Part shown: one piece after another, positions 1 to 64,000 of the stretch
How positions within the stretch are numbered: the first letter of the stretch is position 1
Layout: every line of letters starts with the position of its first letter
Program-made: the position numbers and the translations under genes
The notes under the pieces: generated by a model
What the model saw: the letters and a program-made list of their open reading frames with translations, nothing else
What the model was told of the DNA's origin: nothing
Databases searched by the model: none
Assembly: GCA_000004985.1 (NCBI GenBank)
Contig: GG738892.1
Source of the DNA: Naegleria gruberi
Taxonomy: Eukaryota
Reading direction: 5' to 3' (one strand)
Length of the DNA stretch: 64,000 nt

Positions 1-284
1 ACAAGACGAATACTCCATTCATAAATCTTTGAAAACCCGAAAATGCAGGTCGAGGAGTGATAAGTTGCGGTTGATTTTGAGCCATTTTTTAATTTCAATT
101 TATTTAATTTTTTATATTTATTTTTAATGTTAAAAAAATGTCTCCAAAACTGTGATTATTTTCTAGATGATTAAAATAGATGGAAACATGAAATTTCAGA
201 AATAGATAACTTAACATGTCTACTTTTATTAATAAAAAGTTGAATTATTGAAGCTTTTTAGATACAAAATAAAAAATAAATTCT

Positions 285-355
285 TGCGTCGACCGGGAAT
301 TGAACCCGGGTCACGGCGATGGCAACGCCGTATTCTACCACTAAACCATCGACGC
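285..355 (-). tRNA. tRNA-Gly (anticodon GCC)
   Basis: Reverse complement folds as a cloverleaf: acceptor GCGTCGA/TCGACGC, D-arm TGGTTTAGTGGTAGAA, anticodon stem CGGCG/CGCCG with loop TTGCCAT (GCC), T-arm GGGTTCAATTCCC. About 71 nt, no intron, discriminator A. Confidence 0.85.
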
Positions 356-479
356 TTCTCATATAAACTAATTCGTATCTACTCATTTAAATCAACCACA
401 AAAGACAAAATAGAATCACGTTTGAGAATTCCCAACTGTTTAAAAATAATAAATTAATAAAAAAAATAAACACTTCGGA

Positions 480-3400
480 ATGGATGATCAGTGGCCCACC
501 CACCAAATTGACAAGAATGATGATCAAACTATTGATGTGGTTGGTAACCTAAAACCGAAGGAAGCGATCAAGGAGGTGAACAAAAAAATTAAACAATTAG
601 AGAATGAAATTAATTCCCACTTGTCCTCGTTTGATGTTAGTTTTGACTTTGGAGAAAATGGAGACTTCCAAAGACTGTTAGTTACCATTAGAAAGTTTGG
701 TAAAACATTTGCTAACGAAACTTTTGTAGCTTGTACAGACAAAAGCTCTCCAAGTATGATCTTTAGGTATTTGGAGGTGGCAGAAATATCATCTGCTAAA
801 AAATCAAATGAATTTGGCATTGAAAAGACACAATACTATTATGTAAGTAATTATACTAGTGGCATGTCAAATTCATTTCAAAAAGTTATTACAAGATATT
901 TCAAAATATCTCAAAAAGAATATGAATATGGAAGAATCGCTATTCGGCAAAGCAAAGAAAATGTTATTTGGTAAAACTAAGAGTGAACAGCTTTTAGATG
1001 AGTTGGAAATTATTTGTAAAGACAGATTCTATGAAGTCAACAACAAAGTGCTAGAAGAAGGTGTCGATGAAATTTGTGATTTCATCCAAAACAAAAAGAA
1101 AGAAGAAGCAAGAAAAATATTTCTTTCTCTATTTATGATGGTTTCTAAAAATCCTGACATATATTCTAATGTCAATCTCTTTCAAGTGGCATGTACTCAT
1201 TTATTACTGACACTATATGTTGCTAATAATCCACCTCCTGTTGTCTTTAAATGGATAAGTGAAATTCTCGTTACTAGTGCAAAAGATTACTCCAAATTTG
1301 CCCATAATATCAGGAAAATAATGTTGCTGAGTGGATTGAAAAACTTTGAGTTTGAATATGTATTGGTATTGCATCAATTTAAAAATAATCATTTTGATCA
1401 ATGGAATATATTTTGGAAAAAAGCCAGTATTTCAGCTGAGCTGCACGATTGGGTTTGTGAATATTATTTTAGAGTGTTTCCAAATAATTGGTATCATTTG
1501 GAAATTACTTTCTCCTCAATTATTCAACCTCAAAACTCCAAATATTTACCAATTTATGTATCTAGTTTATTGCAGAGATCACCAGAATATTTCACCAATT
1601 TTTGGAAGAACTATCTAAATAATTTAGACATGACAAAAGAACCACTCTACATATTTTGTCTGCAATTTTTATGCTATAACATACAGACATTCTTAAATGA
1701 TCTATTACTCAAGCAAAAGCTCATTTCTAGTCTTGCCACAAAAGAAATCCTTGATTTCTCTGAAAATACTCTTCAGTCTATTCTCCAAACAATTCAACAA
1801 TATGGAGTGGATTACTATTTGGGTGCACTGGAATTCTCACTAAAGAATAATGCCAAATCTGATAATCTGACCCCCAAAAACATGAGATTAGCAATCAAAT
1901 ACTTTCCAAATCAAGTGTCTAATGAAACTTTCATGATATTTTTAACAAACCAGATGAAAAAGAGGGCCAGTGTTGATGTAATATTCGAAATGATCGATAG
2001 TTACATGAATGTGAACGGATTGGATTTACAAAGAGTATTGTCCTTTTACACGAGTTGGTTTGGTTTAACAAAAGATTTCAGACATTTACAAATTTTTGAT
2101 ATTCTTGAATCAAAATCTATTGAATCTTTCATTTCTGAATTGGATGAAAATTCAGCGGAAACAATTGTATTGGCTTTATCTAACCTTTTTAATGATACAT
2201 CAGCAAAGGAGGCAAGACTGAAGTCTGCCAAGCAATTGTTCTACTTAGGATCTGATAATCTAACCAGACATCATTATGTATTTTATAAGGCATTTATCAA
2301 TTCATTGTTAGACTCTACTGATATGTTGGAAAGACTTAGAATAGTTTCATTAATCGCTGATGACATGTCTACTTCAAAGCTATTTTCGACTTTTGCTCCA
2401 TACCTTTTAGAAAATGCAATTGTAAATAGGGAACAAACAGGAATCAAGTTTTTCCTTGATTCTGAAAAGTACCTCAACATATTTATTAACACCTGGAAAC
2501 ATAATCAAAATTCAAAGGAATGGAAAGAGTATCGTGACTTATTCGTAAGTGCGGTAAAGAATCCTCTTCAAGACTTGACAGATAGCATTTCAGACAACCA
2601 GATAACGATCAAGGATTTGGAATTGTTACAAAAAGAAAGATATCGTTTTAATTCACTGATCGAGAAATTAGATTTAGCTAAAGTGAATGGAATAGAAAGA
2701 AAGATAGAAACTTCCAAGTCTGTAGAAAAAGATATTCAAGAATTGACTAAAATTATTTCATGGTTAAAAAGGTTCCCACTGCTTATGGAGTTTACACAAC
2801 ATTTATCATTACTGGATGAAACATCTACACTCTCAGAATTGGAATCTAATGTTGAAAGCCTCAAGGCACAACTTGATTATATTGATAACAGAAGAGACTT
2901 GATAATTTTTCTCCACGATGAAGACAGTCTATTGTTCCACTCTCTATTCAAAAAATTTCTTCATGACTCTGGGGAAACTGGTGATATTATAGCAGTATCT
3001 GAAATATTTACAAGAGTGATTGAATTCTTGGAACACATTAATATGCAAAATATTCAAAGTTTGAAAGAGTATGAGATTTTAGATCTTTCTAAGCAGCTGA
3101 GAGCTAAAGGAAAAACTCTCTCTGGTGAGATTGAACTTCTATCCTCAGTTCTTAACAAGACTAGTTCAGGAGGTCAATTTAATATCAATTTGGAGGTTTT
3201 AAGAAAAGCACTAAACTTGGAAGAGCTTGGAACTGGATTAGAATATTTTGTTGATTGTATGCAAGACTACAATATGGAGCTTGTTAAAGAAGAGAGTTTC
3301 AATAACATAAAAAGACTCAAAGATAGATTGTACGGTCTGAGAGACATTCCTCTTTCGGAAGTTGAAGTAATTCTTGATGTTTCTAATGAAGCAATGCAAG

Positions 3401-6400
3401 GTTTGGACGGTTATCACACCAAATATTTTAAAGATTTATTAACTCCAGAGTCAAAAGGATTAATTCAATTTTTGAAGGATAATTTGTTAAGCTTTGAAGA
3501 TTCTATCAAAGTAGTAAGGACAAGAAGTAGAAACTCTAAATTCCACGAAGAAATAGTGAATTCTTTAATTATTGCCAAAGAACTGGTCTCTCCTTTACTC
3601 AATCAAAAGATCACCTTCCAAGATTTTAGAAATAAGATTCTTGCCTTATTCAACAAGGAAGAGGATCTTTTCAAGCTTAAGGAACTTCAAGTTGTTAACG
3701 AAAATCTTACAACCATCAAAATTTTATTCTCTAGTACAGCCACTATCCACCTTGATGATGTTTTTGATAGTGTCAGGGCAATAATAGAAAAGGGAAAGTT
3801 TATTTCCACACCAGATTCATTAATCGTTAGCTACGAAGATAAAGAAATATCAGGAGAAGAGCTAGTTGATTTGGTTAGGGTTGCTATTTTCAGATCTTCT
3901 GATTCAGAAAATGACCAAAATATCAAGATGAAACATGATTTACAAAACTTTATATTGCTTTATCAAATGGCAGAGCAAATTCAGTCAACTATCAAAGAGC
4001 TAATCAAAGAGGGTTATCCTAAATACCATGATCAAGAACGAATCGAAATTAATGAAAGAATGGAAAAATTAGAGCTTGAAAAGAAGAACAATGCTTTTAA
4101 TGCAAAACTTGAAAAATGGAAAAAATCTATTGAGGACCTTGTGGAATCACAACCATTAGTTTTAAATTTATCAAGAAGTCAACTAACAAAATTTGTTTCA
4201 CTCTTCAAGGATAGTTTAGAAAGTGAAGAAAGGGAATGTCAAAGTCTTATTCCATATATAATGCTAATTGTTAAAGAATTGTTCAGAGATAATCTGAAGC
4301 ATTATCCAATTACAGAAGAAGGATTGAAGGAAATTTTGAGTGGTTTCAAAAGTACAACAAGTGCAAAAGAGATTTTGAAGCTTTCTGGTGAATTTGTACA
4401 GAAAATTATTGAAAGTATTGCTGGCGATTTAGATCAAGAAAGAAATAACTACGAAACCAAAACACTGTATGATGTGAATGGCTCACAAATACCAATTATT
4501 CTACTTAAAATATTCCAAGAAAATATCATTCAGTACTCTGGTGATAATAGTGTTTTGATAGTCAACAATTCCAATATCTTCTACTGTGATGAAAGTACAA
4601 GGAAAGAGGACATTCAATGGTTTTGTAAAAGAAGGAAAGCTTTCCCGGAGCTCACTTATGCTCTGGTTCATGTGAACAAGTTAGTGCTCAGTGTGAAGGA
4701 AGAGTTGATCAAGTTTGAGTTTGAAGCTCATGAAAAGAACCAAAAGGTAGGATTGACTACTTTGATTTTCACATCAGACGCATCTAAAGAAGCATTCTCA
4801 TTTATTGAAACAAAGAATGACATTGAAGGTATGGCCCAAAAGAAGCCAATTATTAGCAAGTACCTTTCAGAAAGTTGTAAGATAGAGAAATTTGAGACTG
4901 TTAAGGGAGAATCAGCTTCTGGTAAGACTCGTTATATTCAATCAGAAAAACGAGATAATGAGGTCTATGTGAGAATTGCAGTACATGAAGAATTTTCATA
5001 TGACTATTTTTATGAACAATTGTGTTCTTATGATTTTGAAAATTCACCAAAGGTTTTAATTCATTTTGATGTTTCCTATGTTTTTGAATTGAGAAACTTT
5101 GAATTATTCTTACTTGAATGGATCTTTGGTAGATGCTTGCAAAGTAAGAAGGGTCAACTGGTTGATACTTGGGGCAACACTAAAGAATCAATTCGTATTT
5201 TTGTTGAAATACCAAGTAGCTTTGAAAAAGTCAAGTTGGATTTAATATCTTTAATTGAGACTACTATTGGACCAAAATCATTACATTCAGATCTTGCAAG
5301 TTTTGATTTTGGAGAGGAAAAAACAAGATATGTAGCCTCAATGTTTACTTTGTTCAATTCAAAAAAGATTAATGATATTAATCGTTTCTTGAATGTTGAC
5401 AAGAATTTAGTCTCGGAAGAAAAGTCGAGACAAGTGCTTACTCAATTTTTCAGCGTAAGCAAGGTTACAAAAAGCCATTCATTGAGAAAAATATTCATTG
5501 AATTGATGTATGAAAGGTTAAGAGGTCTTGAAAATTATCATATTAAGTTTTTGAAATTGAAAGAGTCCAACGAGTTTGGTCAAGATATTTACGGAAATGC
5601 TCAAGAATTAATTTTCACAATCAATGGAACTCTCTTCCCTGTATTTAAAGAAGAATGTGAGGTGATGACAGATAATACTATTGAACGATGCTGGAGTGAC
5701 CTTCCCGTAGTATTTGCAGTACCAAATCTTACAGATGATATACCCAATTATAATATCGTCAGATGTTCTAAATGTAGCACTACTAGAGAGTATATTGGCA
5801 TGCAACCACTTGATGTAAAAACTAGCACACTAGCAGAAATACGTTCAATATTGACATCCTCTTTCGAAGTTAATTCCATAATTGAAATTTGTGAAAAGAC
5901 CAACTATTTGCTAACTAAGGACTTTGCTATCAAATTATTTTTGTTAGATGAAAGAAGAAAGGTTGGCAGATCTGTTATTATTGAAAGTGAAACTGGTGTG
6001 GGAAAAAGTGAATTGCTTCGATTTTATTCAAATATTTTAAATTCCAACAACAAATTATTGCCTGATATAAGATTTGAGCTAAGGAAGTGGCTGTGTGAAA
6101 CTGTTGATCAATTCACTTCCAAGAATAATATTCAAACAGAGGTTAGAACTAAAAATATGGACAAATGTAGATCCAGAGAATATATTGTAAAGCTGTTGAA
6201 AGAAACAGAAGAACAAGTTGGTCAACAGTTGTTGCAAGAAATTACAATTTCTCTAGTAAGCGCAGTTAAGAAAATATTTGATGAGTTCAAATTAATTGAA
6301 AAAACAGACCTTATTAACTCCACTTTTGAGGCTCTTGAACAACAGAATTATGATTTATGGACAGTGGATATGATTGCTGACTTTTTAGCTCAAGCTGAGT

Positions 6401-9400
6401 CAGCAAGACCTGAAAACTCTATTTATTTCAAGATTTTGATGCATAGTGGTATAAGTTCACAAGAAATAAGACAAACTATAAGAGATATCGAAAGAAACAC
6501 TTTGAGATTAATCAATTCAGGATATCAAGACTTAAAGGTTGTTGTTTTCATTGATGAGTTGAATACAAGCAGTTGTATGGGCATTATGAAAGAGCTATTT
6601 GTGGACCATACATTAGACGGTCAATTGTTACCAAAATCTATCTTTTTTGTTGGTGCCATAAATCCAAAATTGCAAAATGAAGAATATGTAGTTAACGAAA
6701 TTGCACCATCCATGAAACTTATCAGATTTAACTATGCAGATCTCTCTAAATATCAAGAGCAAGAATTTTTGGCTCTACTGATCGAATTAGAGCAAAAGAA
6801 GCGAGATGAACATGAAGGATTTGTACATGATTTACAAACATTCATTTTATCTGCCCAACGTTTTGTTGCAGAGTCTAAACAATTGGATAAGAGAATAAGA
6901 GTTTCAATCAGAGATTTAACAAGGGCATGTAAACTATATTGGTTTTTGAAGGATAATGAAGTTCTTTACTACTCTGCTAATCTCTCCATAGAACAATGTC
7001 ACATTATTTGCTTATACATGGCCTTAGCACTGTCCTATTATTTCAGATTACCTTCTAGTGAGAGAACCAAATTTGAGGAAATGATTGATAGAGAAGCACA
7101 TACTCAGGTGCAATATGGAATCTTTGCATTTTCTCAAGTTGTCTCAGAGCAATTAGGATATTTCTATCAAAAAGCAAAACAACGCGGATTTATTCCTCCA
7201 GGTATTGCAAGTACAAAAGCATTATTAGAAAATTTCTTCACTATGGTCATTGGAATTCAAGTTGGAATAGGAATCAGCTGTGTTGGTCCTCCAGGAAATT
7301 CAAAGACTTTATCTTACACTATTGCAACACAAAAGAAGAAGAGTCTTTTTGTTGGAATGAAAACTGTTCATACCCAACATTATCAATGCAATGAATTGTC
7401 TACTGCTAATGAAATTGAATTAGTAGTAAAGAGCCAAGTTGAAACTAGACGAAAGTATGAAAGAGCAGGAATGGTTAACGAAATTTGTAGTGTATTAATT
7501 GATGAAGCAAGTCTTCCAATAGAAAAGAAAAATTCGCTCAAAGTTCTTCATTACTATCTTGACAAACCAACTATTAGCACAGTTCTCATTTCAAACAATT
7601 TATTGGATGCAGCTAAATCTAATAGATGTATTCAAATTGTTCAACCAGAGACTAGCTTTGAGGATTTGAGAGCACTTTGTCAAGGTTGTTTAATGTTAAA
7701 TGAAGATGACATTAAGCCAAATTCAAGAATAGATAGAATTATTACAGCATTATGTAAATCATTTAAAGAGGTCAATTATGTGCTTACTAGCACAATTGTT
7801 AAGCAACATAATGGCACTGGTGGAATTTTCCATTTGAGAGATTTCGTCTACTTCTTAAGAATGCTATCTAAGAATAAGGGTAATCACAAGGAGGTTTTCT
7901 CTGGTAACAATATTTACTATTGTTTACAACGTAATTTTAATGGTGTTCCAGAAAATGATTTCCAAAAAATTCAAGAGCTTTTCTTGACAAATATTAACGA
8001 AATGTTAGGAACAAAGATTCATATCGAAAAGGAAAAGATCAAGCAATATATTGATGTAGTATATGATAGTATTCACGATAGTTTATCAAAATACGATGAT
8101 CCAAATCAATCTCACTACAGACATACTATGATTATCGATCCGAGCCAAGCTCAGGCCTCTATTAAGCTTTTAACATCCAACAATATAATTGACCAATCCA
8201 AGACAAAGGTTGTTTACATTAGCGATTTTAAGGGTGATACAAATGATTTGTCCCTTTCTCAAGAAATTAGTGAAGTCAAAAATTGTATGGAACTTGGAGC
8301 ACCGGTAGTATTGGTAAATTCATCTGCCATTTCTACAAATTTCTTTGACGTTTTTAACAAACACTTTACCAAGGTAAATGATAGATACTTTGCCAATGTG
8401 TCTATTAAAGGAAAAACTCACCCATGTGAAATTAATTCCAGCTTCCACTGTATAGTCCACGTTCCTATTGCACAATACAGAGAGTTACCTTTGCCATTCT
8501 TGAATAGATTTGAGAAATACATTATTGGTGCAGAGAGAGTTTTGAAGAGTGATCTTTTGGTTGAAAAAGAGGAGAGCAAGAAGGCAATTTTCGATCACAT
8601 CAGAAGAGGAGTTAATGACTTTGTTCGTCAATTTGATGCTAGTACATTCTATGGTCTTGTTGAAGATGAAACAGTGGATTTATTAATCAAATCAATCTAT
8701 CAACAATCCAAAGACTCTATTCAAATTAAGAAACCACTAACAATTAAGAATAATAACATTATAGAACTATTGAAAGAAAATGGTATGGAAGATAATATCG
8801 ATTTAGAGGAAGAGGACGAAGAAATTTCCATCAACAAACTGAGGAGCTACATTAGAAAGATTAACTTTCAACTGTTGCAAATTGCCAAACCTGAAGATAT
8901 TTTCCTCAGAAGAAAATTCATTCCAAAATCCTACCTAGTGGAGTACCTCACAAAACAAGAGCACTTTTGTACAATTTCATTTTTGAAGAATGCCATAGAC
9001 CAACATTTCAAACAATCCACAACAAATAATTCAAAGTACATTCTTTATACCAGACACTCAAGTGGTATTCACACTCTCAATGATACTGACCGTTTAAAGG
9101 AGATTACCTCCGTTGCATGTACTTCTGAACCTTTGAAGTCATGTGTGAACAATCCAAGTGAAATTATTACCCTTGCTTCACTTTCTTCATTCTCTTCTCA
9201 ATTAGAATTCCACAGATTCTTGGGAGAGTTTGCAGCTGATCATCAAAAGCTTGTTTTACTATTAACCATTGATATGTCAATGATTTCTAAAAACACTGTG
9301 AATTTTGTAAAATTCAAGATTGAGAATATTCTTTCTTCTCCAATGAAGAAGGTTAAGAATATGACACCTTTCGTTTCTCTTATTCTCTACTTCCCTCCAG

Positions 9401-12400
9401 AGTCTTCTCATTTCAATGCTGCTTACGATAGTATTTTCTTAGGGTGGGACTATTATTACATTGACAGTTTAAGAGGAGACCTTGGTGATGGTCAAATTAG
9501 TCAATATAGAGATAGCAGATACTGGTTTAGTGTTGCTGTTGGATTACTGAAGGGATTCCGTGCATCTGATAAACAGGCCTTCCAAAATTCTTTCATTCCA
9601 TTATATAACAAGCTTTTGGAAGATTATATTCGTTCAGATAATACAGCCGTTGCATCTGGATCACTTAGTCCATTTTTCATGAGAAGAAATATTAACAAAC
9701 TGGTAGACAAGAAAAAGTTTATTCTGACAAATATTAACAAGCTTGAATTATTGAGAGACATTGTGTTGAACATGTTTGCTGATAGGTGGAATAACCAGTT
9801 CCTTTCTCAACTCGTTCAAAAAATATGTACCGATATTACCAGTGGTAAGATAGTCAATGGTATCATTCAAACAATTTCCTATGAACTTTCGTCTGTCCTA
9901 GAAGAAATGATGTATCCTATCACAAGAAAATTAATTTATCTTACACCATCCGTACAAAAGATTCTCAATGTAGAAGATCAATCTACACTTTGTTTACTAC
10001 GTAAATTGATAGAGGTTTTCATAACAACAAACAAGAAAAAGAGCAAGAGCTCAGATATTTTACATGTATCAACCTATCAAAGTACAAATGAACACTTGCC
10101 TCTTTCTACTCTCCTTATTGAAAAGATGATTCTAAATGAGAAATCTGATAATCTAGACGAAGTGGTAGAAATGATTGAGAATGACAAGGAAAATTTTGAA
10201 AAATTCCGTCTCGATATGATTTCTTTCTATTTTGAAAAAGACATTACAAAAGAAGACCAAGCAATAAGATTAGTTGATATTCTTATTTCCCCTATTTGGA
10301 ATAGTGCAGAGGGAAAGAAGAGTATGAGACTACTCTCACATCTTTCACAAACCAAAGTCAAGAATAGTATCAAAATCTTACTTAACGTTCTTTCCCAATT
10401 CAAGTCTATTAATTTCTTGACAGACGAATTCAAAAAACATTTGCAAGGAAAGCAACTCCATGAGTGTTTGGAAGTCATCTTTACTTACATTCTTGATTAT
10501 GTATACAAAAATATAGGAACAGCTCTTGAAGAGAAAGACTTGGATAGTATTAATAGTTGGATGAGCGAACTTTCATCTATCAACTTTATGTATATTAAGG
10601 ATATTGCACCTAAATACTTTAAGAGTTCAAGATTCTCCATTCTATTCTTGGTCTACTATGTGTTGAAAGGATGGGTTTTAAGTGAAGAGCAAATTGAATA
10701 TTTGTGGAAAGGAATTACAGAACTATACAAAAATCCAACATACCTACCAGATAACTTTATAGATATTTATAATTGCTTCAAAGATACTGTTACAACCTTC
10801 TTGGACCCTAATCAACAATCTATCTGGATTAATAATGTTACGAGATTTGCCTTTGTGCATATTATTGACATTTGGTCGGCTCCATCATTGACAAACTTTT
10901 TCACAATTATTTCACAATACGAAAAGGATGAAAATTCAATTTTCAAACAACTTAATATTGGCTTGATAACAAGTATTACAAAAACCATAATGGCTCGTTA
11001 TCTGCAAAACAAATTCAACCAAAATATGACGAATGTAGTTGAGCAAGAATTGAACAATTACTCTGATGAAAACTTTGTCCCAGAAGAATTATCTTCAAAG
11101 AAACAACCATTCTCTGTTCTGCTTCTTCAATCATCATATCTTTCTCATCACTCTCAATCAAAATGGGAAACATTCCTTCCACTCTTTACAAGACATCAAG
11201 AGGATGGAGGCAATAGTAAGCTTTCCAAACTTATCACTCAAGCCAACAATATTTTGCTGATAACAAAGCTCTCGAGTCATCTCCTCAAAGATGATGATCC
11301 ACAAAAAACTATTGAAAATATGGATGCAGAAACATGTGAATTGATTACTAATGTTATGAAACAAGAAAACATGGCTCTTTATTTCCTTTCAAGATATACT
11401 TCTGATGTTGAGTTGGAGATGATTCTTACTACAAATAGAGGAGAATTGGGAAGAATAGGACTGGCAAATTTCCATATACCATCAATTAAGAAGAATTTTA
11501 AATCTCATCATTTCTCATTCATGCATGATAATAATCAAGTGTACACAGATTTGAAAAGACATATTGAATCTAACAATATTCAACAGATACATAATTTTAT
11601 CAATACCAATGCTGCCCAGCATAAGTATTTCATTAGAATGTGTTTGATTGTAATCTCGTATAATTTCTACTTTTTGGAATGTAAATCTTGTGATGCTGTA
11701 TTGGCTATTTTACAAGACAGAAATGTATTGAATACTCTTAGTATTGATGACTCTGAGTTGAAGGCATTCGTATTCTTTGCTACTAAACCAGTATCTCTTC
11801 CAGTTGAGAAACAAGATGACTGGTTCGCATCATATTACTTCTCTCAGGAATTCATCAACTCTAACAGGGATAAGATGCTGACTCACCTCCTAGCAAATAT
11901 TACAGCAACTAATGTGGGCGTTCCAAAAGAGAAGAATCACTTGTATAACAGAATGTTTAATCCACAAGTATTGGCCAATTCATTCGGTCCTGGAAGTACA
12001 TATCAGGATAGGAACTGGGATTGTGGATATACTAGCTCTGGATACAATATTAATAACATTGAAAGCCACAATATTATGAATAGAAATCAGACATACCACT
12101 CAGCTTTGAACTCGCTCACTTGGGCTTCCTTTGTAATGTGCGTAATATTCGATCCAGCAAAGAATGAAAATGCTGCCAAAGGTGGACATATGTGTAATTG
12201 TATTGATGATGTCAAATTCAGGCCCAATTTAAGCAATTTGGAACAACTTCAAACCTATATTAAGATTAGGGCTGATACTTTCTGTTCTATTTTTGCTCAT
12301 TCACCTAATATTATTGGAAATGTGGACCCAATTATTTTCTTTACCTCATCTCTCGAGGAATTCACCAAGCAAGCACCAAACAGTAATGATTGTTTTGGAT

Positions 12401-14469
12401 TCTTTGCAAATAATAATACTCCAACCATTAGAGCATATGAAAACTTTTGGATGAACTCATGTTTCATTCCAACACTCAATCGTTATGCTAACATTGTTGG
12501 TAAAATGAATGCTGGTCAGAAACTTCTTCAAGATATTGGTCAATTCAAGGAAAGATCGTTGGCTATTAGAAAATGTGTTGATTTATTCCCTTCAAGAGAA
12601 AATATTCTTGCTTTCTTCTCCCAAAGATATACTGATATTGAAGATAATGCTGAGCTCATGACAGTAAGGCAAATAGTCAAACATAAGGACTGGTTATTGT
12701 TTAGTTATTATTTTATTGACTTTTTGAGTTTTTATGTTAAATTACACAGAGGTTTGAATGGCAAGATTGAAAGAGACTCAATTCATATGACAGTCAAGGA
12801 TGCATTAACACTCATTACCAAAGATAAGAGTAAACAAGAGGAAGAAGCCATCTACGAAAGTTGGGAATGCTTTAAGAAATCTTGGAATATTGTATCAGAA
12901 AAACAAGAGAGAAACATTGTTTGTCAACATGCTAACCAAGCTGAAATACCAATTATTGATGAAAACTCAATTCTCTCTCATCTGCTCTATGTTGAAGGTG
13001 GTAATAATGAGATTGGAACATTACTTTTAACAATTTATAATGCTCAATCAGATATTCAACAAGGACATTCTTTCCCAGATACCATTGATGCAGCCTATGT
13101 TATGGAACTTGATGATGTCTTTTACAAACTATTATTCAGCAAATTTGAGGATGATAACTTCTTTGAAAATATTCAATACTATGTAACAATCAATAACGGA
13201 GATATTAACTTTGATTGGAAGTCATTGGAGAGTTATTTTGTTGAATCACTTTCTAAAGGAAGGCCAAGACTTTTGGTTAAAAAGGATCAAGTTATTAGTC
13301 CACAAGCCATCTGCAAGTTCAAGGAGGATATCCCAATTGAGGAAGATTTACCTGATGAGATAATTCAAGAAGATAGCCTTTCTCTGGATACTTATGCATC
13401 TGAACTGAATACCTTGATTGAAAAGATGAATAGTATGGATATTTCATGGAAAACATTCGACAATACCAAGAAGAAATCATTTATGAATTCACTCAACTTC
13501 AGAGATACTAAAAAGATTTTACAAATTGCCAAAGATACATGTCAAGCTGCCACAAATTTGATTGGAAAAGTTCCCTTCAAATCATTTAGTATTGTCAACT
13601 CAGAAAGGGAAATTTTAGGATTCTCTGAATTTGTATTGGACATTATTTACAATAGAGATGAAGTTAAATCTCTATACGATAAATTCTCCTCCACGTTCAG
13701 AATTCCAATGTCAACCTCAACAAAGGAGAAATTTGAGAGAATTACTCTCTATACCATGAAAATGGTAGAAACATCCAATCCAGAATTGGATAATTTCCTG
13801 TCTGATTTGAGAACTATTGCTACTGTTATTTACAACAATGAAAAGGATATTGTTAATGCATACGCTTCAATGACAACTGCTAGTCTTAGAACCGTTTTTG
13901 AGTCTCAAATTCAAGTCAAAAATCACGATAATTTAGCTCAAATCCTTCCAAACTATTTCCTTGTTAAAAATTTGGTTCCTTACATTGAAAATATTAGAAG
14001 ATTAATTGGTAAAATTGAGCTCAAGAAATCTTCCATGAAAACGGAAAATTACCAAGAGCTTGTCCCTGATAATCTGAAAACAAGACCTGAATCTCCTATT
14101 GATCCATTGGACAGTTTGATTTCAAAAGTAGAAGAACCTGAAGAAGAAGAAGAAATTCCACAACCTCCTCCAATGTTTAATGTGATGCCACTATCTAACC
14201 TACCAATCATGCGTCCAAACATGCCTTCTAACAATTACACAATAGATCCAAATCAAATGAACAAGATTAAGAACCTTATGGAACAAGCCCAGAACGAGAA
14301 GCAAATTTCTCTACTTCTGCAACCACAATTATTGGATAATAATCTTCTATTGAGATTGGTAGAATTATTGGAAGAGGCAGAAATGTTGACAGAGGAAGGT
14401 AAAGAACTGCAACAAGCAATTTCAACCAACCAAACTATTATTTTACAAAACTTTAACAAGTTGAGATAA
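480..14469 (+). CDS. Giant (~4650 aa) protein with two dynein/midasin-class AAA+ ATPase modules (possibly RNF213/mysterin-like). Proposed structure: exon 1 480..842, 43-nt intron 843..885 (GTAAGT...AAAAAG), exon 2 886..14469.
   Basis: A 13.6-kb uninterrupted ORF in AT-rich DNA. First AAA module: Walker A 'ESETGVGKSE' (near nt 5990), Walker B 'VVVFIDELN', sensor 'FVGAINP' (AAA_5/dynein-midasin style). Second module: 'GPPGNSKT' (near nt 7290) with 'SVLIDEAS'. An upstream 121-codon ORF (480..842) ends exactly at a GTAAGT donor and joins in frame to the main ORF through an AAAAAG acceptor at 884-885. Confidence 0.6.
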
Positions 14470-14606
14470 TATTTGAAAATAAAGTTGTATTATGACCATT
14501 AAAAACCTTGTCTTGTGCATATGGCAACAGAATTTATTGGACCAGTTAGTACAAGTTCAATTGTTCAAAATAAATTAATAATTGTTTATCTATAATTTTT
14601 ACAATG

Positions 14607-15973
14607 TTAATTTTGATATCCACCATTTTGGTTATAATATTGTTGTTGTTGGGATTGAGAATAGCCCATATTTCCATATTGAGAATCATTCATTGGATTT
14701 CCATATTGTACAGATTGACCATATTGAGAAGTATTTTGAGAGGTTGGAATATTTTGATAATTACTTTGATACATGTTGTTTTGATTTCCTGGTTGACCAT
14801 TATAATAAGATTGATTCATAGAAACTGGACTAACAGATTGATTAATGGCTTGATTAATAGATTGAGTCATTGGTTGTTGTTGCTGTTGGGAAGTAGATGG
14901 AAGTTGTGTACTAGTGTACTTTTGATTCAACTTTTGAGTAATGGTATCCAAAATCTTGCATTGAACTTCATAGGTCTTTTTCATTTCAGCATTTCTAATT
15001 CTGAGATCTGAAACTTCCCTTTCCAATAGGGCAACCATTTGATTAACCTTTTCATTCAATTCATTTGGTGGTGAAGTTTGATTTGAAGGAATAGAATTGG
15101 CAGATAAATTATCAACCTGTTGAACAAATGATACTGTTTGAGTATTCAAATTATTTGCATTATTGGAATAGGATAATGATGGATTAACTGCTTGTTGAGG
15201 TGAATTTCTAGTAGAACCATTAAAATTGAAATTATTCACAGATCTAGAATCAACAGAAGATTGAGAATATTGTGATTGATTATCGTGGGATTGATTCATA
15301 TTTCCATGACCAACATTTCCAAGTGCTTGTTGTTGTTGTTGATTGCCATTATTATAATTTCCACTAACAGTACCATTGGAAGAAGGCATTGATTGATTGG
15401 CAGCACTATTCGTTGGAGTGTTGTTTGGTGAAAAGGATGGAGGTGATGCAACTGATCGGAAAGCATTACCATTCATCATCATGGAATTATTCATCATTGG
15501 ATTATAGTTTTGATTGTTATTCATCATCACCATGGAATTATTCATCATTGTTGTGGTTGTGGTTGCTGATGATGTTGATTATTATTGTTGATCATTACAT
15601 TATTTGGAATATCGGATGATGCTGATGATGATACTTGTTGTTGTGGTTGGAAGGAATTATTCATCATAGGATTAATAGGAGATGATGATCCATAACTTTG
15701 CTGATTTGATTGTTGTGGCACAACAGAACTACTGTATTGTTGATTATTGTGTTGTTGTTGTTGTTGTGGATAGGAAGGAACAGAAGAAGAAGCATTCATA
15801 TATGGTTGTTGTTGCATCTGATGATGATAGGAAATTTGATTACCACTTCCAATGGTTACTCCATTATTATTATTATTACTGAAATTATTATTGATATTGC
15901 TAGTAGTGTTGGAAAGGTTTGAGTATTGTTGGTGTTGCTTTTGTCGCTGATCAGCTTCTTGTTGGGAAAGCAT
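14607..15973 (-). CDS. Q/N-rich low-complexity (prion-like) protein with a C-proximal coiled coil. The two ORFs (15545..15973 and 14607..15548) are offset by one nucleotide, so this is a frameshift or indel.
   Basis: Both ORFs on the minus strand show strong N/Q/S/M bias (runs QQQQQ, NNNNN) and a heptad region 'ELNEKVNQMVALLEREVSDLRIRNAEMKKTYEVQ'. The frames overlap by about 12 codons within CAA/CCA repeats near 15545. Confidence 0.5.
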
Positions 15974-16240
15974 TTTTTTGTGTAGAGTTGGGAATTCCGA
16001 AACGTGATGGTCAATTTGAAGGTAACCAAGTGCTTGTTTCGACTATTCTTACAAGAAAACAAAGTTTTTTTGAAAGCAAATTCTAGCTACTCATCCTCTG
16101 TTTCAATTCACTGATATATTTTGCTCCTTCACCACCGACATATTATTGTAATTAATGTTTACACTACTTTATTAATTGACATAGCAAAGCTTGGCCATGA
16201 CCACATTGTTTTCTTCAATATTAAGATTTTGAGAATATGG

Positions 16241-16360
16241 ATGGCTACGGCCATATCACGATGAACGCACCTCATCCCGTTCGATTTGAGAAGTTAAGCA
16301 TCGTCGAGCCACATCAGTACTGAGGTTGGAGACAACTTGGGAACCTGTGGTGCTGTAGTC
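16241..16360 (+). rRNA. 5S ribosomal RNA (120 nt), copy 1
   Basis: Matches eukaryotic 5S hallmarks: ACGGCCATA..GAACGC..GAAGTTAAGCA..TAGTACT..TGGGAGAC..CTGGGAA..GGTGCTGTAG. It is immediately followed by TTTTT (a Pol III terminator). Confidence 0.85.
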
Positions 16361-16365
16361 TTTTT
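16361..16365 (+). terminator. Pol III oligo-T terminator of 5S copy 1
   Basis: TTTTT run directly after the 5S 3' end. Confidence 0.55.
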
Positions 16366-17769
16366 AATCTTAGATAAAGCAACAGGAGTTTAACTGAGCT
16401 TGAGAGGTTATAAATAACATTATGAACTATTGTAAATATTGTGTGAATGATTTAGGTTTTATTTGCAATGATTTGCCTTGGTTTACAAAATTTTGAGTTA
16501 AATGGAGATTACCACTTTTTGAATTGTTTGTTTCTCATTTAGTGATTGAGATTTGGAAGTTTTACTTGTTTCATCAAAATATTAATAGAAAAATTCAAAC
16601 TTCTTGTGATGAGTGGAAAATCCACTAAAAATCAGAATCACAAAATTAGTTATAAATAGGATGATGAAAGTTCCACAACAAAACAAAGTTACTAAATAAC
16701 AAACACTAAGAGCAAAATGCCAGCTAGAAATACCTCATCAAATTCTTCATCTTCCTAAGATAGAATTCCAACAAAAACAGAATGGACAAGATCAAAACCA
16801 ATTGATTTATCTAAGAGATTACCATTATTTGATATTGATACTTCTAATATTATAAGTGGAACTAGACATCGTAATAATATTGATTATCATCATGCAAATT
16901 TAAATGGTAAACAAATTTCTGTGAAAAGATCTTCTAAAAATTCAATTGAAAAGAGAGCTAAACAACAATCGAACACCACTAATAAGAAGATTACCAAATC
17001 GAAAAAGATGTAAATTACAACTTGTAAATAATTCAGTAAATTGTAAATAAAATAATTTGTTTTGAAATAGATGAAGTTTCAATTTAGAATTGATCAGAAT
17101 ATGAGAAACCAAAATTTGGATCAAGCAACTCACGTGGCAAAAGTTCAATAAATAGAAGGGTGATCAACCTTTTCAATTTCTTCAACAACCTGTTATTTGA
17201 ACACAACAAGATTCGTCCAGAACTCTTGCCTTCACTGTTCATACAGTCAAAGACTGTAGCGGGATAGTCGCCATATTCCTGGCAGGCTTCCCGTCTAAAA
17301 TTACAAAACGAATTAACCATTGAAAGACAAAATCTTAGTTACTTGAAATCTTTAACATATTCCTTCATTTTTTCAATTTATTTTTTATTCATTGTATTAA
17401 GGCAATAAATGGCTACGGTATATCCTTTCATAGAGTTAAACATTGATTTTGAGTAATGAATAGCTGTACCCAAACCATTTTACAAGTATTAAATTTTTCC
17501 AATAATCACCTTTTAATTCAAAACCATTAAGAGTCAAATTGCATTCAATTCACGAACAACAAGTTAAAATTCATTATTGCATGTACAGCTGCAGCCCATA
17601 CTTACAAAACATGAACCAAGTTTGTGTCCAGAAACAAAAATCGGTTCATTGAAAGAATTTCTTTGCAGAAGAACTACTTTCTAAAAATATATACATCTCA
17701 AAACAATATAAAAAGCAAGGAACTGTTTTGAATTCAAGAAAAACAATAAGAAACAGGACAACAAACATA

Positions 17770-18228
17770 ATGCAATTATTTGTCAAGACACTCACTGGAA
17801 TAACTATCACTTTGGAGGTTGAATCTAATGATTCAATTGAAAACGTGAAAAGAAAAGTGCAAGATAAGGAAGGAATTTCACCAGATCAACAAAGACTCAT
17901 CTTTGCTGGAAAACAATTGGAAGATGGCAGAACTATTAATGATTACAACATTCAAAAAGATTCAACTCTTCATTTGGTGTTGAGATTAAGAGGAGGAATG
18001 CAACTTTTTGTAAAAACTTTAACTGGAAAGACAATCACTATTGAAATGGAATCGAATGATACTGTTGAGAATATGAAACAAAAGATATTTGATAAGGAAG
18101 GTATTCCTTCAGATCAACAACGATTGATTTATGCCGGTAAGCAATTGGAAGATGGAAGAACTATTGGTGATTACAATCTTCAAAAGGATTCAACTGTGCA
18201 TTTAGTATTGAGATTGAGAGGTGGTTAA
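17770..18228 (+). CDS. Tandem di-ubiquitin (2 x 76 aa, ending GG-stop), highly divergent from canonical ubiquitin
   Basis: Two head-to-tail ubiquitin-fold repeats, [10 protein letters not shown]...LRLRGG, with the stop directly after the second GG. Repeat 1 differs from canonical ubiquitin at 11 of 76 positions and repeat 2 at 16 of 76. The two repeats also differ from each other. Confidence 0.85.
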
Positions 18229-18425
18229 GTTAGCAAAATATCATAGATTATCTCAATTATTGTCAAAAAATTATTTATTGAATAGTGAACATGAGTAAAA
18301 TTTATTCAATATAATAATCAACATCCAAAAACAAGTCATTTGTAACTTAGATTACATACACCCAATTTCAAAGCAGTTCAGAGGAAGGGTTGAACTGATT
18401 CATGTTTCACAATTTAAGATAATGA

Positions 18426-18545
18426 ATGGCTACGGCCATATCACGATGAATGCACCTCATCCCGTCCGATTTGAGAAGTTAAGCATCGTCGAGCCACATC
18501 AGTACTGAGGTTGGAGACAACTTGGGAACCTGTGGTGCTGTAGTC
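18426..18545 (+). rRNA. 5S ribosomal RNA (120 nt), copy 2
   Basis: Identical to copy 1 except for two substitutions in the 5' third. Followed by TTTTT. Confidence 0.85.
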
Positions 18546-18550
18546 TTTTT
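18546..18550 (+). terminator. Pol III oligo-T terminator of 5S copy 2
   Basis: TTTTT after the 5S 3' end. Confidence 0.55.
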
Positions 18551-18765
18551 ATCTTTTTGAAACATTTAACAAAGAAAAAGCATCATGATGTTAAATAAGA
18601 ATATGCAAATATCTCAAACCAACTTTTTGAGTTTATGAAAGGATGTTAAATCACTTCAATACAACAATTAAAAATTAAATTAGTGATTAGCATAACGTTA
18701 AAAACAACGAGACAATTCATTTTGCAATAAAGCAATTTTTATTTCAAGTTTTAATTTCTTAAAAT

Positions 18766-19002
18766 TTAAGCAGAAGCTTGCATAATCTTGAAACCCCACC
18801 AGATGGCCCACAACCAACCAATCAACAAGGAAGCCAAGATAAATTGGAGAATACCAACAATCAAAGTTGAAGTCATCTTTTCCTTTTCAGAAGTGAGGAA
18901 AGCAGCAATAATAGTACCGAAACCTGGGAAGAGGATATTGAGGATGAGGACAATCAATCCCATACCTTCACATCTTGGAGTGCTATCTTCGAGGAGACCC
19001 AT
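18766..19002 (-). CDS. Small (78 aa) two-TM membrane proteolipid, paralog A. Possibly SPEC3/Stum-like.
   Basis: MGLLEDSTPRCEGMGLIVLILNILFPGFGTIIAAF...LIGWLWAIWWGFKIM. It has two hydrophobic helices, a C...N..FPGfGT motif and a GWLWxIWWG motif. It is 90% identical (70/78) to the ORF at 20560..20796. Confidence 0.6.
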   Translation of the reverse strand: MGLLEDSTPRCEGMGLIVLILNILFPGFGTIIAAFLTSEKEKMTSTLIVGILQFILASLLIGWLWAIWWGFKIMQASA

Positions 19003-19089
19003 TTTGTATTTTTGATTTGTTTTGTTTTTTTTTGTTGAGGAGACTGAAGAGTGCCTTAGTTTTCAGTTAAATAGTTCATCTGCTCATCA

Positions 19090-19180
19090 TTGCGCGGGAA
19101 ACAACACAAGTAGGTACTGTTCCTTAGACCTATTACAATGTATTTCTGTTGGTGTGCCCCTCCTTGGCATTGGCGGGAAG
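19090..19180. promoter_or_regulatory. GC-rich E2F-like motifs (TTGCGCGGGAAA at 19090-19101; TTGGCGGGAAG at 19170-19180) in the promoter of the small TM gene, paralog A
   Basis: Matches to the TTTSGCGC-type consensus inside otherwise AT-rich intergenic DNA. Similar motifs recur at 20884-20949, 45057-45094 and 61502-61523. Confidence 0.25.
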
Positions 19181-19530
19181 TTACGTTAGCTGTAGTACAA
19201 AAGAGATGAAATTTGAAAAGCGCCTTAGAAGAGGTGGTTGATTTGATTCGGTGAACGCTATTGTTGTTTACTGGATAATGTTCATCACCCACACAACCTC
19301 AGCTCTCTCGATCGAGTAATAGAGTAATAAGCAAACAAGCATTTTGAATGTAACACTACAATATATTCAGAAATTGTAAATTATACAACAAAGATTCCAA
19401 CTCCTTTCTATTATCATTACTAACCTCGATCAATAACTTGGTTCAACAATATTGAAAAGTTGTAAACCTTCTCTCCGATCAATTATTCAACAAGGAAATT
19501 GAATATGGTAAAATATTATAATATTTTAAA

Positions 19531-20275
19531 ATGCCAGAATCTTACACTCTCCATTATTTCAACCTCCAAGCCGTAGGTTTTGATTTTCATCACATCATCA
19601 TAAAATTCAAATTAATTCAATTAACACTTCTTTCTTTGATAAATTAAAAAGAGAGGTGAAGCTGCCTATCTCATAGCTGTGCACGGTGGCGTTCCAGTCA
19701 CAAGAAATCTCTTCTCCGATTTCAACAAGGATTTGAAGGAAAAGTGTCCTTTCGGACAGGTTCCATTACTTGTTGTGCAGGATGATGTCAGTGGTGCCAC
19801 TGCACACATTGTACAATCTATTGCAATTTGTGAATTTTTGGCAAAGAAGGCTGGTTTAATTCCAACCTCTCATGTTGAACAAGCCATTGCTTTGCAATAC
19901 GTGTTGGGAGTTGATGAATTTAGAACTGAAGTCTACTCTCAATATTACAGTGGAAAGGAAACACAACAGGCAAAGAAGGAATGGAAGGAAGGAAAGATGA
20001 AATTCTTCTTGGACAAGTTTGAATCATTCTTGGTTGGAAATAAGAAGGAAGATCGTGATCTCTTCCTTGTCGGATCATCAATTTCTTGGGCTGATATTTG
20101 CTTGTATGATGCATTGGTAGAACAAGCCTTTTTGTTGGATGAAGATAACTTGTGGGGTAATTATCCACTCCTCAAAAAATTCATGAAACAAGTTGAAAAC
20201 AGTTCTGAATCCTTTAAACAATATGTTACAAGTAGCAGTAAACCAGTTTTGTATATGAAGAATTGGAGACAATAA
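19531..20275 (+). CDS. Glutathione S-transferase (sigma/HPGDS-like class), two exons: exon 1 19531..19576, intron to 19661 or 19676, exon 2 to 20275
   Basis: Exon 1 encodes MPESYTLHYFNLQAV (a GST N-terminus of the MPxYxLxYFN type). Exon 2 contains PFGQVPLLVV and a C-terminal GST domain (LVGSSISWADICLYDALV). The acceptor is a pyrimidine tract ending ...CTCATAG. The donor GTTTTG and the exact acceptor are uncertain. Confidence 0.6.
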
Positions 20276-20559
20276 AGACTACTCTGATGAATGTATCAAT
20301 ATTTTGAAAATATTCGATTCAATAATTTTTCACACACCCTGTTTGTATAAAACATGACAGCCAGATGTCATCATGATGCCAATTCACATGAGATATTTTA
20401 CACAATCATTGTGTGAAGGAGTTCAAAAAGCAGTTGAACAACGAGTGATTCCAATGTCCTTCACAAAGATAGTCTACATAAAACATGAGAAGAGTATGAA
20501 CAAGTAATATTTGTTTTACAAGTGAGTTGTATTATTTATTATTGGAAATTAAAAAAGAT

Positions 20560-20796
20560 TTAAGCAGAAACTTGCATAATCTTGTAACCCCACCAGATAG
20601 CCCACAACCAACCAATACACAATGAAGCCAAAACCAATTGGAGGATACCAACAATCAAGGTTGAGGTCATCTTTTCCTTTTCACTGGTGACGAAAGCAGC
20701 AATGATGGTACCGAAACCTGGGAAGAGGAAGTTGAGGATGAGGATGATCAAACCCATACCTTCACATCTTGGAGTACTATCTTCTAAAAGACCCAT
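20560..20796 (-). CDS. Small (78 aa) two-TM membrane proteolipid, paralog B of 18766..19002
   Basis: 90% amino-acid identity to paralog A. The flanking 5' and 3' UTR nucleotides are also similar (aagcagaaRcttgcataatcttg). Confidence 0.6.
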   Translation of the reverse strand: MGLLEDSTPRCEGMGLIILILNFLFPGFGTIIAAFVTSEKEKMTSTLIVGILQLVLASLCIGWLWAIWWGYKIMQVSA

Positions 20797-21632
20797 TTTG
20801 ATTATTGTTTTGTTTTTTTTTGTTTTTCAATACATTGATGTTTGGCAGTTGCTCTGGATTTTAAAGCACCTCAGCCAAATGGCAGCTGGCGCAAATTTCA
20901 AAGGTTTTTTTGCAGTGCTACCTCGGAGAGACCATTTGGCGCGTAAAAGTTCATGGCACCTGGAAAAAAAATCTCAAGAACCAATCAATGCACTGCCATT
21001 CGATATCCGTTACAACAATTTACAACGATTAAATGACTAAATACATTATTAAAAAGGTGAAAGGATGATCGATGTGATCTGAGATGAACTAGTTTTATCA
21101 TAGTTTCATCACCCATATGAACATTGAAAGTTTGTTATCCATATTCCTTATATTCCCTTCTATCTCCTTCAACAAACATTATTGCAAATATTGTTAAACA
21201 TTGTAAACAGTTTAAAAATCATGAAATGATTGGATAGCAGCGTAATGTAACCCTACATAGGTCCAAGTCAACCTCGGACATTGCACAATTATCTAGATTT
21301 TTACAGTATTCTCTCCGTTCTAAGAAATGAAAGGTAATATTTCAAAGCACTACGGTTTGCAGTGACATTTAAGAAGCGTTAAACATTCTAAGAGAGAGGT
21401 GGGTAGTAAATTGATAAAGCACCTACAATGCGATTTTTAAAGAGCCTTCAAGGTGAAGAAAAGATGTTAAGGAATGTGATGAGACTCCACGTACCAGAAT
21501 TTGATATTAAGAAAATAAGATTTTTAATTGGATGAAAAACAATTTAAAGTTGATCAGTTCCTTCAGGATTCGGAACAACAGTTGTTCTTTGATCATCATC
21601 AATTAATTATTTAAAATTAAATTTAAAAAATC

Positions 21633-23597
21633 ATGTCCACAGACGCCAACGCTCACGATCATCATCAGGAAGTAAAAGAACAACCACAACAACCAGTAAA
21701 CTCACTCTATGAGAGGGCTAAAAGGAAATTAAAATTGGAAACACCAGCCTCTCAAGCTGTAACCTACTCCCAGTTGGAATTACCATATCATGCTCCTCCA
21801 GTCATTTACAAGATTGTATACAATGAGGAGAGTAGGAGTGCCACATTATTTGAAAGAGTTAATACTTGGAAGGGATCCAAGGAAGAATTGAGAGAAAATG
21901 AAAAAGCCTTGTCAAGAATTAGACAAGATCAACTCACTTATCAACAGCAACAGCAAAAACAACATTCGAATATTTCTTCGTCTTCTTCATCTTCTTCAAC
22001 TTCCTCATCATCGGATAAATCCTCTAACAATGAATCGAATACAATCATTAATATTACTAATAATGTTGGAGACTTTTTAGCATATCACTTTTTGAAAGGA
22101 TGCTATCCCGATATTGAATGGACATCAGTCAATTCGGATTCTGCTCTTGCTGATTTATTTACAAAGGAAAATTCCATGTTAAATAAGAAGGCTAATTACA
22201 TGTGGGCCATTGATGCCAATTTTAATTTCATATTTGCTCCAGAACATCAAATGGATTTTGCATTGCAAAGAATTAGAGTTAAGCATGGAGATTTGACAGC
22301 TACTGGTAAAACTTTGATTGGAAGTTTGGATAATTTGACAGTTGGAAGATTGCCAGCTCGGTAAGTACAACATTAAAAGGAGGAAATAATTGACATTTTG
22401 TACTCAAGTGTTGGAGGTGAATTTAGATGGGACGATTCGAAAGGAACATGGAGAATTGACAATGATTCATCCTATTGCTTTTTCAGAGAGGATGAATTGG
22501 TAATTTCAAATACAGCCAAGGTGAAATGGCAATTTATTACTGAACTATTCCTGAGATCGGTTGGTGTAAAGACCAATGATATTTTATGGTTGGATTTGGT
22601 TCAATCTAGAAAACTGGATAGTTTTGTGGTTCAAAAATTATCCAAAGCCTTTGTAAGAATGAAGAGAGATGACGAAAAGCAAGCAGCTATCAATGATATT
22701 GGATCCAAGTTTTCTCTTGTTAACTTGTTCAAGGGTGTCAATTTATTTGATATTGTTTTTGAAGCTTTTGGAGCTAAGAGTTATTTTTGTACATTAGGTA
22801 AATTGCATGTTGAGATTTTGGAGGCTTCTAATTTGTCCTATGTGGATGTATTCAAAATTCAACATGCCTACTCTTACTGCACTGTTGGGCTGAGAGGATC
22901 AGACCTTGTAGAGCATAGGAATTGGTGGGATAGATATTATCAAACCAAAACTGTTAAAAGAAATCAAAATCCTCAATTCCATGAATCTTTCGCACTCTAT
23001 GTATCAAGTATGGATATTCAAATTTTGGACTTGAAGGTTTATCATTCCAAACATCAACTTATTCCAGTTTTATTAGGAGAATGTGAATTGGAATTGAGTG
23101 ATTTGAACTTTAAAGATTATGATGAACTGGATTTGTGGTTACCATTGGTAGTTCCAAAAGGAATTTTGGATATTGCTCGTCCAAGTCCCTCGAGCAAGCA
23201 CTCTGATACAGGCATCAATGCACTCAACAATATCTTCTCGGGTACAAGTCTCGTTCAAGTGGATTCAATTTCTCAACAGTCATCTCCAACCATTGTAGGT
23301 TCAATGGTTGATATTGGAACCAATCTCAAAAAGGTCACTGGTATCCATAATACTAGTTCATCAAGAGTTGGAAATGTTTCTGTCAAGGCTGCCAGTATGA
23401 GCATGCAAACATTTACAATACCATCCAAAACAGATCAAATGATCCATGTTAAACTGAGATGGGAACCACACAGCAAGACAGATTCTACAAAGAATATTCA
23501 AGTTGAAAGTACAGCATCAACAAGTCCAAAGAGTGAACAATTATATACCTATGATCAAATCATGAAAGATCAAGAAACTGATACAACAGTAAATTAG
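21633..23597 (+). CDS. C2-domain protein. Exon 1 21633..22360, 48-nt intron 22361..22408 (GTAAGT...CTCAAG), exon 2 22409..23597.
   Basis: Two in-frame ORFs are separated only by a TAA that lies inside a GTAAGT donor. Splicing gives ...LPAR|VGGEFRWDD. The C2-like region reads GKLHVEILEASNL...NPQFHESFALYV...LKVYHSK. The N-terminus carries poly-Ser and poly-Gln runs. Confidence 0.6.
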
Positions 23598-23967
23598 AAT
23601 ATTATGAATGAATATCATCAAGTAAGATAATTCATTCTTCTTAAGGTAAGATTCAATTCGACAAAAAAATGACTCTAGAAACTGCTCTTCATCACTAGTT
23701 TATTTTCTCTTGTGAAAAACAGATTGGAGATTCTAAAAGAGGCCTTGGAAATTTGTTAAACTATTTTCTGGGAGCCATTTCAATTGCTCACTGTGTAATA
23801 CTTCACACAATGATCGTATTCAATTCTGCAATGCTTGTGTTGAAAGTGGGAACATGTACACATGTAATGATTTTATTTTACATATAGAATGCAGCTATAA
23901 ATCTGGGAAGTTTTCAAGGTTTATTGTTGGTTTAAATAATTGGTTGAAAATATTCGAAAGCCACAGT

Positions 23968-24861
23968 TCATTCCTCAATAAATTCACACTCTGGCTTTAC
24001 AAATGCATTACTATATCTATTGAGATTGACATGATTGTAATTTTTGATGTGATTATTTCTATCAAAAGTTAAGAGATTCATCAATAAGATCTCTCCCTTT
24101 CCAGTTTGACAATAAACATTGAAAAACTCATCACTTCCTTCAAATTTAACCCAAAGAGAAACCTTTGTCTTCTCACATGTTGGTAAAAGGAACTGCTTTG
24201 TAAGGAAACCTTTTGTATTAACGTAGGAAACAGCATTTTCCTTGACATTGGCAACCATCTTCATCTTTTTAACAAATTCCTTCTCATCACTCATTCTAGG
24301 TCCAAATTTATTTCTCTTTGATTTGTAAATGGATATTATAATTTCTCTCTTCCTATTTCCTGATGGTTCCAATTCTAAATAGGTGGCAGATGATGATATT
24401 CTCTTGACTCCATCTTCCTCACTGTCAGAACCTTCGTCTTCACTTACATGTTTCTTACGTTTGGTTTTTTCAGATTTCTCTTGGTACTTTCTCTTGTTAT
24501 TGTGTTGTGGTTGTTGTTCAAATGTATTGAAAATGGCATGTGTAGTAGATGAAGTAGATGGTTCACTAGTTGCTGTATTGTATGTTTCCTTGGATGTGGT
24601 TTCAGAGTGATTTTCTGACGCAAGTGACATGCATTCGATATGTGTTTGTTGGTGTGCAGATTCTCCTCTTAATATGTTTGGAGCTAAGACATGCTCTGCA
24701 TGTCTACTGTTACTGGTGTTGCATGTGTTTGGAACAGTTTGTGGATGTGTGGGGGTTGCGTTTCCTGTTGTGGCCATTCTGGTGCTGTCTTCTGCTAAAA
24801 GCTCTGAAAAGAACAAATCCAAAACATTGAAATCAGTAACTGAAAAGTGGGTATTCTTCAT
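23968..24861 (-). CDS. Hypothetical protein (297 aa) with a Ser/Thr-rich N-terminal half and a basic region
   Basis: A long ORF in AT-rich DNA. I recognise no domain. Confidence 0.4.
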   Translation of the reverse strand: MKNTHFSVTDFNVLDLFFSELLAEDSTRMATTGNATPTHPQTVPNTCNTSNSRHAEHVLAPNILRGESAHQQTHIECMSLASENHSETTSKETYNTATSEPSTSSTTHAIFNTFEQQPQHNNKRKYQEKSEKTKRKKHVSEDEGSDSEEDGVKRISSSATYLELEPSGNRKREIIISIYKSKRNKFGPRMSDEKEFVKKMKMVANVKENAVSYVNTKGFLTKQFLLPTCEKTKVSLWVKFEGSDEFFNVYCQTGKGEILLMNLLTFDRNNHIKNYNHVNLNRYSNAFVKPECEFIEE

Positions 24862-25020
24862 GGTGGATGCTTTTTTTCAATGTGGCGAAAATAATAGTCA
24901 TGTTAAAATTGTCAACTTATAGGAGGTTGGGAATACAGAATTCTATTTTTAATATAACTTCTTTATTGAGGTTTGGGAATACAGAATTGTAATAACTTAA
25001 TTGTTTGTAATAATTTAAAA

Positions 25021-28000
25021 CTACCTTCTCCTTGTGTTTTTCTTTTCTCTAGAATGTGTAATGACACAGTACAATTTCTTATGGGATTCAGATGGATTAC
25101 TAGTAGATGTACCTTCACTGTCAGATTCTTGATCCTTATTATTGGCACCAACATCAACCACTTCAGAGTAGCATCTGTAATGATAGTAAAAACCACTCAT
25201 AAACATGATATTGTCCTCCTTTGTCATTGTAAGCCTTTGCCCACAGAGAGCACATCTGCCACCAATTCTAACTTTGACACCCTTTCTTTGTTGTTTGAAT
25301 AATTGAGCACTTTGTTGTTTAAGATCGGCTTGGAGAATTTCCTGACAACCTTCTTGAAGTGTTTTCTGTTGTGAAAAATCAGTAATGAGTCTTGTTAACT
25401 TCTTCTTGAGTCCTTCAATGTCCATTTGCTCTGGAATCTTTCTTACGAGAGCAGATGGGTCAATATAATCCGAACCATGCTCAGAAATGTGATCCATAAG
25501 TCCAGAAATGAATTTTGGCTTTTTTAAACTCTTATTGAGTAAATTTTGGTACAATTCGCTATCTGGTTGTTTTTCAACAAATTCAATAGCTAAAGTAACA
25601 TCTTCAAGCTTGTCAATAATCAATGCCAGGGCTTCGTTGGTGTTACCCATTCTTCCTAATAAATAAACGATTCCTTTGTACAATTGTTTGTTTCTTTCTT
25701 CTAGAGAGGCATCATCATCATTGGTATTAATATTCTTCTTCTTTTCGTATTGAACAAACTCGGTGGCAATAGTATAGCTCGATTCATCATCGTCCATCAA
25801 GTCATCTTGATCTTCGTTTCTGCCAGTTTTTTCTGATACAGGTACAGTATCTCTCTTGTACAAGTATTCGAAAAACTTGAGTACTGGCTTATTTAAATGT
25901 TGTTCACAAATCTTGAGAGCTTGTTCAATCTTGTAGGATTGACTTTGTTCCAAGAACCAAACAAGTCTCTTTGAGTCAAATTCTGCATACAACTCAACTT
26001 GAATAATGTGGTATCTGTCACGATTGAAATTCTGTACATTATGGTAAAATAAGCCATCCAAGTATTTCAAGAGTTGAACTCTTTCATTCTTCAGTTGTTT
26101 GATGATTTGCTCGACCATGATATTTTCATGATGTTCAACACACAATCTCAAAGCTCTATCTTCATCAAAACTTATCAGGTCCAATATTTTATCTTGCACG
26201 GAGGAAAAAAGTGAGTGGGTTTGAATAAACTCGAAAACGTCTGATCTTTTAAGCTTAAAGTAAATATCAAGAGCTCTGTCATAGTGCTTTTCATACATGA
26301 ACAAGTTTGCCAAAGACTCTTGTAAGAGGGATATCTTTCTGGTGGCTTCTCTGGATTCTTGTTCTTTTCCTTCTAGAGTGGCAATTTTGGCTTCTTGTTC
26401 GAGAACCAAAATTCTTTCAGAGGTTACAGTTGTAATATTTTGAATATTATACAAATCTTGTGGCCATTCTTTGATACACTTGAGGAAGAGGTCAGGAGAG
26501 TTAAGGAGGAAGTAATTCAATTTCATTTCATAAATAGCATCCTTCAACTTTGGTTTGCTAATAGGAATGAATGGAATAATAACATGGAATTGTTTCAAAT
26601 CAATGAAGGAATAAATCCATTCCTCCCACAAATTCTCATCAACACCAGCCACATTCGGGACCATTTGAGCTGCTTCTTTGTATTGCTTGTTTTCCAACAG
26701 GTATCTCAAATACTTTTTGCCAATATCTAACATGGAAATATCCTTGAGTTTGGATTGATTAGCCTCACAATACTTGATAGCATCAAGGTATCTGTTCTTT
26801 TGCATGAGCCATTTGACGTGATCGTCATCATCTCTTGGACGAGCAGCAACAATATCTCTTGGAGAAAGGATATAGTACACTTCTTCTTGCTCATTTCGGT
26901 ATGGAGTTGCAACAGAAGAAGTGTATGCTTCTAATCTATAGTCAGTAGCAAAGTAACTTTCGAAATTCTTGATAGAGAGAGCATCACATGATTTTTCTTC
27001 ACCTTTCAAGTCCATAATTCTCAATTCTGGTCTTGGAGCAACCAATTTCTTCTTTGGCTTCTCATTAGCATTGTCCTCATCTCTTTCTTCATCTTCATCA
27101 TATGCCAATATGAGAAGACTGTCTTCATTTGAGTATGGAACAATACCAGAAATGTAAAACTCGACCTCAAACATTGCCAAAACTTCCACATATCTTTGAG
27201 ATTTTTGTTCCTTTGCATTTCTTCTTTCCTTGATTACAATTAAAGTTACACTCTGACCCCAACCAATTAAAAGTTGAGCCAAGCTCTTGGAATCCTTATT
27301 GTCAGATTGTTTGTTATCAACTGTAAACCTATCTGGTTGACACCAAGTCAGACAAGGTCTGTACATGTCTGGTCTAGGTGCTGATGAAGAACGTGAAATA
27401 TATGTAATTTTCTGATTAGAAACAATATCATAAACCTTGACACCAAAATCATTGGCCCAAGCAATAAAATCTCCAAACCATCTCACAGCATGAATTTCTC
27501 CTTCATCTTTGTGTATTACTAATTCCTTGTATGAAAACCAACCCTTCCTTTTCATTGTTAATTTTCCAGTTTTTCCACCACTAATTACAGACTTGTCACT
27601 CCTTGTAGAATATAATGGATCCAAAGCAACAGATTTCATTGGTCTATTGAAGAAAAATTCCATTAAATTACCTTCCTGTGCATTTCCAGACCCTCCTGAA
27701 ATAGAAGAGGCTACATTTGTTAGCATACTATTTCCTGTTATGACTGTATTAGCATCGGAATTAGGATCGAGGATCTTTTTATGAACTGTAGGATTTTGCA
27801 TATTGGCATAAAGGGCAGAATAAATATTGTACACTACCACTTTACCATCATTACTGCAACTTGCAATATATTCACCAGTACTATCTATTGTAAGATCGTT
27901 GATTGTTTCTGCGTGTGGTCTGAATTTTTGTTGTTGATTGTTATTTCCTTCAAAATCCAAAATGTACAAGTATCCCAAGTGAGTTCCCAAAGCAAGAAAC

Positions 28001-28402
28001 TATTAAAATAATATTAATATTAGAATAATAATAAATATTTAATCTTACCTTTTCACCAACCACGAGGGCACTGGCATAATTTCCTTCGATACCGAAAATA
28101 TCTTTTGGCAAACTACCAGCCAGTCTCTGATATTTTAATTGTGGTTCGTATTCTTCCTCTTCTTCACTTTCCTCATCATCATCGTCTTCATCATCATCCT
28201 CATCATCATCATCTTCCTCGTCGTCGTCCTCATCTTCTTCATCGTCATCGTCTTCATCATCATCGTCCTCTTCCTCTTCACTTTCGGGTTGCTTTTTTAA
28301 TTTATTTTTCTTTTCCTCCATTTCATCACCACTTCCACTACTAGATTCTCCCTGATCGAGTGAATCATCATCCTCCTCCAGCAAATTCTTGTTTTTGGAC
28401 AT
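25021..28402 (-). CDS. VPS41: Vacuolar protein sorting 41 (VPS41, HOPS subunit). Exon 1 28049..28402, 49-nt intron 28000..28048 (GTAAGA...TTAATAG), exon 2 25021..27999.
   Basis: Exon 1 ends ...PQLKYQRLAGSLPKD...ASALVVGEK, matching the VPS41 KLKYERL motif. Exon 2 starts FLALGTHLGYLYILDFEGN (human FLALGTHYGKVYLLDVQGN). Downstream features match VPS41: WANDFGVKVYD, a clathrin-heavy-chain repeat region, and a C-terminal CxxC...HxRC zinc finger. The N-terminus has a long D/E run. Confidence 0.85.
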
Positions 28403-29689
28403 TTTTTTATTTTTATTTTAGATTTTTTCTTCGTGTTGGAAGGGAAGCTTGTCAACCACAAGCAAGATTGAAAAACAATTGACCGTATGATGGAAGGAAA
28501 ACCTTAAATAATTTCTAAACCGATGATGAGACATAATTGATATGCTACTTATTGAATTATACCCTTCGGAAAGAGATTGATTTTCATAGAATATAATATT
28601 AACCCTTAATTCCATCAGAATATGCCTAAAATCAAGATCATTAAGAATGATCGTCAGATGTATCAATGATCAAAAACTTATCGGAACAAGTATTCATTTA
28701 TATCTACAGTATTCAAGAATGTTAATTCATTTTGTGCTTTCGTTTGCTCCTGATTGACCATTCCTCTCGATTTATTAATGGAAAAACTACTGTTCTCTGA
28801 ACAGATCTATCACCACAAATAGTTACAAGATAACGCAAAAAGGTTCTACTATTATTGTGTCTTATCATATTCTTTACTCTCGACACAAGTCCGAAACTCT
28901 GCTGAGAGGCTTTGTAGAGAAACCATCATATCATGAAAGAGTTTATTAAGGTCCACCAAAAGACTTAACCAGAAACAATATCAAGATCACTGCACCACTC
29001 ATTCTCTCTGTATAATAATTTAGATTTAGATAATTTTAATTATCCTCATCTTCATCAAATAAATTGATCAACCACCACCCAATCAATAACTCAAATAAAT
29101 AAATTGGTATGATAATAATTCCTATTCACATGCAAGAATAGAAGTGCAACATTTATGTGTGAAATCAAACTATCATTCTTTGTTCTACTCATCATCTTTC
29201 ATGTGTTGATTTGTTGAGCAGTGTGTTTCGTTGCTCGGAACTCAACTCTAGAGTTTCAACACGATAATTTTAGTAGTCAATGAACAACATCCATGAAAGT
29301 ATGTGTGAGGTCTACCAACAAGATGAACCAGAGGATTTTTAACCGATTTATGTATTCTACTGATCCAAAATGCAATTGAAGCTCGGCAAAGAAGATTCGT
29401 AAATTCCTCGTTTTTGGTCAATTTTAATTGTTTTCTGGTGTATGGTGGGTTAATGGCCGTGTTGGTCAACCTAACCTTAGCTAAAAAATAAAACAACACA
29501 GCACACCTCTGAAGAGTTTCGCTTAGGCTTTTACCCAACACAACAAGCGAACAAGTGAATATAACAAATCAAACCGGTCTGCACTCAACTGATAAAATCT
29601 CAGTTGTTTATTCTTGTCCTCTTTGATAGTACTATAGTTACCATTTAAATAGCTTTTACACACCATTAATATATATATTAATTATCATC

Positions 29690-30942
29690 ATGCCGAGAAG
29701 AATTTCAACATCTGCTGCTAAACGTGCACTCGGGCAAGAGAGTTCCACCACTGCTTCATCACCAGAGAAGGCACCCAAGATGATGAAACTCTCTCCAACC
29801 TCAGAAGATGGTTCAGAATCAAATTGTTCTTCACCAGATGTTGTGGATCGTCCTTCGACATCTATGATGCACCATCAATTCTCGGAATCAAAGCCTACCA
29901 CAACACACTCATCCGAGATGATACAACATGATATTTACCCACAACAACAGTCAAGTCCACCTAAACCAATATCTGTTGCTGTTCCACTGGTTGCTGCTTC
30001 TACAAGCATTGCTCATCAAGTTGACCAATTCTCGCCTCCAGAATGATTGCTACCACTTCCCAACCATCTCTCACAAATACTGCTACCAGTAATAATAATA
30101 ATACAGAGATGGAACAACATCTCAATGATTCTCTCAATACTTCCACTACTATCAATACTGATAACATTCAAGATTTTGACTTTATCATTACTGATCCTGA
30201 TGTAAAGATGCAATTCAAAAAGTCTAGAGACTATAACTTTATTCCATCTTTCCCAAAGGTTTTGTACACTCTCACTTGGAAGCACAAGTATGATCTCAAG
30301 ATTTCATCAGAGAAACCAATATTCCAAGGAGTTCCTCAGAAGCTTATGATGTCTCAAATCAAGATTGAACTGGTAATGGGAAGAGACTTTTCAACACCAT
30401 CCTATGATCATTCAAAGGTTAGACAAAGGGATAGAACCGTCAATGAAGAATCTAGAAAGAAACGTCCACATAGAAAACCAAACGAATCAGAGACTACTAC
30501 ATTGACCTCTGTCTCCAAAGAAAATGATTATTCCATAGTTGTTAGATTTGGTATCAATAGAACATTCTGCTCCAAGAGATTTAACTATGCACCTTTCAGA
30601 TTGAGATTGGATTTCGAATCTGACAAGAATCCATTCACTCTATTCACTCCAATATTCCATACGTTTGCTAAAAAGCTGACTGGATTCACAGTAGTTAATG
30701 TAAATGAAATTCTAAAGAAGAATGGCGAAGCATTGTTACCAGTTGAAAATACAGATGAAGTTTGTACAGATCTCGTTGGTGTTTATAGACCATCTATCCC
30801 TGTTGAGTATGGAGATCAAAGTGAGCAAGGTGAATCCGTTGCCTCATCCTCAAGAACTGGCGCATCATCAAAGGATGCCTCAGAACCAGAAGCCACCAAT
30901 GAAGATGCCAACCTCCTATTGTCTCTCGGAGGGTTGCTTTAA
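29690..30942 (+). CDS. Hypothetical S/T-rich protein. Two ORFs (29690..30046 and 30043..30942) in different frames overlap at ATGA, which is probably a single gene with a frameshift.
   Basis: Both ORFs are Ser/Thr/Pro/Asn-rich at the junction. The downstream part has a basic RKKRPHRKP stretch and a conserved-looking core (YSIVVRFGINRTFCSKRFNYAPFRLRLDF). Confidence 0.4.
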
Positions 30943-31154
30943 ATTGATTCAAATAAACTTGTTGTTTCAATTGTATTATGAAATCGAATCGATTGGATTA
31001 TTAAGGCTATGAATCTACTCCAAAAACCATCAACAATAAGAAAATCAATCTATTAGAAATATTTTTCAATCATCATTGCTTCCAGTTCATGAAAAGGAGA
31101 GGTTTCCAGTTTGTATACATTGAATTGTTAAATCAATTTCAGTTTGTGAGCCTA

Positions 31155-31847
31155 TTATAAACCAATGCGTCTAAGCAAATTCATAATCTGATCCCGAGAA
31201 TCCCATATTTCAACAGCAGTATCAATATAACCAAGACAATTGCCAAGAGTTGGAGCATACCACTTGCCAACAGTTTTTCCCACCACAAGTGCAGATCTAA
31301 CAATTGCATTCAGTAATGAAATCTGTCCTTCCCTGTACCTTACAACAATATCTCCAAATCGTTTAACACTAAATAACACAGGAACAACATCATTAAACAG
31401 AGTGGATGTCAAACTATTCGAATTGGTTGCTATTGGAGTAGTGTTGGTGCTAATTATTAGATCATTATCGGTCTGGACAACAATTGACTCGTTCATAGTA
31501 TTTGAAATTATTGTTGGAATTTGCTCAATAGACGTCACCCTCCTACTGCTTGCCAATAATGATGATCTCTGCTTAACAATTCGACAGGAAAGTGACGAAT
31601 TATTGAAACAATCCGTTCCTACAGTAACTCCAATTGATAGCAACATGTCTTTCAGAGAACGAACACTGACATTTTGTATTGTTTCCCATGAATGCAATAA
31701 TTCTTCCATTCTTACTTGAAGAGTGGTGTTTGCATCATTTCTTGAAGCAGCAATTAGTGCCTTTTCCAAGTTGTTGGAAACCATCTCACCAGAGTCTCTG
31801 AGAGTATTGGTTATTGATTTTGCTAATTCACGCACGTTGTTGCTCAT
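31155..31847 (-). CDS. Hypothetical protein (230 aa)
   Basis: A clean ORF with an ATG start. I recognise no domain. Confidence 0.4.
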   Translation of the reverse strand: MSNNVRELAKSITNTLRDSGEMVSNNLEKALIAASRNDANTTLQVRMEELLHSWETIQNVSVRSLKDMLLSIGVTVGTDCFNNSSLSCRIVKQRSSLLASSRRVTSIEQIPTIISNTMNESIVVQTDNDLIISTNTTPIATNSNSLTSTLFNDVVPVLFSVKRFGDIVVRYREGQISLLNAIVRSALVVGKTVGKWYAPTLGNCLGYIDTAVEIWDSRDQIMNLLRRIGL

Positions 31848-32167
31848 TGTGTTGTTGTTGTTGTTTTTATTGTTAAAGAAATAGTTTGGTGTGATGATAA
31901 TTTGTTATGGAGGTCATTTTCTAAAAAAGTGCATTTTGAATTTAGTTCTAATCAATCGCATGTTTAGGTGTTATTTCTAATGGACAAGTAATTGGAGTAA
32001 TATTTCAAAGGATAGGATTGAGGCAAAGTTTATTATGAAAGATGAGATCATTTCGTATAAAGTTGGAAAAGATTAGGAATTTTGTAAATTGAGGTTTTAA
32101 AGAAAAATGTGGAAAACAGGAGTGATTGATTATTAAGGAGAGGAATCTAAATTGGTTGACAATTTAT

Positions 32168-32812
32168 TTAATATTTCGAATAGATTGAATATTGTTCATC
32201 ATATTCTTCCATATATTGTTCATACTCATCATCCTCGTCAATAGATGAAACAATTTGTTTGCCTGTTTCTTGATTTCTAACAAATTCCTTCATAATTTTC
32301 TTATTCTTCTTATTCTTCTTTTGTGAACAAGATTTTAAAGTTGAGATTTCTTGAGTTGTTGGTTGTAAAACAGTTGTGAATTCAGCTTGTTCTCTAGCAA
32401 GTCTTTCTTGTTCTTCCTTTTTAAATTTGGAAATCAATTCTCCCAATTGACCATTTGACAACATGTCAATTCTGATATTTTTATCCCAGAATACATATTC
32501 ATCTCTATAAATCAATTGTTGAATTCGATGTTGTGGAAGCTCTTCAGCCAAATCACTATTTAAGAATTCTTCATATGAAATAAAAGTGTCACCTTCAAAT
32601 CTGTCTTTGTAAATCATTGACAAGTGAAGATAGGCATCATTTAAATCAGAATCCCACATGATTCTATTAATTGCTTCTTTACAGGTTAGAAAACGTTCCT
32701 TTTTCTTAAGCCAAATTGTTTCTTCTTCAGCAATTTGTTCATTCTTAGAAAGGAAACAAGATTTAGTTTGTTGGGTGGCAGTATTATTTACAGGGAGGAT
32801 TTTTACGGTCAT
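32168..32812 (-). CDS. Protein with an MJ1316/DUF504-like (RNA 2',3'-cyclic-end recognition) domain and an acidic tail
   Basis: Motifs RIMWD...YKDRF...LPQHRIQQLIYRDEYVFWDKNIRID resemble the RIxWD / IPxHRI / WDRxxRxD hallmarks of the family, recalled from memory. Confidence 0.4.
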   Translation of the reverse strand: MTVKILPVNNTATQQTKSCFLSKNEQIAEEETIWLKKKERFLTCKEAINRIMWDSDLNDAYLHLSMIYKDRFEGDTFISYEEFLNSDLAEELPQHRIQQLIYRDEYVFWDKNIRIDMLSNGQLGELISKFKKEEQERLAREQAEFTTVLQPTTQEISTLKSCSQKKNKKNKKIMKEFVRNQETGKQIVSSIDEDDEYEQYMEEYDEQYSIYSKY

Positions 32813-33017
32813 GATTTTTACACAGTTAGCAGAGTTTGGTGATCTTTTGTTTTTTTTTGTTTTGGATTTTCTTGAATTTCAGCTCTGCTTTCTATTTAAA
32901 GCTTTGAAAAAATGTTTCATGCCAGAAGTTGAAGCATAAAAATAGATTTCAAGTTCATGTTGAACTTTTTTTTTGTGTACAAACTTGAAGTTGAATTTAT
33001 TAACAATGTGGCAATCT

Positions 33018-33461
33018 TTAAATCCATTCCAATAAATTTTCAAGTTCAGTATCATTCAATTCCATAAAATCTTGGTCTTCCTCTTGAACCATGGCATCAA
33101 ATTGACCTCTTGCAGCTTTCTCCTTCAAAATTTGTTCACCAACAGCAATATACGAAATCAAATACTGAACCATTGAGGTGTACTTTTCTCGCAAATGATA
33201 ATTTCCTGCATACTTTTTAAATTTTGGATTGAGGAGTTCTTTAGCATGTAATTCCTTCATGTACTCTTCATGATTCATGAGGAGCATTTTGTTAATCATG
33301 ACTTGTTGTTGGAGGTTAAAGTAACCCATCTCTCTCATGGCTTCTGGATCGAGAATGTAATCCTGGCAGTGAATAGTGGCAGCTGTCAATGCAATGAAAA
33401 GCAAAGCACACAGAAATAAAATCTTGGACATTTTTTTTATGGAGGATATTTGCTTATCCAT
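33018..33461 (-). CDS. Small secreted protein, about 137 aa after a probable start at MSKILFLCALLFIALTAA
   Basis: N-terminal signal-peptide-like hydrophobic segment followed by a charged helical region. Confidence 0.4.
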   Translation of the reverse strand: MDKQISSIKKMSKILFLCALLFIALTAATIHCQDYILDPEAMREMGYFNLQQQVMINKMLLMNHEEYMKELHAKELLNPKFKKYAGNYHLREKYTSMVQYLISYIAVGEQILKEKAARGQFDAMVQEEDQDFMELNDTELENLLEWI

Positions 33462-33636
33462 AAATTAATTCAGGTCCACCAAATAAAGACATTCTCATTT
33501 GGTTTGGATGTAACCCAAGAACGAATGTGGTAAATTATTTATCCATTAGAAACCTAATAAAAAAATCTTTTCAAAATTTGTGTCCAAAGGATTACAAAAA
33601 TTGTAGTTCAAGAACAAGTGTACAATATTGAATGAA

Positions 33637-35226
33637 TTATTGTTGTTGTTTAAGGAAATCATATTTTGAGTATTGTTGAGAGAATTTTTGTGCATTTTGC
33701 TTTTCTTCCTCAAATCTTGGTGCTCTCAATTTGGCTTCGTTTGGTGTCTTTTTCATAATTCCACAAAGTACTTCCTTTCCAAACACAAAACTGAAATCTT
33801 CATCAGAAATTGGATGGGCAAAACCACCATTCACTCCAAATTCTACATGGAAGTAAGGGAAACCTTTAGGTATGGATCTGTGAATTCCCTTTCCTTTTGT
33901 TTCAATAAATCTCTTATTGTCACTCCATTCACTGGCACTCAAATTATAAGCAGTATTACCTAGTTCTAAAATTGCATTCTTAAAGTAGGATGGAGCAACT
34001 TCCATCTGTTGCTCACTCACAGGTATGCACTCAATGAAGGCATGCTTCTCGTGTTTCATTGAATATTGAGTTACAGTCTCTATAAAAATAATATCTCTTC
34101 CCTGCTCAACAAATAGCTTCTTGAGAGCCAGTTTGAATTTCATAATTTCATCATAAACATCCTCATCAGTTTCTCTTATGGAAATCGTATGTTGAATTGG
34201 TACTATACAGCAGTGACCTTCAGTAAGGCACCCAAAAGGAGAGATTGTAAGGTATGCCTTGCTGCCAGTAGCAATAACCAGATGATTCTTGAATCTCTTA
34301 TTTTCCACACAGAATGCACAATTTTCCACATTATTTAGCTTTTTCAATTCGAACATTTTGTTCTTTTGAAGGAATGCTTTTTGTTTTTCTTCCAAAGTTT
34401 TTTGTTTCTTCTTTGATCTTCTATCGTCACCAACCTCGAATGATTCTGATCCATTACCCTTAAAGAAATCAGAGTATTGATCATCATATTCAGAGGCATT
34501 TCTATTGGATGATCTGTACAATGAATCTTTTGCAATATTATTTGCAAGATTTCTATCAAAATCTTGAACTGAATGTTCCTTAGCTTCCAAATAAATGTCT
34601 TGAAGAGATGAATCGTCTCTATTATTAATGTATTTTCTTCCTTGTGCTCCTCCATCAATTCTCCTTCCCTGTGAATCAAATGAAGGCAATTGTGCAGCTG
34701 CAGAGCCATGCTTTTTGTAAGTTTCTTTGCATTGTCTAATTTCCTTCAATTGATCACTCAATTCTCTGTACAATTTCATGTCTTTTCTATCTTCAGCATC
34801 GAGTGCTCTTTGGGCAAGACTATTCAATTCTTCATTGGACATGAGTGCATATTTCATAAAGGTTTGTTCATTAGTATTTCCAAATCTTGAAATATTGACA
34901 CTGGATGATTCACTCCTAGATTCATTTCTATACTTTTCATAAATCTTTGTATTAGGAGCAAGATCAAATTCTGGTTTTCTCATATTTCCATCCAGTGCAA
35001 AGTGTTTGTTTCGATGTGATTCTCTTTGTGCCATCTTTTCAATGGTCTTTTTATCATATTCAGTAGCAACATTCTTTGATGAATCTCCCCAATGTTCTTT
35101 CAAAACAGCATCTACAGAAACACCAGCCTCTTTAGCTCTTTCCTCTGCTCTCTTCAATGCTCTAGCTTTCCAAGAACTTGATGAAATATCGGAGGAAGAA
35201 GAAGTTTGAGACAATGATCGTGCCAT
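33637..35226 (-). CDS. CWF19-like protein 2 (CwfJ-family splicing factor)
   Basis: CwfJ C-terminal domains: CAFCVEN...HLVIATGSKAYLT...GHCCIVPIQH (HIT-like) and FIETKGKGIHRSIPKGFPYFHVEFG. The adjacent upstream ORF 35249..35506 (K/E/S-rich) is probably the N-terminal part, offset by one frame. Confidence 0.7.
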   Translation of the reverse strand: MARSLSQTSSSSDISSSSWKARALKRAEERAKEAGVSVDAVLKEHWGDSSKNVATEYDKKTIEKMAQRESHRNKHFALDGNMRKPEFDLAPNTKIYEKYRNESRSESSSVNISRFGNTNEQTFMKYALMSNEELNSLAQRALDAEDRKDMKLYRELSDQLKEIRQCKETYKKHGSAAAQLPSFDSQGRRIDGGAQGRKYINNRDDSSLQDIYLEAKEHSVQDFDRNLANNIAKDSLYRSSNRNASEYDDQYSDFFKGNGSESFEVGDDRRSKKKQKTLEEKQKAFLQKNKMFELKKLNNVENCAFCVENKRFKNHLVIATGSKAYLTISPFGCLTEGHCCIVPIQHTISIRETDEDVYDEIMKFKLALKKLFVEQGRDIIFIETVTQYSMKHEKHAFIECIPVSEQQMEVAPSYFKNAILELGNTAYNLSASEWSDNKRFIETKGKGIHRSIPKGFPYFHVEFGVNGGFAHPISDEDFSFVFGKEVLCGIMKKTPNEAKLRAPRFEEEKQNAQKFSQQYSKYDFLKQQQ

Positions 35227-35629
35227 TGGATTAATATGTGGATTTAATTCAAGAGAGGAAGCTGATGACTGATGATGGTTTTTCTGCTTCTTCTTCTTCC
35301 TTTGATCGTTGATTATTGTTATTGAATATATCCTTCGGAGGAGCTAACATCCAATCCTCTCTTGTTGATTCTTCTTCATGTTTTCTTTTATGTGATTTTT
35401 CTTCTAATGATGCTGCTGATGAATTGTATTCCGAGGAGGTTGTTGTTTTACTATCTGATGAAGAATGCTTAGGTTGAGGTTTTCTCACTTTAATACCTCT
35501 CAACATTTTTTTATAATTAAATTAAAATTCATAACACCTTCAAATAATAAGAATTAATATTCTAAATAATATTAAGTAATATATTTAAAATAAATAAATT
35601 TAATTGATTATAAGTAGTAGGGGTTATTA

Positions 35630-37795
35630 TTATTCATTACAGGAATAGTAGAATCTAGAAATACTGTATCTACCGATGGAAGCTGGACAATTGTGAGAGT
35701 CATAATATTCCTGGATGGAATTATGATCACAGGCATTTCTAGAGTCCAAATCTGTTTCCACAACAACGTATCTCAATAAGCTATTACGTTCGTTGCTCAA
35801 ATGAGAAGTGAATTTTGTCATTCCTTTCCAATGATCTCTAGTTTCATAATCGAATACAATATCGATGCCATATAATTGTTTCAAATAATCAATTTGTTGT
35901 TCCAAATAGTTGTATTGAGAAAATCCTACCAACAACAAATATTCCAATTTTGGAAGTGACTTGGAATTCAAGATTGATTCAATTATGACTTTAGATGTTT
36001 CTTCTGCTGTCATTACTTCTTTTTTATCATCTGTTTTACGGTGGTAGTATCTTTCTTCACCACATCTTAATCTCAAATATCTTACACCTGGGAATGAGCA
36101 ATTATTAAAGAATGATTTCCACTCCTCATTTGGATATTCCTTATAGGCGGCTGATGCACTATAGTCAATTGATAAAAATCTTATACTATCAGGGAATGAA
36201 TAATTTTGCAGTGGTGTAAAGTATAACACATTGGCCAAGTTCAAATATATAGATTTCGATAATTTCTTTTCAATGTTATCCATCTTGATATCGGCTTGTG
36301 TGAGAGTATGTGCAGCCTTCTTATTATCTGCATCACAGGTAATAAAATTGGCCCATCCACCAGTTCCTTCAATTTTAACACCAAGCTTTGGAGAATTATC
36401 GTCGCCACTATGTTTAGTTCTTCTGTATCTGTATGGATTGGCTGCTGGTTGTTCATCTGCCCAACTTTCTAAATAATTAGAAGTTAAAAGCACATCATTA
36501 TCCTCACTCCAGTATTCATCATTATTTTCAGAGTCCATATGATTGAACATGTTCAAGGAGAGAATAAATGATTGAGTCATGAACATTTCAAATGCTGTAC
36601 GATGTGGTTTGAAAAGGGTTTCATAATCCTCAAATTCAATATCAAACCCATCCAATCTGGATTTAAGCATTGCTGTGCAGACTTGCTCATCGCTATACAA
36701 TGGAGTTTTAGAAGGGGTTTTCTTCTTCTTCTCCTTTTTCTTTATGGTTGTTTTAACAGGTTTTGGAACAGCAACCATTGAATATCTTCTCTCGTCCATC
36801 CTCTTTGAGAGAGTTGAACAATCATAAACCCATTGCTTACTAACAACAAATATACCTGCATTAATGGCTTCTTTTGTCTTGTCAGTATTCGAAAAGGCAG
36901 CAACTGGTTTGTGTTAGACCAAAATACCAATTTGAAACAAATACTTACTCATGTGAGTGGTTTTACCAGCTTGAAATTCTGGAGTGTATTTGGCTCCCAT
37001 TTTCATTGCAGTTTCTCTGAGGGTTGTTCTTTCTGGATTGACTATTCCACTAATTGCAATAGTGACACCAGGTAAAATTTTAGAAATATCAGAACAATAG
37101 TCTCCATCTAAGAAATCATCCTCTTCCTCCTCTTCTTCCTCTTCCTCCTCGTCATCGTCTCCACCATCGCTCATGTCATCCATCCAAGAGTTTTCCTTGT
37201 CAACAGCACTTTCTAAATCATCAAGTGGTTTACCTCTTTCAACAGCTTGAACAACATTTTGAATACGTCCCATCTCTTCTATTTGTCTTCTGTTCAAATC
37301 ACCACAACCTAATTGCAAATTATCAATAGTGTCAGTTCTAATCCAATAGGCCAACTTTTGGAAAAACACAAATCCTTGCAACCAAAATCTCTCCATAAAT
37401 TGTAAATCTGCATCATTAGCTTTTCCTGTCACTAATTCAAAAGTTCTCTTATCGACCATGGAAAGTTTTGCCAAGGCTTTAATATTGTCAAAAGTCGGAA
37501 TGAATTTTGTCAAGTGGCTCACACCTTGCTCAAGAGCACTCAAATCATACAAATTTCTTTTGGTAGCAGTTTGTGTTGGATCTCTCTTAATTGTTGTCAC
37601 ATCAACATTATGATAGAAATCGTTCAAATCACCCACAAGGAAGGAAATTACTTGTAAAACAAGTTCATTCGGTAAATCACCAAAAAGACCACTCGATGAT
37701 GATGATGAAGACAATTTAATTTTCTTGCTTCCTTCTTGGCTAGACTCACCAAGAGAGAGCTTTCTCTTATTTTCATCATGACTGCTGCCGTGCAT
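35630..37795 (-). CDS. F-box + BRCT domain protein with an LRR-like C-terminal region. Exon 1 36949..37795, 45-nt intron 36904..36948 (GTAAGT...AAACCAG), exon 2 35630..36903.
   Basis: F-box LPNELVLQVISFL. The BRCT domain is split by the intron (...GAKYTPEFQAGKTTHM|IAAFSNTDKTKEAINAGIFVVSKQWVYDC) and continues in frame into the ORF 35630..36799. There is an acidic DDDEEEEEEEEEEEDD run. Confidence 0.7.
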
Positions 37796-37963
37796 CTTCT
37801 TGTAACGGCGTTTTTTTTTTAGAGTTCCACTTTTGTGTGGCTAAAAGATAGCAGTGATTACAATATAATCTAATCTATGGAATCTATTTTTCAAGAACAG
37901 ATCAATGTTTAGGTGGATCTTATTGAGATTTGTTGTTCAAGAGATTTAAAGGAACTAAACAAC
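37796..37963. promoter_or_regulatory. Putative bidirectional promoter shared by the two divergent F-box genes
   Basis: A 168-bp spacer between the minus-strand start at 37795 and the plus-strand ATG at 37964. It contains a T12 run and an AACGGCG motif. Confidence 0.35.
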
Positions 37964-39564
37964 ATGAATTTGTTTTTTGTAAAATCAAAAAAAAAAATGT
38001 TAGAAAATAAGAAGAGGAAATTGCTGCTCGATCAATTTTCTTCACAATACCTCAGGCCGAGCAAGTATTTGCTAATGTATCGTAATAATGACCTCGAGGA
38101 GGAATCAGAAGACCAAGCGAATAATAAACATGCCATTTACGAAAATAATGATGACAATAATGGTAGCAATGATGAAGCAACAATTAAAAGAATGGAATTG
38201 AATGATGAAAGAATGGATTCCGCATCATCATCTGCATCAGAAGAAAGAGTAGGAGCAGTAGGAGCAACAACACTGGAAAATAGATCCAGCAATAGAAAAT
38301 CAATTATGGAAATTGGAAATGATTGTTTCTTTGAAATTTTAGGCTTTTTGGAATTATACGAATTTCGTTCTTGCATTTTGGTGAGTAAAACTTGGGCCCG
38401 ATTGATTATTCCATTCTTTATGGATTTGGCAATGGAAATTTATGAAAATGATGAACATTTAGATAGTTTGAGAAAGTTTGGACAGGAGAATGATGATTTA
38501 ATATTGAAGGATGGTTTATATACTGAAGGTGCCACTTGGAAACCATTTACTTGTTATAATGATGATCAGATTGGGGATTTTAGTGTAAGCTATGGACATT
38601 GTTCAGATGACGATGATGTTATTGAGCTTGATGAGTGTGAATTTCACAGAAAATTGATTCCTTTTGGTAGTCCACTTTGTAAAGGAACCGTTAAGGAACA
38701 ATTTGAATTGGTTCAAGACAAAATAGATTCAGAATCTTATAGAATTCTTATTGAGAAACAACTTGGAATACCAGAAAAGGAACAGGACACTTATGAATTT
38801 AATCCTTTTGTAATATTTGATGAAATAGAGCGTGAAAAGGGTATGATCGAGCCATATCTTCATGAAATTCAAGAAGCAAAATGTAGAGATAATGATGACG
38901 ATAACTTTAATGTTTTCTCTGAAGAGCATGTTCCTTACGCAATCAGAGCTGGAATAACACGATGTACAAAACGTGCAGGTTTGTATTTGAATCATTTTCT
39001 TTTCTGAGCTTTCTAATAGGAATATTATTCCACGAACCGTCTGCTATTGAGGATGCTTTTTACCAACTGAAAAGATTCATTTATTTACTGATTAAGGATG
39101 CCTATGAAAGTAAATTCCCAAACAAGACACAAGATTTGCAATTTACAGAAACATATGAAGACTACTCACTCCACTGTTTCGAATATGAAGATGATTTTTT
39201 AAACAGTGATCTTATGGAAGATAGAGACCTAAAGTTGAACTCACAGGACATTCTAGAATCATTTACAAAACTAACAGGTAAGACATTCTTTTTTGCAGAT
39301 GCCCGATTGGAAGCTGCTTTATATGCAGGAAATCCTGAAGCAGAACCAATCGAACAAGGTAGTGATGAAGATTTGGAATATTTTGGATATTCTTTATACG
39401 AATCTGATATGAATGAGTTTCCAATTGTTGATCTGGATGATTCTTCCCCCAATGACGAACAACAGGCCACCGAAGAAGAATCTCTTCAATATCACCTTAG
39501 AAGAATGCTCAGAGAGCAATCATACGAATGTATTCTAAACTATTTCGAATCCACATCAGACTAA
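37964..39564 (+). CDS. F-box-like protein. Exon 1 37964..38978, 41-nt intron 38979..39019 (GTTTGT...CTAATAG), exon 2 39020..39564.
   Basis: F-box-like IMEIGNDCFFEILGFLELYEFRSCILVSKTWARLI. Two ORFs in different frames join cleanly under the proposed splice (...CTKRA-G-ILFHEPSAIEDAFYQ). The C-terminus is acidic. Confidence 0.5.
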
Positions 39565-39691
39565 AAACGTGATCCATTCATTAAAACACACTGGATGCCT
39601 TTGTTTGTTTAACTCAACAGATAAAAAGTAAGAAATGAAAAACTTGACCAACCTGCTAATAGATCTACTATTAACCTTGATTAAAAGGAAA

Positions 39692-39764
39692 CGCCCACCG
39701 TGGGGGTCGAACCCACGACCACAAGGTTAAGAGCCTTGCGCTCTACCGACTGAGCTAGACGGGC
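39692..39764 (-). tRNA. tRNA-Lys (anticodon CUU)
   Basis: Reverse complement is GCCCGTCTAGCTCAGTCGGTAGAGCGCAAGGCTCTTAACCTTGTGGTCGTGGGTTCGACCCCCACGGTGGGCG. It has a canonical cloverleaf, anticodon loop CTCTTAA and a GTTCGA T-loop. Confidence 0.85.
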
Positions 39765-40373
39765 TACACATTCACTAAAACTGTCAAATATTATTATTTT
39801 TATGGTCAGTCAACTTTACCAATTACAAATTTTACCAGTTTATTGTTCACTGTTGTATTAATTTGACCAAAACCCTTGTTTGGAACCTCATCATTTTTAT
39901 CTCTTAATACTTTCATGTTCTTTAAACTATTCATTGTATTTACACTTTACAAAACATGAAAACAATCTCTTTCCAATTTTCATCTATGGAAATCTACCGA
40001 ACCCCACAAAAGCCTTTTACTGCTGTCTCACTTCATGTAAAATTTCATTAATAATATCGTTTCGGCCTTATAAAGCATTCAAATGGTGGGTGTATTCCAA
40101 ATCAAGCATCAAAAGATTGAAGGGTTAGTACTCGTTTGGTAAATTACGATGAAAGAAAAAGCTAGATAAGTTTTTCTTTTGATTTAACATGAACCAACCA
40201 GCTAGAGATTGTGGTGGTATCATGAATAGTGATATCCACTTGTATTTTCATGCTCATTTCGTATAATTGGTTTTTTCACAAGTTTCTCCAACATTCGCGA
40301 ATCAGACACCCTCAAAAAAAACAACCACAAACACTAACTTGCTAATATTCAACACTAGTCTGTTGACAACAAC

Positions 40374-40934
40374 ATGGTCGCTTCAAATAATAGTAGTAAC
40401 AATCATCTAGATTCTCCTGGCTCATCAACTCCTTTCAATAAACATTTATCACAACCAGAAACCACATCATCATCCCTATCGACTTCCTCATCCTCTCTCA
40501 ACACACCATCCAATGCACAACCACCACGAGAATCGATTGATTTGAATCACATGCCAACATCAGCCAGCACCAAAAAAGGAGGAAACAATCAATTACTTGT
40601 TGGCTCCACTTCAACAGCACCCCAAAGAGAATCAGAAGTTTCAAAAGAGGAAGAAGCAAGCACAGAGGAAAAGACATGTTTAGATATGTACATGCAATCA
40701 CCCTGCTCTGGCATTTGGATGTATGATATAGGTGATAAGTTGGATAAGATTCATCCAATTCTTTCAATTCCATTCTATGTAGTATGTTGTCCATTTTCAA
40801 TGCCATGCATCTTTTTGAGTGGTTGTTTAATGGCATCAGATGGTTCTTCAGAGGATGACGATGTGGACACAGCAACACCATATGCATTGAAGAAGAAAAA
40901 GGAAGAAAATTCAAAAGAAGGAAAAGTTCAATAA
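40374..40934 (+). CDS. Hypothetical Ser-rich protein with a C-terminal hydrophobic, Cys-containing segment
   Basis: The ORF contains PCSGIWMYDIGDKL...FYVVCCPFSMPCIFLSGC. This could be a BRI3/LITAF/PLAC8-type membrane-inserted Cys motif, but I cannot assign it. Confidence 0.35.
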   Translation: MVASNNSSNNHLDSPGSSTPFNKHLSQPETTSSSLSTSSSSLNTPSNAQPPRESIDLNHMPTSASTKKGGNNQLLVGSTSTAPQRESEVSKEEEASTEEKTCLDMYMQSPCSGIWMYDIGDKLDKIHPILSIPFYVVCCPFSMPCIFLSGCLMASDGSSEDDDVDTATPYALKKKKEENSKEGKVQ

Positions 40935-41141
40935 AATGATTTTTCAAAAAAATATTTCTAATTGAATTCATTTCACATTTCAGAAAGCTCTGTATCAAAT
41001 TTAACATTCATACCTTACTCAAATTCCCGCCAAATTTCGTTCGAGCTCTCACTCGAATTGAAAAACAAAACACAAAAAAATTAGCCTACGAACTTGTGCA
41101 GCAAGCCTTTTGCAAAATGAAAGAAGAAAAAGACAAAAAAT

Positions 41142-43229
41142 ATGAATCACCATCATCATCATGGTAATAGCACGGCTCATCGTCATAAAAAGAGAACGAC
41201 CACGACTACAAATACCGATATGTTTCAAGGAAGGAATTTTATATTGAAGAGTAATAGTGTTCGGAAGGCTTGTTCGAGTAGTGATGGTCATGATGGTAAA
41301 TGTGTTGTTGAGGAAACAAGATCCTATTTTAATAGTAGGAAGGAAAGATTGGAAGCTTTGATTGTTCCTGCTGCTTCGCCTTCCAGTCCTGAGATTATCT
41401 TTAATGTATTGGCACCTAAATTAATGAATAAGGAGCCTCAGGAGGCATCGACATCATGCTTCTCTCACTTTCCAATAGAAACTCTGAAAGAATCTGAATT
41501 CAAGTTTGTCACTCCAAAGAGTAGAGAGAATGCAACTACAGCGTGCCCAACAAACAGTGCAGGAGGTGTTTCGTCTACCATTGGAGACATTATTACTCCC
41601 TCACTCTTTGAAGCAATTTATGATGATACCATTACACCAAATACCAATATCACAAAAAGCTCTAGGAAATCAGAAATAGCACAGCCAAACTCTAGCCCAG
41701 AAATTTCACTTGGTTCTCTGCCAAGTGATATTCTATCCTCGCCAGAGAATATTGTATCCTCTCCCCCATTGTTTGCAAGTAGAGTTTCATCAGACACCAA
41801 TAGCAGCTCGAGTTCATCCTCGCCAACAGCCTCACCCAAAAAGAAGAAGGTCAAGCTTAATGATAAATCCTTTGAGATGGCAGATTTTAATCTGGTGAGT
41901 CAAGAGAGTAAAGTGGGTTCTGAGAAATCCATTGTTGGAAACTTTGACATTCAATCCCATTCAAGAGTTTTTGCATTCGAGTTTAGGTTAAATGACTTGA
42001 GTTGTGAAATTGAAGAGATTGTTTGTGTTGAATTACTAAAGAATGGAATTGATTTCCAAGAGACTGGTATCAGATTCCATGCCTCTATCATTCAAAAAGC
42101 AGATGTGGATGGAAATGGAAAGTCCTATCTAACAGATGCAGTAACTAACCTTTCGAGATTAATTTACTCTAATAACTTTTTCAATGTTGATCAATCACCA
42201 AAGATTGTAACAAGAAGTCATGGCAAGAAGATGGACATGTTGTTGGATACATTACAGAATATTATAATTGGTGACACGTTTGATTCCTACTCCTTCCTGA
42301 ATAATCTCTATCACTTACTTTCTGAACAAACCATTTATCTGTATGAATCTTTCAAAGATAATATTAAACCTCTTTGTAATGAGCAGGAAATTCTGAACTA
42401 CTTTTCAATTTCTGCCAACTCATCAAATTGGATGTGTCAAACATGCTCTTCCAATAATTCTACTGTATGCTCGCTAGTCGAGTGCTCTACCACTTCCTTG
42501 CTTTTTCAGAGAATGTTTCAAGTTATTGAGAAGAAAAGAAATGCCACTCAAAATACTGACCAACAACAATTAGACGATTCTGTAATTTCCATTAATATTG
42601 ATTACGAAGAAGTACTCAATGCCATCAAAACACCTCCAAATGATTTCACACCAAAATCAAAAAACAATTCAACAAGATCAGGAAAAAAGTTTTCAAAAAT
42701 TAAGATTTCTCCTCGTGGGATAATATCTGCATCCAACACAAACAACAGCAACTCTAAGGATGCTAAAAAGTCCTTACAATTGGCAATAAGGAACTCTCCT
42801 AAAAAATCTAAAACTATTGCAACTAAGCCCACAATAGAAAAGGAAAATACTGAGATTCCTATTGTTCAACCAGTTGAATGTCCAAAAATTCAATTTGTTC
42901 TTCCTCAAAGAACAAGTCAAACAGCTTCACCTAAAACCGTATCTTCTGCCAAGCTTACTATCCTCAAGAAGAACAATCCACCTATAATAGAATGGACTGA
43001 TCAGAAAGTTGAAGAATTGTTAACGCCTAAAACAGTTGCAATCTTACATTTTTTCAGTACGTGTCGGCAAAAAAACCTTGATTCATTCTTTAAATCACCC
43101 AAGAGTTCAATGATATTGCAAATGAGACCTTTCCTTTCAATTAAGGATTTGGTGAACAAATTTTCAGAGCATCCTTGTTTGGGATTAACAAATCTCGCAC
43201 AGTTTTGTAAGACAACATTTGGACTCTAA
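41142..43229 (+). CDS. Hypothetical Ser/Asn-rich protein (695 aa) with an N-terminal His run
   Basis: A long ORF starting MNHHHHHG. Low-complexity S-rich regions. I recognise no domain. Confidence 0.45.
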   Translation: MNHHHHHGNSTAHRHKKRTTTTTNTDMFQGRNFILKSNSVRKACSSSDGHDGKCVVEETRSYFNSRKERLEALIVPAASPSSPEIIFNVLAPKLMNKEPQEASTSCFSHFPIETLKESEFKFVTPKSRENATTACPTNSAGGVSSTIGDIITPSLFEAIYDDTITPNTNITKSSRKSEIAQPNSSPEISLGSLPSDILSSPENIVSSPPLFASRVSSDTNSSSSSSSPTASPKKKKVKLNDKSFEMADFNLVSQESKVGSEKSIVGNFDIQSHSRVFAFEFRLNDLSCEIEEIVCVELLKNGIDFQETGIRFHASIIQKADVDGNGKSYLTDAVTNLSRLIYSNNFFNVDQSPKIVTRSHGKKMDMLLDTLQNIIIGDTFDSYSFLNNLYHLLSEQTIYLYESFKDNIKPLCNEQEILNYFSISANSSNWMCQTCSSNNSTVCSLVECSTTSLLFQRMFQVIEKKRNATQNTDQQQLDDSVISINIDYEEVLNAIKTPPNDFTPKSKNNSTRSGKKFSKIKISPRGIISASNTNNSNSKDAKKSLQLAIRNSPKKSKTIATKPTIEKENTEIPIVQPVECPKIQFVLPQRTSQTASPKTVSSAKLTILKKNNPPIIEWTDQKVEELLTPKTVAILHFFSTCRQKNLDSFFKSPKSSMILQMRPFLSIKDLVNKFSEHPCLGLTNLAQFCKTTFGL

Positions 43230-43274
43230 TATTCTTGAAATGTTTTATTAAGGATTATTGTTTATTACATTGGA

Positions 43275-44768
43275 TTATTTATGATCCTTTTCATTTTGTA
43301 CTGCCAATTTAATGGAATCTGTTTCTATTGGTGCATGTGCATCAGATACACGTTGGGATAATCTCTTAGTATCGACGCCGTACTGAACTACTGGCTCTGG
43401 GGTTGTTGGTGTGGTAGCCAAATTAATATTTACTTTTGGAAGTGCATCCATTACAAAATGAGTACTTGAATCCAATGAGTATCCATGAAGTTTATCCAAT
43501 CTCACAAATGGATCATGAGGTCTCTGACTCTCATCCACAGTTTGAACATTGGATCCATTGGCAAGTGACAGTTGGGCTCTACTAGTCATTTCTCTCATTG
43601 TTTGTAATCTTGCCTCCTCATATCTTTTACTCATTCTGTATCTATAATAAAAGTATCCACTCGATAATAAAATTGCCAATAGAATAATCAAGCTCAAAAT
43701 AACAGCAGTCACCACAATAGCTGTATCAGCACTTGCAGAAGTCAAAGATTTTGAATTGACAGGTTTGACATTGAAAGAGAATTGACATCTGTCCAAAATC
43801 TGATCATTCAATGAACAATTAAGTGCTGTTACTTGAACGTACAGAGTTTTGATTGAGTTTGAATTGGTAGTAAATGTGAGTGTTGACCTACTATCCTTAA
43901 GAATCAGCGTCTGATCTGATGACCAAACCAGATCCTCTTGAGTTGACAATTTCACATTAATTAATGAGACACGTCCAGTAGCATACGGTGAAACTGTCAC
44001 AGTGTACGATACCTTTGCATCCAATTCATTCACATCAATAACTCTACTTGAACAAACCTCACAAACATACTTCTCAGTCAACCCACTCGGAATATCCACA
44101 CTTTGCATACCCAAAAGTAATCGATCATAAACTCTCCACGTCTCTTCCAATGTAAACTTTGTAATAGCCAATGTATATTGCAATGATTTTTCTTTTTTCC
44201 TAATAATATACTTGTACTGATTCAACTTGGTATTTTCGGTAAATCTCATCTCTGATATCTGAATAGAACCTGATGGTTTTGATGATTGGAAAAGATCAAT
44301 TTCACCATCAAATTTTGCAGGATCTGCTTCAAAAGCCGATGGATCTGATAAAAAGGCAGTATATGAATTTACATTCAGATACATGAGAGAGAAGGAAATG
44401 TTTTGGAGATAGGTGCTTGGACTGACAGCATACGAAACAGTAACTTTAAAAGTTCCGAAAGTTGGAGTATCATTGGGAAGGGTATAGAATGTAGAGTTTG
44501 ATGGGATGGTGATGGTGTCACAGTGAATTGGAGAACAGGTTAGGATGAGTGATAAATAAATGCAAGTCAAGAGGAGTATTGTTCGATTGTTGGTGAAAGT
44601 GGAAGAAAGTTGATTATTGTGGTGGGAAATTGATGTGCTAAAAGGAAAGTATGATGTTTCTATTTTGCAATGCTTTGTCCATGCAGTTAGTGAACCGAAT
44701 GGCATTTTGTTTTGTTGGAAAGTAGAAGAATCCTTTCTACTACTTTCATAGTTTGACATTTTTTTCAA
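43275..44768 (-). CDS. Type I transmembrane glycoprotein-like protein
   Basis: N-proximal hydrophobic signal (TILLLTCIYLSLILTCSP), a roughly 300-aa ectodomain with many NxS/T sites, a single TM (AIVVTAVILSLIILLAILLSSGYFYY) and a cytosolic tail. Confidence 0.5.
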   Translation of the reverse strand: MKKMSNYESSRKDSSTFQQNKMPFGSLTAWTKHCKIETSYFPFSTSISHHNNQLSSTFTNNRTILLLTCIYLSLILTCSPIHCDTITIPSNSTFYTLPNDTPTFGTFKVTVSYAVSPSTYLQNISFSLMYLNVNSYTAFLSDPSAFEADPAKFDGEIDLFQSSKPSGSIQISEMRFTENTKLNQYKYIIRKKEKSLQYTLAITKFTLEETWRVYDRLLLGMQSVDIPSGLTEKYVCEVCSSRVIDVNELDAKVSYTVTVSPYATGRVSLINVKLSTQEDLVWSSDQTLILKDSRSTLTFTTNSNSIKTLYVQVTALNCSLNDQILDRCQFSFNVKPVNSKSLTSASADTAIVVTAVILSLIILLAILLSSGYFYYRYRMSKRYEEARLQTMREMTSRAQLSLANGSNVQTVDESQRPHDPFVRLDKLHGYSLDSSTHFVMDALPKVNINLATTPTTPEPVVQYGVDTKRLSQRVSDAHAPIETDSIKLAVQNEKDHK

Positions 44769-45260
44769 CTTGTGAAGGCGATACCATTCAAACGCTGTCG
44801 CTCATTCAATTTCCTTATCTCCATTTATTGCGATAAACACGATACCCGATAACTATTCTAGATATTGAATTCAAAAATTATTCGAAACCTACATTTTGAT
44901 TGAATATCCAAAAAATTGACAAAAATCAGAAATATAAACATTTAAAAAGAGGAACCTTGAATGAGGATTTGAACCTCAAGTCTGGCTATTTTTCTCTTTG
45001 CCATGCTTGTCCAAATTAAGCTTTCCAAAGTCACCTCTTCCTGGTAATCAAAGAATTTTGGCGCCAATCAAAATTTCGATCAAACGCGCAAACTTCAAAA
45101 TTTTGGTTTTTATTAAAATGAAAAAAATCCTTTTTACAAAATGTAAGCTTCAAGTCTAATACATGTAAATTCGGAATTGTTTGAAAAGAAATCCATGTTG
45201 ATGATATTTGAAAAGTCATTCCGAAAATCTTGATGAGTTTGCTCTTCCACTTTAAAAAAA

Positions 45261-47141
45261 ATGCGCCAAAATCTTGAGAGGGGAAAATCTTTAATGTCTG
45301 TTAGAAAATTCCGAGAGTCGAGGATCACAATGATGATGATCGGAATGTTATTGTTGATGGTAGTGGTAGGGTTGATGGGGTTGGTGAGTGCGGATAATGC
45401 TGGGGAAAAGAAGGAAAGAAAAAATGTGTGGATATTTACTCAACCATTGTTTTATGACCAGTTTAAGCCTTTGGTTGATCACTTGGTGAATGAGGATAAG
45501 TCTGTTGTTACTGTGTTGACACCTTACGATGCTTCGGATGCCTTTGAGCAATTTTTAACAAAGAGAAGGGCTGGTGAAGAAGCCAAGTTTAACCTTGTCA
45601 AATGTCCAATTGATACCAGAATTCCAACAAATTTCTACTCATCAATTATTGAGCCTGCCAACAAGAAGCAAACTTACTATGAATATGCCACTCATTTGAA
45701 ACATCAATGGATTGATACATATTTTGGAAAATCATTCTACAAGTGTGGATCTAGCCAATTAGAAAAGTCCAAGGTTGATGTAGTTGTTACTGATTGTCAT
45801 GCATTTGGTGCTATGGATTTTGCAAGCAGTTTCTCAAAGCCTCTTGTCATTTTGTGTCCAACTCTTGCTGGTCTTTCAACTATTCAACCAGTATCTCACC
45901 AAACTGGAAAGGAATTGTTCGAACCTAGATTCAATCCATTCAATCAAGTATCCTATCTCAAACTCTTTAATCAAATGATTCAATTAGATAAGACTTCATC
46001 ATATGCTACTACTATGGATCTTGTAACAAGAGGTCAATTCTTGAAGCAAAACTCTACCGACTTTATCAGATCTATGAATGAAGAGAATTTGGTTGGACAA
46101 TTCTTGAATATCGTTTCCAATATGTTCTCACAAACTCAATACCAAGCATTTTGGCTTTATGAACTCTTTTTAAACAATAGAAGATCAGAATATCTTCCAA
46201 TGAGAATTGCTGATGATACTAGCATTCTTGACATTGTCAAAACTGCTCATGTGTTCTACACTTCTGTTAGTGGTGTTACCGAAGATAGCTCTCTTAGAAT
46301 TCCATCAAATGCTCATTTAATTCCTCCACTTTTGATCAAACAAACCAAGTGGATCAATGTTGCTGAGAAGAGATTGTCAGAAGTCAAGACATTGGAGAAG
46401 AAGATGGAAAACAGAAATGTTATTCTTGTCAATTTAAGAGATTCATTCAAATTACTTCCACTATTTCTCAATAATTTGGAAACCATTGCTACCAAGCATA
46501 ATCATCTTGTTATTATTAATAAGAATGGTCTTAGCCAGGAAATCATCTCCAAATACCCATCCTTCGTGTTTTCTGATTTAAGAGCTGAGGAAAGAAACAG
46601 AATTCTCAAATCGTCCAGTATTAGATTCGTCATTACAAGTGGAGATTTATTATCGACCAGTGAGGTGATTGCTCATGGAAAGCCTGTTTTGATGGTTCCA
46701 TCCACTACTGAAGGATTTGCTGTTTCATTACAATTGAGTGGAAACTTGAAAATAGGACATGTTCTCATTCCATCATTTACTAACGAAAAGGTTATCCAAG
46801 ATGTTATGTCTAACTTCTTAAAGAATACTGAGCTTTATTCACAAGTTAAGATTACCAAACAATATTCCGACCTCTTCTCAGAAGGATCCAACATGTCTGT
46901 AAATATTCTCTCATCTTACATTCTTTCATTGGCTTCCAATAAGAACGTGCTCTCACCTTCATATAGCTTTGATACAAAGGCTGCATTGATTGTTGATACT
47001 TCAATTGTTGCTATTTGTATCCTTCTCACCCTTCTCATCATTATCTACATCAATATCAAAATTATGCTCAGAATTATTTCTCTTCTTTGCTTGTGCTGTG
47101 TAAAGTCCACTAACAAACCTAAGAAGGAAAAGACTGAATAA
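45261..47141 (+). CDS. UDP-glycosyltransferase-like (GT1 family) membrane protein
   Basis: Signal/anchor MMMIGMLLLMVVVGLMGLVSA. A degenerate UGT signature region FVITSGDLLSTSEVIAHGKPVLMVPSTTEG. C-terminal TM followed by a Lys-rich tail (KPKKEKTE), typical of ER UGTs. Confidence 0.45.
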   Translation: MRQNLERGKSLMSVRKFRESRITMMMIGMLLLMVVVGLMGLVSADNAGEKKERKNVWIFTQPLFYDQFKPLVDHLVNEDKSVVTVLTPYDASDAFEQFLTKRRAGEEAKFNLVKCPIDTRIPTNFYSSIIEPANKKQTYYEYATHLKHQWIDTYFGKSFYKCGSSQLEKSKVDVVVTDCHAFGAMDFASSFSKPLVILCPTLAGLSTIQPVSHQTGKELFEPRFNPFNQVSYLKLFNQMIQLDKTSSYATTMDLVTRGQFLKQNSTDFIRSMNEENLVGQFLNIVSNMFSQTQYQAFWLYELFLNNRRSEYLPMRIADDTSILDIVKTAHVFYTSVSGVTEDSSLRIPSNAHLIPPLLIKQTKWINVAEKRLSEVKTLEKKMENRNVILVNLRDSFKLLPLFLNNLETIATKHNHLVIINKNGLSQEIISKYPSFVFSDLRAEERNRILKSSSIRFVITSGDLLSTSEVIAHGKPVLMVPSTTEGFAVSLQLSGNLKIGHVLIPSFTNEKVIQDVMSNFLKNTELYSQVKITKQYSDLFSEGSNMSVNILSSYILSLASNKNVLSPSYSFDTKAALIVDTSIVAICILLTLLIIIYINIKIMLRIISLLCLCCVKSTNKPKKEKTE

Positions 47142-47306
47142 AAGAAATTTTTCCCTCAACTCGCTTACATACAATGCATCTCTAAAATCAATTTCGAACA
47201 GAAATTTAGCCCTTAATCCACGTGTACTGTACACTTGCCACCTCATAAGATAGTATTCTCCCTTAAAAAAATTAAATTTATTAAAAAATTTTAGTATTAA
47301 AAAAAA

Positions 47307-50300
47307 ATGGCTACAAGCTCTGCTCATCTCAACCAAGAGAAGTATTGCACCCAACTCATCAACTTTGAGACCAAGCCAAGTATTACCAAGAAACAACTCA
47401 AGGAAACTTTGGAAGCCAGTCCTCAAAATGTTACCGATGATGAAAAGATAGAAGCCATGAAGACTCTCTTGATGATGCAATTGAACGGAGAAGATTTCTC
47501 CCACTTGCTCATGACCATCATTCAATATGTTTTGCCAAATCAAAACAAGATGATGAAGAAGTTGGCCTACTATTATTTGGAAACTATGAATAGAAGAGAA
47601 CCAGGTAGTGGTAAGATGATTTCGTACCTCTTGATGTGCTGGTATGTTTGTTGTTAGTGATTATTGTTGTTTTAACAAGATTTTCTTCTCCTTGTTACTA
47701 TGATTATTGCTAATTTATTATCCTAATAATATTATTATCCTTGTTGTATAATCTTCTTCACAACACATCTCATATTGATACTTTTATTGTATACAATTAA
47801 TAGCTCCCACATTAGAAACGATCTCCTTCATCCAAACGAATATGTCAGAGGTTTTGCTCTTCGTTTCTTGTCTCGTGTTCGTGAACCAGAAATGTTAGAA
47901 CCTCTCATCACTCCAATCCTTCAAAACTTGGAGCACAGAACATCCTACGTCCGTAGATGTGCAGTTACAACCATCTTTTCTATTTACAGCAATTCTGATG
48001 AAACTAATGGTGAAAGTCTTATTCCTGATGCTCCAGAGTTGATGGAAGAATTCTTAAAGACTGAAACTGAAATCTCTGCTATGAGACATGCTTTCATCAT
48101 GCTCTTCCACTGCGATCAAGAAAGAGCTGTAAGATACTTGAGAGACATTATGAATACTGTCAGTCAACAAGGAGACATTTTCCAATTGGCTATTTTGAAT
48201 CTCTTGAAGCAAATGTGTAAACAATACCCAAGTGAAAAGGCTATTTATCTCAGAGTTATTAGTAGCTTGTTGGAATCCAAGTCAAATTCTGTTGTTTATC
48301 AATGCTGTTGTACATTAGTTTCCCTTTCTTCCTCACCAATTTCTATCAAGTATGCTGCCACAAACTTTATCAAGCTTTTGCAAAATCACTCTGATAGCAA
48401 TGTCAAGTTGATTTGTCTCGAAAGATTGACTGAATTGAAGACCAAGTTTGGTGTTGATGTTATGCAACAAGAACAAATTGTTCTCGACTTGCTTCGTACT
48501 CTTTCTTCATCAACTTCTGTCAATTTGGATAATGACATTAGAAGAAAGATTTTAGAACTCGCTATGGAATTGATTTCTCCATACACTGTTGAGGCTGTTG
48601 TTAATGCTTTGAGACGTGAATTGCAAAAGTCCAGATCTGAAACTGTCGAATATGAAAAGCAATCTGAACAAGAATATCGTAGACATGTTATGCGTACCAT
48701 TCACATTTGTGTCAGAAAGTTCCCAGACCAAACCAACGCCTCTGTTCTTACTCTCATTGGTTCTGATCAATATTTGAGTGATGCTTGTGGTGTTGAATGT
48801 GCCATGCTTGTTCGTGAAGTTATTGAAATTTCTTCCAATGAATTCCGTGCTAAGGTTATTGAAAAGTTGTGTGAACATTTTGCTACTATTAACAATGCCA
48901 GAACCTTCCGTATTGTTTTATGGATTTTGGGTGATTATTGCGATAGTGCTGAACAAATTCAACAAACCTTCCAAACTGTTAAGGTTGAATTGACTGAATT
49001 AATTCAAAATGTTGATGAATTGGCTATTGACAAGCCAGAAGAAAATGATGATACCATCAGCGATGCTGGTAGTTTGAGATCTTCGAAGACTACTAGATCT
49101 ACTGCTACCACTTCTGCCATTGGTAAGGACGGTACCTATGTTACTCAATTTGCTGATACTCTCACCAGCACTGAAGCCAACAACAATGCAGTTGCTTCTA
49201 CCTCTTTGAAGGGATTGATTGAGGAAAGAAACTTTTACTTGGTTTCTGTTGTTGCCAACACTCTCACCAAGTTGGCTCTCAAGTTCAAGCAAATTAACAC
49301 TAACAAGAAGGAAGTTAACAAGATGATTGCTGAGGTTATGAATATTTTGGCTGTTCTTATTCGTATTGGTTTGAGCTCATCTGGTGCCTCATCCAAGAAT
49401 ACTGAAGCTGCTAAGGGCGTTGCTGAATTGGCTCACAAAGGAATCAAGATGGACAAGGACACCCTTGAAAGAATCAATTTGTGCTTGAAAATTTTGGCTT
49501 CCAAGTCTGATGATGAACTCTCATTGCTTGATATTAACGACAATCGTGGTGCTTTCACTCGTATTCTTGAAGAAGAAAAGACTAGAGAAGCTGCTGAACG
49601 TGAAGGGCTCAAATCCAAGAAGGAATTGCAACAAATTCAATGTGACTCCCTCATTCATGTACCTCAATTGAAGGGAAGATCTATTGATGCTATTGACTTT
49701 GAAGATGATCCAGCTGATATTTCTAGAGCCACCTCTAACTTGTCTGCCTCTATGGCTTCCGATCACGAAAAGCTCATGACCAGATTGAGCCGTGTTACTC
49801 AACTTACTGGTTTCTCTGATCCAGTTTATGCTGAGGCTCAAGTTGTTACTCACCAATTTGATATCATGTTGGACATTTTGGTTGTTAACACCACTAACCA
49901 AACCTTCCAAAACTTGACACTTGAAATGAGTACTGTTGGTGATTTGAAGCTCTGTGAACGTCCACAAACTTACACTCTCGCTCCAGGTGCAAGACAACAC
50001 ATTACAGCCAACATTAAGGTTTCTTCCACTGAAAATGGTATCATCTTTGGTAATATTGTTTATGACACTCCAAAGGGTGAATCTTTCTGTATTATTCTTA
50101 ATGATATCCATATCAACATTATGGATTATATCTTCCCAGCCATCTGTAATGATATTCAATTCCGTGCTATGTGGTTCGAATTTGAATGGGAAAATAAGAT
50201 TACTATCAAATCTTTCACTACCGATGTTTCCCTTAGAGATTATCTTACACTGATCAAGGATGTTACTAAGACTAACTGTCTCACACCTGAAAGTGCTCTT

Positions 50301-50513
50301 GATGGTGATTGTGAGTTCTTGTCTGCCAATCTCTATGCTAAGAGCAGCTTTGGTGAAGATGCTTTGGCTAACGTTTCTTTAGAAAAGTTACCAGAAGGCA
50401 ATATTGAAGGTGTTGTCAGAATTCGTAGTAAGACTCAAGGAATTGCGTTGTCATTAGGTAATATTATTGCTGATCAAACTAAGATGTTTGACGCAAAGAA
50501 GTTGAAGAAATAA
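47307..50513 (+). CDS. COPB1: Coatomer subunit beta (COPB1). Exon 1 47307..47641, 162-nt intron 47642..47803 (GTATGT...TTAATAG), exon 2 47804..50513.
   Basis: N-terminal LMTIIQYVLP...KKLAYYYL. The splice restores ...YLLMC|C-SHIRNDLLHPNEYVRGFALRFL (human ...[26 protein letters not shown]). Homology continues through the C-terminal domain. Confidence 0.9.
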
Positions 50514-50628
50514 ACTAATCTTTGAGTTTCTCAGATAAGTTCCTCTCCAAATTTTTGTGATCAATAACAATCAAGCTTAATACATTTGAACTATGGTCAC
50601 GAAATCATTTAGAGGTTAATAAATTAAT

Positions 50629-52847
50629 TTATGTAAGATTCTTTTTGAATATAGCTGCATCATCTTCTCTACTGTCCAGCAAACCTAGTAGGTTTGAAAT
50701 TTTGGCGAATATTGATGAAACTGAAAATGATCTACCACTTCTCGGTGTGGAAGGGCTGCTAGAGAGTTGTGTGAGCTTTTTGAGATTTTCTCGTGATTGT
50801 TGAGCAGCTTTCTTTTCCTCTGCATTCAACTCTTGTTCCTCATATTTGAGTGTGAGATTCTCCATCAGTCTGGAAGTGAGTCTAACACTGAATGAATATT
50901 TGAGAATTATATCAATATCCACATGCTCTGCAGTGTTATAGAGTTTTGTTGTTACTTCAGTCGCATTGGCACCTATAATTTCCTTCTTACTTAATTTCAT
51001 GAGACCAGCCATCAATCTTACCAACCTGTTAAAATTTGAACAATTAATTATCTCAGTTCAATGAAATAAACTTACATTTTCCAACCTTCATTGAGGAAAA
51101 TAGACCATATACGTTGCGAAGATGCAAAAGAGAATCTATTCGTACACAGTGTCATCAATATAGAACTGGCATACATTTCTGGAAGAATGTAATTCTCTTC
51201 TAGATGTTTGTGAATATCTGGAAGTCTCAACTTGATCAATTCTGACACCATGAACATAATCAACCTCAAACGTGGCAACCCCTCTGCAAAAATATCTTTC
51301 AATCCATGTTTTCCATTATTCATTATCTGAACAAAGAACCAAAAAGTGTCCTCCTCATCCTCCAGATTCATCAGTGCAAAACCACAAATAAAAGCCATTC
51401 CTTGACAATATCCTGTCTGCTTATCAAAGTGGCAATAGGCTTTCAAAATTCTAATAAGAGACATTTGACCTGGTCCATCCTTCTCACTGAAAAACTCGTA
51501 CTGTGGATAAGTTCTGTGAACATCTTTTAAAATTTTGTGAACATCGTCTTCCAGAATATCATCGTGCATTGTCAATTTTTTGTACAGACCAGGATACTTG
51601 TTAGAAAGCTCCTCAGACCCTACCATTCTCTTCCAAATAGTTTTGAGCGATTCCTTTGTTGGAATTCCTTCTCTGATTAATTTTCTGAATTGATTTGGAT
51701 TTTTTGTTACATATTCCTTATAGTTGGATGCTATTGATTCGAATAAATGAATTCTCTTACTATCGTGCTTGGATTCAAATATTATTGAGCTATATATTTT
51801 TGGTTGACTTGCATTGGTATTGCTAATCTCATTAACTGAAGGATAGTAATTAACAGCCTCATTCACTTTGAGTACAGATCCATTGCTACTCACTAAAATA
51901 CCATCAGTATCAGAGGATTTTACAGACAAAATATCTGAGCCCTTTAAATCTGATGATGAGTCTTCAAAATATCCATCTTTGACGTTTGAAATAATACCAT
52001 CATCATCATCAATATCACTCGAATATGTTGAGGTATCGTTTTCTATTTCACTATCATCGAAAATTTCTACATTATGCACAGGAGTTTCGGTTGATGAGGT
52101 TGTAGATGATGTTAATGCATGAAAATTGGTATTTACAACAATTCTTCTCGATATTCTTCGTTCTCTAACTTTAATAATTGATTCAGCGTCCAATTTTTCA
52201 CTTGAATTTGCTTGAACTTGTTCCTCCTCAACTTGTTTTACATTCTCTTCCGGTTCTACTATTGATACAGATTTTTCAATGTTTAATTCCGGTTGATTTT
52301 CATGTCTTGTTAATAATACCTCTTCATCGTGATGTTTATCCTCCTCCTCCTCCGATGATGCATTCCCTAAATCCATTACTTGCTCTTCTGTTGCAATTAC
52401 TAACACATTGCTATTAGTATCAACAATAGTTATTGATTTTTCTCCATTAGAATCTTCATCACAAGTAACAACCGATTCTGATTGCACAGTACTCGTACTA
52501 TTATTATTATTACTACACACAATCTTATCCACAACAATCGTACTATCACAATTATTATTATTATTAGTATTACAATCTATAACTTGTTCTTCTCCTCCGA
52601 TCGATAATTCTTCTTTACCATCATCAACAACATGACGATGATCCGATACGTTATTCATGATCATCATCTGCATCACGTTGATCTTCTCATCTTTAGTTTC
52701 ATTCATTTTCTTGTTGATTATTTCCTGTTGTTGATGCTGTTGATGATTATAATTTATCAACAATATCGATGGTGATCCTTCTTCATCACCCGTCGTGGAA
52801 CACGGCAGTGGAGGTTTTTCTGTCATGATTGTTTGATTTGGATCCAT
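50629..52847 (-). CDS. TBC-domain Rab GTPase-activating protein. Exon 1 51076..52847, 50-nt intron 51026..51075 (GTAAGT...TTTAACAG), exon 2 50629..51025.
   Basis: TBC signatures: IxxDVHRTYP (Arg finger) and YCQGMAF (Gln finger). The splice joins ...NEGWK|MLVRLMAGLMKL, continuing the TBC C-terminal helices. The N-terminal half is low-complexity (N/D/S/E). Confidence 0.8.
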
Positions 52848-53239
52848 TTTTTTGTAAAAGATTTTATTGGCGGGATTAGGAGTTGAGGAGTTATGTGATC
52901 AGATATAGTCCAGAATTATTATTGTCCATATGAGCTATTTTGTTTCATCACTGTTTTATCTTCATTTGATATTATTCAAGATTCAACTAGTAACCAGATT
53001 GTTCAATTCAGAGAAAAGATTCATTCAATAATTTAGTTCAATGTCAAATATGTTCAATATAGCCTTCTGATTTTTTACAATGCTTAATAAGGATATGACT
53101 ATTTCGAAATTTTTCAATCAGGAATGGACAAGATATAATTTTGTTGTTTGAATATTTAAGGCCACAAGCCATAACAGAGTGATAAACGTTAGAATAAGTG
53201 GTTCCTATGATCACCTTTGTCATATTAATCATAAAAACA

Positions 53240-53446
53240 ATGTCTTACACAGGAGGAGCATCTTATGAACAAATGGGAGAAGCAGCTGATCTTCGCGATT
53301 CCCATGAAAAAGGAAGTGAGGAGAGAATTGAATTGAATAAAATTGTTCACTGTAGGGAATATGAAGATGAATATGAACCACCAGGTGTATTTAGTGAAAA
53401 GGCGGAAGAAGTCCTTGAAAATTTAAGAGATGAGTCATCCAGGTAA
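53240..53446 (+). CDS. Small acidic ORF (about 68 aa). Uncertain.
   Basis: ATG-initiated ORF MSYTGGASYEQMGEAADLRD... ending next to a possible GTAAAA donor. It could be exon 1 of an unresolved gene. Confidence 0.2.
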   Translation: MSYTGGASYEQMGEAADLRDSHEKGSEERIELNKIVHCREYEDEYEPPGVFSEKAEEVLENLRDESSR

Positions 53447-53661
53447 AATAAATCTGTGAGTTTCACTCCATCAACATTCTTCTGATTCGTCTACTTTTGA
53501 AATTCAATTTATTTCATTTATTCAAGACTTTTGCATTCGGAATTTCAAGTTAAAGAATAAATGATATGAATTGAATTTCATGAAGTGAAATATTCCAATA
53601 ATTTGATGTAGGACAATAGTGGATCTATAGAGGTACGCTTCATGATGGTTATGTCTTAATC

Positions 53662-55845
53662 TCATTGTAAATGTTTTTGATATTTGGACACAGATTCCCA
53701 TTGTCTATAATTGGAAGTTTCTTGCAATCTTTTAAAAGTGTCCAACATGTTCAAAACCAGGTCAAATCCAACAACTTGCCATAACTTGTCAAATTCAATT
53801 TGTGATTTTTCTAGTGCTTGTTCTTTCAAATTGTAAAATTCCTTCTTACAACTCGAAGGAAGATTAACTTCAAATTTCGAATAACTCTTAATGAAAGTCT
53901 GATCAATTTCTTCCAATTCCTTCACAGAAACAAACTTTTGTCCCTTCAATTTCATCAGCATCGAATATAATTCAATATTTTCCAAACTAAACTCTTTGGA
54001 ACTATATTCTTTCAACAAGTTGAACAAATCTTCATTTTGTAAAACAACTTCCAATTCATCATTATTCTTCATTGGTTTCTTTCCATATTTCACCTTCTTA
54101 TAAATCTCAATCATGACCGTATTTCCTCCAGTGATGAGCACCATCGAGAGACAAATAATTGTGTTAAATAGTCCTCCAATCGAATCCCTTCCTTCAAATC
54201 CACCAATTATCGTATTTCCAAGAAGAATAATAATGATTACAATGATAATGAATGTTAATGAGAGGATATCGAGACGAACATAGAGTGGATCGTCAAAGAA
54301 TAGGAAATGGAATAGTCCAAGAGTTTTAATTCTCTTTGAATTTGAGATCATATCCAATATTACAAATAAAAGTCCTAGAATTGCACCCACTAGGATAAAC
54401 AATCCAAAAACAAAGGATCTGAATATGTCAGATGCCACTTTTAGTTCATTGAAAAACATGAATAGTCCCATGAGATTAAATAGCAAAGCTAGTAGAAATG
54501 TTAAAAGTACCGAAATAAGAATGCCACTTTTTTCTGAGGCCAATATTTTCATTAATCGTTCTCGTTTCGGATATTTTGTAATGAGAGAATATAAATTTCT
54601 CAAATAGTAGAATCTGACAACTGTTGCTGAATAGATAAAGACACCCCAAATTAACACAAATGTTGAAATATTGTAAACGACACAAACACATAGCCGAGAA
54701 AGATCAGTAAATGTCAACATCAGAATAAAAATGAGAATTGGAGTGTAGGGAAGTGCAATTCTTCTTCTAAGTGATGGTTTTTTAAACAATCCAAATCCAA
54801 ACAATAAAGCAAAGTATCCAAATATGATGAGAAATTGAGGAATTTTCCAATAGTCCTCCACTGGGTTATAGTTTTCTCCAACACATGCTGAGCTTTTACA
54901 CATGTAACATGATGAGGAGAGAAGCAAATTATTGAGAGAGCTCGTATTGAAATTGGTGGTTCCAATCTCAGAAAAAGGAGCTGATAACAAAAGTAAAGGA
55001 AGTTTGCTGTTTACAAGTGTCCAATTTCCTGAAAGAGATGATTTGGAAGTGATTCTCTCAATAATAGAAACATCTATTTCAGAAAAATTAGAATAACCTG
55101 TCAATAATCTAATGAATTGTGCATCTGACTCGTCAGGTAGATTGTCACATGAAGCCGTCTTCTCAACATGAAACAAATCAGTTTCACTCTCTATAGAAAC
55201 CGTTCTATTCGTATAAACCTCATACGGAATCAGTGGAATTGGCAAAAAATTCCCACTTTCCATCTTTTTCAAAGAACCAAATCCATTATTCCTATTATAA
55301 AATCTAACAAAGAAAGAAAAGGCATATGGTTCCATAAGGACAGCATCATACCTTTCCAAAAAGTAATTTCTATCAAGACAGATATCAAATGAAGGATAAA
55401 TGTTGTAAATGGTGCTTGATGAGTTGGAGAGAGGGGGAAATTCAGATGCTTGAATGGAAACATTGAAATAGTTAAAGGTGGAAGTTAAATATTGGGTGTG
55501 AAAAGTGGTGGCACCAATCGAGATTGGATTTGTTTTTAGCCAATTCATCACCAATTGTCTATTCACATCATGATTGGGGGAGGTGACATGTTGATTTTCT
55601 ATAAAGTCAACCAATTTACTTCCATTCTTCTTGAAAATGAAGAGTGTAAGAAAGGTTTTCACACCAATAATTTCATCGAATGAATTGACTTTTGAAAGAT
55701 GTTGTTTCGAATACAAAAGTTCCAATGGAATATTGGAAAAGGCATGAGCAAGATGTTGCATTGAAAAGCTCATGATTGCCACAAAGATGACGAGAAGGAG
55801 AAGAGAGAGGGAGCTTTTCATGTTTTTTTTATTATTTCTTGTCAA
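53662..55845 (-). CDS. Seven-transmembrane receptor with a C-terminal RGS domain (7TM-RGS hybrid)
   Basis: Signal peptide, a roughly 330-aa ectodomain, seven predicted TM helices, then an RGS box (FSLENIELYSMLMKLKG...FIKSYSKFEVNL...). Confidence 0.75.
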   Translation of the reverse strand: MTRNNKKNMKSSLSLLLLVIFVAIMSFSMQHLAHAFSNIPLELLYSKQHLSKVNSFDEIIGVKTFLTLFIFKKNGSKLVDFIENQHVTSPNHDVNRQLVMNWLKTNPISIGATTFHTQYLTSTFNYFNVSIQASEFPPLSNSSSTIYNIYPSFDICLDRNYFLERYDAVLMEPYAFSFFVRFYNRNNGFGSLKKMESGNFLPIPLIPYEVYTNRTVSIESETDLFHVEKTASCDNLPDESDAQFIRLLTGYSNFSEIDVSIIERITSKSSLSGNWTLVNSKLPLLLLSAPFSEIGTTNFNTSSLNNLLLSSSCYMCKSSACVGENYNPVEDYWKIPQFLIIFGYFALLFGFGLFKKPSLRRRIALPYTPILIFILMLTFTDLSRLCVCVVYNISTFVLIWGVFIYSATVVRFYYLRNLYSLITKYPKRERLMKILASEKSGILISVLLTFLLALLFNLMGLFMFFNELKVASDIFRSFVFGLFILVGAILGLLFVILDMISNSKRIKTLGLFHFLFFDDPLYVRLDILSLTFIIIVIIIILLGNTIIGGFEGRDSIGGLFNTIICLSMVLITGGNTVMIEIYKKVKYGKKPMKNNDELEVVLQNEDLFNLLKEYSSKEFSLENIELYSMLMKLKGQKFVSVKELEEIDQTFIKSYSKFEVNLPSSCKKEFYNLKEQALEKSQIEFDKLWQVVGFDLVLNMLDTFKRLQETSNYRQWESVSKYQKHLQ

Positions 55846-56359
55846 TTTACCCGGTAATGTGAAATGTCTAGTGAAATAGTTGAGAGCTATTATCCCTTAA
55901 TCTGACATGGACGAAACAAGGATCCTGTCCAATCTTTTACCCTTGCTTCTTGCCATATAAACAACATTCTTGCTTTTAATCAAAAATTGACACAATTTGA
56001 AGGACATACTCTCGTGAGTCTTCATCATGCATTGACATTATTCAAATCTGTGCAATTGAAAGCAGAAGAGATAGGCAAAGTGTTTATCGATAATTGTTTC
56101 AGTAACCAAATGGAATGTGCTTTGTAGCTGAAATTTCAAATTTCCAATCTTTACAGTTTCTAAGTTCTTTTGTAAACTAAATTGGTGAAATGAAATTGGA
56201 CTAGTGAACACTGCACAATTCTTCTATAAGGACGTACCTTTAATTTTAATCTTCGTCCGCGGACTTGCAAAATCCCTATTTTCTATTTCTAATAACTTTC
56301 TCAAAATTTCTTCAAAAACTTCCAAATTTTCCATTTTTCAAAAAAATTCAAAAAAAAAA

Positions 56360-57553
56360 ATGTCAACACAATCAATTCCCAACAGCAACAATATCAAAGT
56401 CTGCGTTACAGGTGCCACCGGATTTATTGCCTCTCACATTGTCTATCAGCTCCTTCTGAAGGGCTATACTGTACATGGCACTGTTAGATCGTTACCAAAG
56501 GGACAAGAGGAATTGATGAGTGCCCTCTTGAAATTTGATCAATTCTCGGAGGATGGACAGAAGAAATTGAGTGAAGAGATGATGAAGGAGAGATTGATTT
56601 GTTTTGAAGGTGATTTGTTGAAGGAGGGATGTTTTGAGAAGGCAATTGAGGGATGTCGATTTGTGCAACATACTGCTAGTCCGTATAAGATTGATGTGAA
56701 GGATCCACAGACTGATTTGGTTGATCCTGCATTGAAGGGAACTTTGAATGTTGTGAATGAATGTATAAAATTGAGAAAAACACAATCGAATGAGGATTCG
56801 AATAGATTGCAAAGAATTATACTGACCTCGTCGATTGCTGCTATTGTGGATACTGCATTGCCGGATAAGGTTTATACAGAGGAGGATTGGAATGAATTAT
56901 CTGGTTTGGATAAGAATCCATATTTCTATTCGAAAGTTGTTGCTGAAAAAGCTGCTTGGAAGGTGTTGAGACAAGCTGAATTGGAACATGGAAATGAATT
57001 TTTGGAATTGGCTGTCATTAATCCTAGTGCAGTAGTTGGTAGACCAATTTTTGAGAAACAAGTCAATCAAAGTCATGAATCAATCCAAAAAATAGCCAAT
57101 GGTGAATTTCCAGCCATTTTCAACTTGGCATTTGTTTTTGTGGATGTCAAAGATGTTGCTACAGCCCACGTTGCTGCAATGGAACATGAAATTGATAATA
57201 GAAGCAGATTTCTTCCATCAAAAGGTGAAAGATTCATTGCTGCAGGAGATGAAACTACAAACATGAAACAAATGTGTGACCTGTTTAGAGAATTATTCCC
57301 TAATCCTCCAAATACATGGATTAAGAATGTTCCAAGTTTTTCAATGGAAGGTGGTTTTGGAAATGCAGTGGCCAAGTTTGCAGGATTATTCCAACCAAAG
57401 GGAGTTCGTCAACTTGTCAATAGTTCTGTTGGAAAGCCAACCTATTTCTCAAATAAGAAGATTAGAGAAACATTTGGAATGACATTTATGGATGCTAAAA
57501 CTCAAATCAAAATTTCGACAGAGCATTTACTCAAATTAGGATTAATCAAATAA
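56360..57553 (+). CDS. NAD(P)-dependent epimerase/dehydratase-family reductase (GRE2 / cinnamoyl-CoA-reductase-like)
   Basis: Rossmann motif VCVTGATGFIASHIV. It has the overall length and conserved layout of GRE2/CCR/DFR-type extended SDRs. Confidence 0.8.
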   Translation: MSTQSIPNSNNIKVCVTGATGFIASHIVYQLLLKGYTVHGTVRSLPKGQEELMSALLKFDQFSEDGQKKLSEEMMKERLICFEGDLLKEGCFEKAIEGCRFVQHTASPYKIDVKDPQTDLVDPALKGTLNVVNECIKLRKTQSNEDSNRLQRIILTSSIAAIVDTALPDKVYTEEDWNELSGLDKNPYFYSKVVAEKAAWKVLRQAELEHGNEFLELAVINPSAVVGRPIFEKQVNQSHESIQKIANGEFPAIFNLAFVFVDVKDVATAHVAAMEHEIDNRSRFLPSKGERFIAAGDETTNMKQMCDLFRELFPNPPNTWIKNVPSFSMEGGFGNAVAKFAGLFQPKGVRQLVNSSVGKPTYFSNKKIRETFGMTFMDAKTQIKISTEHLLKLGLIK

Positions 57554-57686
57554 TAATTAATTCATTTCAACTAATTTATATATATATATATATTGTATAA
57601 ATAAATAATTTATTATGCTATTTGAAATTAAAGAATTATGATACAGTTACTGGTATTTCTCTGCTGGTACACAGGTAAAATTGAAT

Positions 57687-58274
57687 TTACATGATACAAC
57701 ACTTCCTTTGCTTTTTAACAGAAGTTGTGGAGCTCTTTTTCTTTTCTATAGATTTCTTTCTAAGCATTGAATTAGTTTCTCTAATAATTTCTTCGAAACA
57801 TTCATTAATGTTCTGACCTGTTTTGGCTGATGTTTCGAAAAAGTGTTTAATCTGTAATGATTCTGCAAGATTTTTGCCTTGTGTGTTAGAGACTTGTCTT
57901 TCAGATGTCAAATCACACTTATTTCCAACCAGTACGAATGGAATTGTTTCAGTATTCTTTGCTCTCTTTACTTGTTCGACGAATATTCTAATCTCATCCA
58001 AACTTTTTCTGTTGGTAACATCATAAACAAGAATGAAACCATCACGTTGTCTCATGTAGACATCTCTGAGTGAGTAGAATTCCTCCTGACCAGCTGTATC
58101 AAGAATATCGACAAAGAATGTTTCTCCATCAACAATTTCTTCTTTCATGTATGAATCTTCAATTGTTGGATCGTAGAATTGTTCCGTGTTGAATTTGTTT
58201 TCAATGTGTCTGATGGTAATACTTGATTTACCTGTGGCACCTCCTCCAACAATTGCAATACTTAATTCTGGCAT
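57687..58274 (-). CDS. Ras-family small GTPase with a C-terminal CAAX box (CCIM)
   Basis: Motifs G1 GGGATGKS, switch I YDPTIEDSY, DTAGQE, NKCDL, ETSAK, and a terminal CCIM. Confidence 0.85.
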   Translation of the reverse strand: MPELSIAIVGGGATGKSSITIRHIENKFNTEQFYDPTIEDSYMKEEIVDGETFFVDILDTAGQEEFYSLRDVYMRQRDGFILVYDVTNRKSLDEIRIFVEQVKRAKNTETIPFVLVGNKCDLTSERQVSNTQGKNLAESLQIKHFFETSAKTGQNINECFEEIIRETNSMLRKKSIEKKKSSTTSVKKQRKCCIM

Positions 58275-58519
58275 CTTTTAAGGGTTATTAATGTTTTGTA
58301 GATATTTGTTTTTGTTGTGAATTTACATTGCAGGTAATTCCTTAGTGGGGAATTTATATTAAGCATGATGAAGGATGTTGATATTATTAGAGAGTGATGA
58401 AGAACCTCTCCCGAGAATGTTCTTATCGTGTTCTTGATGTGTTCTTGGGAATAAGCAAAGACAGTAAAATTGATGTTCCTTAATATTCTTAATGAAATGG
58501 GAACTTGCCTAGTTGTGGT

Positions 58520-61149
58520 TTATTGGTGCAAGACTCTTGGCTTGAATCGAACCATGAGTGGAGTTGATGGTTCAACAGCTATGGCATGTCTTTCAATGAT
58601 TGGTGTTCGTTGCATTTCATCGGATAGGCTCATTTCATAATTCCATACCAAGTTGGCAGCATAATCAATCATTTGAGATTCAGCGAGTTTGTATCCAATC
58701 TATAATATCATTGTAAATTAAACTTCAAGTTTCAATAACTTACACATCTACGACCACCAATAAAGAATGGTACAAATTCAAATCTATTATTCAAAGAATT
58801 ATCCTCTTTGATTCTCTTGTTGTACTCGGTAAATCTGTCAGGACGAAATTCATCAGCATCTTCTCCCCAAATCTTCTTGTCATAATTATTCAAACCGTGG
58901 AATGTTAAAACTTGAAGGTTCTTTGGAAGGAGAATACCATCTTCCAAAACTATATCTTTTACAGTTTTTCTCAAATTTGCTGGGACTGGATTTTCCTTGG
59001 AGAGCAATAGTAACGTAGAAGATGCAGAATAGGCACGGTCTTTTTGTGTTATTTTTAACGTTCCTTGGCCGTACCTTGACCGCACCTCTTTTGTGTGTCT
59101 ATTTTTATTTCTTTTTGTGTTTCTTCCATCTCAACCTAGAAACGAGAAAAGACACAAAAAAAGGAACGGAANNNNNNNNNNNNNNNNNNNNNNNNNNNNN
59201 NNNNNNNNNNNNNNNNNNNNNTANAGCAATTGCTCCAAATCAATACTTAATGTTTAAACAAGAAGGAAAATTATACATTGGATGTATTCAATCACATACA
59301 AAAGATACAGTTAAATTTGGAAAGGTGTGGATTGTTACAAATGATTATCACCAAGTATGTCAATTCAGAAAATTAAATAGAGTGAAATCTTCCAATTTAA
59401 ATGTTGATTGGAAAGATATCAATGCTAGATGCCAAGTAGTTTACATTGATTCCAAGTTTTACTTGAATCAATTTATGTTAATCATGAATTATTATAAATT
59501 TTAAAAATTTTGAAATTCTTTTACAATAAAAAAAATTAAAATAGAAATAATAATTTATTTATTCGCTAGTTGTTCAACCCTTTCAGGTAAAAAATTAAGT
59601 TTACGTAGTAAAGGACTCATTCTATAATAGTACGATTAATTTAAAATTCATATTGGTTATTTATTGTTAAATAAGTGTTATTTGTACTTTTATAGAAAAT
59701 TAGCAAGGATTTCAACGGTGGAAATGACTTATAAAAATTTTAAAAGTGTCCATGCCTTGTTTGCAAACCTATTCCCGTGCCTATTTTCTGCCGTACCTGG
59801 GTCGTTTCTTAAAAATAAGTCACCAAACCTTCCCTGTTCCTTGCCAATTCTATTTTTATTACACACCGTACCTTTTCCATGCCTCGCCATTCCTGTTGCG
59901 CTCCAAGGCTTGCAAACGTAAAGTTTCATTCATGGCCATTTTCAAATATTCAAAATTATTATCAATATCTTTCAAAGTCAAATTGAGAGAGGATGAAGAG
60001 TCACGTGTTTCGAAGGAGGATGAGTTGACAAAGTCTTGAATTTCTTCAAAGACCTTTTGTTGGTATTGAGGATGTTTTGCCAAGAAGAAAATAAGCCAAC
60101 TTGAACTTATGCCTGTTGTTCGTGAACCAGCCAATAGAACAATATGAGTATTAGATACAACTTCATCCAAGCTCAATTTACCATACTCTGGAGATTCATA
60201 CTTTAAAAGTTGAGTAATGAAATTATCTCTATCCACATCAATTGAGGCCTGACCAGTATTTTCAATATTCTCTACCAATCTTTCCTTTTCTCTCAACACT
60301 AAATTCTTAATGTACTCTGGCCATGTACGGAATAATTCAGAAGAATCTGTGACATCCTTCCACAACCAAGCTGGAATTATTCTTCCCAAGGTGATAATCA
60401 CCGTTTTTGGAATCATCAAGACCATTTGAGCGGCCAGAAAGTTCCTTCTGGATAGCTCTGGTAATTCTTCCTTGTCATCCAACACAATTCGAATCCAATC
60501 CAAATGCTATTCTTCCAATCACATCTAGTGTTGCATTATTGAGTAATCTAAATACGTTGATTTCATTCTTTTGATTGTTTTCAACGTAGGTCAGTACATT
60601 CTTTACAATATCATTAATTGGAGTCATGTAGTTTGCAAGTTTGGAATCTGTAAAGCTAACTGAAGATATGGATCTGTATCTCTTCCAAGATTCTCCTCCT
60701 CTCGATGCAAAAACATTGTTGGTTGGTCCACAAGGTTGAATTTCCAAAAACTTTTCCTCATCCTTTTCAAAATATTTTGTTTTAGTGATGGCAATTTCCT
60801 TGTAATGATCCAATTTGCATGTGTGAAAGATTGTCTTGTCTCCTACTGTAATTCTCCAGTAGGGACCAAATTCATTATAGTTGTGATATTGCTTTTTATC
60901 ATTCCAGAAAAAGTCATTCTTGTGAAAGAGGATAAACAATAGTTTGAAGGGATAGTTTCGTCCAGGTATGTGAGATACTCTTTGGACCTCCTTTCTATGT
61001 TTGTACAAGGTAACAAGAATGTACGTAACCATCAATGCTAGAAATGAAGAGAGGATCATGACCCCTGTACCACTCATCATGTTTATGCCAGGTAACGTTA
61101 CTGAACGAAAAACAAACTGAACTAGTGTTTCAATATTGCCCGTAACCAT
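58520..61149 (-). CDS. Cytochrome P450, fragmented: N-terminal part 60475..61149, middle part 59859..60503 (frame offset by one), heme exon about 58744..59085, 44-nt intron 58700..58743, last exon 58520..58699. It is interrupted by an N gap and is possibly a pseudogene or misassembly.
   Basis: Membrane anchor plus Pro-rich hinge (HIPGRNYPF). I-helix AGSRTTG. ExxR ETLRL. PERF-like FRPDRF. The heme loop FIGGRRC|IGYKLA is restored by splicing at GTAAGT...TTATAG. Confidence 0.6.
59171..59224. other. Assembly gap (51 N plus an isolated N)
   Basis: A run of n characters in the sequence. Confidence 0.99.
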
Positions 61150-61626
61150 GTTGTGTTAATTTTTTTCGTTTCTAGTTCTTTTGATTGTTCTTGTGATGTT
61201 CTTGTGATTAGATCACAATTCAAGATCTATTAAATCCGTAATTAAAAAACTAAAAGATGTTGCATCAATTATGTTCATGCTCGCTTCCACAACAGGTCTT
61301 GCGAGCATTGACCTACATGATTAAATTGCCTAGTCTCCTACTTCATTAGAACAAATGGGCCGTAACATAATGACCAACTTGACCGTTAAAGTATTTCCAA
61401 CCTTATCTTTTCCGATTCACTTCTTACTCTTCGTTGCAAAATTCGTTCCCAACACGACAAGCAATTTGGGTTTTGAATTTTTTTAAAAAATTAAAATATA
61501 TTTTGGCGCAATTTTTGCCAGCCTTCTTGTAATTCAAATATTCAAATGTTGGATGATGATAATTAGTTTATTAGCAAAAGTTTACATTTAAGTTTAGGTT
61601 ACGTTTTCAACAAGTTATTTGAAAAA

Positions 61627-62123
61627 ATGCCACCACGTAAAGCACCATCAACAAAGGCTCCACCACAAATTCACCTCTCGGAAGAAAAGAAGGTTCAATT
61701 AGAGAATGAATTAAATTGGTGTATTCAACAATTGGAATTAGGACTCTCTAGAAAGGATGCTGATGCATATCAAATTAAAGAAACCAAGAGAGTTCTTACC
61801 ACATTGCAATCAAATTCCGTTGCCGATGTTCAAAAGAGACAATTAATGAAAGTCATCTTTGGTGATTATAGGTAAGAGGTTCATAATATATTGTTAGTAA
61901 ATAATGAGGACATTGATTCGGAATCATGATGATGATGATGATGAACCTTATCTAATTTATATATTTTGGATATTAATTTAGAAAATTGATGAAAGACGAT
62001 AAAAAGCAACGAGAAGAGGAAGAGAATAAAAAGAAGGCAAAGGAAGAAAAAGCCCAAACAGAAAGCACGACATTGGAAGCAACTTCAGAAACTGTACAGT
62101 TAGAGGACAGTACAACAAATTAA
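61627..62123 (+). CDS. Small conserved Lys/Glu-rich protein. Exon 1 61627..61871, 110-nt intron 61872..61981 (GTAAGA...AATTTAG), exon 2 61982..62123.
   Basis: MPPRKAPSTKAPP...NWCIQQLELGLSRKD... continues in frame after splicing into KLMKDDKKQREEEENKKKAKEEK... Confidence 0.5.
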
Positions 62124-62540
62124 TTCATATCAATTTGCTCGCCATTAAGATCCACATCATATAAATTGTTTTTTGATTTTTTGAATGAGATTTTTGCACA
62201 TTTATTAAGGCTGATGATACCCCTCTCATCAGCACAAACACAATTGACTGCCTTATTTGTGGTGAGGAGGCCATGCGCTCAATACATTTTTTGCTAATTC
62301 TCCACAACGGGTAAAGCAAGTGCTGAATCTTTTCAGATTCTTTTCACAGGACCGAATATTCAACAGAATAATATTAATAAGGCTTCCTGCAATTTAAATT
62401 GAGGCAAAAGCAGTGCTAGCTTTCTCATTACACTACTCAAAAAACTACCTCAATATCCCAAACTCACACTCTTTTGTTGAGAATCATATAAAACGACAAG
62501 AATATATTTTCTCCCTGTTGTGAAATTTCAATAAGAAACA

Positions 62541-63209
62541 ATGCTCAATATCATTCATTCACAAGGAATAAGAGTATCATCATCATCATCATTACCCTCA
62601 CTCGTCCGTTCAAATTCCACTTTATTCTCAATGCTTAACTCATTCAATCAGGTAACATCTGCCTCAGTATCCATCAAGGAAACATCAAAATCAGAAGAAA
62701 CAACCCACACCAATTGGTATCATTTATGGGCCTTTTTGGCAATCTTGTTAGATTATGTTTCTGTAATTTTTAATGTCTTTCCAGTCTCTACGACGATTGA
62801 GAATACTCCATCAACATCCAGTATGATGACTAATGAAGAATTAGAATATGAACTTGGTAATCAATGCACTATAAGCAATTCCATAATGCCAAGGTCATTA
62901 TCCCCACGCCCAGATCTTCCAAAGAATAGTCTTGAGGTGTTTACCTCAGAGTTTTATTTTTCACTGTTTGCAAGTGGTGGAATTGAATCGAATGAAAACC
63001 TTGAGAGAATGGTAAATTCATTTGGTAATTTGGTGCCAAGACATGATAGCATCTATTCTCAATCTGAGTCCAGTGAAGATGATTCATCAAGTACCTCTTC
63101 AATAAGAACAAAACACAATAACGAACATTCTGAGAAAAGTTACCAACAACATGCAGAAGTAGATGCTTTAAAAAGTACCTTGAACTTGTTCAAGTTTCCT
63201 AAAAGGTAA
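62541..63209 (+). CDS. Hypothetical Ser-rich protein (222 aa)
   Basis: An ORF with an ATG start and low-complexity Ser runs. I recognise no domain. Confidence 0.3.
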   Translation: MLNIIHSQGIRVSSSSSLPSLVRSNSTLFSMLNSFNQVTSASVSIKETSKSEETTHTNWYHLWAFLAILLDYVSVIFNVFPVSTTIENTPSTSSMMTNEELEYELGNQCTISNSIMPRSLSPRPDLPKNSLEVFTSEFYFSLFASGGIESNENLERMVNSFGNLVPRHDSIYSQSESSEDDSSSTSSIRTKHNNEHSEKSYQQHAEVDALKSTLNLFKFPKR

Positions 63210-63383
63210 AATATAGTTGTGATGAGACTGGCAAATTGAATGAAATCCCATAATGGGTAATAATTGATGTTTTGAAGGACATTAGAGAATCGAAACTGAG
63301 ATCTCTATTGAGATACAAATGAGATTTATTTAACTTTCCAAATAAATTTAAAGTATAACAATTCAATGCACATCAACAAGTCC

Positions 63384-64000
63384 TTAATGATTGTTTGGAA
63401 GAATGAATCCTAAAAGGAAGCATGCTCGAACAATGAAAATTCTCCTCTCCAATGTAAAATAGTGAGCATTGTGTGCCTCAGCATCAATAATGCCCAATGT
63501 TGTCCCATTTTGGATGTCCAGAATTGGTGCACAACATTCTGATTGTACTTTTACATCACAGCTATAATAAGGTTGACCAGAATCAGAAGCACTATTCACA
63601 TCATCCAAAGTAACAACCACTCTATTCAGTGCTACAAATGAATTGGTTGAACTCTTTGCATGTTCCTCATCAATTGGAAAATCAGCTCTCGAATACTTTC
63701 CATAATAACTCATCTTATAGAGACACCCTTCAAAATTTCTATAAATTCCCATCCAATCACAACCAACTTGCTGTTGAATTGCATTCACCAACTTGTACAA
63801 CAGGTGGACATATCTTGCCAACTCTCTCTTTTCACAATTTTCCATAAATTTAACAAAAACCTGTTCGAACAAATCGAATGGTTTCTCATCCATCACTCTG
63901 CTACACATAAATCCACCTCCTTGAACTTTCTTTGGTACCGAATATTGGAAAAGTTTGGTTTCTTCTACAGAGGAAGAAATAATTTCCTTCTCAAACTCTT
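63384..64000 (-). CDS. Free methionine-(R)-sulfoxide reductase-like GAF-domain protein (fRMsr). The 5' end may lie beyond the window edge.
   Basis: GCDWMGIY (the NWxGFY equivalent), paired Cys SECCAPI, and LGIIDAEA (the LDIDS equivalent). The reading frame stays open upstream of the M at 63908 as far as the window end. Confidence 0.65.
   Translation of the reverse strand, partial: EFEKEIISSSVEETKLFQYSVPKKVQGGGFMCSRVMDEKPFDLFEQVFVKFMENCEKRELARYVHLLYKLVNAIQQQVGCDWMGIYRNFEGCLYKMSYYGKYSRADFPIDEEHAKSSTNSFVALNRVVVTLDDVNSASDSGQPYYSCDVKVQSECCAPILDIQNGTTLGIIDAEAHNAHYFTLERRIFIVRACFLLGFILPNNH

What the first reader, a model, noticed from the sequence alone, without database searches (positions are those of the whole stretch)
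480..14469. Giant ~4650-aa protein with two dynein/midasin-class AAA+ modules in a single 13.6-kb exon
The protein has a GETG-x-GKS-type P-loop, an hhhhDELN Walker B and a GAINP sensor (AAA_5 style). About 430 aa downstream lies a second GPPGxxKT / hhIDEA module. Very long flanking regions carry no recognisable domains. Size and layout resemble RNF213/mysterin-type mega-ATPases rather than dynein or midasin (no six-AAA ring, no C-terminal MIDAS). Such proteins are poorly characterised outside metazoa. An unusually long insert separates Walker A from Walker B in module 1.
Basis: partly seen in the sequence, partly recalled or inferred. Interest (0 to 1): 0.6.

Follow-up and report, generated by a model that had tools for sequence, protein, structure and literature searches.

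The report
Naegleria RNF213-like giant AAA+ protein
This is a real 4,648-residue gene of the amoeba Naegleria gruberi, a distant relative of the human immune and stroke-risk protein RNF213 that keeps its ATP-driven core but lacks both of its known ubiquitin-ligase fingers.

Summary
Window 480-14469 carries one giant gene: exon 1 (480-842), a 43-nt intron (843-885) and a 13.6-kb exon (886-14469), giving 4,648 aa. The public model, Naegleria gruberi XP_002673185.1 ("uncharacterized protein", 4,515 aa), starts at nt 922.

The only significant solved-structure relatives are human and mouse RNF213 (E = 2.5e-33). The Walker A/B residues of the two modules align with RNF213 AAA3 and AAA4 (human K2426, K2775, E2845), and the alignment runs on into AAA5.

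Two predicted structures extend the likeness downstream:
- The region after AAA5 hits RNF213 first (Foldseek E = 3.7e-6).
- A conserved C-terminal module hits the RNF213 E3 module first (E = 0.03, probability 1.0).

It is not RNF213 proper. It has no RING and no RZ finger. AAA3 carries a 183-aa Walker A-to-B spacing, against 61-77 in RNF213. The C-terminal module has a near-invariant Asp-Cys-Gly motif.

The same features define a large unnamed family (2,042 cluster representatives) found in Heterolobosea, Amoebozoa, Alveolata, stramenopiles and rotifers. Several members are fused to ubiquitin-hydrolase domains.

The most likely function is an ATP-switched, ubiquitin-system effector. That is inferred, not shown. 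I rate it a new variant of a known kind.

The parts
480..842 (+). Probable exon 1 (121 codons, starts ATG). It is not part of the public gene model.
   Evidence: ORF in frame 0. It ends at a GTAAGT donor. The joined protein aligns across the junction to the N. fowleri orthologue, E = 7e-6.
843..885 (+). Probable 43-nt intron, GTAAGT...AAAAAG, phase 0.
   Evidence: Read directly from the sequence. Removing it restores the frame. Residues encoded at 886-921, upstream of the annotated ATG, are conserved with N. fowleri. No transcript data were available.
886..14469 (+). Giant exon 2 (4,527 codons plus stop). The annotated CDS XP_002673185.1 corresponds to 922-14469.
   Evidence: Stop-free frame. 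The exhaustive protein search finds a 100%-identical 4,515-aa protein, P0011, named.
4906..4929 (+). Upstream P-loop GESASGKT. It sits where RNF213 has AAA2. An hhhhFDVS strand with Asp but no Glu follows at 5053-5076.
   Evidence: Lys is conserved in 30/30 and G-K-[ST] in 29-30/30 relatives. The equivalence to RNF213 AAA2 rests on position only: a family profile against PDB gave only generic P-loop hits.
5902..8550 (+). AAA3-AAA4-AAA5 core, homologous by sequence to RNF213.
   Evidence: phmmer against PDB: ORF aa 1682-2564 aligns to human RNF213 2392-3182, whole-sequence E = 2.5e-33, best stretch 2.6e-25.
5986..6009 (+). AAA3 Walker A, SETGVGKS. The Lys aligns with human K2426.
   Evidence: Lys is present in 95/96 relatives.
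6043..6432 (+). Insert of about 130 aa between the AAA3 P-loop helix and the next strand. It is a hallmark of the clade.
   Evidence: Unaligned against RNF213. Walker A-to-B spacing is 183 aa here and 155-361 (median 197) in 98 relatives, against 61-77 in RNF213-proper fragments.
6538..6666 (+). AAA3 Walker B (VVVFIDELNT) and sensor I (FFVGAINP).
   Evidence: In 120 relatives: D 117, E 118, sensor Asn 118. An Arg in the downstream SxRD motif is invariant, 120/120.
7285..7308 (+). AAA4 Walker A, GPPGNSKT. The Lys aligns with human K2775, and the G-x-S-K form is shared with human GKPGSSKS.
   Evidence: Lys is present in 135/140 relatives.
7489..7515 (+). AAA4 Walker B, SVLIDEASL. The Glu aligns with human E2845.
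   Evidence: D 139/140 and E 138/140. A downstream Asn (139/140) and Arg (140/140) are also conserved.
8599..10251 (+). Post-AAA5 block. It contains a further, P-loop-less AAA+-like alpha/beta fold followed by helical bundles, and is probably the AAA6-plus-hinge equivalent.
   Evidence: Conserved in 113 of 150 relatives. AF2 model at pLDDT 60.5. The Foldseek top five are all RNF213, 6tax at E = 3.7e-6, followed by Vps4, NSF, p97 and dynein.
11539..12471 (+). Conserved C-terminal helical module, resembling part of the RNF213 E3 module.
   Evidence: Found in 57 of 150 relatives. AF2 model at pLDDT 87.2, pTM 0.88. The Foldseek top four are all RNF213, 9jwg_A (E3 module) at E = 0.032, probability 1.00, TM 0.54; every other hit has probability below 0.1. 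No Pfam or PDB sequence-profile hit.
12019..12027 (+). Near-invariant Asp-Cys-Gly motif (Cys3701 of XP_002673185.1) in a small hairpin/turn element of the C-terminal module. It is a candidate functional cysteine.
   Evidence: In 40 relatives: D 39, C 37, G 37. In alignment A1, D and G are invariant and C is at least 90%.

Best explanation
**What it is.** The gene encodes the Naegleria gruberi member of an old, eukaryote-wide and so far unnamed sister family of RNF213 (mysterin).

**Shown here:**
- A long N-terminal region with no detectable domain precedes a dynein-like AAA+ block.
- In that block, an upstream conserved P-loop module has an Asp but no catalytic Glu.
- Two modules with complete Walker A, Walker B, sensor and Arg motifs follow. 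They are homologous to RNF213 AAA3 and AAA4.
- A P-loop-less AAA5 also aligns to RNF213, and one more degenerate AAA+ fold comes after it.
- The C-terminal third contains a conserved helical module whose predicted fold matches only the RNF213 E3 module.
- There is no RING finger and no RZ finger. AAA3 carries a clade-specific insert of about 130 aa. The C-terminal module carries a near-invariant Asp-Cys-Gly.

**Inferred from RNF213 biochemistry (PMC7311170, PMC12075652):**
- The AAA ring is not a processive motor. It acts as a nucleotide-state switch.
- ATP binding and hydrolysis at AAA3/AAA4 move the two ring halves. That movement allosterically gates the C-terminal effector module.

**Inferred from the E3-module likeness and the recurrent ubiquitin-hydrolase fusions in relatives:**
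- The effector module acts in the ubiquitin or ubiquitin-like system.
- Most plausibly it docks a charged E2, as the RNF213 E3 shell and CTD do.
- The conserved Cys is the best candidate for a thioester-forming or otherwise catalytic residue.

The biological role is untested. Cell-autonomous handling of bacteria, vacuoles or lipid stores in a bacterivorous amoeba is only a guess.
For: **Identity and integrity**
- Neighbouring ORFs match N. gruberi proteins exactly.
- The product is identical to XP_002673185.1.
- Orthologues share 53-56% identity with it in Willaertia and N. fowleri, and a contiguous 4,577-aa Naegleria version exists.

**RNF213 homology of AAA3-AAA5**
- Only RNF213 chains are hit, E = 2.5e-33, with Walker residues in register.

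**Catalytic motifs under selection**
- Counts across 96-140 relatives are given.

**Downstream likeness to RNF213**
- Foldseek E = 3.7e-6 for the post-AAA5 block.
- Foldseek E = 0.032, probability 1.0, top four hits, for the C-terminal module.
- Overall proportions match. About 1,970 aa follow the aligned core here, against about 2,025 aa in human RNF213.

**Link to ubiquitin**
- A Pfam UCH domain is fused at the C-terminus of relatives P0033 (E = 3.8e-20) and Acytostelium P0031 (E = 2.7e-11).
- Seven further relatives carry the dictyostelid-type domain.

**Family size and spread**
- 2,042 cluster representatives at E <= 1e-3 and 412 at E <= 1e-30, mostly 4,000-6,000 aa.
- Named members come from Heterolobosea, Amoebozoa, Chromera, Mallomonas and Rotaria.
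Against: - No sequence-level homology to RNF213 was found outside AAA3-AAA5, whether with single sequences or family profiles.
- The E3-module match has a marginal E-value (0.03) and a TM-score of only 0.54. I could not see which residues were aligned.
- The post-AAA5 model has low confidence (pLDDT 60.5).
- The two elements that perform or were proposed for ubiquitin transfer in RNF213, RZ and RING, are absent. Ligase activity therefore cannot be carried over from RNF213.
- A direct test of 'the DCG hairpin is a zinc-less RZ finger' found no sequence support: -3.9 bits, with 494 of 1,000 shuffles scoring as well.
- Fusion to a hydrolase domain is circumstantial. The Naegleria protein itself has no such domain.
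- No expression, localisation or biochemical data exist.
Confidence: 0.65

Rival explanations
1. An AAA+ scaffold or remodeller with no ubiquitin chemistry. The family would be a nucleotide-gated giant scaffold, for example for membrane, lipid-droplet or cytoskeletal assemblies. Its C-terminal helical module would be purely structural. On this view the ancestor of RNF213 gained its ligase function only when the RZ and RING fingers were inserted.
Against: A single cysteine kept in 37 of 40 divergent cytosolic proteins, flanked by an invariant Asp and Gly, is unusual for a purely structural helix bundle. Independent fusions to two kinds of ubiquitin-hydrolase domain point to ubiquitin.
Confidence: 0.28
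2. A true orthologue of RNF213, that is a RING- and RZ-containing E3 ligase whose fingers were merely overlooked.
For: The best and only PDB relatives are RNF213. Size and domain order are similar.
Against: The whole protein holds only three CxxC pairs and no Cys/His cluster. Pattern searches for RZ (C-x3-H-x6-C-x8-C-x2-C-x8-H, checked against the real human sequence) and for RING find nothing in it or in its 150 relatives. Pfam finds no zinc finger. The AAA3 spacing is clade-specific.
Confidence: 0.03
3. A dynein- or midasin-class mechanoenzyme, meaning a processive motor or a ribosome-assembly remodeller.
For: Weak Pfam AAA_7 ('dynein motor region') matches at both P-loops. AAA_5-style motifs are present (GAINP, P.LNRFEK). 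Axonemal dynein chains appear low in the fold search.
Against: No dynein or midasin chain is hit by sequence at E <= 1. There is no MIDAS/VWA domain, no dynein N-terminal or stalk families. The active modules are in positions 3 and 4, not in AAA1 as in dynein (PMC7311170).
Confidence: 0.03
4. An annotation or assembly artefact: a pseudogene, a fusion of several genes, or a repeat-derived ORF.
For: The N. fowleri orthologue is annotated as two adjacent genes, FDP41_003264 and FDP41_003265.
Against: The frame has no stop in 4,536 codons, against 219-512 stops in the other frames. Relatives align colinearly over almost the full length. A contiguous 4,577-aa Naegleria version spans both N. fowleri halves. 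Catalytic motifs are intact.
Confidence: 0.01

Closest known systems
RNF213 / mysterin (human Q63HN8; structures 6TAX, 7OIK, 9JW1, 9JWG)
   Same: - Giant single chain of about 4,600-5,200 aa.
- AAA3, AAA4 and AAA5 are homologous by sequence, with Walker residues in register.
- AAA4 has the unusual G-x-S-K-[ST] P-loop in both proteins.
- An extra nucleotide-binding-type P-loop lacking a catalytic Glu sits one module upstream, as in RNF213 AAA2 (PMC7311170).
- The post-AAA5 block and one C-terminal module have RNF213 as their best structural match.
   Different: - No RING and no RZ finger.
- No CBM20 or any other N-arm domain detected.
- An insert of about 130 aa in AAA3.
- A conserved Asp-Cys-Gly module that shows no sequence match to RNF213.
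- The N-terminal part is about 600 aa shorter.
- No sequence similarity outside AAA3-AAA5.
Midasin / Rea1 (MDN1)
   Same: Giant protein with AAA_5-style modules, such as the NP sensor and the LxRF motif.
   Different: No sequence hit to any midasin chain. There are not six P-loop AAA units. No D/E-rich linker followed by a MIDAS domain.
Cytoplasmic and axonemal dynein heavy chains
   Same: The AAA modules are concatenated in one polypeptide. Positions 3 and 4 plausibly act as a regulatory switch (PMC7311170).
   Different: No active AAA1, no stalk or microtubule-binding domain, and no DHC N-terminal families. Pfam AAA_7 scores below its threshold.
ZNFX1 (the other RZ-finger ligase)
   Same: Considered only because it shares the RZ finger with RNF213.
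   Different: ZNFX1 has a helicase core rather than a AAA ring. No RZ motif is present here.

Membership tests
RNF213 (mysterin) | Catalytically competent AAA3 and AAA4 with Walker A/B, homologous by sequence | tested here: met
   phmmer E = 2.5e-33 to human and mouse RNF213. The Lys and Glu residues align with K2426, K2775 and E2845. The motifs are conserved in the family.
RNF213 (mysterin) | AAA2 that binds ATP but lacks the Walker B Glu and sensor I | tested here: inconclusive
   A conserved P-loop lies about 360 aa upstream of AAA3 and is followed by hhhhFDVS. A family profile does not retrieve RNF213, so the equivalence rests on position only.
RNF213 (mysterin) | Degenerate AAA5 and AAA6 completing a six-unit ring, followed by a hinge | tested here: inconclusive
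   AAA5 aligns by sequence. The next block folds as AAA+-like with RNF213 as the top five hits, E = 3.7e-6, but the model is at pLDDT 60.5. AAA1 was not examined structurally.
RNF213 (mysterin) | RING finger inside the E3 module | tested here: not met
   No Cys/His cluster, no RING pattern match in the protein or in 150 relatives, and no Pfam zinc finger.
RNF213 (mysterin) | RZ finger: C4505/H4509/C4525/C4528 bind zinc, C4516 is the nucleophile, H4537 the base | tested here: not met
   The motif is taken from PMC11549300 and the human sequence was recovered. No match in the protein or its relatives. The DCG region scores -3.9 bits against RZ.
RNF213 (mysterin) | Helical E3 module (back, core, shell) and CTD that dock E2~Ub | tested here: inconclusive
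   One 311-aa module (pLDDT 87) has RNF213 E3 structures as its top four Foldseek hits, but at E = 0.032 and TM 0.54, with aligned residues not shown. The rest of the C-terminal third was not modelled. There are no sequence-profile hits.
RNF213 (mysterin) | N-arm with a CBM20 carbohydrate-binding domain | tested here: not met
   Pfam finds nothing in the N-terminal 1,650 aa. No PDB sequence hit.
Midasin / Rea1 | Six AAA_5 units plus a C-terminal MIDAS (VWA) domain | tested here: not met
   No AAA_5 or VWA hit in Pfam. No midasin chain at E <= 1.
Dynein heavy chain | DHC N-terminal regions, active AAA1, coiled-coil stalk with a microtubule-binding domain | tested here: not met
   Only sub-threshold AAA_7 hits, 14.7-16.7 bits against a cut-off of 25.8. 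No dynein chain is found by sequence.
Unnamed 'long-insert' RNF213-like clade (defined here) | AAA3 Walker A-to-B spacing above 150 aa, a C-terminal module with Asp-Cys-Gly, and no RING or RZ | tested here: met
   Spacing is 183 aa here and 155-361 aa in 98 relatives. The module is found in 57 relatives, with DCG conserved. No relative has the fingers.

The most novel reading that the evidence does not exclude
The Asp-Cys-Gly module would be the active site of a new class of AAA-gated, thioester-forming ubiquitin (or ubiquitin-like) ligase. This class would predate the RZ finger. On that reading, the RNF213 way of working (E2~Ub docked on a helical shell, transfer to a cysteine on a small hairpin, gating by the ATP state of a dynein-like ring) would go back to early eukaryotes. 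Metazoan RNF213 would be a later, zinc-stabilised derivative of it.
Probability: 0.15. Interest if true: 0.8.

Novelty: new variant of a known kind. Interest (0 to 1): 0.6.

Why it matters
RNF213 is the main Moyamoya-disease susceptibility gene. It is also a cell-autonomous immune ligase that ubiquitylates bacterial lipopolysaccharide. It is usually described as a vertebrate or metazoan invention, and how its AAA ring controls its E3 module is unsolved (PMC12075652).

This finding places a RING-less, RZ-less relative in at least four eukaryotic supergroups. Some of those organisms are genetically tractable (dictyostelids) and one is a human pathogen (N. fowleri). That gives three things:
- An outgroup for asking which parts of RNF213 are ancestral.
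- Simpler systems for studying the coupling between the AAA ring and the effector module.
- A specific, testable candidate residue, Cys3701.

If the conserved cysteine proves catalytic, it would define a new ligase class. If it does not, the family shows what the RNF213 chassis did before it became a ligase.

Tried and rejected
1. **Word-indexed protein search**.
   - With the AAA core it found only three fragments and missed the query's own database entry.
   - With a human RNF213 fragment it returned only pieces under 750 aa, so no full-length RNF213 was available for local profile-profile alignment.
   - With the C-module alignment it found nothing.
2. **Sequence searches of the N-terminal, middle and C-terminal thirds against PDB**, and family profiles of three regions. 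None gave an RNF213 hit outside AAA3-AAA5.
4. **'The DCG hairpin is a zinc-less RZ finger'.** By eye the spacing looked suggestive ([DE]-C-G ... I-(M)-G-G). The family HMM scores the human and mouse RZ 37-mers at -3.9 and -3.2 bits, and 494 of 1,000 shuffles do as well. I dropped it as unsupported.
5. **Invertebrate RNF213 loci** from Amphimedon, Saccoglossus and Mytilus, fetched to reach their E3 modules. Gaps and introns meant no RZ or RING lay within reach.
6. **Scans of viral and prokaryotic collections** for relatives. There was none in viral contigs, and the alignments were too divergent for the pattern scanner.
7. **The supplementary alignment of the eLife RNF213 paper** is not held as text.
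8. **Pfam on the whole protein and on seven overlapping pieces** gave only sub-threshold P-loop hits.

Full report
**1. What is in the sequence**

The + strand carries a stop-free frame of 4,536 codons from 859 to 14469. Over the same span the other five frames contain 219-512 stop codons each. This is a real coding region, not a chance ORF in 32% G+C DNA.

The two frames are joined cleanly by a 43-nt intron with a GTAAGT donor at 843 and an AAAAAG acceptor ending at 885. The result is exon 1 (121 codons) plus a 13,584-nt exon, 4,648 aa in all.

The junction is supported by a BLASTP alignment to the N-terminal half of the N. fowleri orthologue. It runs straight across the splice site (YYYLLQDISKYLKKNM against YIKLLRDLKSHIDKNI; E = 7e-6 in a five-sequence database). 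The residues encoded at 886-921 lie upstream of the annotated start but are conserved. No transcript data were available, so the 5' structure is inferred.

**2. Source and annotation**

Five neighbouring ORFs are letter-for-letter identical to Naegleria gruberi proteins. The giant product is identical to XP_002673185.1 / EFC40441.1 / D2VRS3_NAEGR, 'uncharacterized protein NAEGRDRAFT_81001', 4,515 aa, which corresponds to 922-14469.

**3. The motifs**

- SETGVGKS at nt 5986-6009
- VVVFIDELNT at nt 6538-6567
- FFVGAINP at nt 6643-6666
- GPPGNSKT at nt 7285-7308
- SVLIDEASL at nt 7489-7515

A third P-loop, GESASGKT (4906-4929), lies about 360 aa upstream. It is followed by a strand with Asp but no Glu (LIHFDVS).

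**4. What it is related to**

Pfam gives only sub-threshold P-loop hits: AAA_7 at 16.7 bits against a cut-off of 25.8.

phmmer against every PDB chain returns nine sequences at E <= 1. All nine are human or mouse RNF213, the best at E = 2.5e-33. The alignment covers ORF residues 1682-2564 against human 2392-3182. After removing the 40-residue tag of chain 9g08_A:
- the first Naegleria Walker A lysine falls on K2426 (AAA3);
- the second falls on K2775, and its Walker B glutamate on E2845 (AAA4; these residues are listed as AAA mutants in PMC11549300);
- the alignment continues into AAA5.

The upstream P-loop without a catalytic Glu sits where RNF213 has its ATP-binding but non-hydrolysing AAA2. 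A family profile of that region did not retrieve RNF213, so that equivalence rests on position only.

**5. Beyond the AAA3-AAA5 core**

Single-sequence searches with the N-terminal, middle and C-terminal parts found nothing. Family profiles of two downstream regions also found nothing. I therefore used structure prediction with family alignments.

- *Block after AAA5* (nt 8599-10251). It is conserved in 113 of 150 relatives and gave a low-confidence model (pLDDT 60.5). The model contains a five-stranded alpha/beta unit followed by helical bundles. Foldseek against PDB ranks five RNF213 entries first (6tax at E = 3.7e-6, 547 aligned columns). Generic AAA+ proteins follow: Vps4, NSF, p97 and dynein.
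- *Conserved C-terminal module* (311 aa, nt 11539-12471). It gave a confident model (pLDDT 87.2, pTM 0.88). Its four best Foldseek hits are all RNF213, led by the focused map of the human E3 module (9jwg_A: E = 0.032, probability 1.00, TM 0.54). Every other hit has probability below 0.1.

**6. How it differs from RNF213**

The protein has three CxxC pairs in 4,536 residues and no Cys/His cluster. The RZ finger pattern is C4505, H4509, C4516, C4525, C4528, H4537 (PMC11549300). I recovered the real human sequence, WYTCPNGHPCSVGECGRPMEQSICIDCHAPIGGIDHK. Neither that pattern nor a RING pattern occurs in this protein or in any of its 150 closest cluster representatives.

AAA3 has 183 residues between the Walker A Lys and the Walker B Asp. 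The range in 98 relatives is 155-361, with a median of 197. RNF213-proper fragments have 61-77.

The C-terminal module contains an Asp-Cys-Gly motif: D in 39, C in 37 and G in 37 of 40 sequences. Further near-invariant residues are Asn3659, Ala3662, Gly3666, Trp3734 and Arg3783.

I tested whether this hairpin might be a zinc-less RZ finger. The family HMM scores the RZ 37-mers at -3.9 and -3.2 bits, and 494 of 1,000 shuffles score as well. There is no sequence support for that idea.

**7. The family**

An exhaustive phmmer search of 1.84 billion cluster representatives with the AAA core gave 2,042 proteins at E <= 1e-3 and 412 at E <= 1e-30. Most are 4,000-6,000 aa. Colinear homology extends over most of the length in the nearer relatives.

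Named members:
- Heterolobosea: Willaertia magna, Naegleria fowleri, Pharyngomonas
- Amoebozoa: Mastigamoeba, Mastigella, Pelomyxa, Endostelium, Polysphondylium, Acytostelium, Tieghemostelium
- Alveolata: Chromera velia
- Stramenopiles: Mallomonas
- Metazoa: the rotifer Rotaria

All are labelled hypothetical or uncharacterized, or at most 'AAA+ ATPase'. The literature library holds nothing that links RNF213 to Naegleria, to Dictyostelium homologues or to protists.

Catalytic motifs are strongly conserved across the family:

| Module | Residue | Conserved in |
|---|---|---|
| AAA3 | Walker A Lys | 95/96 |
| AAA3 | Walker B Asp / Glu | 117 / 118 of 120 |
| AAA3 | sensor Asn | 118/120 |
| AAA4 | Walker A Lys | 135/140 |
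| AAA4 | Walker B Asp / Glu | 139 / 138 of 140 |
| AAA4 | downstream Arg | 140/140 |
| Upstream P-loop | Lys | 30/30 |

Some members carry extra C-terminal domains:
- a canonical UCH/USP ubiquitin hydrolase in P0033 (E = 3.8e-20);
- a divergent UCH in Acytostelium P0031 (E = 2.7e-11) and seven other relatives;
- a Cdc48-type AAA domain, a SAM domain and an SH3 insert in others.

**8. Mechanism**

*Shown:* the anatomy above.

*Inferred from RNF213:* in that protein the ring lacks an active AAA1 and is not a processive motor. AAA2-bound ATP glues AAA2 to AAA3. AAA3 and AAA4 reorient the two ring halves (PMC7311170). The AAA core senses ATP and ADP and allosterically switches on a transthiolating E3 module. 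[quoted passage not shown]

The Naegleria protein keeps the same active positions and an E3-module-like fold. The most economical reading is a nucleotide-gated switch controlling a C-terminal effector.

The link of that effector to ubiquitin rests on the fold match and on the hydrolase fusions. The proposal that Cys3701 is catalytic rests only on its conservation. The rival view, in which the helical chassis is ancestral and non-enzymatic and ligase activity arrived with the RZ finger, cannot be excluded. I give it about 0.28.

**9. Verdict**

The statement 'no six-AAA ring' should be dropped. The protein fails the membership test for RNF213 proper, because RING, RZ and CBM20 are not met. It works like RNF213 in its AAA core and probably in overall architecture. 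It is best filed as a member of a widespread, undescribed sister clade: a new variant of a known kind.

Noticed in passing
window 17770-18228 (+): A divergent di-ubiquitin gene of two 76-aa repeats ending RLRGG-stop. The repeats share 65/76 and 60/76 identity with canonical ubiquitin and 61/76 with each other, and repeat 1 has Lys11 replaced by Ile. It lies only 3.3 kb downstream of the RNF213-like gene. The adjacency may be coincidental. I could not check whether it is conserved in other Naegleria species.
   Followed up: partly
window 922 (annotated ATG) versus 480-921: The public model XP_002673185.1 probably lacks its true 5' end. Exon 1 (480-842) and the first 12 codons of exon 2 (886-921) appear to be coding and are conserved with N. 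fowleri.
   Followed up: yes
related proteins P0284 and P0013 (N. fowleri FDP41_003264 and FDP41_003265): The N. fowleri orthologue is annotated as two adjacent genes of 2,068 and 2,884 aa. A contiguous 4,577-aa version from another assembly (P0285) spans both, so the split looks like an annotation or assembly artefact.
   Followed up: partly
window 285-355 (-) and 39692-39764 (-): tRNA-Gly(GCC) lies 125 nt upstream of the giant gene's probable start codon, on the opposite strand. A tRNA-Lys(CTT) lies further along the window.
   Followed up: no
window 18766-19002 (-), 19679-20275 (+), 20560-20796 (-): Two paralogous 78-aa predicted membrane ORFs (MGLLEDSTPRCEGMGLI...) flank an ORF that looks like a glutathione S-transferase by eye. 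This appears to be a small local duplication.
   Followed up: no
window 14607-15973 (-): Two abutting Asn/Gln-rich ORFs (14607-15548 and 15545-15973) lie immediately downstream of the giant gene on the opposite strand. They are probably one low-complexity gene interrupted by an intron or a frame change. The 313-aa ORF, the only one scanned, has no Pfam hit.
   Followed up: no
relatives P0033, P0031, P0029, P0014: Family members have gained different C-terminal add-ons: UCH/USP hydrolase (two kinds), a Cdc48-type AAA domain, a SAM domain, and an SH3 domain inserted after AAA4. P0039 (Mallomonas) has a Cys-rich stretch, CPQCNQLGIRVDGCDVLKCGG, that resembles an IBR/RBR element by eye, but Pfam does not recognise it.
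   Followed up: partly
window 22398-57553: The rest of the window holds ordinary housekeeping genes, several with ORFs that start mid-protein and so imply introns: a C2-domain protein, Vps41, a CwfJ-family protein, beta-COP, a RabGAP-TBC protein and an NAD-dependent epimerase.
   Followed up: partly

Follow-up and report, generated by a model that had tools for sequence, protein, structure and literature searches.

The window, the 64,000-nucleotide stretch of Naegleria gruberi DNA analyzed here, contains at positions 17770-18228 on the plus strand an intact open reading frame (ORF) of 152 codons, with its ATG at 17770 and its TAA at 18226-18228, that consists of two 76-codon ubiquitin units arranged head to tail with no spacer between them. 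A repeat finder recovered the units as a 228-nt direct repeat with a spacing of 228 and 76% identity. Pfam family PF00240 matched the product in two stretches, one per unit (E = 3.4e-59, 197 bits), and at such a value the resemblance to ubiquitin is not due to chance. The 152-aa product is identical to XP_002673186.1, EFC40442.1, and D2VRS6 (D2VRS6_NAEGR), named 'polyubiquitin [Naegleria gruberi]' and placed on a 342-kb scaffold, and the neighboring Vps41 ORF is 100% identical to NAEGRDRAFT_81004. The di-ubiquitin gene is real and already annotated in GenBank. The window is nuclear DNA with a GC content of about 33%; the GC content (33%) and GC3 of the gene match those of the genes around it. 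Its GC3 is low (0.25), and the codon bias of a highly expressed gene is not apparent. No second ubiquitin-like sequence was found elsewhere in the 64-kb window with tblastn. Literature searches on the accessions of the gene found no paper mentioning it, and searches on NAEGRDRAFT ubiquitin genes returned nothing. The features discussed below are as follows.

285-355, minus strand: tRNA-Gly(GCC).
16243..16361, plus strand: 5S rRNA gene upstream of the di-ubiquitin gene (105/104 bits for the pair; 153-nt repeat at 92%).
17770..18228, plus strand: di-ubiquitin-variant gene, complete ORF of 152 codons plus TAA (ORF, exact protein match, Pfam PF00240).
17770..17997, plus strand: ubiquitin-variant unit 1, 76 aa (substitution counts, alignment).
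17998..18225, plus strand: ubiquitin-variant unit 2, 76 aa (substitution counts, alignment).
18226..18228, plus strand: TAA stop, directly 3' of the last GG codons (GGT GGT TAA in the sequence).
18428..18546, plus strand: 5S rRNA gene that lies 200 bp 3' of the di-ubiquitin stop (second of the pair; 105/104 bits, 153-nt repeat at 92%).
18766-19002 and 20560-20796, minus strand: two copies of a 78-aa Spec3-family membrane protein, 86% identical in DNA over 273 nt.
19679-20275, plus strand: GST-like gene between the Spec3 copies.
39692-39764, minus strand: tRNA-Lys(CTT).

An initial annotation of this DNA described two tandem ubiquitin repeats, strongly divergent and non-identical, with 11 and 16 substitutions against canonical ubiquitin. 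The ORF and the PF00240 match over both units bear out the description, and a script count returned the same numbers, with no counting error. Relative to human ubiquitin, the 11 changes of unit 1 are I3L, K11I, P19S, S20N, T22S, A28R, I30V, P37S, L56I, S57N, and E64D, and the 16 changes of unit 2 are I3L, L15I, V17M, P19S, S20N, I23V, V26M, A28Q, Q31F, P38S, F45Y, L56I, S57G, I61L, E64D, and L67V. The two units also differ from one another, as had been noted, at 15 amino acids and at 55 of 228 nucleotides. The product is 82-88% identical to ubiquitin.

Both units keep the parts of ubiquitin on which processing and recognition depend. The LRLRGG ends, K48, K63, and the hydrophobic residues L8, I44, H68, and V70 are present in each, and the script alignment likewise agreed with the initial annotation on the GG ends, K48/K63, and the I44 patch, with F45Y in unit 2. 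The patches L8/I44/H68/V70, I36/L71/L73, and Q2/F4/T12 are unchanged, and the internal junction LRLRGG|MQLF is canonical. R42 and the L71-R72-L73-R74-G75-G76 tail are specificity determinants for the E1 enzyme (Uba1), and NEDD8 has A72; R42, R72, R74, G75, and G76 are unchanged in both units and in the three units of the N. lovaniensis protein described below. An assignment to NEDD8 was considered and rejected, with R72 present and only 41-42 of 76 residues identical to human NEDD8. The set of seven acceptor lysines (K6, K11, K27, K29, K33, K48, and K63) is complete in unit 2, whereas in unit 1 K11 is replaced by Ile and the remaining six are kept. This loss went beyond the initial annotation, as did the stop codon placed directly after GG with no C-terminal cap residue.

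The appropriate reference for these substitutions is the ubiquitin of the genus. A structural-genomics study put the identity between the polyubiquitin of N. fowleri (NF0029300, PDB 5VIX) and that of human at 96% (PMC7990177). We reconstructed the 5VIX sequence by matching the 5vix_A bit scores (279.2, 311.3, 317.0) to local phmmer scores of candidate sequences and an exact look-up then bore the result out: the record 'Chain A, Polyubiquitin [Naegleria fowleri]' consists of MAHHHHHH and, after it, one 76-residue unit present in two identical copies. Exact look-up of one to five untagged copies of this unit gave no match in the collection, in which the tagged PDB construct alone was found, because real proteins carry unknown tails. 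P19S, S20N, and A28S are the only changes that separate the N. fowleri unit from human ubiquitin. Thus, P19S and S20N, listed among the substitutions by the initial annotation, are the normal ubiquitin state of the genus, and the differences from N. fowleri canonical ubiquitin number 9 for unit 1 and 14 for unit 2. The initial annotation had offered two explanations, a fast-evolving lineage or a specialized di-domain gene with canonical ubiquitin encoded elsewhere. On this evidence the former is contradicted for the Naegleria lineage, since three changes and identical repeats are not what fast-evolving ubiquitin would look like.

A canonical ubiquitin is expected to have few substitutions from the ubiquitin of its own lineage and to have seven lysines. 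Differences of 9 and 14 residues from N. fowleri depart from the first expectation in both units; K11I departs from the second in unit 1, and unit 2 conforms to it. Eight of the 14 changes of unit 2 relative to N. fowleri are conservative I/L/V/M exchanges within the buried core (positions 3, 15, 17, 23, 26, 56, 61, and 67). Surface changes cluster on the helix (positions 28 and 31), in the 37/38 turn, at position 45, and at positions 57 and 64. As a polyubiquitin the gene has the head-to-tail, spacer-free 76-codon units of the canonical format but neither the identical, homogenized units nor the cap codon. In canonical polyubiquitin genes an extra codon normally caps the last GG (PMC10457151). 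The GenBank label 'polyubiquitin' is misleading for this locus.

The divergence of the two units is old. With the Nei-Gojobori method, unit 1 versus unit 2 gave a dS of 1.60, which is saturated, a dN of 0.143, and a dN/dS of 0.090. The dS within this one gene is as large as the dS between its units and those of N. lovaniensis (1.0-1.6). Normal polyubiquitin genes undergo concerted evolution (PMC10457151), and the saturated dS indicates that no homogenization has taken place here for a very long time. The signature of purifying selection on both units is clear.

A homologue search with the di-ubiquitin product found one Naegleria relative among the matches listed, N. lovaniensis C9374_007316, a protein of 232 aa. 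Searches with either the di-ubiquitin or the N. lovaniensis protein gave lists dominated by long canonical polyubiquitins, whose scores sum over repeats, and the self-match was not among the matches listed. The gene is located as follows.

PYSW02000029.1 (L001), 3473-4171: N. lovaniensis three-unit variant gene (homologue search).

C9374_007316 is built of three variant units that are non-identical and depart from the ubiquitin of the genus at 14-16 positions each, and it ends in a YYLL tail. Unit 3 has K63Q and starts with an Arg that immediately follows GG; the Arg start would be a destabilizing N-terminus if the unit was released. When the five Naegleria variant units were compared in pairs, dN/dS was 0.05-0.16 in all ten cases, with dS saturated. 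Across the five, 46 of 76 positions are invariant and canonical, including K6, K27, K29, K33, K48, the known interaction patches, and the E1 determinants. Derived states are shared as well: E64D occurs in all five units and I3L and T22S in four of the five. K11 is replaced in four of five (I, R, R, and T), including all three N. lovaniensis units; Q31 and P38 are each changed in four of five; and many of the changes are I/L/V/M core swaps.

The phylogeny of the repeats that the initial annotation had proposed gave a partial answer. In a neighbor-joining tree, the five variant units grouped together and apart from the canonical ubiquitin of N. fowleri and of other eukaryotes, weakly, with 46% bootstrap, and NEDD8 was far from all five. 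In the same tree, named polyubiquitin entries of Tetrahymena pyriformis, Benniella, and Cafeteria contain non-identical units. The premise that polyubiquitin repeats are identical in protein sequence is accordingly too strong, and the phenomenon is not unique to Naegleria. Of the two explanations offered initially, a specialized di-domain gene with canonical ubiquitin elsewhere is the better, given the dN/dS of about 0.09, the saturated dS, the N. lovaniensis relative, and the weak grouping of the variants. That explanation is supported at the genus level, with the canonical copy within N. gruberi itself extrapolated from the genus.

Two 5S rRNA genes in the same orientation, identical at 117 of 119 positions and 2185 bp apart, bracket the di-ubiquitin gene, and a stretch of about 18 nt near 17408-17425, between them, resembles the 5S 5' end. 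N. fowleri shares microsynteny with the window through a 558-aa gene, Vps41, a Spec3-like gene, a C2-domain gene (inverted), GST, and a second Spec3-like gene, and the order Spec3, GST, Spec3 is kept (N. fowleri contig L004, 15952-22720). Beyond the last Spec3, the place of the 5S/di-ubiquitin/5S block of N. gruberi is taken in N. fowleri by an unrelated gene of 806 aa, so that synteny ends at this block; both ubiquitin sequence and a 5S gene are absent from the syntenic N. fowleri site. Willaertia magna has only Vps41 and one neighbor in common with the window. In N. lovaniensis the variant gene sits at the end of its contig and has a DDE_Tnp_4 transposase gene 1.2 kb away. The ubiquitin units are the only thing its locus has in common with the window, and no 5S genes were found beside it. 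A USP7_ICP0_bdg/ankyrin protein is encoded 5.6 kb downstream of it. The variant genes are thus not positionally conserved. Strict orthology of the N. gruberi and N. lovaniensis genes is uncertain, and the family may be subject to turnover.

We consider it probable that the di-ubiquitin gene is a diverged polyubiquitin paralogue that escaped homogenization, has long been under purifying selection, and serves as a source of conjugatable ubiquitin variants. N. gruberi would also have canonical ubiquitin genes elsewhere, as the genus does. Ordinary deubiquitinases would cut the precursor after each GG to release two different monomers, which the normal E1/E2/E3 cascade would activate and attach to proteins. 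Cleavage and conjugation are the most economical reading of the intact LRLRGG|M junction, the tail, R42/R72, and the receptor patches. Marks made with unit 1 would be unable to form K11 links. The variant marks are expected to differ from canonical ones on the helix face (28 and 31), in the 37/38 turn, and on the 56/57 and 64 surfaces, and unit 2 would offer all seven lysines on a protein with a remodeled helix face and core.

Variant units in polyubiquitin format are an uncommon but known phenomenon. Human UBBP4 is a diverged copy of UBB whose variants (UbKEKS) are conjugated by the normal machinery and have distinct targets (PMC7066184), and by analogy it offers the closest documented precedent for the proposed mechanism. 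Like the Naegleria gene, it is a diverged polyubiquitin copy that encodes non-identical variants and keeps the GG tail; in Naegleria the polyubiquitin-format ORF with variant units is present and the canonical ubiquitin is seen in N. fowleri. However, UbKEKS differs from ubiquitin at only 4 positions, whereas the Naegleria units differ from the ubiquitin of their genus at 9 and 14. UBBP4 is a recent mammalian copy and the Naegleria units, with dS saturated, are ancient. Conjugation has been demonstrated for UbKEKS and is what we infer for the Naegleria units.

Other known genes share particular features. The Tetrahymena pyriformis entries Q27192, Q27196, and Q27191 and a tri-ubiquitin of Benniella sp. 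have head-to-tail 76-residue units with intact LRLRGG junctions, and the units are non-identical, as in the Naegleria gene. The Arabidopsis polyubiquitin-like genes UBQ8 and UBQ9, reportedly described by Callis and colleagues in 1995, are said to have units that differ from each other and from canonical ubiquitin. In contrast to all of these, the Naegleria gene has only two units, has no cap codon, has lost K11 in one unit, and coexists, at the genus level, with a strictly canonical homogenized polyubiquitin. A review covering Catic & Ploegh 2005 describes the ubiquitin moieties of protist UbS27a and UbL40 as strongly divergent while canonical ubiquitin is kept at other loci and gives failed recombination with the polyubiquitin locus as the proposed cause (PMC10457151). 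Those moieties, like the Naegleria units, escaped concerted evolution, but they are fused to ribosomal proteins; the Naegleria units are in polyubiquitin format and no ribosomal protein is attached. The same review, in a passage citing earlier work, puts baculovirus viral ubiquitin at about 76% identity to ubiquitin and has it used by the host E1/E2/E3 cascade (PMC10457151). Its divergence is similar to that of the Naegleria units, and it also keeps the GG and the main lysines. It is, however, a single-unit viral gene, and scans of viral contigs showed no such affinity for the Naegleria gene.

Escape from homogenization would be well illustrated by this locus. In textbooks ubiquitin exemplifies both extreme conservation and the concerted evolution of tandem repeats, and two units that have long been different and yet constrained are a clean natural example of that escape. 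The locus therefore bears on the debate over concerted evolution, birth-and-death evolution, and 'selfish polyubiquitin'. If the variants are conjugated, Naegleria 'ubiquitin' as seen by diGly proteomics or with antibodies could comprise variant as well as canonical marks, and the recurrent loss of K11 would be a natural experiment in chain-type usage.

An alternative to release of monomers is that the product stays uncleaved, either as a di-domain modifier of the ISG15/FAT10 kind, conjugated through the one GG at its C-terminus, or as a protein that mimics linear M1-linked di-ubiquitin. ISG15 and FAT10, like the Naegleria protein, have two tandem beta-grasp domains and a C-terminal GG. With exactly two units and a free GG end, the C-terminus of the Naegleria product would be ready for conjugation without processing, the units have been kept different for long, and the Arg start of N. 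lovaniensis unit 3 hints that cleavage may not be the rule in the family. A possible partner for such a modifier is nearby. The ORF at 859-14469 on the plus strand is uninterrupted, encodes 4536 aa, and ends 3.3 kb upstream of the di-ubiquitin gene. It has no Pfam match at E <= 1e-5, but a PDB search aligned its residues 1940-2564 to the AAA core of RNF213, a giant E3 ligase (E = 2.5e-33), and it has a Walker A motif, GPPGNSKT, at residue 2143. Mammalian RNF213 binds ISG15-modified proteins.

Other observations speak against an uncleaved product. Identity to ubiquitin is about 30% for ISG15 and FAT10, which lack an internal site for cleavage after GG, whereas the Naegleria protein is at 82-88% and its internal LRLRGG|M junction, which is lost in ISG15 and FAT10, is perfect. 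The N. lovaniensis relative has three units rather than two, and no RNF213-like sequence is present within its 14-kb locus. A simple pattern search did not find a RING motif in the giant ORF, the synteny with N. fowleri breaks exactly at the di-ubiquitin gene, and neighboring genes in eukaryotes are usually without a functional link. We found no paper connecting RNF213 and Naegleria, and a functional tie between the RNF213-like ORF and the di-ubiquitin gene is pure speculation. An uncleaved di-domain protein is thus unlikely. In the interval between the giant ORF and the upstream 5S gene, 14607-15973 on the minus strand holds a pair of ORFs of 313 and 142 aa that adjoin each other, with a very high content of Q, N, and S and no Pfam domain; a single low-complexity gene, interrupted by a frameshift or a short intron, is the probable explanation.

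It is also possible that the gene is a nonfunctional or decaying duplicate, a copy of polyubiquitin that moved to this site, perhaps along with 5S rRNA genes, and that is now unexpressed and drifting. Such an origin would suit the absence of the gene from the syntenic position in N. fowleri, with the break in synteny falling between two 5S genes, as well as the presence of only two units, the missing cap codon, and the low GC3. There is also precedent, in that ubiquitin pseudogenes are common in many genomes (PMC7066184). However, all 152 codons are intact despite a dS of about 1.6 between the units, and a dN/dS of 0.09 is far from neutrality. The substitutions are biased toward conservative core swaps, the interaction patches and the C-terminal tail are all intact, and the N. 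lovaniensis relative has the same pattern. Decay is therefore, in our judgment, slightly less credible than an uncleaved product.

A bolder form of the paralogue reading would give Naegleria a dedicated second 'ubiquitin alphabet': an old, genus-wide family in polyubiquitin format that keeps the determinants for E1, deubiquitinases, and receptors, has lost K11 in four of five units and gained E64D in all five, and makes chains or marks without K11 linkages. In N. gruberi it might act with the adjacent RNF213-like AAA protein as a stress or antimicrobial module of this free-living amoeba, resembling ISG15/RNF213. We regard this as a long shot. Only two features might repay follow-up, namely the repeated loss of K11 and the neighboring RNF213-like ORF.

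It is very improbable that the diverged paralogue proposed above is instead the principal polyubiquitin of N. gruberi, with ubiquitin evolving fast in the species or lineage. GenBank names the product simply 'polyubiquitin', and the gene is the only ubiquitin gene in the window. However, the N. fowleri counterpart has three changes from human and identical repeats. A working polyubiquitin is normally homogenized: its units are identical, they number at least 3-4, and a cap codon follows them (PMC10457151). The N. gruberi gene has none of these properties. N. gruberi cells are stained by antibodies against canonical ubiquitin and against K48 and K63 chains (PMC11772885), which is a weak point against this reading because the variants keep the recognized regions.

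Acquisition from a giant virus or another foreign source is scarcely credible: giant-virus contigs do carry single ubiquitin genes with E64D and the N. lovaniensis relative adjoins a DDE transposase, but the viral matches, at 84-86% identity, are single units that have I3 and a canonical K11 and come no nearer than cellular ubiquitin does, a family-specific DNA pattern had 0 matches in viral contigs, the composition of the gene equals that of its neighbors, and S19/N20 are common to the variant units and the canonical ubiquitin of the genus. Viral origin was rejected with these 0 pattern matches and with a protein-based scan that gave two ordinary single viral ubiquitins.

Individual substitutions of the family also occur elsewhere. 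A back-translated 13-residue pattern had 0 matches in metagenome DNA, and a metagenome pattern requiring L3 and D64 found two unrelated single-ubiquitin genes. These, on metagenome contigs L003 (2747-3034) and L002 (236-799), are single-unit ubiquitin genes with E64D and I3L in non-Naegleria contexts, and the IMG/VR viral contigs L006 and L007 have single-unit ubiquitin genes with E64D. Taken one by one, E64D and I3L recur independently. The ubiquitin on L002 is fused to an unknown C-terminal domain of 100 aa, and the ubiquitin gene on L003 lies between genes for an AAA ATPase and a Cys-rich, RING/IBR-like protein.

What the first reader, a model, noticed from the sequence alone, without database searches (positions are those of the whole stretch)
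35630..39564. Divergent F-box gene pair on a 168-bp bidirectional promoter. One member is an unusual F-box+BRCT+LRR-like fusion.
The minus-strand gene (35630..37795) encodes an N-terminal F-box followed by a bona fide BRCT domain that is split by a 45-nt intron and continues in frame into what the ORF track shows as a separate 389-aa ORF. F-box/BRCT combinations are rare. The plus-strand neighbour (37964..39564) is another F-box protein, spliced through a GTTTGT donor. Both carry long acidic tracts. Head-to-head arrangement of two SCF substrate adaptors suggests co-regulation.
Basis: seen in the sequence. Interest (0 to 1): 0.5.

Follow-up and report, generated by a model that had tools for sequence, protein, structure and literature searches.

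The report
Naegleria LRR protein with inserted BRCT
A Naegleria gruberi gene encodes a genus-restricted protein with an F-box-like start and a leucine-rich-repeat end, and a DNA-repair-type (XRCC1-like) BRCT domain sits in the linker between them; the brain-eating relative N. fowleri has cleanly deleted that domain, and the "paired F-box genes" idea does not hold up.

Summary
The window is Naegleria gruberi. Both splice models are right. The minus-strand model equals the public 706-aa "BRCT domain-containing protein". The plus-strand model equals NAEGRDRAFT_81006, except that the annotated start is 37997, not 37964.

The BRCT is real (Pfam E=3.7e-11). It is of the XRCC1 BRCT1 type (PDB 2D8M, E=2.4e-20) and keeps the two poly(ADP-ribose)-pocket residues (R256, K291). 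It lies between an acidic and a lysine-rich tract in the linker of a family found only in Naegleria and Willaertia.

Orthologues with the BRCT and the same intron position exist in N. lovaniensis and in a metagenome contig. The syntenic N. fowleri orthologue and two paralogues lack the BRCT precisely.

The plus-strand neighbour has a sub-threshold F-box, belongs to an unrelated family, and is not adjacent to this gene's relatives in the two other Naegleria species checked. Co-regulation is therefore unsupported.

Verdict: an uncommon domain insertion in a lineage-specific putative SCF adaptor. Interest is moderate.

The parts
36949..37795 (-). Exon 1 of the BRCT gene (residues 1-282 plus the first base of codon 283). 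It covers the N-terminal helical domain, the acidic tract and the first half of the BRCT.
   Evidence: Sequence read and translated. The spliced product is identical to the NCBI N. gruberi protein.
36904..36948 (-). 45-nt phase-1 intron inside the BRCT domain (GTAAGT donor, CTAAC branch site, CAG acceptor).
   Evidence: The same position and phase are found in N. lovaniensis (L004, about 8934..8995) and in metagenome contig L005. The BRCT alignments are gapless across the junction.
35630..36903 (-). Exon 2 (residues 283-706 plus the stop codon). It covers the second half of the BRCT, the lysine-rich tract and the LRR-fold C-terminal domain.
37637..37675 (-). F-box-helix-1-like motif LPNELVLQVISFL (residues 41-53). 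It is the most conserved N-terminal motif of the family (LPxEl...I..FL.G).
   Evidence: hhalign of the family N-terminus against 10 Pfam-validated F-boxes gives probability 80%, P=1.4e-5, 17 columns. Family alignment. Paralogue P0018 has a sub-threshold Pfam F-box-like hit on this helix only.
37421..37534 (-). Second F-box-like segment (residues 88-125, ...SHLTKFIPTFDNIKALAKLSMVDKRTFELV). It could supply F-box helices 2-3 after an insertion of about 45 residues.
   Evidence: It aligns with the region of family member P0032 that hits Pfam F-box above threshold (26.9 bits). hhalign of this segment alone against the F-box profile is weak (probability 11.6%, P=0.0026) but in register. AlphaFold models helices at 102-111 and 116-123.
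37112..37165 (-). Acidic linker tract (about residues 211-228, DGGDDDEEEEEEEEEEEDDF), just upstream of the BRCT insertion point.
   Evidence: Translation. An acidic tract is kept in the BRCT-less relatives P0003 (N. lovaniensis) and P0004 (N. fowleri) but is absent at this point in P0013 (the N. gruberi 45895-like paralogue).
36782..37084 (-). BRCT domain (residues 238-323, interrupted by the intron). It is of the XRCC1 BRCT1 type. S249-G250, R256 and T289-x-K291 form the predicted phosphate/PAR pocket.
   Evidence: Pfam BRCT E=3.7e-11 and PTCB-BRCT E=5.2e-11. PDB 2D8M (human XRCC1 BRCT1) E=2.4e-20, 37 of 91 residues identical. The R335/K369 equivalents are conserved. It is 61% identical to the N. 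lovaniensis BRCT, against 44% for the N-terminal and 37% for the C-terminal region.
36719..36742 (-). Lysine-rich tract KKKEKKKK (residues 337-344), just downstream of the BRCT. It is a putative nuclear localisation signal.
   Evidence: Translation. It is kept in the BRCT-less relatives P0003 and P0004. The NLS role is an inference.
35633..36718 (-). C-terminal domain (residues 345-706): a helical cap followed by about 6-7 irregular beta-alpha leucine-rich repeats (FPDSIRFLSI, FPGVRYLRLR, LPKLEYLLLV ...).
37796..37996 (.). Intergenic region between the two divergent start codons. It is 201 bp with the annotated start 37997, and 168 bp if 37964 is used.
   Evidence: No promoter evidence is obtainable with these tools.
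37997..38978 (+). Exon 1 of the neighbour NAEGRDRAFT_81006 (an alternative in-frame ATG lies at 37964).
   Evidence: The exact 508-aa product is in NCBI.
38979..39019 (+). 41-nt intron (GTTTGT donor, CTAAT branch site, AG acceptor).
   Evidence: The paralogue alignment is gapless across the junction.
39020..39564 (+). Exon 2 of NAEGRDRAFT_81006.
38318..38407 (+). Sub-threshold F-box-like segment of the neighbour (IMEIGNDCFFEILGFLELYEFRSCILVSKTWARLI).
   Evidence: Pfam F-box E=0.0044, 17.3 bits against a cut-off of 20.5. hhalign of the paralogue alignment against the F-box profile gives probability 66%, P=5.5e-5, 31 columns.

Best explanation
The minus-strand gene belongs to a protein family found only in Naegleria and Willaertia. 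The family's build resembles an F-box/LRR substrate receptor of an SCF ubiquitin ligase. It has an N-terminal helical domain that opens with an F-box-like helix (LPxEL...FL.G), probably an F-box interrupted by an insertion of about 45 residues. A disordered linker with an acidic and a lysine-rich tract follows, and then an irregular leucine-rich-repeat domain.

In one Naegleria sub-lineage a single BRCT domain of the XRCC1 BRCT1 type, carrying its own phase-1 intron, was inserted into that linker.

The BRCT keeps the residues that in human XRCC1 bind poly(ADP-ribose) (R335/K369 correspond to R256/K291). It is also the best-conserved part of the protein. Its most likely role is therefore to dock the protein onto poly(ADP-ribose) or a phospho-mark at damaged chromatin. 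The lysine-rich tract would serve as a nuclear import signal. The LRR domain would engage a partner or substrate, and, if the F-box is functional, Skp1-Cullin would ubiquitylate it.

Shown here: the gene model, the BRCT and its type, the conserved pocket residues, the LRR fold, the family distribution, and the presence/absence pattern. Inferred: PAR or phosphate binding, nuclear localisation, Skp1 binding and ligase function.

The head-to-head neighbour is an unrelated, N. gruberi-specific gene. The pairing is incidental.
For: Gene model:
- The product is identical to the public protein.
- The intron position and phase are conserved in N. lovaniensis and in a metagenome Naegleria-like contig.

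BRCT:
- Pfam hit above threshold.
- The best solved relative is XRCC1 BRCT1, E=2.4e-20.
- R335/K369 were mapped from the mutagenic oligonucleotides in PMC4538820. They align to R256/K291.
- The BRCT is 61% identical between N. gruberi and N. lovaniensis, against 44% and 37% for the flanking regions.

Insertion into a linker:
- The alignments show the BRCT exactly absent between the acidic and lysine-rich tracts in P0003 and P0004.
- The N. fowleri gene is a single exon with no room for a BRCT.
- N. fowleri P0004 and the BRCT-bearing N. lovaniensis P0011 share flanking genes and are 70% identical.

Family:
- 33 representatives among 1.84 billion proteins. All named ones are Naegleria or Willaertia.
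- Only 2 of the 34 aligned members carry a BRCT.

LRR fold:

F-box-likeness:
- hhalign P=1.4e-5 on helix 1.
- Member P0032 has a Pfam F-box above threshold in the homologous N-terminal region.
- P0018 has a sub-threshold F-box-like hit.
- The full-length model has pTM 0.75, with the N- and C-terminal domains modelled confidently.

Context:
- A paper on PARP gene-family evolution mentions N. gruberi (PMC2964712). The paper was listed but not read in detail.
Against: - No Pfam F-box hit in this protein at E<=1.
- HMM profiles of the N-terminal region find no F-box protein in the PDB at E<=10.
- The hhalign match covers only 17 columns, and the second segment is weak.
- F-box/LRR proteins are not ranked above other LRR proteins in the fold searches.
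- The BRCT itself was modelled with low confidence, because the alignment holds only two sequences there.
- A single BRCT with an intact pocket can bind phosphopeptides, PAR or DNA, so the ligand is not determined.
- The BRCT is dispensable in N. fowleri and in two paralogues, so it is not essential to the family's core function.
Confidence: 0.5

Rival explanations
1. It is not an F-box protein. The N-terminal helical domain plus LRR domain is a Naegleria/Willaertia-specific scaffold with no link to Skp1/Cullin. The LPxEL...FL motif is only a convergent amphipathic helix. The inserted XRCC1-type BRCT recruits this scaffold to PAR- or phospho-marked sites for a non-ubiquitin function, for example as a repair or signalling adaptor.
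For: - No Pfam F-box hit.
- No F-box hit in the PDB profile searches.
- The LRR fold matches NLR, TLR and RanGAP proteins as well as it matches F-box proteins.
Against: - Helix 1 matches the F-box profile at P=1.4e-5.
- P0032 has an above-threshold Pfam F-box in the homologous region.
- The order 'F-box-like N-terminus, then LRR' is the classic FBXL layout (established knowledge).
Confidence: 0.35
2. One reading: two F-box substrate adaptors are co-regulated from a shared 168-bp bidirectional promoter as a functional pair.
For: - The genes are head-to-head with 168-201 bp between their start codons.
- Both have some F-box-like signal.
Against: - The two families are unrelated.
- The neighbour is not next to the relatives of the BRCT gene in N. 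lovaniensis or N. fowleri, and no synteny is seen beyond the gene itself.
- The neighbour has only N. gruberi paralogues among named hits.
- Short intergenic gaps are normal in this window.
- Neither F-box passes Pfam's threshold.
Confidence: 0.08
3. Annotation artefact: the BRCT belongs to a separate or degenerate gene that has been fused to its neighbours by the gene model.
For: - ORF finders split the gene into two ORFs of 293 aa and 389 aa.
- The N. lovaniensis model is truncated.
Against: - The first BRCT half is in one continuous ORF with the N-terminal domain, and the second half with the C-terminal domain.
- The same architecture and intron position occur in three genomes.
- The N. lovaniensis truncation is a 1-nt frame change, and the downstream reading frame stays intact.
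Confidence: 0.03

Closest known systems
XRCC1 central BRCT domain (BRCT1; PDB 2D8M)
   Same: It is the best solved relative of the BRCT (E=2.4e-20, 37 of 91 residues identical, gapless except for one position). The S-G motif and the R335/K369 phosphate/PAR-pocket residues are conserved.
   Different: The host protein is not XRCC1. It has no XRCC1 N-terminal domain and no second BRCT. The BRCT is a single domain embedded between an F-box-like helical domain and an LRR domain. PAR binding was not tested.
FBXL-type F-box/LRR substrate receptors (SKP2, FBXL5/17, KDM2A/B, Dia2, TIR1/COI1/D3)
E3 ligases that read PAR or phospho-marks at DNA damage: BRCA1-BARD1 (RING + BRCT), RNF146 (WWE), CHFR (PBZ), FBXW7 (WD40 reported to bind PAR, PMC6486556)
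   Same: It is the same conceptual design: a ubiquitin-ligase component joined to a module that reads PAR or phosphorylation. For FBXW7, the title and abstract were seen. The other examples rest on my own knowledge.
   Different: The analogy is functional only and no homology is implied.

Membership tests
BRCT domain (PF00533) | Match to the Pfam BRCT profile above the gathering score | tested here: met
   43.5 bits against a cut-off of 21.3, E=3.7e-11, residues 238-311, profile positions 3-77 of 78.
XRCC1 BRCT1-type (PAR-binding) BRCT | Closest similarity to XRCC1 BRCT1 among solved BRCTs | tested here: met
   2D8M scores E=2.4e-20. The next best hit is Rad4/TopBP1 at 6e-10.
XRCC1 BRCT1-type (PAR-binding) BRCT | Phosphate-binding pocket residues (human R335 and K369, plus the S-G motif) conserved | tested here: met
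   R256 and K291 align with R335 and K369. ISG aligns with LSG. The same residues are present in N. lovaniensis.
XRCC1 BRCT1-type (PAR-binding) BRCT | Actual binding of poly(ADP-ribose) | not testable with these tools
   Needs biochemistry.
F-box (PF00646 / PF12937), minus-strand protein | Match to a Pfam F-box profile above the gathering score | tested here: not met
   No F-box family at E<=1. No F-box protein in PDB profile searches at E<=10.
F-box (PF00646 / PF12937), minus-strand protein | Helix 1 motif LPxE-hydrophobic-hydrophobic..I..(F/Y)L | tested here: met
   hhalign probability 80%, P=1.4e-5, 17 columns, against 10 F-boxes that each pass Pfam.
F-box (PF00646 / PF12937), minus-strand protein | Helices 2-3 (the ...L..l..VcK.W..l... 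segment) contiguous with helix 1, forming the three-helix Skp1-binding unit | tested here: inconclusive
F-box (PF00646 / PF12937), minus-strand protein | Binding to Skp1 | not testable with these tools
   No complex prediction or experiment was available.
Leucine-rich repeat fold | Beta-alpha solenoid that matches solved LRR structures | tested here: met
Leucine-rich repeat fold | Match to a Pfam LRR profile | tested here: not met
   No LRR family at E<=1 in this protein. There is only a weak LRR_4/FNIP signal in the Willaertia member P0036.
F-box, plus-strand neighbour (NAEGRDRAFT_81006) | Match to a Pfam F-box profile above the gathering score | tested here: not met
   17.3 bits against 20.5, E=0.0044. 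Paralogues P0008 and P0009 give no hit.
F-box, plus-strand neighbour (NAEGRDRAFT_81006) | Profile-profile similarity to F-box across helices 1-3 | tested here: inconclusive
   hhalign probability 66%, P=5.5e-5, 31 columns, including the (V)xK.W motif.
Bidirectional-promoter gene pair | Conserved head-to-head arrangement and shared regulation | tested here: not met
   The arrangement is absent in N. lovaniensis and N. fowleri. Expression could not be tested.

The most novel reading that the evidence does not exclude
Naegleria evolved a ubiquitin ligase that is directed by poly(ADP-ribose) or phosphorylation, by inserting an XRCC1-type BRCT reader into the linker of a lineage-specific F-box/LRR substrate receptor. 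This module has been shed repeatedly, including in the pathogen N. fowleri. That would point to a difference in DNA-damage or PAR signalling between pathogenic and free-living Naegleria.
Probability: 0.2. Interest if true: 0.55.

Novelty: new variant of a known kind. Interest (0 to 1): 0.35.

Why it matters
If the F-box is functional, this would be an SCF adaptor carrying a BRCT reader. That is a domain combination I could not find described in the literature searches. It would be an independent solution to coupling PAR or phospho-signalling at DNA damage to ubiquitylation.

The clean presence/absence of the BRCT among close orthologues makes a natural experiment on what the domain adds. It is present in N. 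gruberi, N. lovaniensis and a metagenome Naegleria-like contig. It is deleted in the syntenic N. fowleri gene.

The case is also a tidy example of a domain inserted into a disordered linker, with a conserved intron inside the inserted domain.

In practical terms, the gene is already annotated as BRCT-containing, and the function remains untested.

Tried and rejected
- Pfam on the spliced proteins gave no F-box for the BRCT protein.
- HMM profiles of the N-terminal region, built from 3 and from 23 sequences, found no F-box protein in the PDB and returned only chance hits.
- The full-length search was swamped by the acidic tract. A chimaeric query without the low-complexity regions and the BRCT was needed to find the orthologues.
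- I looked for a hidden BRCT in or near the N. fowleri and N. lovaniensis P0003 genes with tblastn and found none within +/-10 kb.
- I looked for synteny of the window with those loci using tblastx. Only the gene itself and the 5S rRNA matched.
- I tested whether the two divergent genes are paralogues. They are not.
- I tried to trace the BRCT to a close donor gene. Apart from the protein itself, the word-indexed searches turned up only one BRCT relative, the XRCC1-like ENA protein P0002 (39% identical over 12% of the query), and none in the BRCT-containing query.
- The idea that the BRCT is N. gruberi-specific, which I held, was rejected once P0011 and L005 were found.
- Literature searches for an F-box/BRCT architecture or for this Naegleria gene found nothing relevant.
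Full report
**Origin and gene models.** The window has about 33-35% G+C and is densely packed with genes that have very short introns.

The minus-strand ORFs 36914..37795 and 35630..36799 join through a 45-nt intron at 36904..36948. The intron has a GTAAGT donor, a CTAAC branch site and a CAG acceptor, and it is phase 1. Without splicing, the reading frame ends at a TAA inside the intron. The spliced 706-aa product is 100% identical over its full length to the NCBI protein 'BRCT domain-containing protein [Naegleria gruberi]'.

The plus-strand ORFs join through a 41-nt intron at 38979..39019 (GTTTGT...CTAAT.AG). The product starting at 37997 is exactly NAEGRDRAFT_81006 (508 aa). The version starting at 37964 is not in the collection. 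The distance between the start codons is thus 201 bp as annotated, or 168 bp with the upstream in-frame ATG.

**The BRCT.** Pfam finds BRCT (residues 238-311, E=3.7e-11, 43.5 bits against a cut-off of 21.3) and PTCB-BRCT (E=5.2e-11) in the spliced protein. The alignment runs straight across the exon junction.

Among solved structures the best match by far is the central BRCT1 domain of human XRCC1 (2D8M, E=2.4e-20, 37 of 91 residues identical). Rad4/TopBP1, REV1, ECT2 and FCP1 follow. In XRCC1 this domain binds poly(ADP-ribose) through a phosphate-binding pocket, and the R335A/K369A double mutant disables it (PMC4538820). From the mutagenic oligonucleotides given there, R335 is the R of QNPFR and K369 is the K of NTPKY. 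These align with R256 (NPER) and K291 (NTDK) of the Naegleria protein. The preceding S-G motif (ISG/LSG) is also kept.

**The rest of the protein and its family.** A query without the BRCT and the low-complexity tracts found N. lovaniensis C9374_010864 (P0003, 602 aa) and N. fowleri FDP41_009596 (P0004, 630 aa). Both have no Pfam domain. They align along the whole N- and C-terminal parts but lack the BRCT precisely. The gap lies between the acidic tract and the lysine-rich tract.

The N. fowleri gene is a single exon. In both species tblastn finds no BRCT remnant in the gene or within 10 kb.

A profile search of 1.84 billion representative proteins found only 33 members. Every member that carries a name is from N. 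gruberi, N. lovaniensis, N. fowleri or Willaertia magna. Only one other member has a BRCT: N. lovaniensis C9374_004370 (P0011). Its BRCT is 60-61% identical to that of N. gruberi.

The P0011 locus has an intron at exactly the same codon and phase inside the BRCT (THV|IAA against THM|IAA). Its annotated protein is truncated only because of a 1-nt frame change at about L004:9757-9769. The downstream 150 codons remain open and are 68% identical to N. fowleri.

A metagenome contig (ENA ERZ27315067, L005) encodes a third BRCT-bearing orthologue with the same intron position.

P0011 and the BRCT-less N. fowleri P0004 share flanking genes: a sulphur-transporter-family gene, two further genes upstream, and an Arf GTPase downstream. 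They are 70% identical. N. fowleri has therefore deleted the BRCT, intron included, in frame.

An NJ tree places the N. gruberi BRCT protein next to a BRCT-less N. gruberi paralogue, represented here by P0013, which is at least 90% identical to NAEGRDRAFT_45895 (96.5% bootstrap). It places P0003 next to the P0004/P0011 pair (77% and 100%). Taken at face value, this means one gain before the Naegleria species split and at least three losses. The tree is simple, so this count is an inference.

The BRCT is the best-conserved segment. It is 61% identical between N. gruberi and N. lovaniensis, against 44% for the N-terminal and 37% for the C-terminal region. This argues for purifying selection where the domain is kept.

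**Structure.** AlphaFold2 with the 34-sequence family alignment gives pTM 0.75. The N-terminal helical domain (residues 41-70 and 91-205) and the C-terminal domain (345-706) have pLDDT mostly 85-97. The linker and the BRCT are modelled poorly, because only two sequences cover the BRCT.

**Is there an F-box?** The evidence is mixed.

Against:
- No Pfam F-box hit at E<=1.
- No F-box protein found by profiles of the N-terminal region in the PDB.

For:
- The motif LPxE(L/I)...I..FL.G is the most conserved N-terminal feature of the family.
- hhalign of the family N-terminus against an alignment of ten F-boxes aligns residues 38-54 with F-box helix 1, at probability 80% and P=1.4e-5, but over 17 columns only. 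Each of the ten F-boxes was verified to pass Pfam.
- About 45 residues later, the conserved IPPFENIK.L..L...NK segment aligns in register with the whole F-box, weakly (probability 11.6%, P=0.0026).
- The homologous segment of family member P0032 passes Pfam F-box (26.9 bits against 20.5).
- Paralogue P0018 has a near-threshold F-box-like hit on helix 1.
- The model has helices at 43-54, 102-111 and 116-123 that could form the three-helix unit around an insertion.

I rate a functional, Skp1-binding F-box at roughly even odds.

**The neighbour and the 'pair'.** NAEGRDRAFT_81006 has a sub-threshold Pfam F-box (E=0.0044). hhalign supports it moderately (probability 66%, P=5.5e-5, 31 columns).

Its named relatives are two N. 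gruberi paralogues, NAEGRDRAFT_80779 and NAEGRDRAFT_82197. The remaining hits are unnamed ENA metagenome proteins (P0006, P0007, P0010). No N. fowleri or N. lovaniensis homologue was found.

It is unrelated to the BRCT protein's family. It is absent from all three loci examined in the other two species, and their neighbouring genes differ from those in the window. Short intergenic spacers are the rule in this window. Nothing supports a functional pairing. Co-expression itself could not be tested.

**Mechanism proposed.** This is a lineage-specific FBXL-like adaptor whose inter-domain linker acquired an XRCC1-type BRCT.
- The BRCT docks onto PAR or a phospho-epitope. This is inferred from the conserved pocket.
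- The KKKEKKKK tract probably acts as a nuclear localisation signal. This is inferred.
- The LRR domain binds a partner.
- If the F-box works, Skp1-Cullin ubiquitylates that partner at the marked site.

This is analogous in logic to BRCA1-BARD1, RNF146, or the reported PAR binding by FBXW7 (PMC6486556, seen). The main rival is the same picture without any SCF link.

**Novelty and score.** The gene and its BRCT are already annotated. The following appear undescribed in the literature searches:
- the XRCC1-BRCT1 type of the domain;
- the F-box-like/LRR host family confined to Naegleria and Willaertia;
- the conserved intron inside the BRCT;
- the repeated, precise loss of the BRCT, including in N. 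fowleri.

It is a new variant of known kinds of domain and architecture, not a new kind of system. Interest is 0.35.

Noticed in passing
window 16243..16361 and 18428..18546 (+): Two 5S rRNA genes about 2.2 kb apart (Rfam 104-105 bits). They are about 90% identical to a stretch in the N. fowleri locus L002:19559..19690.
   Followed up: yes
window 39692..39764 (-) and 285..355 (-): tRNA-Lys(CTT) lies 128 bp downstream of the plus-strand gene's stop codon. tRNA-Gly(GCC) lies near the start of the window.
   Followed up: partly
window 859..14469 (+): A single uninterrupted ORF of 4536 aa, encoding a giant protein. It was not examined.
   Followed up: no
window 33637..35226 (-) and 35249..35506 (-): The downstream neighbour is a CWF19-like protein (CwfJ_C_1 E=2e-32, CwfJ_C_2 E=8e-23). 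The 85-aa ORF just upstream on the same strand may be its first exon, separated by a short intron.
   Followed up: partly
L004 about 9757..9769 (N. lovaniensis PYSW02000020.1): A 1-nt frame change truncates the annotated C9374_004370 protein at 572 aa. The remaining 150 codons are intact in another frame. It is either an assembly error or a very recent pseudogenising mutation.
   Followed up: partly
P0015 (Willaertia magna ABK040_015932), residues 499-521: One Willaertia member of the family carries an A20-type zinc finger (Pfam E=4.9e-7), a ubiquitin-related domain, in its C-terminal part. This is a second example of domain acquisition in the family, and a hint of a link to ubiquitin.
   Followed up: no
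P0006 / P0007 (ENA contig of 8245 bp): An ENA metagenome contig carries 98-100% identical copies of parts of both window genes, called as prokaryote-style ORFs. This suggests N. gruberi-like DNA in an environmental assembly.
   Followed up: no
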